Shown piece after piece: positions 1 through 20,546 of a stretch of DNA of 20,546 bases; the first letter of the stretch is position 1; each line of letters opens with the position of its first letter. This DNA comes from an uncultured Bacilli bacterium (GTDB lineage: Bacteria; Bacillota_I; Bacilli_A; RF39; UBA660). The translations under genes and the position numbers were made by a program. The stretch lies in the NCBI GenBank assembly GCA_947626095.1, contig CANQQV010000021.1, forward strand, positions 1-20,546, given 5' to 3'. The notes beneath the pieces were generated by a model. That model saw only the letters and a list, made by a program, of their open reading frames with translations. It did no database searches and was not told the DNA's origin.

Positions 1-110
1 TTAGCACCAACTACATTTTTACATTCTTCTGGAATTTCAGCTGCACTAACAGTAACTACTGATAGTAATATTGCACATAGTGCAAATACAAATAATTTTA
101 AATTTTTCAT
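1..110 (-). CDS. 5' end of a secreted surface protein (putative expression locus of the cassette system), truncated by the window edge: MKNLKLFVFALCAILLSVVTVSAAEIPEECKNVVGA...
   Basis: ATG at 110-108 preceded by SD AAGAAAGGGAGAGG. Classical Sec signal peptide (basic MKNLK, hydrophobic core, VSA/A cleavage site). Positions 1-77 are identical to 3029-3105. Absent from the ORF track because it is truncated. Confidence 0.9.
   Translation of the reverse strand, partial: MKNLKLFVFALCAILLSVVTVSAAEIPEECKNVVGA
39..77 (-). repeat. 5' cassette-boundary repeat, copy in the expression locus (39-bp core encoding CAILLSVVTVSAA)
   Basis: agctgcactaacagtaactactgatagtaatattgcaca is identical at 39-77, 1849-1887, 3067-3105 and 4319-4357. 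Confidence 0.97.
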
Positions 111-128
111 ATTTATCCTCTCCCTTTC

Positions 129-152
129 TTAAAATTGTTTGCTTTTAAACAA
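129..152 (-). other. Putative 7-codon leader mini-ORF (TTG-FKSKQF-TAA) with its own SD; its stop overlaps the SD of the main gene
   Basis: Minus strand reads AAGAAAGGAG-ATTAAT-TTG TTT AAA AGC AAA CAA TTT TAA-GAAAGGGAGAGG-ATAAAT-ATG. Confidence 0.4.
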
Positions 153-175
153 ATTAATCTCCTTTCTTACTATTA

Positions 176-204
176 AGTATACTCATCTGACTTTTATTTG
201 TCAA
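176..204 (-). promoter_or_regulatory. Sigma-A/70 promoter of the expression locus
   Basis: TTGACA (204-199), 17-bp spacer, TATACT (181-176) on the minus strand, about 65 bp upstream of the ATG. Confidence 0.85.
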
Positions 205-452
205 CATTTATATTCGTTAAAAATTCAATTTTTTTACATTTACACAAAAATATAAAAAAACTATTATTCCCATAATTAGGAGTATAATTTGCTTTTATAA
301 CAATATTATAACCAAAAATAGGAAAATATAAACTTTATTTTAATTATATTTATTCGACAAAATAATAAATATAAAAAAGATTATATACTAATTATGATCT
401 AAAACTACCACACCCTCTTTTCCTAAATAATATATTATATATTAAAAAGGAT

Positions 453-546
453 GAAATATCTAATATATTTATATAATATGATAAAACTCAAATATTATGT
501 CTTCACAAAAAGGAACAACCTCTCAAATAAATATATTAGATATTTC
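453..546. repeat. Perfect 20-bp inverted repeat around a 54-bp core
   Basis: gaaatatctaatatatttat (453-472) is the exact reverse complement of ataaatatattagatatttc (527-546). Confidence 0.85.
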
Positions 547-630
547 TTTTTTATTTTATGTACCGTACATTTGTATGCATATAAACATATATATTATAAT
601 ATTGTACATCATACATATTAATATATACTT

Positions 631-1887
631 CTATACAAGACCAGCATCATATGTGTTTGGAGCTTGTTCTTCTGGTTTAGCAGCTGGTTTCTTATCATCT
701 TCTGCTTTTGTTGAAACTACTACTTTGTAGTCGCCTTCTTCTTTAACAGTATAACCTTCTGCTACTAATTGATTAGATACATCATAGTTTATACCTGCAA
801 TAGTAACTGTAGCAATAATATTATTTAAATATTTACCACCCGTTAAAATTCCTTGATAAGCTTTAGCAACTATTACCTTATCATCAACTTTAGTTGCAGC
901 ATTAATAAACATAGCGGCACGGTTAGTTGCTTTACTATTAAATTCACCACCACTAATTGCGTATGTAGCATTTGGATTAGTTAAAGATAAAGCATAACCA
1001 CCTGTTGTAGATTCAAGTGTACCACCTGTTATTGTTAATGTTGCTTCAGCAGTACCACTAACTTCAACAGCATCTTTACTAGAAGATACAATTTTTCCAC
1101 CATTAATTGTTAGAGAACCTTCATATAAATGGAATGCATCACCAGTACTAACAGTAAATGTACTATTATCAAAAGTTACTACAGATTTTCCTCTAATAGC
1201 GTTTCCAGAAACAGCAGCTACTTTACTATCTTTAACCGAAATGTTAGCTGCTGTTGTAGTTGCAGAACTAGCACTACTTGGTGTTGCAAATAAAGCACCA
1301 ACATCATATGCTCCACCATTAATAATAGTAGTAGTATTATGAGAAGCTACATTAGCCATTGTTGCTTTAGCAGTTACTGTTAAACCATTTAATGTAAGAC
1401 TTCCATTATTTACAAATAATGCTGCAGTACCAGTTGCAGTAAATGTTCCACCAGTTACCGCTGTTGTTCCTGAGTTATTTACTAAAGTACCACCAGTTGT
1501 AGAAGTAACATTATTTAATGCTAAATTTCCACCTTTGTTTACAATGATTGTACGACCAGCAGTCAATTTAGCACCAGTAATAGTTAAACTACCTTTATCT
1601 GCTACTGTAATAGTAATTGTCGAAGCAAAGTTTACGTCGTTATCGTTAGCTAAAATAGTAACATTTTTAGAAATTGTATATGAGCTGGCTTGAACATTTA
1701 AGTTTTTACCTTCACCTAAAATTTCAACTGTTCCACCATTTTTTACTGCTTCTACAAAAGCTTCTTCTGCAGTATCAGCTTTTTGACCATTATATAAAGC
1801 TTCACAAACACTTTGACCAGCAACTGGATCATCAGTTGGTAGGTAACAAGCTGCACTAACAGTAACTACTGATAGTAATATTGCACA
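631..1887 (-). pseudogene. Silent cassette A (418 codons): variable beta-helix-like surface-protein segment with no start codon, partial signal peptide and truncated anchor
   Basis: Open frame from CAILLSVVTVSAACYLP... to ...APNTYDAGLV-stop. It forms the second half of the 826-aa track ORF. Rich in T/G/N/V with I-x-GG-x-F/Y repeats. Confidence 0.8.
632..710 (-). repeat. 3' cassette-boundary repeat, copy A (KAEDDKKPAAKPEEQAPNTYDAGLV)
   Basis: Matches 1916-1994 with 3 synonymous mismatches. 631-729 matches 3128-3226 with 3 synonymous mismatches. Confidence 0.95.
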
Positions 1888-1888
1888 T
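1849..1888 (-). repeat. 5' cassette-boundary repeat, copy A
   Basis: 40 bp identical to 39-78. Confidence 0.97.
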
Positions 1889-1915
1889 CCATATCTACTT
1901 AATGCTAATCCCATA

Positions 1916-1994
1916 TATACAAGACCTGCATCATATGTGTTTGGAGCTTGTTCTTCTGGTTTAGCAGCAGGCTTCTTATCATCTTCTGCTTTTG
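1916..1994 (-). repeat. 3' cassette-boundary repeat, copy B
   Basis: Near-identical to 632-710 and 3129-3207, encoding the same peptide. Confidence 0.95.
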
Positions 1995-3066
1995 ATGGAT
2001 TAACTGTTACTACTCCATTTTCAGTTGTAGTTGTTGCATTTCCAGTTAAGATTGCAGCAGCTGCAGCAGCATAAGTCTTACGACCATTTTCTTCTACATC
2101 TCCTACAATAGATCCAGTAAATTCACCTTTTTTAATCATTCCGTTATGATTAGTTAGGAATTTTTCATTACGAATATGTAATGCTGGCATTTGTTTTCCA
2201 TCTTTATCTTTACCAGAAGTAACTTTACCACCTTCAAAGCTATAAGTTCCATTTGATCCATCGAACCAAATAGCTTCTTCAACTGAACTTGATGTAGATA
2301 TTTCTCCACCTTTAACAGCTAAAACGTTTGTGTATTTAGCATCTGGTTCTTTTACCCATATAGCTGTTCTAGTTCCTGTAGCTTTAATAGTACCACCATT
2401 AATATTTAATGTACCATTTTTAAGTTCAAACACTCTTTTTGATGATGTATAAGAACCACCATTTACATTAACTATTGTAGTACCAGCATCTAGTGATACT
2501 AGTGCATCTGTTTTTAAATCATCAGTTGTTACTTTAGCATTTAAGTTAATAGTTAAATTTTTGTTTTTACCTGGATCACAATCAACTAACTCATTAGAAA
2601 CTGTCCAATCTCCATTAATATTAACTACTGTAGCTTTTGTAGCATCTTCAACTTTAACAACAGCACCTTCATTATGAGGAGCTCCAGAATTACTTACAAC
2701 TGTTACATCGTCAGCAAATGTTAATGTAGAAGCACTTTTTTCAGAATTAACTTTTAAACTAGAAGTATAACCAGTTTTAATTGTACCATTTTTGATAGTA
2801 ACATTGGCACCTTTAACTGTCCAAGAACCACCAGCAAATGTATGAGTTCCTTCGTTTAAGTTAAGTGTAACATTTTTATCGATTTCTACAACTCCACCAG
2901 TTGAAGCCCATGTATCAGTATCTTTTAAGAATACAATTTCAGCTGTTTCGTCTTCTTTAATATCAGTTAAAGCACTTCCTAAAGATGTAAAACATTGATA
3001 TTGTCTATCTGAATACTTAACAAAATATTTAGCACCAACTACATTTTTACATTCTTCTGGAATTTC

Positions 3067-3105
3067 AGCTGCACTAACAGTAACTACTGATAGTAATATT
3101 GCACA
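3067..3105 (-). repeat. 5' cassette-boundary repeat, copy B
   Basis: Identical to 39-77. Identity extends to the window edge (3029-3105 = 1-77). Confidence 0.97.
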
Positions 3106-3127
3106 AACCATATATTAATATATACCT

Positions 3128-4366
3128 CTATACAAGACCTGCATCATATGTGTTTGGAGCTTGTTCTTCTGGCTTAGCAGCTGGTTTCTTATCGTCTTCT
3201 GCTTTTGTTGAAACTACTACTTTGTAAGTATCTTTTCCAACAACTTCATCTTTTACAGTATAACCTTCAGCAACTAATTCATCAGATATATTGATTGTTG
3301 CACCATTTACAGCTTCACGATCTGCTGTAATATTTAATAAATATTTACCACCAGTTAAGATACCTTTTAATGCTTCAACAACATGTGTTTTACCATCTTT
3401 ATCAGTTTCTAACATTGCTGGAGTTAATCCGATAGCAGCTTTAACATCAGTACCACCATTTAAAGTGCCATTAGTTATTGCATATGTTGCTTTTGGATTT
3501 CCAAGACTCAATGCAAATGATTTTTTTGCAGTTATTGTTCCACCATTTATAGTTAAACTTGCATCTTCACTAGTTCCAGTTGTTGTAATTGCATATGCAT
3601 TTTTAGCAACAAATTCACCATTTTTGATAGTAGCTTCGCCATCACTTAAATATAGTACACTATCATTTGCAGTTACTTTTGTTACATTATTAACTACTAA
3701 TTGAGTACCATGTTCAATAACAAATGCATTACCTGATGTTGTATAAGTTCCACCATCAACAGTAACTTTAGATGGAGTTTCATCATCTGGAGCTGCAGAT
3801 TGACCTGAAGTAACTACAGCAAGAGCATTAGTAACAGTAGCATTTAAGTTAACATTTGCTCCATGAGCAGTTAAATTTACAAGTTTTCTATTTCCAACAT
3901 TAACTTCACCAGTAATTCCAACTTCACCAGCACCAGCAACTGTTATAAATGCTGAGCCTGAATTACCAGCTGTAGTTTTAGTTGAATGAAGTAATAATTT
4001 TCCACCTGCATTAACAACAAATGCACCACCTGTTGTGTTAACATTTAATTCAGTACCTTCAATAGTAAGTGTTCCACCATTAGCAACTGTAAAGCTACCA
4101 TTAGAACCTAAAACTACTTTATGATCACCTGATTTAATTGTTACATTTTTATCAATTGTTTCAGCAGCAGAAATGTTTAAATTAGCGTATAAAACCATTG
4201 TTCCGCCTTTTTTAGCTTCAGTCCATGCTTGACCAATTGCAGCAAATCTGTCACCATTTACAGTAGCTACACATTCACCAGGTTGAGCATTCTTTCCATC
4301 AGCTGGTAGGTTGCAAGTAGCTGCACTAACAGTAACTACTGATAGTAATATTGCACATAGTGCAAA
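3128..4366 (-). pseudogene. Silent cassette C (412 codons); the track ORF 3128..4198 starts at an internal Met
   Basis: The frame is open 56 codons upstream of 4198 (FALCAILLSVVTVSAATCNLPADGKNAQPGECVATVNG...). It is directly preceded by an in-frame TAA (4369-4367) and has no start codon or SD. Ends APNTYDAGLV-stop. Confidence 0.85.
3129..3207 (-). repeat. 3' cassette-boundary repeat, copy C
   Basis: Near-identical to 632-710 and 1916-1994. Confidence 0.95.
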
Positions 4367-4367
4367 T
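4319..4367 (-). repeat. 5' cassette-boundary repeat, copy C (longest boundary match, 49 bp)
   Basis: Identical to 39-87. Confidence 0.97.
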
Positions 4368-4375
4368 TAAGAATT

Positions 4376-4398
4376 AAAAAAAGAAGTATTAAACTTCT
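4376..4398 (-). terminator. Probable intrinsic terminator between the Rpn gene and the cassette array
   Basis: Minus strand AGAAGT-TTAAT-ACTTCT followed by a T run, overlapping the stop codon. The stem is short. Confidence 0.6.
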
Positions 4399-5266
4399 AT
4401 AATATTGGCATACTAAGTCGTTTTGATAATTCTTCATTTGACATACCTGAATTAATAAGCTTTAATAAATTAGCTCTTTCTTCTTGACGGCCTTCTTTAA
4501 TACCGGCTTGTCTTCCGGTTATAATGCCTTCTTTAATACCATCTTCTTTGGCTTCTTTTAAGTCGGCTTCTAATACATCTTTTAAATACTTCTCTTCTTC
4601 GTATTCTCTTTGCATAGCTTTATATTGGTTTACGATTTTCTCTATGTCTTTCATAACACTCTCCCTTTCTTTATTTCCTTTAGCATATATCGCCATCTCT
4701 TTAAAACTAGTTGCATCAAACATTACATAATCTAATTGTTTTTCCATGTCTTGATTATAGCATAAGTTAGACAATATTGGTATATAAATATTAATTATCT
4801 TAATACTATTTAAATCTAAATTATTATCTTTATCTTTTAATGTATAGATAGATGTTCCTATCTCTTTTCTATCTTTAGAATAAAAGTTATTTAAGTTTAC
4901 TTGAATAACTTTTATTTTATCTATATAACTAGTTTTATTATCTTTAGCATAGTATTCTCCGGCTATCTTATAGAGATATGATTCATTACGATTACTTAGT
5001 CCTTTATTATACTTAGGATTTAATTCAATATTAATCTTAATCTTTTTATCAGGTGATTCTAATAAGATATCGACTATATTACCTTTACTATCTTTTCTTT
5101 TAATAGGTAGTTCATTAGGGATTAAGATAAAGTTACTAATATCAAAGTTAACGATATTACTAATAAGACGATTAAAATAGTTTCTTGTTTCTTTACTACC
5201 TATTAACCATAAAGATTTAAATAATTTATCATAAGTTAAAGGAACAAATGGGTTTTCTATTTCCAT
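4397..5266 (-). CDS. Rpn-family recombination-promoting nuclease / PD-(D/E)XK nuclease family putative transposase (289 aa)
   Basis: N-terminal D-x-x-F-K motif (YDKLFK), VDILL...INIELN nuclease motif, IQVNLNNF, and a C-terminal GIKEG...GIKEGRQEER plus GMSNEELSK tail typical of the family. Start reassigned to ATG 5266, which follows GAAAGGAGG. Confidence 0.85.
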   Translation of the reverse strand: MEIENPFVPLTYDKLFKSLWLIGSKETRNYFNRLISNIVNFDISNFILIPNELPIKRKDSKGNIVDILLESPDKKIKINIELNPKYNKGLSNRNESYLYKIAGEYYAKDNKTSYIDKIKVIQVNLNNFYSKDRKEIGTSIYTLKDKDNNLDLNSIKIINIYIPILSNLCYNQDMEKQLDYVMFDATSFKEMAIYAKGNKERESVMKDIEKIVNQYKAMQREYEEEKYLKDVLEADLKEAKEDGIKEGIITGRQAGIKEGRQEERANLLKLINSGMSNEELSKRLSMPIL

Positions 5267-5332
5267 AAGGTATATACCTCCTTTCACTATAATTATTCGC
5301 GATTAAAGGTCTATTTCCTTTTTTTTTAAGAG

Positions 5333-5372
5333 AAAAAAAATAAAGATCTAGCTTAAAACTAGAACTTTATTT
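5333..5372 (-). terminator. Intrinsic terminator ending the rel-dtd-hypothetical operon
   Basis: 14-bp stem with one mismatch (aaataaagatctag / ctagaactttattt), followed by a T run on the minus strand. Confidence 0.75.
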
Positions 5373-6690
5373 AATTATTCCATGTCTTTATATTAACTGA
5401 TTCGTTTTCACAATCATCAGATCTATCAATAACATTTCTTTGTTTATAAACACATAAAGTTATTATATTATCAGTCTCTCTACTTATCTTAAACGCTGGA
5501 TTAGTTATTGTCGAATGATACATTTGTGAGAATTTTAATTGTAATTGATATCTTTCAGTTTTACCATAATCTATAAAATGTAAAATACTATCATTACTTG
5601 TTAAATAAGCAACATAAGATCCTCTTTCAATTATTTGATTAACTCTTTCAATATTTAAGAATTCTCTTCCATCTTCCATTCTATAAATTTTATAATCTGT
5701 AAATTCTTCACTACCAACTACTCGATCTTTACCTGTCTTAATATAATAAGTTAAATTGTTATTACGCCATACATCATATATTGGATCTTTACTATCAATA
5801 GATACTTTCTTATTCTTATATAAATCATAAACATACCATACATCATCTTTACATAAAATATAGTACTTCGTATCTTCATCATAATTTACAGATTTATATT
5901 CAAATGGTAATACTTCTTTTATATCGCCATCTTCTTCAATATGTATAACGCCCCATTTAGCATTATCCATACTCTTAACGATAAAGTTATTATTCTCCCC
6001 ATTTGATTTTTCTAAATCAGCATTATATGTACTATCTTTAACATCAGCATATTTAGCTAATATCTTACGATCATCTAATAAGAACTGATATAAATAAACT
6101 GTTCTTGAATAACCAGCATCACCATATTTTTTATCTTGTTTTTCTGAATCATCAACAAAAGCAAATTTATCATATATATTACCCATTACATGTTGTTCTT
6201 CTAAAGCAGTTAAAGGATCTTTATTTATAATATTATAATCATCATAACCACCAAAGGCCTTATTACAATCACTAGCTGTATTTAAACATTTATAAGCTCC
6301 CACAAATTCGTATTTACTATCATAATAATATAATAAGCCACGATGTTTATCAGCCATTGAATAATTATCATCTGGTATTTCATAATCTTTTGGTACCACA
6401 GGCAAATCAGGTCTTGCCTCTGGTTCTTCTCTTGCTTTCCAAAAAGGTACTAATTCTTCACCTTTTTTTGCATTTCTACTATATTGACGATATATATATC
6501 CAAATGATATATATTCATCAACCGTTCCATCATCATAATCTATTGTTGTATGTATAGCCAATATTAAAGGTTGACTATGAGTATATCTAACATAATTAAT
6601 AATAAATAATATGCCCCATAAAATAGCTAATATTAATAATAGTATTTCTATTTTTTTCTTTTTCGATAATTTAACTGGTTCCTGATACAT
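5371..6690 (-). CDS. Hypothetical membrane-anchored protein with a WG-repeat-like beta-rich extracellular region
   Basis: 439-aa ORF with SD GAGGTG, a basic N-terminus plus one TM helix, and KWGVI...VLPFEYKSV resembling a WG beta repeat. Confidence 0.7.
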   Translation of the reverse strand: MYQEPVKLSKKKKIEILLLILAILWGILFIINYVRYTHSQPLILAIHTTIDYDDGTVDEYISFGYIYRQYSRNAKKGEELVPFWKAREEPEARPDLPVVPKDYEIPDDNYSMADKHRGLLYYYDSKYEFVGAYKCLNTASDCNKAFGGYDDYNIINKDPLTALEEQHVMGNIYDKFAFVDDSEKQDKKYGDAGYSRTVYLYQFLLDDRKILAKYADVKDSTYNADLEKSNGENNNFIVKSMDNAKWGVIHIEEDGDIKEVLPFEYKSVNYDEDTKYYILCKDDVWYVYDLYKNKKVSIDSKDPIYDVWRNNNLTYYIKTGKDRVVGSEEFTDYKIYRMEDGREFLNIERVNQIIERGSYVAYLTSNDSILHFIDYGKTERYQLQLKFSQMYHSTITNPAFKISRETDNIITLCVYKQRNVIDRSDDCENESVNIKTWNN

Positions 6691-6707
6691 AACAATTCAC
6701 CTCTTCT

Positions 6708-7487
6708 TTACCTTTCATCAGATATAATACTTTCTTCTAAGTAAAAACTATTATCTTTTCTTTTAAAGGTATGTTCATATAAAACGCCATCTCTTTTTAT
6801 TATTTCATCATCTATATGATAATGTATATTACTTGCATCCTTACTATCACATATTCCTTGATTAAAATAACTTAAACATCTTTGATTATTCGCTAGTTGT
6901 ATATTCAAGTAATATTCTCTTATTACTACTTTATCTTTAGTTTCATAAGCATCTTTTATACTTGAATAAGCGACATAATCTTGCTGATAATCTTCTTTTA
7001 AACAATAGTATTTTTTTCCATCATTTTTACAAGTATAACCTTCATATTCTATTTTTGGATAACTTATATCTCTTTGAATATTAAAGTATTTATCAATATA
7101 CTCATTTATTTTACTATTCTCAAAAACTATTATATTACACATTCCATTCGATGTAAAAAATATTTCTTTATTTACTTGACAAGTTATTTTAACTGGTTTA
7201 ACATGTAACGTTTGATAATCATTTTCTTCTAAGTTATCTAAAGTAAAGGTAATTAACTCTTCATCACTTAATTCACTAGGTATTAATTGCGCTTTTCTAA
7301 GTTTATTACCTTCTATTCTTGATTTTAAGATTAACACTGTTGGATCATTTAAAGCTAATTCATTACGTGAAAACATTTTAAAGACATTATATTTTACTTT
7401 ACTAAAGATTACAAAACTAAGAATAAAAATAATAATTATTATTCCTGTCAAACAAATTGTCTTTAAAATATCTTTCACGTATCTCAC
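6708..7487 (-). CDS. Hypothetical membrane-anchored protein (distant paralog of 11777..12562)
   Basis: 259-aa ORF with an N-terminal TM helix, tightly packed in the operon. Confidence 0.75.
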   Translation of the reverse strand: MRYVKDILKTICLTGIIIIIFILSFVIFSKVKYNVFKMFSRNELALNDPTVLILKSRIEGNKLRKAQLIPSELSDEELITFTLDNLEENDYQTLHVKPVKITCQVNKEIFFTSNGMCNIIVFENSKINEYIDKYFNIQRDISYPKIEYEGYTCKNDGKKYYCLKEDYQQDYVAYSSIKDAYETKDKVVIREYYLNIQLANNQRCLSYFNQGICDSKDASNIHYHIDDEIIKRDGVLYEHTFKRKDNSFYLEESIISDER

Positions 7488-7493
7488 CTTCTT

Positions 7494-7934
7494 TTACATA
7501 TCGGTATCAATAATTATCGTACAAGGGCCATCATTATTGATCGTTACTTTCATATCCGCCCCAAATATTCCTTCCTCAGTTGGCACTACTTCTCTAAGTA
7601 ATTTATTAAATTCTTCATACATTGGTTTAGCTTTATCACCACCTAAAGCTTTAATATAACTAGGTCGATTTCCTTTTCTAACATCGCCATACAAAGTGAA
7701 TTGTGATATTGAAAGAATTTCTCCCTTTACATCAATAACACTTCTATTCATAACCCCATTTTCATCATCAAAAACTCTTAAATTAGTAATTTTTTTAACA
7801 CAATATTCTATTTCTTTAATTGTATCACTTTCCGTAAATCCAACTAATACATTTAAACCATTACCAATCTCACCAACGACGTTACCATCTACTTGGACTT
7901 TACTTCCTGTTACTCTTTGTACTACGCATCTCAT
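7494..7934 (-). CDS. dtd: D-aminoacyl-tRNA deacylase
   Basis: MRCVVQRV start, SQFTL and NDGP motifs, KGNRPSY. Overlaps the rel stop codon (ATGA), the usual rel-dtd order. Confidence 0.97.
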   Translation of the reverse strand: MRCVVQRVTGSKVQVDGNVVGEIGNGLNVLVGFTESDTIKEIEYCVKKITNLRVFDDENGVMNRSVIDVKGEILSISQFTLYGDVRKGNRPSYIKALGGDKAKPMYEEFNKLLREVVPTEEGIFGADMKVTINNDGPCTIIIDTDM

Positions 7935-10099
7935 AAATTATGTCCTCTTCCTACTTCAATTACAAAAGATAATGATTTTAAATCACTAATAAAGTTATCT
8001 AACTCTTGATTACTATTAGTTTTTATTGTTAAAGCATACTTAGTTGCGACATCTTCTTCTATTGTTTTAATCGCTTCAATATAAACATCTTTTTGTGAAG
8101 CTTTAGTTATAATATCTAATAATTGATTCTTACCTTTAACTACTTTAACATATATATCAGTTAAATAAGTAGCTTCACTAGCCATATTCCAAGCTACATC
8201 TATTAAACGATTACTATTTCTAATATTTATGCAATCAGCTTTATGGACTGTAATCCCTTCACCCTTTGTAATATAACCAACTATCTTATCTCCTTTAACT
8301 GGTTTACAACAATTAGCTATCGTAACTAAGATATCATCAGTACCAGCTACAATAATATCTCCTTTAATTGCTTTATTACTATTTATTGTTCGATTAGCTA
8401 CCTTACCTAAATAGATATCAACGACATCTTTCTTATCCCCATATATTAAATCAATAATATAACTAGGTGTAAATCTTAATGAACCTAAAGATAAATATAA
8501 ATCATCTAAATCTGTCATATGAGTATCTTTAAGTACTTTATTTAAATTTTCTTCACTAAATACTTCGTTAAAAGATAATTTTCTCTTTCTTATCTCTTTA
8601 TCTAACATTTCTTTACCAGTATTAATATAATTTACACGATCTTGTTTACTAAAGAATGACTTAATCTTTCCTTTAGCTTGACTCGTCTTAACAAAGTTTA
8701 ACCAGTCTTTATTAGGATTAGCATCTTTACCAGTATTTATCTTAACGATATCCCCATCTTGTAACTCATAATCAAGTGGTACTATCTGATCATTAACAAT
8801 CGCCCCAATTGTTCTATCGCCAACCCCACTATGAATACGATAAGCAAAGTCAATTGGTGTTGCTCCTTTAGGTAACTCTAAAACATCCCCTTTAGGCGTA
8901 TAACAATATATTAAATCAGAAAGTAATTCTTCACTTAAATTATTCGCAAACTCTGTATCTGATGAAACATCATTATTAGCTTCAATAATATTTCTAAACA
9001 TTTCTAGTTTATGTTCCATCATACTTTGTATTTTAACTGATCCTTTTTCTTTATAAGACCAGTGTGAAGCAATACCTTTTTCCGCTATTTCATCCATTTC
9101 ATAAGTTCTAACCTGTACTTCAAATAAATGACCATCGGGACCAAATACTGTTGTATGTAAACTTTGATACATATTTTCCTTTGGATTAGCTATATAATCT
9201 TTAAATCTTTTAGGCATTGGTCTAAATTTACTATGAATTAAACCAATTGTTAAATAACAATCAGCCTCCGTATCTACAAATACTCTTAACGCTAAGATAT
9301 CATATATATCATTCCATCTTTTACCATTATCCATTTTATTATATAAACTATGAACTGATTTAACTCTTCCTTTAATTTTAAAGTTAATTCCATTCTGCGT
9401 TAAGATATCCGAAATACTTTCTTTCATCTCAGTAAGTAAATCATTTAATTCTTCTCTGGAACTATCTAACTTTTCTAAAATATCATTATATACATCTGGT
9501 TTCGTATATTTTAAACATAAATCTTCTAGTTCACTTTTAATACTATTAATTCCTAAACGATGCGCAATTGGTATTAATACTCTCGTTGTTTCATTTGCTT
9601 TTTGTTTTTGTTCTTCGGCAGATAATGCATATATCGTTCTCATATTATGTAATCTATCAGCTAACTTAATAAACAGAACTCTAACATCCTCTGATAAACC
9701 AACTAATACTTTTCTTAAATAAGCAGCTGAAGAATCTTTTTCATCAGATAACTCTAATTTATTTATTTTACTAATACTTGTAACAATATCTGCTATTTCA
9801 CTACCAAATTCTTCTTTAATTTCATTAATTGTTGCATCACTATGATTAACAGTTTCATGTAATAACGCACAAGCTATTGTCACATAATCAACATTTAAAT
9901 CACATAAAATATTAGCTACTTCTAAAGGATGAGTAATATATGCATCTCCATTACGTCTTACCTTTCCCTCATGTTTAGCTAAAGCAAAACCATAAGCTTT
10001 ATTTATAACCTCTAATTCACTATCTTTTTTAATGAACTTTTTAACCTTTTCATATAATTCATCATAAGTAATCGGTTTTTCATGCAGATTTTCATTCAT
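7931..10099 (-). CDS. relA: Long RSH (p)ppGpp synthetase/hydrolase-family protein (HD-SYNTH-TGS-ZFD-ACT)
   Basis: Motifs KLADRLHNMRT, AHRLGI, RFKDYIA, YQSLHT, EVQVRT, TPKGD...DFAYRIHS and CCKPVKGD. Confidence 0.97.
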   Translation of the reverse strand: MNENLHEKPITYDELYEKVKKFIKKDSELEVINKAYGFALAKHEGKVRRNGDAYITHPLEVANILCDLNVDYVTIACALLHETVNHSDATINEIKEEFGSEIADIVTSISKINKLELSDEKDSSAAYLRKVLVGLSEDVRVLFIKLADRLHNMRTIYALSAEEQKQKANETTRVLIPIAHRLGINSIKSELEDLCLKYTKPDVYNDILEKLDSSREELNDLLTEMKESISDILTQNGINFKIKGRVKSVHSLYNKMDNGKRWNDIYDILALRVFVDTEADCYLTIGLIHSKFRPMPKRFKDYIANPKENMYQSLHTTVFGPDGHLFEVQVRTYEMDEIAEKGIASHWSYKEKGSVKIQSMMEHKLEMFRNIIEANNDVSSDTEFANNLSEELLSDLIYCYTPKGDVLELPKGATPIDFAYRIHSGVGDRTIGAIVNDQIVPLDYELQDGDIVKINTGKDANPNKDWLNFVKTSQAKGKIKSFFSKQDRVNYINTGKEMLDKEIRKRKLSFNEVFSEENLNKVLKDTHMTDLDDLYLSLGSLRFTPSYIIDLIYGDKKDVVDIYLGKVANRTINSNKAIKGDIIVAGTDDILVTIANCCKPVKGDKIVGYITKGEGITVHKADCINIRNSNRLIDVAWNMASEATYLTDIYVKVVKGKNQLLDIITKASQKDVYIEAIKTIEEDVATKYALTIKTNSNQELDNFISDLKSLSFVIEVGRGHNL

Positions 10100-10413
10100 T
10101 TTGTCTTTTCCTCCTCCGATATATCTTTTAATTTAGGTAATTCTATTTCTTCTATTTTATAATTCTCTGGCATATGTATTTTATGATAGTACTTCATAAT
10201 TTCTATATTAGGAATATTTAAAATATCATGAACCATATCACATAGTTCTAACCCTACACTCTTATTCCATCTATTTAGTCTCATATAATCCCAAATATCG
10301 ATCTCTTTAATACTTTTATAACCATCTTTATGTATTCTTTTCATCTTACTACGTAAAGCTGGCAATATACGTTTATATAGTTCTTCCTGACTATTAAATA
10401 CTATCTCTTCCAT
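10096..10413 (-). CDS. comN: ComN-like post-transcriptional regulator
   Basis: 105 aa with LRSK...GY...DIWDY...W...L..MVHDILNI pattern, and located next to spoVB as in Bacillus. Confidence 0.7.
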   Translation of the reverse strand: MEEIVFNSQEELYKRILPALRSKMKRIHKDGYKSIKEIDIWDYMRLNRWNKSVGLELCDMVHDILNIPNIEIMKYYHKIHMPENYKIEEIELPKLKDISEEEKTK

Positions 10414-10486
10414 ATAATCACCTAAATAAACCCCTTACTAAACTTATTATATAACAAAACAAATAACTAATAAAGGAGAAAAGACT

Positions 10487-11770
10487 ACGAAAAATATTTT
10501 TTGGAAATCAACTTTTATTCTATTAATCGGTGGTTGTCTTACCAAAATAATCGGTTTAATCATTAAAATAATTTACACTCGTTATCTCGGTATTGAAGGT
10601 ATTAGTTTATACTCATTAATCTCTCCTACGTATTCTCTTTTAATGAGTTTAGCTTCATTTAATATGTTATTATCGGTAAGTAAAAGAATAAGTTCTAATA
10701 TTAATAGTAAAAAAGTAATTATTAATTCCTGTTATATTATGTTTATTTTAAATATTATCTTAATTACTATTATGTTTCTAAGTACTAAGTATATTAGTCA
10801 TAACTTATTAAAAAATAATAATACTTACTACCCACTCCTAGCTTGTACCTTAACTCTTCCTTTCATTTCCTTAGGTTACATCATCAAAGGATATTTTTAC
10901 GGCAAACAAAATATGACTCCCCACATGGTAAGTAACGTCTTAGAACAACTATTTCGTTTATTTATTATTACTCTAATCTTACCTAAAATCTTAAAATACG
11001 GCATAATTGTATCTGTTACTGTCTTTATATTATTTAATATTTTAAGCGAATCATTCTCTATCTTAGTCTTTGTCTTCTTTTTACCTAAACACATCCATTT
11101 AACTAAAAAAGACTTTAACTTTGATTTTCACGAAACTAAAGAAATTCTAAATATTTCCATTCCCTCTATATCTGGTCGTTTACTAGGTAATATCGGTTTC
11201 TTCTTAGAGCCTATCTTACTAACTAATATCTTATTATTTAAAGGTAGTTCTCTATCATATATTACTAACGAATATGGTATATATAATGCCTATGCTATTA
11301 GTACCTTGCTATTTCCTTCTTTTTTTATAACCGCTATTAGTAACGCTTTATTACCAGAAATATCTAAAGAATATAGTCAAAATAATATTTATATGGTTAA
11401 AAAAAGAATAAAAGAATCTTTATTTATTTCTCTTATAATTGGTCTACTATGTACTACCTTCGTCTTTATCTTTCGTAATCCTATTTTAAAACTTCTATAT
11501 AATACTACCCAAGGCAGTAATTACATCGCCTTATTAAGTCCTGTCTTTATTCTCTTTTACTTAGAATCACCCTTAAATAGTATTTTAGTTGGTTTAAACA
11601 AAGTTAAAAGTTGTATGTTAATTAGTGTTACGGGCATGATTATTAAACTTCTAACTATTATTATCTTTGGTCTTTTAAATTTTAAAATATATGCTCTTAT
11701 TATTTCTGAAATAATTAATATTATCTATGTAACTATTTTAAATTATCACGTCTTAAAAAAGAGTATTTAA
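10487..11770 (+). CDS. spoVB: SpoVB/MurJ-like MOP-superfamily flippase; frame extends 52 codons upstream of the track start to an ACG
   Basis: Multi-TM protein. The extension KNIFWKSTFILLIGGCLTKIIGLIIKIIYTRYLGIEGISLY matches the typical family N-terminus. KGYFYGKQNM.P...S.VLEQLFR motif present. SD AAAGGAG lies 8 nt before the ACG. Confidence 0.75.
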   Translation, partial: TKNIFWKSTFILLIGGCLTKIIGLIIKIIYTRYLGIEGISLYSLISPTYSLLMSLASFNMLLSVSKRISSNINSKKVIINSCYIMFILNIILITIMFLSTKYISHNLLKNNNTYYPLLACTLTLPFISLGYIIKGYFYGKQNMTPHMVSNVLEQLFRLFIITLILPKILKYGIIVSVTVFILFNILSESFSILVFVFFLPKHIHLTKKDFNFDFHETKEILNISIPSISGRLLGNIGFFLEPILLTNILLFKGSSLSYITNEYGIYNAYAISTLLFPSFFITAISNALLPEISKEYSQNNIYMVKKRIKESLFISLIIGLLCTTFVFIFRNPILKLLYNTTQGSNYIALLSPVFILFYLESPLNSILVGLNKVKSCMLISVTGMIIKLLTIIIFGLLNFKIYALIISEIINIIYVTILNYHVLKKSI

Positions 11771-11776
11771 AAAATA

Positions 11777-12562
11777 CTAGTTTCCTAGTATTTTACTAAC
11801 TTTATTAAAATATAAATTATTAAGATCTATTTTAAATTCAAATTGATATACGGGGTACTTATCCCAAGCTATTTCTTCATCACTATAAATTTTATCTTGA
11901 ACTTTATCTCCCTTAGCTTCTAAATTATCATAGCCTATCATATAAAACGTTTCTTTATCTTCATCAAATGTATCAATACTTTGATGTAAATAAGCCATTC
12001 TAACATTTACTAATAACTTCGTATCACTCTTTTTAGCACTATCTAATTTTATTTTATACATCGAAGTAGGCCCCTCAGCTCCATAACAGCCATTTGTTTC
12101 TATCAAATAACCATCATTATACTTAATACTAAAATATCCAACTTCATTTGTACTTTTATATCGGTCTAAAAACGTTGCATCTTCAAAATACAATTTTTCT
12201 AAATCTTTATCTTTTACAACATAATTATCACTACACATATAATAATCATGTATATTTGTATAATAATTTAAAACTAAAAACATCTTTTGCTCATCACTTA
12301 AATCACTAACTTTTACTTCATTACCACTATAAAGCAAGTCTATAACATTAATATTAATATTTTCAAAATAGTCAATATTAATCATATTAAAACCTCTTTG
12401 GACTATTTCATCATTAATATCAACGTCTTTTAATTCTTGGCTAACTTCATAATGTTCAATTTTACTATTATTTTTAAGAACTACTATTCCTATTATCCCG
12501 ACAATCATAATTCCTACTATGCCAATTACTAAATATATTACATTATTTACTTTCATCTTCAT
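11777..12562 (-). CDS. Hypothetical membrane-anchored protein
   Basis: Long ORF with an N-terminal TM helix after MKMKVNN. Start reassigned from the TTG at 12604 to the ATG at 12562 (or 12556). Confidence 0.7.
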   Translation of the reverse strand: MKMKVNNVIYLVIGIVGIMIVGIIGIVVLKNNSKIEHYEVSQELKDVDINDEIVQRGFNMINIDYFENININVIDLLYSGNEVKVSDLSDEQKMFLVLNYYTNIHDYYMCSDNYVVKDKDLEKLYFEDATFLDRYKSTNEVGYFSIKYNDGYLIETNGCYGAEGPTSMYKIKLDSAKKSDTKLLVNVRMAYLHQSIDTFDEDKETFYMIGYDNLEAKGDKVQDKIYSDEEIAWDKYPVYQFEFKIDLNNLYFNKVSKILGN

Positions 12563-12606
12563 CACTTCTATTATAAAGTTATAACAAACTTCACTAAAAA
12601 GCAAGA

Positions 12607-13239
12607 TTATTTTTTCTTAATGATATATAAATGTTTTTTATTATATATACCATAAAATATATCTTTTAACACTAAATTATTATTAAGTAATATCTTATCT
12701 AACCATTCTTCTGTCTTATCAATAAATTTTAAATTATCTTTTTGCATAACTCCTTCAACAATCACCGGTAATGGTAATGAAGACTTTATTTTCAAAGGTT
12801 TATAAGGAAACAAAGATAAATTACCATTAGGTTCTAAGAAAGCGTATTCAACATCTTCTAAAGATGTAAGTCCTTTCTTTCTGAGTTCAATTAATAAATC
12901 ATCTAACGAATATCTTTGTGATACTAAGTTCTTATATATTACTTTACCATCTTTAATAATAATACTTGGTTTACCGCCAAATAAACGATTAAAAGTACGT
13001 GATTTCAAAGTAATAAACCCCAAAGTTAATTCTAAGATAACTAAAACTGCTATTGGTAATACTGTATATAAAATACTTTGATCTAACTTTTCAATACTCA
13101 TTGCTACTAATTCTGCAATCAAAATTGAAACGATTAAATCAATAATTCCTAACTGTCCAACTTCTCTTTTACCCATCACTCGATAACAAAACGTTACAAA
13201 AAAATAAAAGAATAATGTTCTAAGTACTGTATTAATCAC
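12607..13239 (-). CDS. DUF421 (YetF/YrbG-like) membrane protein
   Basis: RVMGKREVGQL...DLIVSILIAE, GKPSIIIKDG, LRKKG...DVEYAFLEPNGNLS motifs. Start is probably GTG 13239 after SD AGGTGA (track gives 13248). Confidence 0.9.
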   Translation of the reverse strand: MINTVLRTLFFYFFVTFCYRVMGKREVGQLGIIDLIVSILIAELVAMSIEKLDQSILYTVLPIAVLVILELTLGFITLKSRTFNRLFGGKPSIIIKDGKVIYKNLVSQRYSLDDLLIELRKKGLTSLEDVEYAFLEPNGNLSLFPYKPLKIKSSLPLPVIVEGVMQKDNLKFIDKTEEWLDKILLNNNLVLKDIFYGIYNKKHLYIIKKK

Positions 13240-13308
13240 TTTTATCACCTATTTATATTATGGTAATATCTTCTATCTTTTAATCATATTATTAAATAGG
13301 TGATAAAA
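13240..13308. repeat. 16-bp perfect inverted repeat made of the ribosome-binding regions of two divergent genes
   Basis: ttttatcacctattta (13240-13255) and taaataggtgataaaa (13293-13308). Confidence 0.8.
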
Positions 13309-13673
13309 TGAAACTCTTAAAAAAATATGATTATATTTATAAATTTATAATTTTTATTATCTTACTCTCTTTTATTTTAACTATCTTTAATTTAATCTTT
13401 AGTTTTAATAATCAAATTAATCGCTTACTAATTATTATAAGTATGATAATTTATTCTTTTATCTGTGGCTTTAAAAGTGGTACTAAAGCTTTAAATAAAG
13501 GTTACAAAGAAGGGTTTAAAACTGGTCTAATTAATATTATCATTCTCTTTATTTTAAGTCTTTTAACTTTTAAATTTAGTTTTACTATTCGTAAAGTAAT
13601 CTATTATCTCATTATACTTATTAGTACTATTTTTGGTAGTATTATCGGCATAAATAAAAAGAATTCTAATTAG
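13308..13673 (+). CDS. TIGR04086/YrzE-like small membrane protein
   Basis: Four TM segments, GF..G.KA..KG...G motif, C-terminal GSIIGIN, adjacent to DUF421 and spoVB. Confidence 0.75.
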   Translation: MKLLKKYDYIYKFIIFIILLSFILTIFNLIFSFNNQINRLLIIISMIIYSFICGFKSGTKALNKGYKEGFKTGLINIIILFILSLLTFKFSFTIRKVIYYLIILISTIFGSIIGINKKNSN

Positions 13674-14775
13674 TTAGATTAGAATTCACTTGATTATCTC
13701 CTGGTTCCGGTATTTTATATATAACTGGTCCAACATTTTCTACCACTGTTTGTAATTGATTATTACCTATTGCGGTAAATACAGTTCCATCATCTAATGT
13801 TAATGTATTTCCAGCAACCGTAAATTTATGATTTTCTCCTTTATATATTAAACCATCTAAAGCATTAAGAACTAAATTATCCGTTGTTGACTCTATATTT
13901 CCATCAGTTGAACTATATATATTACCTAAATATATACCAAATTCTAACGTATAATTATTTACCTTTAACAGAGTTGCTGATGATATATCAATATTATTAT
14001 CACTAATATATTTAAGACGATCTTCTTTTAACGTCCTAATTGCTTCATCTTCGTTATTTCTATCATCTTCATATCTTTTTACTTTTGTTAAATAATCATC
14101 TTTAAAAGTACCTTTTTCTATTTCATAGAATACTAATTCATATTTAGAATGAACATAATCTTTATTATATTGACTAACTTCATCTTCATTAGTTGCTTTA
14201 ATCGTTGCATCTAAAGCTGTCCCATCAATTAATTGTGAAGCTATTGTATATTTCCCAAAACGATTATCACCAATATATAAATACCATTCAACTTGTTCAA
14301 GAGTTACTGGTGTTATCAAATAAAATTTAGCATTACTGTATTGTCTTGTCTTAAATACTTCGTTATTTTTTAAATATAATATATCGCTCATTTCTACATC
14401 TCGGTCAGTATACCTAACAATTAATTCTGGACCACTAGTATTACTATTCAACTCTGCAAAAGCAATATCTATTTTATCGAAATTTTCAAAATAATCATTT
14501 AAATACTCACCATATTTATTCGCCCAATCGTAATCAGTATCAAAGGTAATTTTTTCATCTTGCTTTTCTTCTTTTTTCGTTGGTCCACTACTACTATTAC
14601 CATTTAAAAAGAAATAACCACCTATAAAACCTATTACAACTACTAAAGCTATAACTACAACTATCGGATTAAATTTCTTTTTTGGCTTATTAGTATTAAC
14701 ATTATTTTCTTGCTTAACTTCTTCTCCATTAACATTAATACTAGGCTTAATAACATTATTATTTTGATTATCCAT
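13666..14775 (-). CDS. Hypothetical membrane-anchored protein
   Basis: 369 aa with SD AGGAG, an N-rich cytoplasmic tail, KPKKK plus a TM helix, then an extracellular domain shared with the upstream gene. Confidence 0.8.
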   Translation of the reverse strand: MDNQNNNVIKPSINVNGEEVKQENNVNTNKPKKKFNPIVVVIALVVVIGFIGGYFFLNGNSSSGPTKKEEKQDEKITFDTDYDWANKYGEYLNDYFENFDKIDIAFAELNSNTSGPELIVRYTDRDVEMSDILYLKNNEVFKTRQYSNAKFYLITPVTLEQVEWYLYIGDNRFGKYTIASQLIDGTALDATIKATNEDEVSQYNKDYVHSKYELVFYEIEKGTFKDDYLTKVKRYEDDRNNEDEAIRTLKEDRLKYISDNNIDISSATLLKVNNYTLEFGIYLGNIYSSTDGNIESTTDNLVLNALDGLIYKGENHKFTVAGNTLTLDDGTVFTAIGNNQLQTVVENVGPVIYKIPEPGDNQVNSNLTN

Positions 14776-14791
14776 TATCTCATCTCCTATT

Positions 14792-17122
14792 TTAAGCTAA
14801 GTGACTTTCCCAATCTGTTATTAAATAACTCTTTGTATTAGCTTGATATTCAACTGTAATTGTTACAGATTCATATAATTGATTTGTTAAATAATTATAA
14901 ATATTTAATTTAACTTTTGAAATTCCATCTATAGATGATAACAAAGTATAATCTTTAAGATAAGGTCCATCACCAACTCCTAAAGTAGACCAATAAACTT
15001 TACCATTATATTCTGTAAAACCATAAGCTACATCATTATGAGCAAATAAATTAAATCTATCTTTAGAAACATATAGTGCTAATTTATCTTTTAACTCATC
15101 TATACTGTTAAGTCCTTCTACTTCATAAACCATTTCATCTTGATTACCATTAGGTAATTTAATATCTACTTGCTTATAACTATATATACTTGGCCATCCA
15201 TAAGTTGCCCCTAAGAAAGCAGCATTAAACCACTTAATATGATCTCCTATTTTTTCTTTGAAATTATCTTGCGTTAAGGTAGAAGTCTTTATATCTTCTT
15301 TTTCTTCATTTAATTTTTCTAACTTATTATCTAATTCATTATCTGAAATTAATTCATAGTTTTTCTTATCATCATATGTATCTTCGATATTCTCTAAATC
15401 ATTTTTAAGTTCTTTACTTCTTAATTTTTGATAATTAATATGAGCTTCCATATCAACATAACTATTATTAACTTCACTATCATCAATTGTATCTAATTTA
15501 TTTTTTATAATACCATCTGCTTTAGTATATGTGCTACCTTTTTCTTTAATATACCAAGTCATATCTTTAGTATTAATATTATATAAATTAACTAAATGTG
15601 CTCTATCAAATAATTTAGATTCATATACTTTTTTATTATCTATATATAAAACATTTAATTGCTCTTTATTAGCATCACAATTTATACAATATACTACTTC
15701 TTTTTTAATAACCAATTCTGGCACATTATCTTTATTAAAATCAATCAGTACGCCTTTATAATCACCATCTAATTCATCTTTAAGATATTTATAGTAATAA
15801 TCTTCCCACTTTGTTTCAGTTTTTTTAGTATTTTCTTTTTCTTCTGTTCTGACAAATCTATACTTTGCAAAATAATCATATGACACTTTACCAGTTATAA
15901 ATAAGAAAGCTAACGCTCCATCTATTACCAAACAAATCATTAATGGTACTAAAACTCCTAATACTGGATTATATGGTTTTTTACTAATTCCTCTTTTATT
16001 CGTATGTTTTACTTCCCATTTTAAAGCTGATATTGGAATCCAGAAAGCATATATACCTAAAGTAATAATCGTAAAGAATAACCATTTAAAACATAATCCC
16101 CATATACCTATTGCTTTACCATCAAATTCTAACTCATCACCATCTATAATCATATGTTTAATACGCCAACTAATAGCATAGGCATATGCACATGGTGCAA
16201 GTAAACCTAAACTTAATACACTAATTAAAAATGAACATATTGAAACCCCGATAATTTGTAATGTTGTTCCTGTAAAGAATGATTGACCACCTACATTACC
16301 TTCATAATGAACATGTTTAGTAACCCATTTATTCCAAGCTACTGGTATAAAGAATGTATATATTCCTAAGGTAATTACTGATAGTAAAATCCATAACAAT
16401 ACATGACCTAATAATGAGAAATAACCACCATCAAAGACTAATCTTTTACCATTAATCACTGTATGTTTATATTCCCATTTTAATATTAGTATCTCCGCTA
16501 ACGGATATAATATACCTAATGAAATAACGGTTAATAAAACTCCTAATAAATGCCAACCAAGATAACCTAATACTCCGCCATCAAAGAAACTACTAGGATG
16601 TCCATTCTCATACTCAAAAGTAGGTATATTAGGTTTCACTTCATTATCAACTACTGCTACCTGTTCTTTCACTTCTTCACTAGGTTCTTTAACTTCCTCT
16701 TTTACTTCAGGAACTACTTCTTTACTTACTAATTCCTTTACTTCTTCCTGTGAAGCTTTAATTTCATCTTTTATATCATTTATCTCTTCAACTTGTTTTT
16801 TAGAAACTTCTTTTACTTCTTTAATTGCATCTTTCGTTTCACTTTTTATTTCGCCAATAACTTCTTTAGTTAATTCTTTTTTAAGTTCTTCTTTAATCGC
16901 CTTTAAATTAGTTTCTTGAACTCCTTTAACTGCTACTGTTGCCACATCTTTTTTAACTACTTTATTAGAATTACTTTTAGCTACTGGTTTAATCGTTTCC
17001 TTCTTCGTTGTTTTCTTCACTGGTGCTTTCTTTGTACTTGCTTTTTTCGTTGCTTTAGCTTTTGGATTGTTCTGTGATCTTTTTGTAACTTTACTTTTTT
17101 TCTCTTTTTTTTCTTCAGCCAT
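14792..17122 (-). CDS. Multidomain membrane protein: K/E-rich low-complexity N-terminus, four DUF898/YjgN-like membrane repeats, extracellular C-terminus
   Basis: Four F(D/T)G...(IT/IS/LS)LG(I/L)...P......W..KH repeats at about 16000-16595. Start is probably ATG 17122 after GGAGG. Confidence 0.75.
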   Translation of the reverse strand: MAEEKKEKKSKVTKRSQNNPKAKATKKASTKKAPVKKTTKKETIKPVAKSNSNKVVKKDVATVAVKGVQETNLKAIKEELKKELTKEVIGEIKSETKDAIKEVKEVSKKQVEEINDIKDEIKASQEEVKELVSKEVVPEVKEEVKEPSEEVKEQVAVVDNEVKPNIPTFEYENGHPSSFFDGGVLGYLGWHLLGVLLTVISLGILYPLAEILILKWEYKHTVINGKRLVFDGGYFSLLGHVLLWILLSVITLGIYTFFIPVAWNKWVTKHVHYEGNVGGQSFFTGTTLQIIGVSICSFLISVLSLGLLAPCAYAYAISWRIKHMIIDGDELEFDGKAIGIWGLCFKWLFFTIITLGIYAFWIPISALKWEVKHTNKRGISKKPYNPVLGVLVPLMICLVIDGALAFLFITGKVSYDYFAKYRFVRTEEKENTKKTETKWEDYYYKYLKDELDGDYKGVLIDFNKDNVPELVIKKEVVYCINCDANKEQLNVLYIDNKKVYESKLFDRAHLVNLYNINTKDMTWYIKEKGSTYTKADGIIKNKLDTIDDSEVNNSYVDMEAHINYQKLRSKELKNDLENIEDTYDDKKNYELISDNELDNKLEKLNEEKEDIKTSTLTQDNFKEKIGDHIKWFNAAFLGATYGWPSIYSYKQVDIKLPNGNQDEMVYEVEGLNSIDELKDKLALYVSKDRFNLFAHNDVAYGFTEYNGKVYWSTLGVGDGPYLKDYTLLSSIDGISKVKLNIYNYLTNQLYESVTITVEYQANTKSYLITDWESHLA

Positions 17123-17198
17123 CTCTAACGCCTCCACTACTATCTATCTATTATCTATATCATAACACAAAATAAAAATAGATTAAATAAAAATGAAA

Positions 17199-18377
<1,179 letters not shown>

Positions 18378-18382
18378 CTAAG

Positions 18383-18411
18383 ATTATACCAAATAATAAA
18401 TTAGATAACAA
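18383..18411 (-). promoter_or_regulatory. Probable sigma-A promoter for tgt
   Basis: TTGTTA, 17-bp spacer, TATAAT with an extended -10 TG. Confidence 0.6.
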
Positions 18412-18414
18412 TAC

Positions 18415-18442
18415 TTGCAATAAAAAGATAAATAAGTATAAT
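18415..18442 (+). promoter_or_regulatory. Probable sigma-A promoter for the two rightmost genes
   Basis: TTGCAA, 16-bp spacer, TATAAT, followed by SD AAAGGGGGGA before ATG 18469. Confidence 0.6.
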
Positions 18443-18468
18443 AAATACGACACAAAGGGGGGATTATT

Positions 18469-19377
18469 ATGTATATACCTGACAACATACAAATATTACG
18501 TAATAAATTATTTGAACGTCAAAACAATTTTAAATCTTTTACTGAAATAACCACTGAAGATTTAGAAAAAATTAAAAATGAAGCTCAAGAATTTATTTCC
18601 CGTTTCAATCAAAACGAATCATTAATTCCCTACTCTAAATCAGCTTTATACGAAAAAGTTCTTAGTCGTATTACTTATTATCCGCATAATCAATATTATC
18701 GTGATTTCGATAAACAAATCATTTTTGTTATCTATGCTATGGATCCTAACTTATTAATGTACAAACTTTATTTAGCAACTGATATTCCTAAAGTTCAAAG
18801 TAAAGATCCAGAAATACGTACTAACGAAAGAAAGAAACATAACGAAGCAGTCAGTACATATCACAACCAATTATTAAAACTAATCGGTATTACTGAACAA
18901 GACTTATTAAAATATGAAGAAATCCTTTTTAATAAATTTTATAAAGATAAAGAACTAGTTAAAGGAGTTAATAAAAATAAAATAGATAATCTCATGTTTT
19001 ATACACCATTTTTAAAATCTTTTAATAGTATAACTCCTGAAAGATATCAAGAACTTAAAGAAATAGCCAACCAATGGCTTACTGATAATCAATATGATGA
19101 TCATAAAACAACTACAGCTACTGCCGTTTATAATATTTTATCGCAAAATAAAGTATTAGGTCTTAAATCATTAGCTGAACAATTCTGTTTTTTTATCATG
19201 CTAATCGACCCCGAACTAGATATACTAAAAATATACGAAGAAGAATCGAGAATACCTAATATTACTAATCGTATCAAAGAAAGATTTAACTTCTATTATC
19301 CCGATTTTATTAGAATTGAAAAACTATATCATCAAACCTTCTGTCCCGAATTAGAAGTCAATCCTTGGAAAAAATAG
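18469..19377 (+). CDS. Hypothetical cytoplasmic protein with a two-fold internal repeat
   Basis: 302-aa ORF with promoter and SD; no family recognised. Confidence 0.75.
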   Translation: MYIPDNIQILRNKLFERQNNFKSFTEITTEDLEKIKNEAQEFISRFNQNESLIPYSKSALYEKVLSRITYYPHNQYYRDFDKQIIFVIYAMDPNLLMYKLYLATDIPKVQSKDPEIRTNERKKHNEAVSTYHNQLLKLIGITEQDLLKYEEILFNKFYKDKELVKGVNKNKIDNLMFYTPFLKSFNSITPERYQELKEIANQWLTDNQYDDHKTTTATAVYNILSQNKVLGLKSLAEQFCFFIMLIDPELDILKIYEEESRIPNITNRIKERFNFYYPDFIRIEKLYHQTFCPELEVNPWKK

Positions 19378-19385
19378 GTGATTTT

Positions 19386-20453
19386 ATGGAAAAACAAGAA
19401 CTTGATAAAATAAGAAAAGATTTAAATGAAACTAAAAGATTAATGCTTCGTAATGCCGAATTTGAATCAATTGATCCCTTTATGCAAAATTTATTAGGTA
19501 TCAATAATTTTAATAATGACACTCAATATGATTCACTATATACCAATGCTACTGAAGATATGCGTACTTACTATCAAATATATAATAAACCAAAATCTTT
19601 TTTATCTATTGGTGCATCAGGTGATCAAGTTGCTAACGCAATTAATAGTGGCGCTACTACTATCGATGTCTATGATTCTAATCTTTTATGCCGTTATGCG
19701 GTGTCTCTCCGTCTCGCTGCTATTAAAGCCTTAACTAAAAAAGAACTATTAGCTTTTTACGAAACATTTAATGAACGATTATTTGCTAAATTAGCTTATA
19801 ACTTAGATGAACTAGCATTAAACTATTGGGGCAACTTATATATGATGTTTGAAGGTAATGCTCCTATGATTATTCGTAATACTTTGTTTACTTATAAAAG
19901 ACTAGATACTTCACTTATCTTTAAGATGAACTCTTATTTAGATGACTCTAACTATAAACAAATGAAAGATAAAATAAATAATAGCCAAATAACTTTCTTT
20001 GATAGTGATTTATATAGTTTACCAAACGTTATTGGTAATAAAACATATGATGCTATGACTTTATCTAATATTTACGAATATCTAAATTATGGCCGTAACG
20101 TCTCACTTGCTAAAGCCAAAGAATATCGTAACTTCGTTATTAACAGTTTACTACCCCATTTAAATCCTAATGGAGCTATAATGGTTTCTTATCTATATGC
20201 ATATAGCCAAGAAATAAATGAAGACTTTGCTAAAATGTATCAAAAAGAACCAGATAAAGTTGTTCCATCTGGGGCGATGAGTTTAGACGAATATCCCTAT
20301 TATATAGCTGGTTTAACAACCCAAAATCTATCTTATTATCTACTTTTAAAAGCTTTTAAAAATGATCCAATTACCCTTTTACCAACTGAACATATCGAAT
20401 TTGGCCAAAGTAAAGATATGTCTCACGACTTAGCTCTTTGTTTAAAAAAATGA
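19386..20453 (+). CDS. DUF3419/BtaA-like class I SAM-dependent transferase
   Basis: LSIGASGDQ...GATTIDVYDSN.....L.LAAI..L, YD...LSNIYEY and LNPNG motifs. Start is probably ATG 19386 after AGGTGA. Confidence 0.65.
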   Translation: MEKQELDKIRKDLNETKRLMLRNAEFESIDPFMQNLLGINNFNNDTQYDSLYTNATEDMRTYYQIYNKPKSFLSIGASGDQVANAINSGATTIDVYDSNLLCRYAVSLRLAAIKALTKKELLAFYETFNERLFAKLAYNLDELALNYWGNLYMMFEGNAPMIIRNTLFTYKRLDTSLIFKMNSYLDDSNYKQMKDKINNSQITFFDSDLYSLPNVIGNKTYDAMTLSNIYEYLNYGRNVSLAKAKEYRNFVINSLLPHLNPNGAIMVSYLYAYSQEINEDFAKMYQKEPDKVVPSGAMSLDEYPYYIAGLTTQNLSYYLLLKAFKNDPITLLPTEHIEFGQSKDMSHDLALCLKK

Positions 20454-20470
20454 CACTAAATGTGTCATTT
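20448..20470. terminator. Hairpin overlapping the stop codon, possibly a bidirectional terminator
   Basis: aaatgacac-taaat-gtgtcattt, a perfect 9-bp stem with an A run on the left. Confidence 0.6.
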
Positions 20471-20481
20471 GGTTGTATTAT

Positions 20482-20520
20482 AAATAGTGTTGGTGAGAAA
20501 TCTCTTCACTATTTTTTATT
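20482..20520 (+). terminator. Second hairpin followed by a T tract
   Basis: aaatagtg...cactattt outer stem with inner gaga/tctc pairing, followed by T-rich sequence. Confidence 0.45.
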
Positions 20521-20546
20521 TCATCAAAAAGACATAAGTTTGTTAC

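What the first reader, a model, noticed from the sequence alone, without database searches (positions are those of the whole stretch)
1..4369. Expression locus plus silent-cassette array: candidate antigenic-variation system for a cell-wall-anchored surface protein
Seen: only the gene starting at 110 has a consensus promoter, strong SD and full signal peptide. Three ~1.2-kb cassettes lie upstream in the same orientation. They have strongly diverged interiors but shared ends (39-bp identical 5' repeat, ~79-bp 3' repeat). They start part-way through the signal peptide and stop before the anchor is complete, yet stay open for over 400 codons each. Established: this architecture parallels Borrelia vlsE/vls, Neisseria pilE/pilS and Mycoplasma synoviae vlhA. 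Inference: cassettes are whole-domain donors swapped into the expression site via the flanking homology arms. All copies are direct repeats and the promoter lies between array and expression site, so inversion is not possible and a simple 5'-repeat crossover would delete the promoter. That leaves gene conversion or double crossover. I do not know of such a system described for this type of beta-helix, sortase-like substrate in Bacilli-like organisms.
Basis: partly seen in the sequence, partly recalled or inferred. Interest (0 to 1): 0.93.

Follow-up and report, generated by a model that had tools for sequence, protein, structure and literature searches.

The report
One expression site, many silent surface-protein cassettes
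An uncultured gut bacterium from rabbits keeps one switched-on gene for a cell-surface protein plus about fifteen intact but start-less spare copies with identical ends, the layout that some pathogens use to keep changing their coat and that has not been described in this kind of bacterium.

Summary
The genes lie on the minus strand, and window base 1 is a contig end of a 34-contig MAG. The genome has 16 copies of a 35-nt core inside the signal-peptide coding region. Only the copy at window 110 has a promoter, ribosome-binding site and ATG. The other 15 lie on 8 contigs. Each stays open for 385-482 codons with no in-frame stop, against 33-81 stops in the other frames. The closest pairs give dN/dS 0.27-0.53. 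A 90-nt 3' arm is identical in 9 of 9 complete copies. The expression-site stub (1-77) is identical to cassette 2 (3029-3105), 38 nt beyond the shared repeat. A second species has the same design at the syntenic locus: its own repeat, and 1 of 8 copies with the leader. Three full-length proteins from other assemblies share one leader and tail but have different bodies. The best reading is surface-protein variation by recombination of silent cassettes into one expression site, closest to Borrelia hermsii vmp. Switching itself was not observed, because only k=31 contigs were available. The adjacent 296-aa genes are Rpn-like nucleases whose role in switching is unproven.

The parts
176..204 (-). 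Expression-site promoter, TTGACA-17-TATACT
   Evidence: Best of 26 promoter-like sites in 1-5400 (11 of 12 matches). The second species has TTGACT-17-TATAAT at the aligned place.
113..167 (-). Conserved 5' UTR block with the ribosome-binding site. It also holds a short hairpin or a possible 7-codon upstream ORF.
   Evidence: Identical over about 53 nt between G000 and G005, while the flanks diverge. No Rfam family matches.
78..110 (-). Start codon and unique leader MKNLKLFVFAL (n-region and start of the h-region of the signal peptide)
   Evidence: Present at 1 of 16 copies of the 5' core in the genome. The same leader is present at 1 of 8 copies in G005.
39..87 (-). 5' homology arm at the expression site (35-nt core at 43-77, encoding CAILLSVVTVSA)
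   Evidence: 100% identical to 4319-4367. The core is exact in 14 of 16 genome copies; the other two differ only in their first 3 bases.
1..38 (-). First 38 nt of the expressed body (AEIPEECKNVVGA), identical to cassette 2; the contig ends here
   Evidence: 1-77 equals 3029-3105 at 100%. No other copy in the genome matches above 82%.
205..630 (-). AT-rich spacer between cassette 3 and the promoter; its 5' part (597-630) resembles the c1/c2 junction and holds a decayed copy of the 5' core
   Evidence: Repeat family D1 covers 597-729 and 3094-3226 at 92%; sequences compared.
631..1887 (-). Silent cassette 3 (418 codons, ends ...DAGLV*), fused in frame to cassette 2
   Evidence: It is 71% identical in protein to C24_1120.
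1897..3105 (-). Silent cassette 2 (403 codons, reaches ...YMGLALS); its 5' end is identical to the expression-site stub
   Evidence: An ATG at 3111 gives MVCAILL, without a charged n-region.
3106..3127 (-). 22-nt c1/c2 junction
3128..4369 (-). Silent cassette 1 (starts directly after a TAA with FALCAILL..., ends ...DAGLV*). The first in-frame ATG/GTG/TTG is at 4198.
   Evidence: The structure model has pLDDT 90.4 and is all-beta.
4370..4399 (-). Terminator-like hairpin and T-run of the upstream gene, directly abutting cassette 1
   Evidence: Read. The same layout (hairpin, T-run, AATNCTTAA, then TTTGCACTA) occurs at six first-in-array cassettes; a seventh, C6:36491, shares the TAATTTGCACTA boundary but has no hairpin or T-run.
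4397..5287 (-). 296-aa Rpn-like (PDDEXK_2) nuclease gene with a C-terminal 4-aa-repeat helix and an HTH-like end
   Evidence: In G000, 5 of 7 paralogs lie directly upstream of a cassette.
5371..6690 (-). 439-aa gene that marks the syntenic position; in G005 it directly precedes the expression site

Best explanation
This is a single-expression-site, silent-cassette system that varies a wall- or membrane-anchored beta-helix surface protein.

Anatomy:
- One locus supplies the promoter, 5' UTR, start codon and first 11 codons of the signal peptide. It lies downstream of the 439-aa gene and its start is at window 110.
- About 15 archived copies are scattered over the chromosome, singly or in short tandem arrays.
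- Each archived copy encodes a complete, different mature domain but lacks a promoter, ribosome-binding site and start codon.

Homology arms:
- Every copy shares with the expression site a 35-49 nt 5' arm. This arm is the rest of the signal peptide and ends at the predicted cleavage site VSA|A.
- Every copy also shares a 90-140 nt 3' arm covering the Pro/Lys-rich stalk, PNTYDAG, the TM helix and RKLRNN.

Proposed mechanism (inferred, not shown):
- Homologous recombination at the two arms copies one archived cassette into the expression site. This is duplicative gene conversion or a double crossover.
- It replaces the whole exposed domain and leaves the donor in place.
- The population therefore presents changing surface variants to host IgA and/or to phages.

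The neighbouring Rpn-like nuclease genes may be bystanders or may stimulate the recombination.
For: Shown by the sequence:
1. 1 of 16 copies of the 5' core carries the promoter, RBS and ATG.
2. Of the 15 others, 13 have no ATG/GTG/TTG between the preceding stop and codon 29 or later. c2 has an ATG 2 codons before the core. c3 is fused to c2.
3. 15 of 15 silent copies have 0 in-frame stops over 385-482 codons, against 33-50 and 57-81 stops in the other two frames. The probability for 400 codons is about 1e-15.
4. The five closest pairs have dN/dS 0.27-0.53 at dS 0.40-0.64, so the copies evolve as coding sequence.
5. The arms do not diverge. The 35-nt core is exact in 14 of 16 copies. The 90-nt 3' arm has 0 variable columns in 9 of 9 complete copies. 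Interiors are only 28-46% identical to c1.
6. The expression-site stub equals cassette 2 for 77 nt, 38 nt beyond the repeat, while cassette 2 also sits in the array. This is the signature of a duplicative event. The length fits a k=77 graph junction (my inference).
7. Cassettes are mosaics of one another.

Shown by comparison:
8. G005, another species of the genus, has its own repeat. 1 of 8 copies carries the same leader MKNLKLFVFAL and a near-identical 5' UTR and promoter. That copy is again at a contig end and lies at the syntenic locus.
9. P0029-P0031, from other assemblies, have an identical 23-aa leader and nearly the same tail. Their interiors are 26-57% identical.
10. In other genera of the family the homolog is a single gene with its own start (P0043).
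11. recA is present.
12. The cassette folds confidently as an all-beta protein (pLDDT 90.4). All of its best Foldseek matches are beta-helix adhesins, tailspikes or lyases.
Against: - No switching event was seen. The 5 runs that hold the stretch are kept as k=31 contigs, which cannot bridge a 39-49 nt repeat, and none joins the leader to any cassette.
- The expression gene is assembled for only 36 codons, so its 3' arm and 3' flank are unknown.
- The link to cassette 2 rests on one 77-nt contig end in a MAG with 7.9% contamination.
- In G005 the expressed stub has no identical silent copy in the MAG, so the duplication signature is not replicated there.
- A 35-49 nt 5' arm is short for RecA-type recombination (my knowledge).
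- Foldseek E-values for the fold are weak, at 0.02 or above.
Confidence: 0.62

Rival explanations
1. The same expression-site and cassette system, but switched by a site-specific recombinase that acts on the invariant 35-nt core. This could be cassette excision and insertion as in integrons, or inversion as in Mycoplasma pulmonis vsa or shufflons. Alternatively, switching could occur by simple deletion between the expression site's core and a tandem array lying downstream of it.
For: - The core is exact in 14 of 16 copies and has a sharp, constant left boundary.
- Tandem cassettes are separated by a fixed 24-nt spacer (C6, C19, C17).
- Contig C17 begins with the end of a 3' arm, then the spacer, then a cassette. 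It could therefore lie downstream of the expression gene.
- The genome has 4 tyrosine and 3 serine recombinase genes.
- The orientation of the arrays on other contigs relative to the expression site is unknown.
Against: - No recombinase gene lies in the 20 kb upstream of the expression site or at any cassette locus.
- All four copies on C21 are direct, and the promoter lies between the array and the expression site.
- A long, perfectly conserved 3' arm is not needed by a single-site mechanism.
- Cassette 2 appears both in the array and at the expression site.
Confidence: 0.15
2. There is no programmed switching. The start-less copies are remnants of duplications of one surface-protein gene, and occasional ectopic recombination keeps their ends alike. 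Only the copy at 110 matters.
For: - Gene families in AT-rich small genomes often decay.
- Some silent copies have damaged ends: c1 and c3 stop at GLV*, and C6_37817, C19_5694 and C24_1120 have altered tails.
- No expression or switching data exist.
Against: - 15 of 15 copies are free of stops, with dN/dS 0.27-0.53 for the five closest pairs.
- The 5' truncation is at the same base in independent loci.
- The design is kept in a second species with a different repeat.
- The arms are conserved at synonymous sites while interiors have dS of 0.4 or more.
Confidence: 0.08
3. The cassettes are ordinary genes expressed on their own, by unusual start codons, by read-through from the upstream Rpn-like gene, or from the ATG at 3111 in the case of c2-c3.
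For: - c2 has an ATG.
- In 3 of 5 cases the Rpn-like gene is in the same frame as the following cassette, separated by one or two stops.
Against: - 13 of 15 have no ATG/GTG/TTG, and I saw no ribosome-binding site before the signal-peptide remnant.
- The remnant lacks the charged n-region.
- Terminator-like hairpins with T-runs precede six of the seven first-in-array copies; the seventh, C6:36491, has neither.
- The reading frame relative to the upstream gene is not consistent.
Confidence: 0.05

Closest known systems
Borrelia hermsii / relapsing-fever Borrelia Vmp (vsp/vlp) system
   Same: - A single promoter-bearing expression site.
- Dozens of promoter-less, archived, full-length genes.
- Whole-gene replacement by non-reciprocal gene conversion.
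- A short upstream homology element that reaches into the signal-peptide coding region, plus a longer downstream element. The UHS is 61-62 bp, 26 bp of it inside the coding region, and the DHS is 214 bp (passages of PMC6011951).
   Different: - Here the 5' arm is wholly intragenic and starts at codon 9-12, so the donors also lack an RBS and ATG.
- The 3' arm is intragenic (stalk plus anchor), not extragenic.
- The donors are on the chromosome between housekeeping genes, not on linear plasmids.
- The protein is a beta-helix with a C-terminal anchor, not a lipoprotein.
- The host is a monoderm-type gut commensal.
- Switching is not shown.
Mycoplasma synoviae vlhA and Neisseria pilE/pilS (recalled, not read here)
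   Same: One expressed gene, with many 5'-truncated pseudogene donors that stay open. Unidirectional recombination into the expressed copy.
   Different: Those systems mostly transfer segments of closely related donors. Here the donors are 28-46% identical to c1 in protein and appear to be swapped as whole domains between the two arms.
Borrelia burgdorferi vlsE/vls
   Same: A single expression site and silent cassettes (abstract of PMC11499132, listing).
   Different: vls cassettes are about 90% identical to the expressed cassette region, are contiguous, and are used segmentally. Here the cassettes are diverse, dispersed and complete.
Mycoplasma pulmonis vsa site-specific inversion system (recalled)
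   Same: Silent genes lack the 5' end. A roughly 34-bp site inside the signal-peptide region is shared by the expression site and the silent genes.
   Different: vsa needs inverted sites and the adjacent HvsR recombinase. Here the four copies on the contig are direct, no recombinase is nearby, and a long 3' arm exists.
Rpn (recombination-promoting nuclease) toxin-antitoxin / phage-defence genes, for the adjacent 296-aa gene
   Same: - A PD-(D/E)XK N-domain.
- A long C-terminal helix with a variable number of 4-aa repeats.
- An HTH-like end.
- Multi-copy and patchy distribution.
- Small C-terminal homologs encoded just downstream (passages of PMC10400941).
   Different: It scores below the Pfam cut-off (22.3 against 27.4 bits). 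Its repeated position directly upstream of silent cassettes has no counterpart that I know of.

Membership tests
Gene-conversion antigenic variation with one expression site (B. hermsii vmp type) | Exactly one copy with a promoter and translation start | tested here: met
   1 of 16 copies in G000 and 1 of 8 in G005. The MAGs are 91% and 96% complete, so a second site cannot be excluded.
Gene-conversion antigenic variation with one expression site (B. hermsii vmp type) | Several silent, promoter-less donors that keep an intact coding capacity | tested here: met
   15 donors, 0 in-frame stops, dN/dS 0.27-0.53 for the five closest pairs.
Gene-conversion antigenic variation with one expression site (B. 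hermsii vmp type) | Homology elements flanking both the donors and the expression site | tested here: inconclusive
   The 5' arm is shared by the expression site and all donors. The 3' arm is shared by all donors, but the 3' end of the expression gene is not assembled.
Gene-conversion antigenic variation with one expression site (B. hermsii vmp type) | Non-reciprocal duplication of a donor into the expression site | tested here: inconclusive
   The expression-site stub is identical to cassette 2 over 77 nt while cassette 2 stays in the array. This is a single contig-end observation and is not replicated in G005.
Gene-conversion antigenic variation with one expression site (B. hermsii vmp type) | Different donors found in the expression site over time or among cells | not testable with these tools
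   Only k=31 contigs were available. P0029-31 share a leader and tail with different bodies, but their loci could not be fetched.
Site-specific inversion / shufflon-type variation | Inverted recombination sites and a dedicated recombinase at the locus | tested here: not met
   All four sites on C21 are direct. No recombinase lies in the window or at the cassette loci. The side downstream of the expression site is unseen.
Sortase (LPXTG) substrates | An LPXTG-type motif followed by a hydrophobic helix and a basic tail; a sortase in the genome | tested here: inconclusive
   The tail is ...APNTYDAG, then a hydrophobic stretch of about 18 residues, then RKLRNN. There is no LPXTG and no NCBIfam anchor model hit at E<=1 on the two anchor-truncated cassettes scanned (c1, c3); no complete anchor was scanned. 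The genome has 5 sortase-domain genes. Relatives show APxT[YLF]D[AG][GS].
Right-handed beta-helix surface proteins | Parallel beta-helix fold | tested here: inconclusive
   The model has pLDDT 90.4 and consists of short strands throughout. Nearly all of the best Foldseek matches are beta-helix proteins, but E is 0.02 or above and TM 0.3 or below. Pfam gives only a weak Cthe_2159 match, 2.7e-4 and below the cut-off.
Rpn / PDDEXK_2 nucleases (the 296-aa neighbour) | PD-(D/E)XK domain matching PF12784 | tested here: inconclusive
   - One paralog scores 22.3 bits, E 6.3e-5, below the 27.4 cut-off.
- 1 of 18 family members (P0019) passes, at 3.6e-8.
- The Atlas neighbours at 0.96 are PDDEXK_2/HTH_Rpn_C clusters.
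- Foldseek's top matches are McrC and EcoO109I, at E 0.026 and 0.16.
Rpn / PDDEXK_2 nucleases (the 296-aa neighbour) | C-terminal helix with a variable number of four-residue repeats | tested here: met
   Alignment columns 270-320 hold from about 1 to about 9 G-x-K/E-E/G units. The feature is as described in passages of PMC10400941.

The most novel reading that the evidence does not exclude
A gut commensal of the Bacilli lineage has evolved, independently of spirochetes, Neisseria and mycoplasmas, a whole-domain cassette-replacement system for its main beta-helix surface protein. In this reading the Rpn-family PD-(D/E)XK nucleases parked directly upstream of the donor cassettes are part of the machine. 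They would make the breaks, or promote the RecA-independent exchange, that copies a donor into the expression site. The selective agent would be phage that use the protein as a receptor, at least as much as host antibody. That would tie a 'defence' nuclease family to programmed receptor variation.
Probability: 0.15. Interest if true: 0.92.

Novelty: new variant of a known kind. Interest (0 to 1): 0.8.

Why it matters
- Programmed antigenic variation by cassette replacement is known from a handful of pathogens. To my knowledge it has not been described for a monoderm-type gut commensal or for a C-terminally anchored beta-helix protein. Four full-text searches found nothing comparable.
- If it is real, coat switching is a strategy of ordinary gut residents, not only of blood or mucosal pathogens.
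- It offers a compact natural design. The arms coincide exactly with the signal peptide and the anchor, so the entire exposed domain is exchangeable.
- It makes a concrete question testable with long reads from rabbit caecal samples: what drives variation, IgA or phage?
- It explains why such MAGs break at these loci.
- It raises the possibility that Rpn-like nucleases take part in programmed recombination.

Tried and rejected
Reads and runs
- One search for runs listed 5 DNA rows from 2 studies (rabbit gut and gut metagenomes). No RNA holder was listed.
- Laying 4 runs on 1-4500 gave only Logan contigs of 73-561 nt that stop in the repeats. No contig joins the leader to any cassette, so switching and expression could not be tested. 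Depth was not used.
- A loose end at place 73 (runs X1 and X2) shows a second leader variant that encodes CAVLLSVVTVNA, the leader of P0029-31. I did not follow it further.

Collection scans
- Metagenome contigs held neither the 36-nt 5' UTR block nor a degenerate leader pattern.
- Genome contigs held the block in 1 record.

Families and RNA
- Pfam and NCBIfam gave no family for the three window cassettes scanned in Pfam (c1-c3) and the two scanned in NCBIfam (c1, c3). Rfam gave nothing in 1-5400.

The 296-aa protein
- A sequence search of the PDB found nothing.
- Foldseek was weak. The model is only moderate, pLDDT 67.9.

Adjacency of the Rpn-like genes
- I considered it evidence of function and then weakened that view. 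The family occurs in 12 of 27 genomes of the genus.
- In the four other species whose loci I opened (L069-L072), it lies between housekeeping genes with no cassette beside it.

Rejected ideas
- Recoding or read-through from the upstream gene: the frames are inconsistent.
- A mobile promoter: the expression site is syntenic in two species.

G005
- Its expressed stub has no identical copy in the MAG.

Full report
**Where the window lies.** The window is contig C21 (bases 1-20546, + strand) of a 1.62-Mb assembly in 34 contigs. The assembly is 91% complete with 7.9% contamination and about 28% G+C. Window base 1 is therefore a contig end. A related record found with the same 5' UTR block is titled an uncultured Bacilli MAG. 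The runs that hold the stretch are rabbit-gut and gut metagenomes. Everything in the finding lies on the minus strand.

**Checking the observation.**
- The gene that starts at 110 encodes MKNLKLFVFALCAILLSVVTVSAAEIPEECKNVVGA and then runs off the contig.
- Upstream of it lies TTGACA-17-TATACT at 204..176. This is the best of 26 promoter-like sites in 1-5400. The number of sites as such is not above the shuffle control, 29.0 +/- 5.8. A GGAG-type ribosome-binding site precedes the ATG.
- Three cassettes follow one another upstream: c1 at 4369..3128, c2 at 3111..1897 and c3 at 1887..631.
- c1 begins directly after a TAA with FALCAILLSVVTVSAA. Its first in-frame ATG/GTG/TTG is at 4198.
- c2 has an ATG two codons before the repeat and is fused in frame to c3, giving the 826-aa ORF.
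- c1 and c3 end at ...PNTYDAGLV*.
- Repeats: 39-87 equals 4319-4367 (49 nt, 100%); 39-78 equals 1849-1888; 1-77 equals 3029-3105 (100%). The 3' repeat family covers 597-729, 3094-3226 (92%) and 1881-2013 (71%).

**The whole genome.**
- A search for the 35-nt core of the 5' repeat, allowing up to 4 mismatches, finds 16 copies on 8 contigs: C2, C6, C8, C10, C17, C19, C21 and C24. A search for the 3' core finds 14 copies.
- Only the copy at window 110 is preceded by an RBS and ATG.
- Seven copies start right after a TAA with the same extra 9 nt (TTTGCACTA), which match the expression site. In six of these a terminator-like hairpin, a T-run and AATNCTTAA come first; C6:36491 has none of these.
- Three copies follow a previous cassette after a fixed 24-nt spacer.
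- Two copies follow the stop codon of an upstream gene by 9 nt.
- In 13 of the 15 silent copies the first possible start codon lies 29 or more codons inside the frame. c2 and c3 are the two exceptions described above.
- All 15 frames are open for 385-482 codons with no stop. The other two frames hold 33-50 and 57-81 stops. At this composition 400 stop-free codons have a probability of about 1e-15.
- The interiors are 28-46% identical to c1 and fall into two subtypes.
- The five closest pairs give dN/dS of 0.27, 0.40, 0.51, 0.53 and 0.52, at dS 0.40-0.64.
- In contrast, the core is exact in 14 of 16 copies. The last 90 nt of the coding region (PNTYDAG through RKLRN) has no variable column in 9 of 9 complete copies. 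The 51 nt before it are 88-100% identical.
- The nearest relative of a cassette changes along its length. For example, C2_1301 resembles C6_37817 only in its second half, and C24_1120 is c3-like except for a stretch 97% identical to c1.
- Taken together, the silent copies are kept as coding sequence. Their ends are homogenised or selected at the DNA level, and they exchange segments.

**What the protein is.**
- Neither Pfam nor NCBIfam gives a family for the three window cassettes scanned in Pfam (c1-c3) or the two scanned in NCBIfam (c1, c3). The only hit is a sub-threshold Cthe_2159 match.
- An AlphaFold model of c1 built on the 15-row alignment is confident (pLDDT 90.4, pTM 0.86) and made of short strands throughout.
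- The best Foldseek matches are beta-helix proteins: a capybara-gut beta-helix domain, Awp adhesins, pertactin, tapirins and tailspikes. All are weak, at E of 0.02 or above.
- The 5' arm ends at the likely signal-peptidase site VSA|A (by inspection).
- The 3' arm begins at a Lys/Pro/Glu-rich stalk and runs through PNTYDAG, a hydrophobic helix and RKLRNN.
- This is the three-part layout of a sortase signal without an LPXTG motif. The genome has five sortase-domain genes. Relatives show APxT[YLF]D[AG][GS] at the same place. Whether a sortase acts on it was not tested.
- The exchangeable part is thus exactly the exposed mature domain.

**Is the expression site really coupled to the archive?**
- The 77 nt at the contig end are identical to the start of cassette 2. 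38 of them lie beyond the repeat shared with the other cassettes, and no other copy in the genome matches them above 82%.
- Cassette 2 has its own, different upstream junction in the array. The same body therefore stands behind two different upstream sequences. This is what a duplicative transfer leaves.
- An overlap of exactly 77 is also what an assembler with k=77 leaves at a graph junction. That is my inference: the assembler is not on record for this MAG, although the related record's contig names are of the SPAdes type.
- This is one observation in one MAG and cannot be checked with the reads at hand.

**A second species.**
- The family was sought in 31 genomes of relatives. It was found in G000, strongly in G005, and weakly, as ordinary genes with their own starts, in G010 and G003.
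- G005 has its own 5' repeat, encoding PLGLLTMSLVTVSAA. Of 8 copies with up to 3 mismatches, 7 are start-less and two or three of those sit directly after terminator hairpins.
- One G005 copy reads MKNLKLFVFALCLLTMSLVTVFADD... behind an RBS, again 52 nt from a contig end. A ninth, weaker copy appears.
- The 5' UTR is identical to the window's over about 53 nt, and a TTGACT-17-TATAAT box is aligned with the window's promoter.
- The locus is syntenic. G005 C9 is collinear with the window from the expression site through the 439-aa gene, dtd, relA and the flippase-like gene. The window carries an extra block (630-5290: spacer, c3, c2, c1 and the 296-aa gene) between the 439-aa gene and the promoter.
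- In G005 a cassette and a 296-aa homolog sit elsewhere, after the flippase-like gene.
- So the expression site is old and fixed, the archive modules move, and each species has homogenised its own repeat. This argues for ongoing recombination between the site and the archive. It argues against a mobile promoter.
- The expressed stub of G005 has no identical copy in its MAG, so the duplication signature is not repeated there.

**Other assemblies.**
- A profile search of 5.8 billion protein clusters found 33 proteins at E of 1e-10 or below. Nine are this genome's own, called from internal Met codons.
- Of the 19 others that I read, three begin with the same 23 residues, MKNLKLFVFALCAVLLSVVTVNA, and end with nearly the same stalk and anchor. 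These are P0029, P0030 and P0031. Their interiors are 26%, 26% and 56% identical.
- A search with the leader alone found only these three.
- Six begin at the Met inside the G005-type repeat, and two more begin a few residues before it. These are start-less copies as a gene caller sees them.
- Two (P0033, P0034) share another leader (MKKTLMSIVFGVLAMVLMIGGAKAAG) and another tail, with different interiors. Three more (P0035, P0037, P0046) look like truncated copies of that set. This hints at the same design in a further lineage.
It therefore remains open whether the three leader-bearing proteins are occupants of one site in different samples.
- In other genera of the family the homolog is a single gene with its own start. 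It was found in 2 of 200 genomes sampled (P0043).

**The neighbour.**
- The 296-aa gene upstream of c1 has 7 full or nearly full copies in G000, counting the window's own, and a 21-residue fragment at a contig end. Five of the 7 lie directly upstream of a cassette on the same strand.
- Four of the copies are 88-94% identical to one another, while the cassettes behind them are only about 40-46% identical.
- Its link to the PDDEXK_2 (Rpn-type) nucleases rests on several weak lines:
  - PF12784 matches one paralog at 22.3 bits, below the 27.4 cut-off.
  - 1 of 18 family members passes Pfam.
  - The nearest ESM-Atlas clusters, at score 0.96, are PDDEXK_2/HTH_Rpn_C.
  - Foldseek's best matches are McrC and EcoO109I, at E 0.026 and 0.16.
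  - The alignment shows conserved acidic residues and an E-x-N motif. It also shows a C-terminal helix with a variable number of four-residue repeats before an HTH-like end.
- Variable four-residue repeats, patchy multi-copy distribution and small C-terminal homologs just downstream are the features described for Rpn toxin-antitoxin phage-defence genes (passages of PMC10400941). G005 shows such downstream fragments.
- The family occurs in 12 of 27 genomes of the genus. In the four other species whose loci I opened (L069-L072) it is not next to a cassette.
- I therefore read it as an Rpn-like gene whose part in switching is possible but unproven.

**Mechanism.**
- recA is present.
- Four tyrosine and three serine recombinase genes exist, but none lies in the window or at a cassette locus.
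- On C21 all four sites are direct and the promoter lies between the array and the expression site.
- The two long conserved arms, the retained donor and the mosaic cassettes fit homologous, duplicative replacement.
- I cannot exclude that a further array lies downstream of the expression gene. C17 begins with the end of a 3' arm, the 24-nt spacer and a cassette. If so, deletions between direct 5' arms would also switch the gene. A recombinase acting on the invariant core also cannot be excluded.

**Comparison and novelty.**
- The closest described system is the Vmp system of relapsing-fever Borrelia. It has one active promoter and about 60 silent promoter-less genes. Conversion is non-reciprocal, with a 61-62-bp upstream element reaching 26 bp into the coding region and a 214-bp downstream element (passages of PMC6011951).
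- The present case differs in several ways. Both arms are inside the gene. The donors lack even the start codon. They are chromosomal and dispersed. The protein is an anchored beta-helix. The host is a gut commensal of the Bacilli lineage.
- Four full-text searches found no comparable description. Subscription journals and supplements were not covered.
- I rate it a new variant of a known kind. Confidence that it is a programmed expression-site and cassette system is high. Confidence in gene conversion as the mechanism is moderate. Switching itself remains to be shown.

Noticed in passing
G000 contig C2:2897-2905, with C2:10751-10758, C20:27036-27044 and C26:135-145 (outside the window): The genome has only 7 G or C runs of 8 or more bases. 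Four of them sit between a TTGACA box and a -10-like box. One is a G9 run upstream of a 514-aa paralogous surface protein (MKKIKLF..., same RKLRNN anchor) that lies between two silent cassettes. This looks like slipped-strand phase variation of promoters.
   Followed up: partly
window 113-167 (-): The 5' UTR of the expression gene is identical over about 53 nt in two species, while the flanks diverge. It contains an RBS-like GGAG followed by TTG and a 7-codon frame, and a short hairpin (TTTGTTT/AAACAA). No Rfam family matches. It may be a regulatory leader.
   Followed up: partly
window 597-630 and 3094-3127 (-): The sequence after the stop of c3 resembles the c1/c2 junction and contains a decayed copy of the 5' core (TGTACAATATTAT against TGTGCAATATTAC). 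It looks as if the c1/c2 junction arose from an expression-site-like arrangement by loss of the promoter region.
   Followed up: no
proteins P0033, P0034, P0035, P0037, P0046: Another set of relatives from other assemblies shares a different leader (MKKTLMSIVFGVLAMVLMIGGAKAAG) and a different anchor tail, with different interiors. It includes copies that begin inside that leader. The same expression-site and cassette design may exist in a further lineage.
   Followed up: no
G000 C6:39128, C19:4482, C24:2368 (3' ends of silent cassettes): Three silent copies have lost the normal stop or tail (RKYKRVLIIF..., RKLRNLIKNKGNK..., RKLRNNIKKLVYF...). This would be harmless if the 3' crossover falls upstream of it.
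   Followed up: no
Read laying, place 73 and 112-117 of the window (runs X1, X2, X3, X5): Contigs in the same gut samples carry a near-identical promoter and leader that continues into a variant repeat (encoding CAVLLSVVTVNA, the leader of P0029-31). They also show length differences in the A-run just upstream of the ATG. A sister strain or species with its own expression site appears to co-occur.
   Followed up: partly
G000 C24:8057-8842: recA lies about 5.5 kb from a cassette array (C24:1-2562). This is probably coincidence.
   Followed up: no
G005 C9:8891-9130 and C48:2676-2951: Short C-terminal fragments of the Rpn-like protein lie directly downstream of full-length copies. This resembles the small homologs described downstream of some rpn genes.
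   Followed up: partly

Follow-up and report, generated by a model that had tools for sequence, protein, structure and literature searches.

Does the end of a contig from an uncultured gut bacterium mark the place where a stored surface-protein gene was copied into an expression site? The question is raised by a 20,546-nt stretch of DNA, hereafter the window, which is the whole of contig C21 of G000, a metagenome-assembled genome (MAG) of an uncultured Bacilli bacterium of the RF39 lineage. Position 1 of the window is an end of this contig, and a first-pass annotation had taken the sequence there for an expression site that currently carries a copy of a nearby cassette, B, while the donor remains in place. 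This reading stood in part: the expression-site leader and a shared core are indeed joined to 38 bases of B, and B lies 3 kb upstream on the same contig, but only these 38 variable bases could be matched.

The repeat at the contig end

A repeat scan and blastn gave 100% identity over 77 nt between positions 1–77 and 3029–3105, which bears out the exact identity reported in the first-pass annotation (77/77 nt), and no other 77-mer of positions 1–4500 recurs in the assembly. The repeat has two parts. Bases 39–77 are a common 39-nt core, and bases 1–38 are specific to cassette B, as had also been claimed; in this segment the expression site agrees with B at 38/38 positions and with the other 14 silent cassettes at 7–16/38. 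Such a match to B, against 7–16/38 elsewhere, is far beyond chance and makes a B-type allele at the expression site likely.

The two limits of the repeat have different origins, and the boundaries proposed for it hold on one side only. The right limit (77/78) is biological, as position 78 belongs to the leader of the expression site whereas position 3106 belongs to the spacer that follows cassette C. The left limit is technical, because position 1 is a contig end and the length of the repeat equals the k of the assembler. The assembly has 34 contigs (1.62 Mb in total, every contig at least 5,025 nt), is 91.3% complete and 7.9% contaminated, and offers 68 contig ends. At k = 60–75, 34/68 ends have a terminal k-mer that is also present elsewhere in the assembly; the count is 32/68 at k = 76 and 30/68 at k = 77, against 1/68 for the 78- to 80-mer and 0/68 for the 90-mer. 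A drop of this kind between k = 77 and 78 is what a de Bruijn assembler with a final k of 77 leaves behind; the records of related MAGs bear SPAdes-style NODE_length_cov names. The contig stops at position 1 because the k = 77 path reached a 77-mer that merges the expression-site path with B, and the twin of positions 1–77 inside B (3029–3105, reverse strand) is the graph vertex where the paths from cassette C and from the expression site come together. In short-read MAGs, the homology blocks of such loci are exactly where the assembly breaks, and a contig-end repeat as long as the assembler's k must not be taken as a conversion tract.

The junction itself has a firmer standing. Each of the k-mers from 12–88 to 38–114 contains both leader-specific and B-specific bases, and the shared core (39 nt, or 49 nt relative to most cassettes) is shorter than k, so the junction of leader, core and 38 nt of B must come from reads. 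That it must be present in them we infer from de Bruijn logic and not from inspection of the reads.

The expression site and the silent cassettes

Positions 110–1, read on the reverse strand, are the 5' end of the only copy of the family that has a promoter, a ribosome-binding site and a start codon, and the site is conserved in the sister species G005; the description of this end as an expression site was thus sound. The promoter is of the sigma-70 type (TTGACA-17-TATACT, 11/12; 176–204, reverse strand). It is the best site in positions 1–4500, and both of its hexamers are retained in G005. The scan of positions 1–4500 returned 21 sigma-70-like sites against 23.4 expected from shuffles, and because it was not enriched, the site at 204–176 taken alone is weak evidence. 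The 5' untranslated region (UTR; 111–175, reverse strand) contains the ribosome-binding site GGGAGAGG at 117–124, and about 53 nt of it together with the leader are almost identical in G005. The leader comprises codons 1–11 (MKNLKLFVFAL; 78–110, reverse strand, with the ATG at 110–108) and is specific to the expression site. It is joined to the 39-nt core (39–77, reverse strand), which encodes CAILLSVVTVSAA in the h/c region of the signal peptide and which at the expression site extends to position 87 relative to most silent copies. The last 38 nt before the contig end (1–38, reverse strand) are the start of the variable body of the expressed gene, with codons for EIPEECKNVVGA, and equal positions 3029–3066 of B.

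A ribosome-binding site, an ATG and a leader precede 1 of the 16 core copies in the genome, namely that at 77–39. A six-frame scan of the bin found only one other family-type leader, which belongs to a diverged full-length paralogue on contig C2. The bin, at 91% completeness, has a single promoter-bearing expression site, plus this C2 paralogue with a promoter of its own. An Rfam search of the whole window returned no RNA family.

The C2 paralogue (C2:2921–1349, reverse strand; 496 aa, MKKIKLFVFTICAILISVIGVNA...RKLRNN) has a different core. In the spacer of its promoter, downstream of TTGACA (C2:2921), there is a G9 tract (C2:2905–2897), one of seven G or C runs of at least 8 nt in the whole 1.6-Mb genome, and this tract makes the promoter a candidate for phase variation by slipped-strand mispairing. 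Two further observations concern the surroundings of the leader and its likenesses. Between the end of cassette A and the promoter of the expression site lies a 29-nt inverted repeat (444–472 and 527–555, 86% complementary, 54-nt loop). On contig C6 (36448–36529, forward strand), a leader-like stretch with an ATG, 85% identical to the expression-site leader, precedes a silent cassette; at 43 nt against 33 it is not in frame with the core, and it shows no evident ribosome-binding site. A former expression site may have left this stretch behind as a relic.

The core occurs in 16 copies with at most five mismatches, 9/16 having none. The 15 copies outside the expression site have neither promoter nor start codon, yet all are open reading frames: none has an internal stop, 11 have 409–482 codons before a stop of their own, B continues into A, and in three the frame is still open where the contig ends. 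What lies 5' of a silent core is either the tail of the preceding cassette or the terminator-like end of an R gene (described below). The window holds three silent cassettes on the reverse strand: A (631–1887, 418 codons, core at 1849–1887), B (1888–3105, 406 codons, core at 3067–3105) and C (3128–4357, 409 codons, core at 4319–4357). All three are truncated at the 3' end. A and C stop at DAGLV and do not have the membrane anchor that is present in every cassette on other contigs whose 3' end is assembled, and B, which is predicted to form a beta-helix, has no stop and continues in frame into the core of A. The read-through from B to A passes a 9-codon linker and gives an open reading frame of 826 aa (631–3111, reverse strand). 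A 22-nt spacer (3106–3127) separates the stop of cassette C from the core of B, and it resembles the ~20 nt that directly follow the stop of cassette A (609–630). This likeness suggests that repeated recombination at a single junction built up the local array.

In an alignment of the 15 silent copies, the mean pairwise identity was 0.97 over the first 30 nt, 0.37–0.70 in the body and 0.88–0.99 over the last ~150 nt, and the body identity between silent copies had a median of 67% and a maximum of 81%. A block of 39–49 nt in the signal peptide and a block of ~150 nt over the C-terminal stalk and sorting signal are common to all copies. The expression site has homology blocks in common with the silent copies on both sides of the body; on the 3' side the block is the anchor on contig C12, whose link to the expression site is deduced from synteny as follows.

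The 3' end of the expressed gene does not lie on C21. Upstream of the expression site, a gene for a 439-aa membrane protein (5371–6690, reverse strand) serves as a synteny anchor that is conserved in G005 and in another sister species, G010. The gene order in G010 is the 439-aa gene, four full-length family genes and then hisS-asnS-aspS-gatCAB. In our genome, hisS and onward are found on contig C12 with 91–94% identity to G010, and C12 starts with ...LSAIGASVVSVRKLRNN and a stop codon, that is, an anchor ending in RKLRNN, followed by a hairpin plus T-run that we read as a terminator. By synteny with G010, the start of C12 would be the 3' end of the expressed gene, and a body of ~1.2 kb between position 1 of C21 and position 1 of C12 is unassembled. 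No retained contig end matches C21:78–3028, in a bin from which contigs shorter than 5 kb are absent, so the exit of a B copy towards C12 is not seen.

The encoded protein, its relatives and the R gene

The usual C-terminus of a cassette, ...PNTYDAGLVYMGLALSAIGASVVSVRKLRNN before the stop codon, has a motif followed by a hydrophobic helix and then a basic tail. Its sorting motif reads PNTYDAG and not LPXTG, and the family tail had no match among the sorting-signal models of NCBIfam and Pfam. Five sortase-family genes score above the cut-off in the genome. The structural model of cassette B (pLDDT 88) is all-beta, and although a Foldseek search with it gave no row at E ≤ 0.001, the weak rows (best E 0.15) were nearly all right-handed beta-helices. 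Among them were two beta-helix adhesins, the binding region of the Lactobacillus reuteri SRRP (5nxk, probability 0.93–0.95) and Streptococcus pneumoniae PfbA (4mr0). Unlike adhesins of the SRRP/PfbA type, the family described here has neither a serine-rich repeat region nor LPXTG. A paralogue in G010 matches the Pfam family Pectate_lyase_5 with 32 bits against a cut-off of 24.3. Judging from these sequence features and models, the family probably consists of secreted, cell-wall-anchored beta-helix surface proteins.

The sister species show other arrangements of the same family. In G010, the four full-length genes stand in tandem at the syntenic place (G010:C1:8054–14099), each with a signal peptide and an anchor, and this array may be the ancestral state of the layout with one site and silent copies. 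In G005, the 439-aa gene is directly followed by the expression site, where the contig breaks off 76 nt beyond the beginning of the core; the genome has one expression site and at least eight further core copies, many of them at contig ends, and it has R genes too. Many start-less cassettes of the G005 type were found in the protein collection. Two full-length proteins of a sister strain in the same collection, P0026 and P0028, have the same leader and a variant core. Their N-terminal 24 aa and C-terminal ~70 aa are identical, and the body contains all the differences, which bring the overall identity down to 63%. Two alleles of a single expression site would look like this, and so would two paralogues.

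The known distribution of the family is narrow. A species-representative collection contained 13 loci of the family, all in records of uncultured Bacilli MAGs. The 5' UTR pattern, with up to three mismatches allowed, was found among 401 genomes of the order only in our genome and at one site with three mismatches in G282. Exact-pattern scans of JGI metagenome contigs gave 0 hits for the leader/core and 0 hits for the 5' UTR.

Directly upstream of silent cassette C lies the R gene (4397–5287, reverse strand; 296 aa), a member of a multi-copy family. The genome has seven full-length copies with a conserved upstream region (one in the window, one each on C8, C24, C28 and C15, and two on C19), and in 5/7 of them a silent cassette follows within ~50 nt downstream. 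The family is present in 11/27 genomes of the genus. A Pfam search of R at E ≤ 0.01 returned nothing except a weak match to DUF6115, and 1/18 aligned members of the R family (P0018, E 5e-6 to R) matched PF12784, PDDEXK_2. The structural model of R has a pLDDT of 68. The sequence of R had no PDB match at E ≤ 1, and the model gave no Foldseek row at E ≤ 0.001; the weak Foldseek rows (best E 0.013) were rich in restriction endonucleases and McrC, and VIA-align matched the C-terminal helix only. R may be a nuclease of the PD-(D/E)XK type, or a mobile element. Rpn/YhgA-like nucleases are described both as promoters of recombination and as toxic defence proteins (PMC5350276, PMC10400941). A role of R in switching is speculation.

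Origin of the junction and comparison with known systems

The contig-end repeat hints at cassette copying. We favour the explanation that duplicative recombination copied a B-type cassette, whole or in part, into the expression site of the sampled population, so that at least the 5' end there is of B-type origin and the donor stays in place; we hold this to be somewhat more likely than not. Recombination guided by the 39–49-nt signal-peptide block and the ~150-nt 3' block would replace the expressed body with a stored one; RecA is encoded in the genome. That the join marks a copying event and that donor and copy stand in one genome we infer and did not observe. The path through the assembly is a loop, from C to B to A to the promoter to the leader and again to B. 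Gene conversion would fit such a loop, but the direct core repeats could equally have given it through a tandem duplication or an excised circle.

The alternative that survives best is that the expressed allele is an independent close paralogue, B', which shares its first 13 codons with B and was not recently copied from it. We consider this unlikely. It is in keeping with a paralogue that related cassettes are most alike just after the core: the closest silent pair, C17_43 and C19_6978, already agrees at 35/38 positions of the segment though the bodies are only 81% identical, which leaves room for a B-like paralogue. In addition, a clear expression site is present in only one other genome, G005, and the assembly of that genome contains no identical twin of the allele visible there. 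However, that pair is the best of the 105 silent-silent pairs and none reaches 38/38. Moreover, the bin contains no second B-like sequence, and among 40 hits in a collection of 5.8 billion proteins (length range 223–711 aa) no B-like protein was more than 73% identical. An independent assembly of the expressed allele is likewise absent from these hits, which weighs against the copying explanation.

A rather improbable alternative is that the leader–B junction arose from unequal crossing-over at the direct cores, which would give a tandem duplication of B, A, promoter and leader, or from an excised circle, the true allele being another one. The graph can be drawn as a closed loop from C through the shared vertex to B, A, the promoter and the leader and again to the shared vertex, and the cores at 39–77 and 3067–3105 are direct repeats 3,028 nt apart. 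A leader–B–A fusion would be translatable, because the frame of B is free of a stop and continues into that of A. Such a fusion would nevertheless end at DAGLV with no anchor. If a second allele were present, the path should fork at position 39, where the core ends, yet the contig continues to position 1, and an excised circle, being non-replicating, should be rare.

It is similarly improbable that the junction is a metagenomic artefact, produced either by a switch of strain through a promoter, UTR and leader shared over more than 77 nt or by chimeric reads at the core. The contamination of the MAG (7.9%) is compatible with this, and so are public metagenome data. Five public runs from two studies were considered as Logan contigs (k = 31), and four of them were aligned to positions 1–4500. 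In the runs with the locus, at least three other continuations follow a leader that is identical over 31 nt or more (loose ends at 73, 94 and 96), and indel variants at 112–117 match the UTR of the G005 type; a join across strains is possible because other leaders and cores and these UTR indels occur in the same samples. A switch of strain would still put B behind the expression-site leader in some genome, however, and chimeric reads are normally so rare that they are lost during assembly. In the contigs that were retained, furthermore, the path from 114 to 1 has no branch.

The same runs leave the 77/78 junction neither confirmed nor refuted, because contigs built at k = 31 cannot bridge a 39-nt core; the fragments on positions 1–4500 were 73–561 nt long and none bridged it. 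The Logan word depth over B was 5.6 and 6.8 in X1, 5.2 and 6.9 in X2, and 3.9 and 5.0 in X4, about 1.2 times that of A and C and not twice, in a measure that is unfit to rank parts of a gene and in runs that are perhaps not the source sample. At positions 114–628, upstream of the expression site, the word depth was 14–15 in X1 and X2 against ~4–7 for the pieces of A–C, and this excess probably comes from co-resident relatives that share the region. Three joints in these data (996 to 3601, 2434 to 3832 and 3285 to 813) were set aside, each resting on a single low-depth contig with 90% likeness that may represent paralogues of other strains.

Switching by site-specific recombination at the core, as in a shufflon or invertase system, is very improbable: the core is short (39 nt) and exact in 9/16 copies like a recombinase site, and an R gene of possible nuclease fold flanks 5/7 silent loci, but A–C are in direct orientation with the expression site, so that an exchange would delete and not swap, and the long 3' homology block would be needless. 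A search for tyrosine and serine recombinases (PF00589, PF00239) found none in the window, the nearest being ~16.7 kb into C12, and the direct core repeats together with this result make site-specific inversion unlikely. An inversion shufflon of the Mycoplasma vsa/vsp/vpma type was rejected, as the cores are direct and there is no adjacent recombinase.

The system around the repeat has good support as a new case of a familiar type of variation system, in a host where none was expected. More tentatively, and as a picture whose parts need not all hold, we propose that an uncultured Bacilli bacterium of the rabbit gut replaces whole-gene cassettes of a wall-anchored beta-helix adhesin, with one site by hisS, at least 15 intact silent genes spread over several loci, and homology blocks in the signal peptide and the sorting signal, that the silent loci are perhaps seeded or serviced by R, and that the system evolved from a tandem array of paralogues. 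The sister species would offer a view of how a system of this kind could arise from such an array.

Most known cases of recombinational antigenic variation that combine a single expression site with silent cassettes come from pathogens such as Borrelia, Neisseria, Anaplasma, Treponema and some mycoplasmas. A literature search on antigenic variation in RF39 or silent cassettes in gut commensals gave nothing relevant among the matches listed, and one on silent cassettes, expression sites and gene conversion in Firmicutes gave only work on Borrelia and on protozoa among the matches listed. If our interpretation is true, this would be, as far as we searched, the first description of a vmp/pilE-type system of antigenic variation from a gut commensal of this group. 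The complete architecture in a small-genome, uncultured gut commensal would suggest that host immunity (e.g., IgA) or phage pressure selects the same solution.

In vlhA of Mycoplasma synoviae and in pilE/pilS of Neisseria, one expressed gene is accompanied by 5'-truncated pseudogenes that serve as donors for gene conversion. These systems mostly exchange segments, and their proteins, a lipoprotein haemagglutinin and a pilin, are unrelated to the wall-anchored beta-helix proteins described here. In Borrelia burgdorferi, the vls array is oppositely oriented to the expression site. The vlsE/vls system resembles our locus in that the cassette array is directly upstream of the expression site and conversion is unidirectional with the donor retained. 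Conversion in vls is segmental among cassettes that are ~90% identical, whereas our cassettes are full-length genes with bodies ~50–80% identical and lie in direct orientation.

The closest known system is vmp of the relapsing-fever Borrelia, which likewise has one promoter-bearing site and many silent, promoterless whole genes. B. hermsii is described as having ~60 silent genes, an upstream homology sequence (UHS) of 61–62 bp that reaches 26 bp into the coding region, and downstream homology sequences (DHS) of 214 bp (PMC6011951). The vmp genes switch by duplicative, non-reciprocal conversion, whereas here the system is known from its architecture and the switching itself is unobserved. Our locus appears to be chromosomal, with housekeeping neighbours, and not on a linear plasmid, and it belongs to a MAG of a gut Bacilli bacterium and not to a spirochaete. 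The silent copies here additionally lack the start codon and 8–11 leader codons, and the 3' block is inside the coding region, over the stalk and sorting signal. Both systems nevertheless share the same plan, in which a short 5' block that overlaps the start of the coding region is combined with a longer 3' block.
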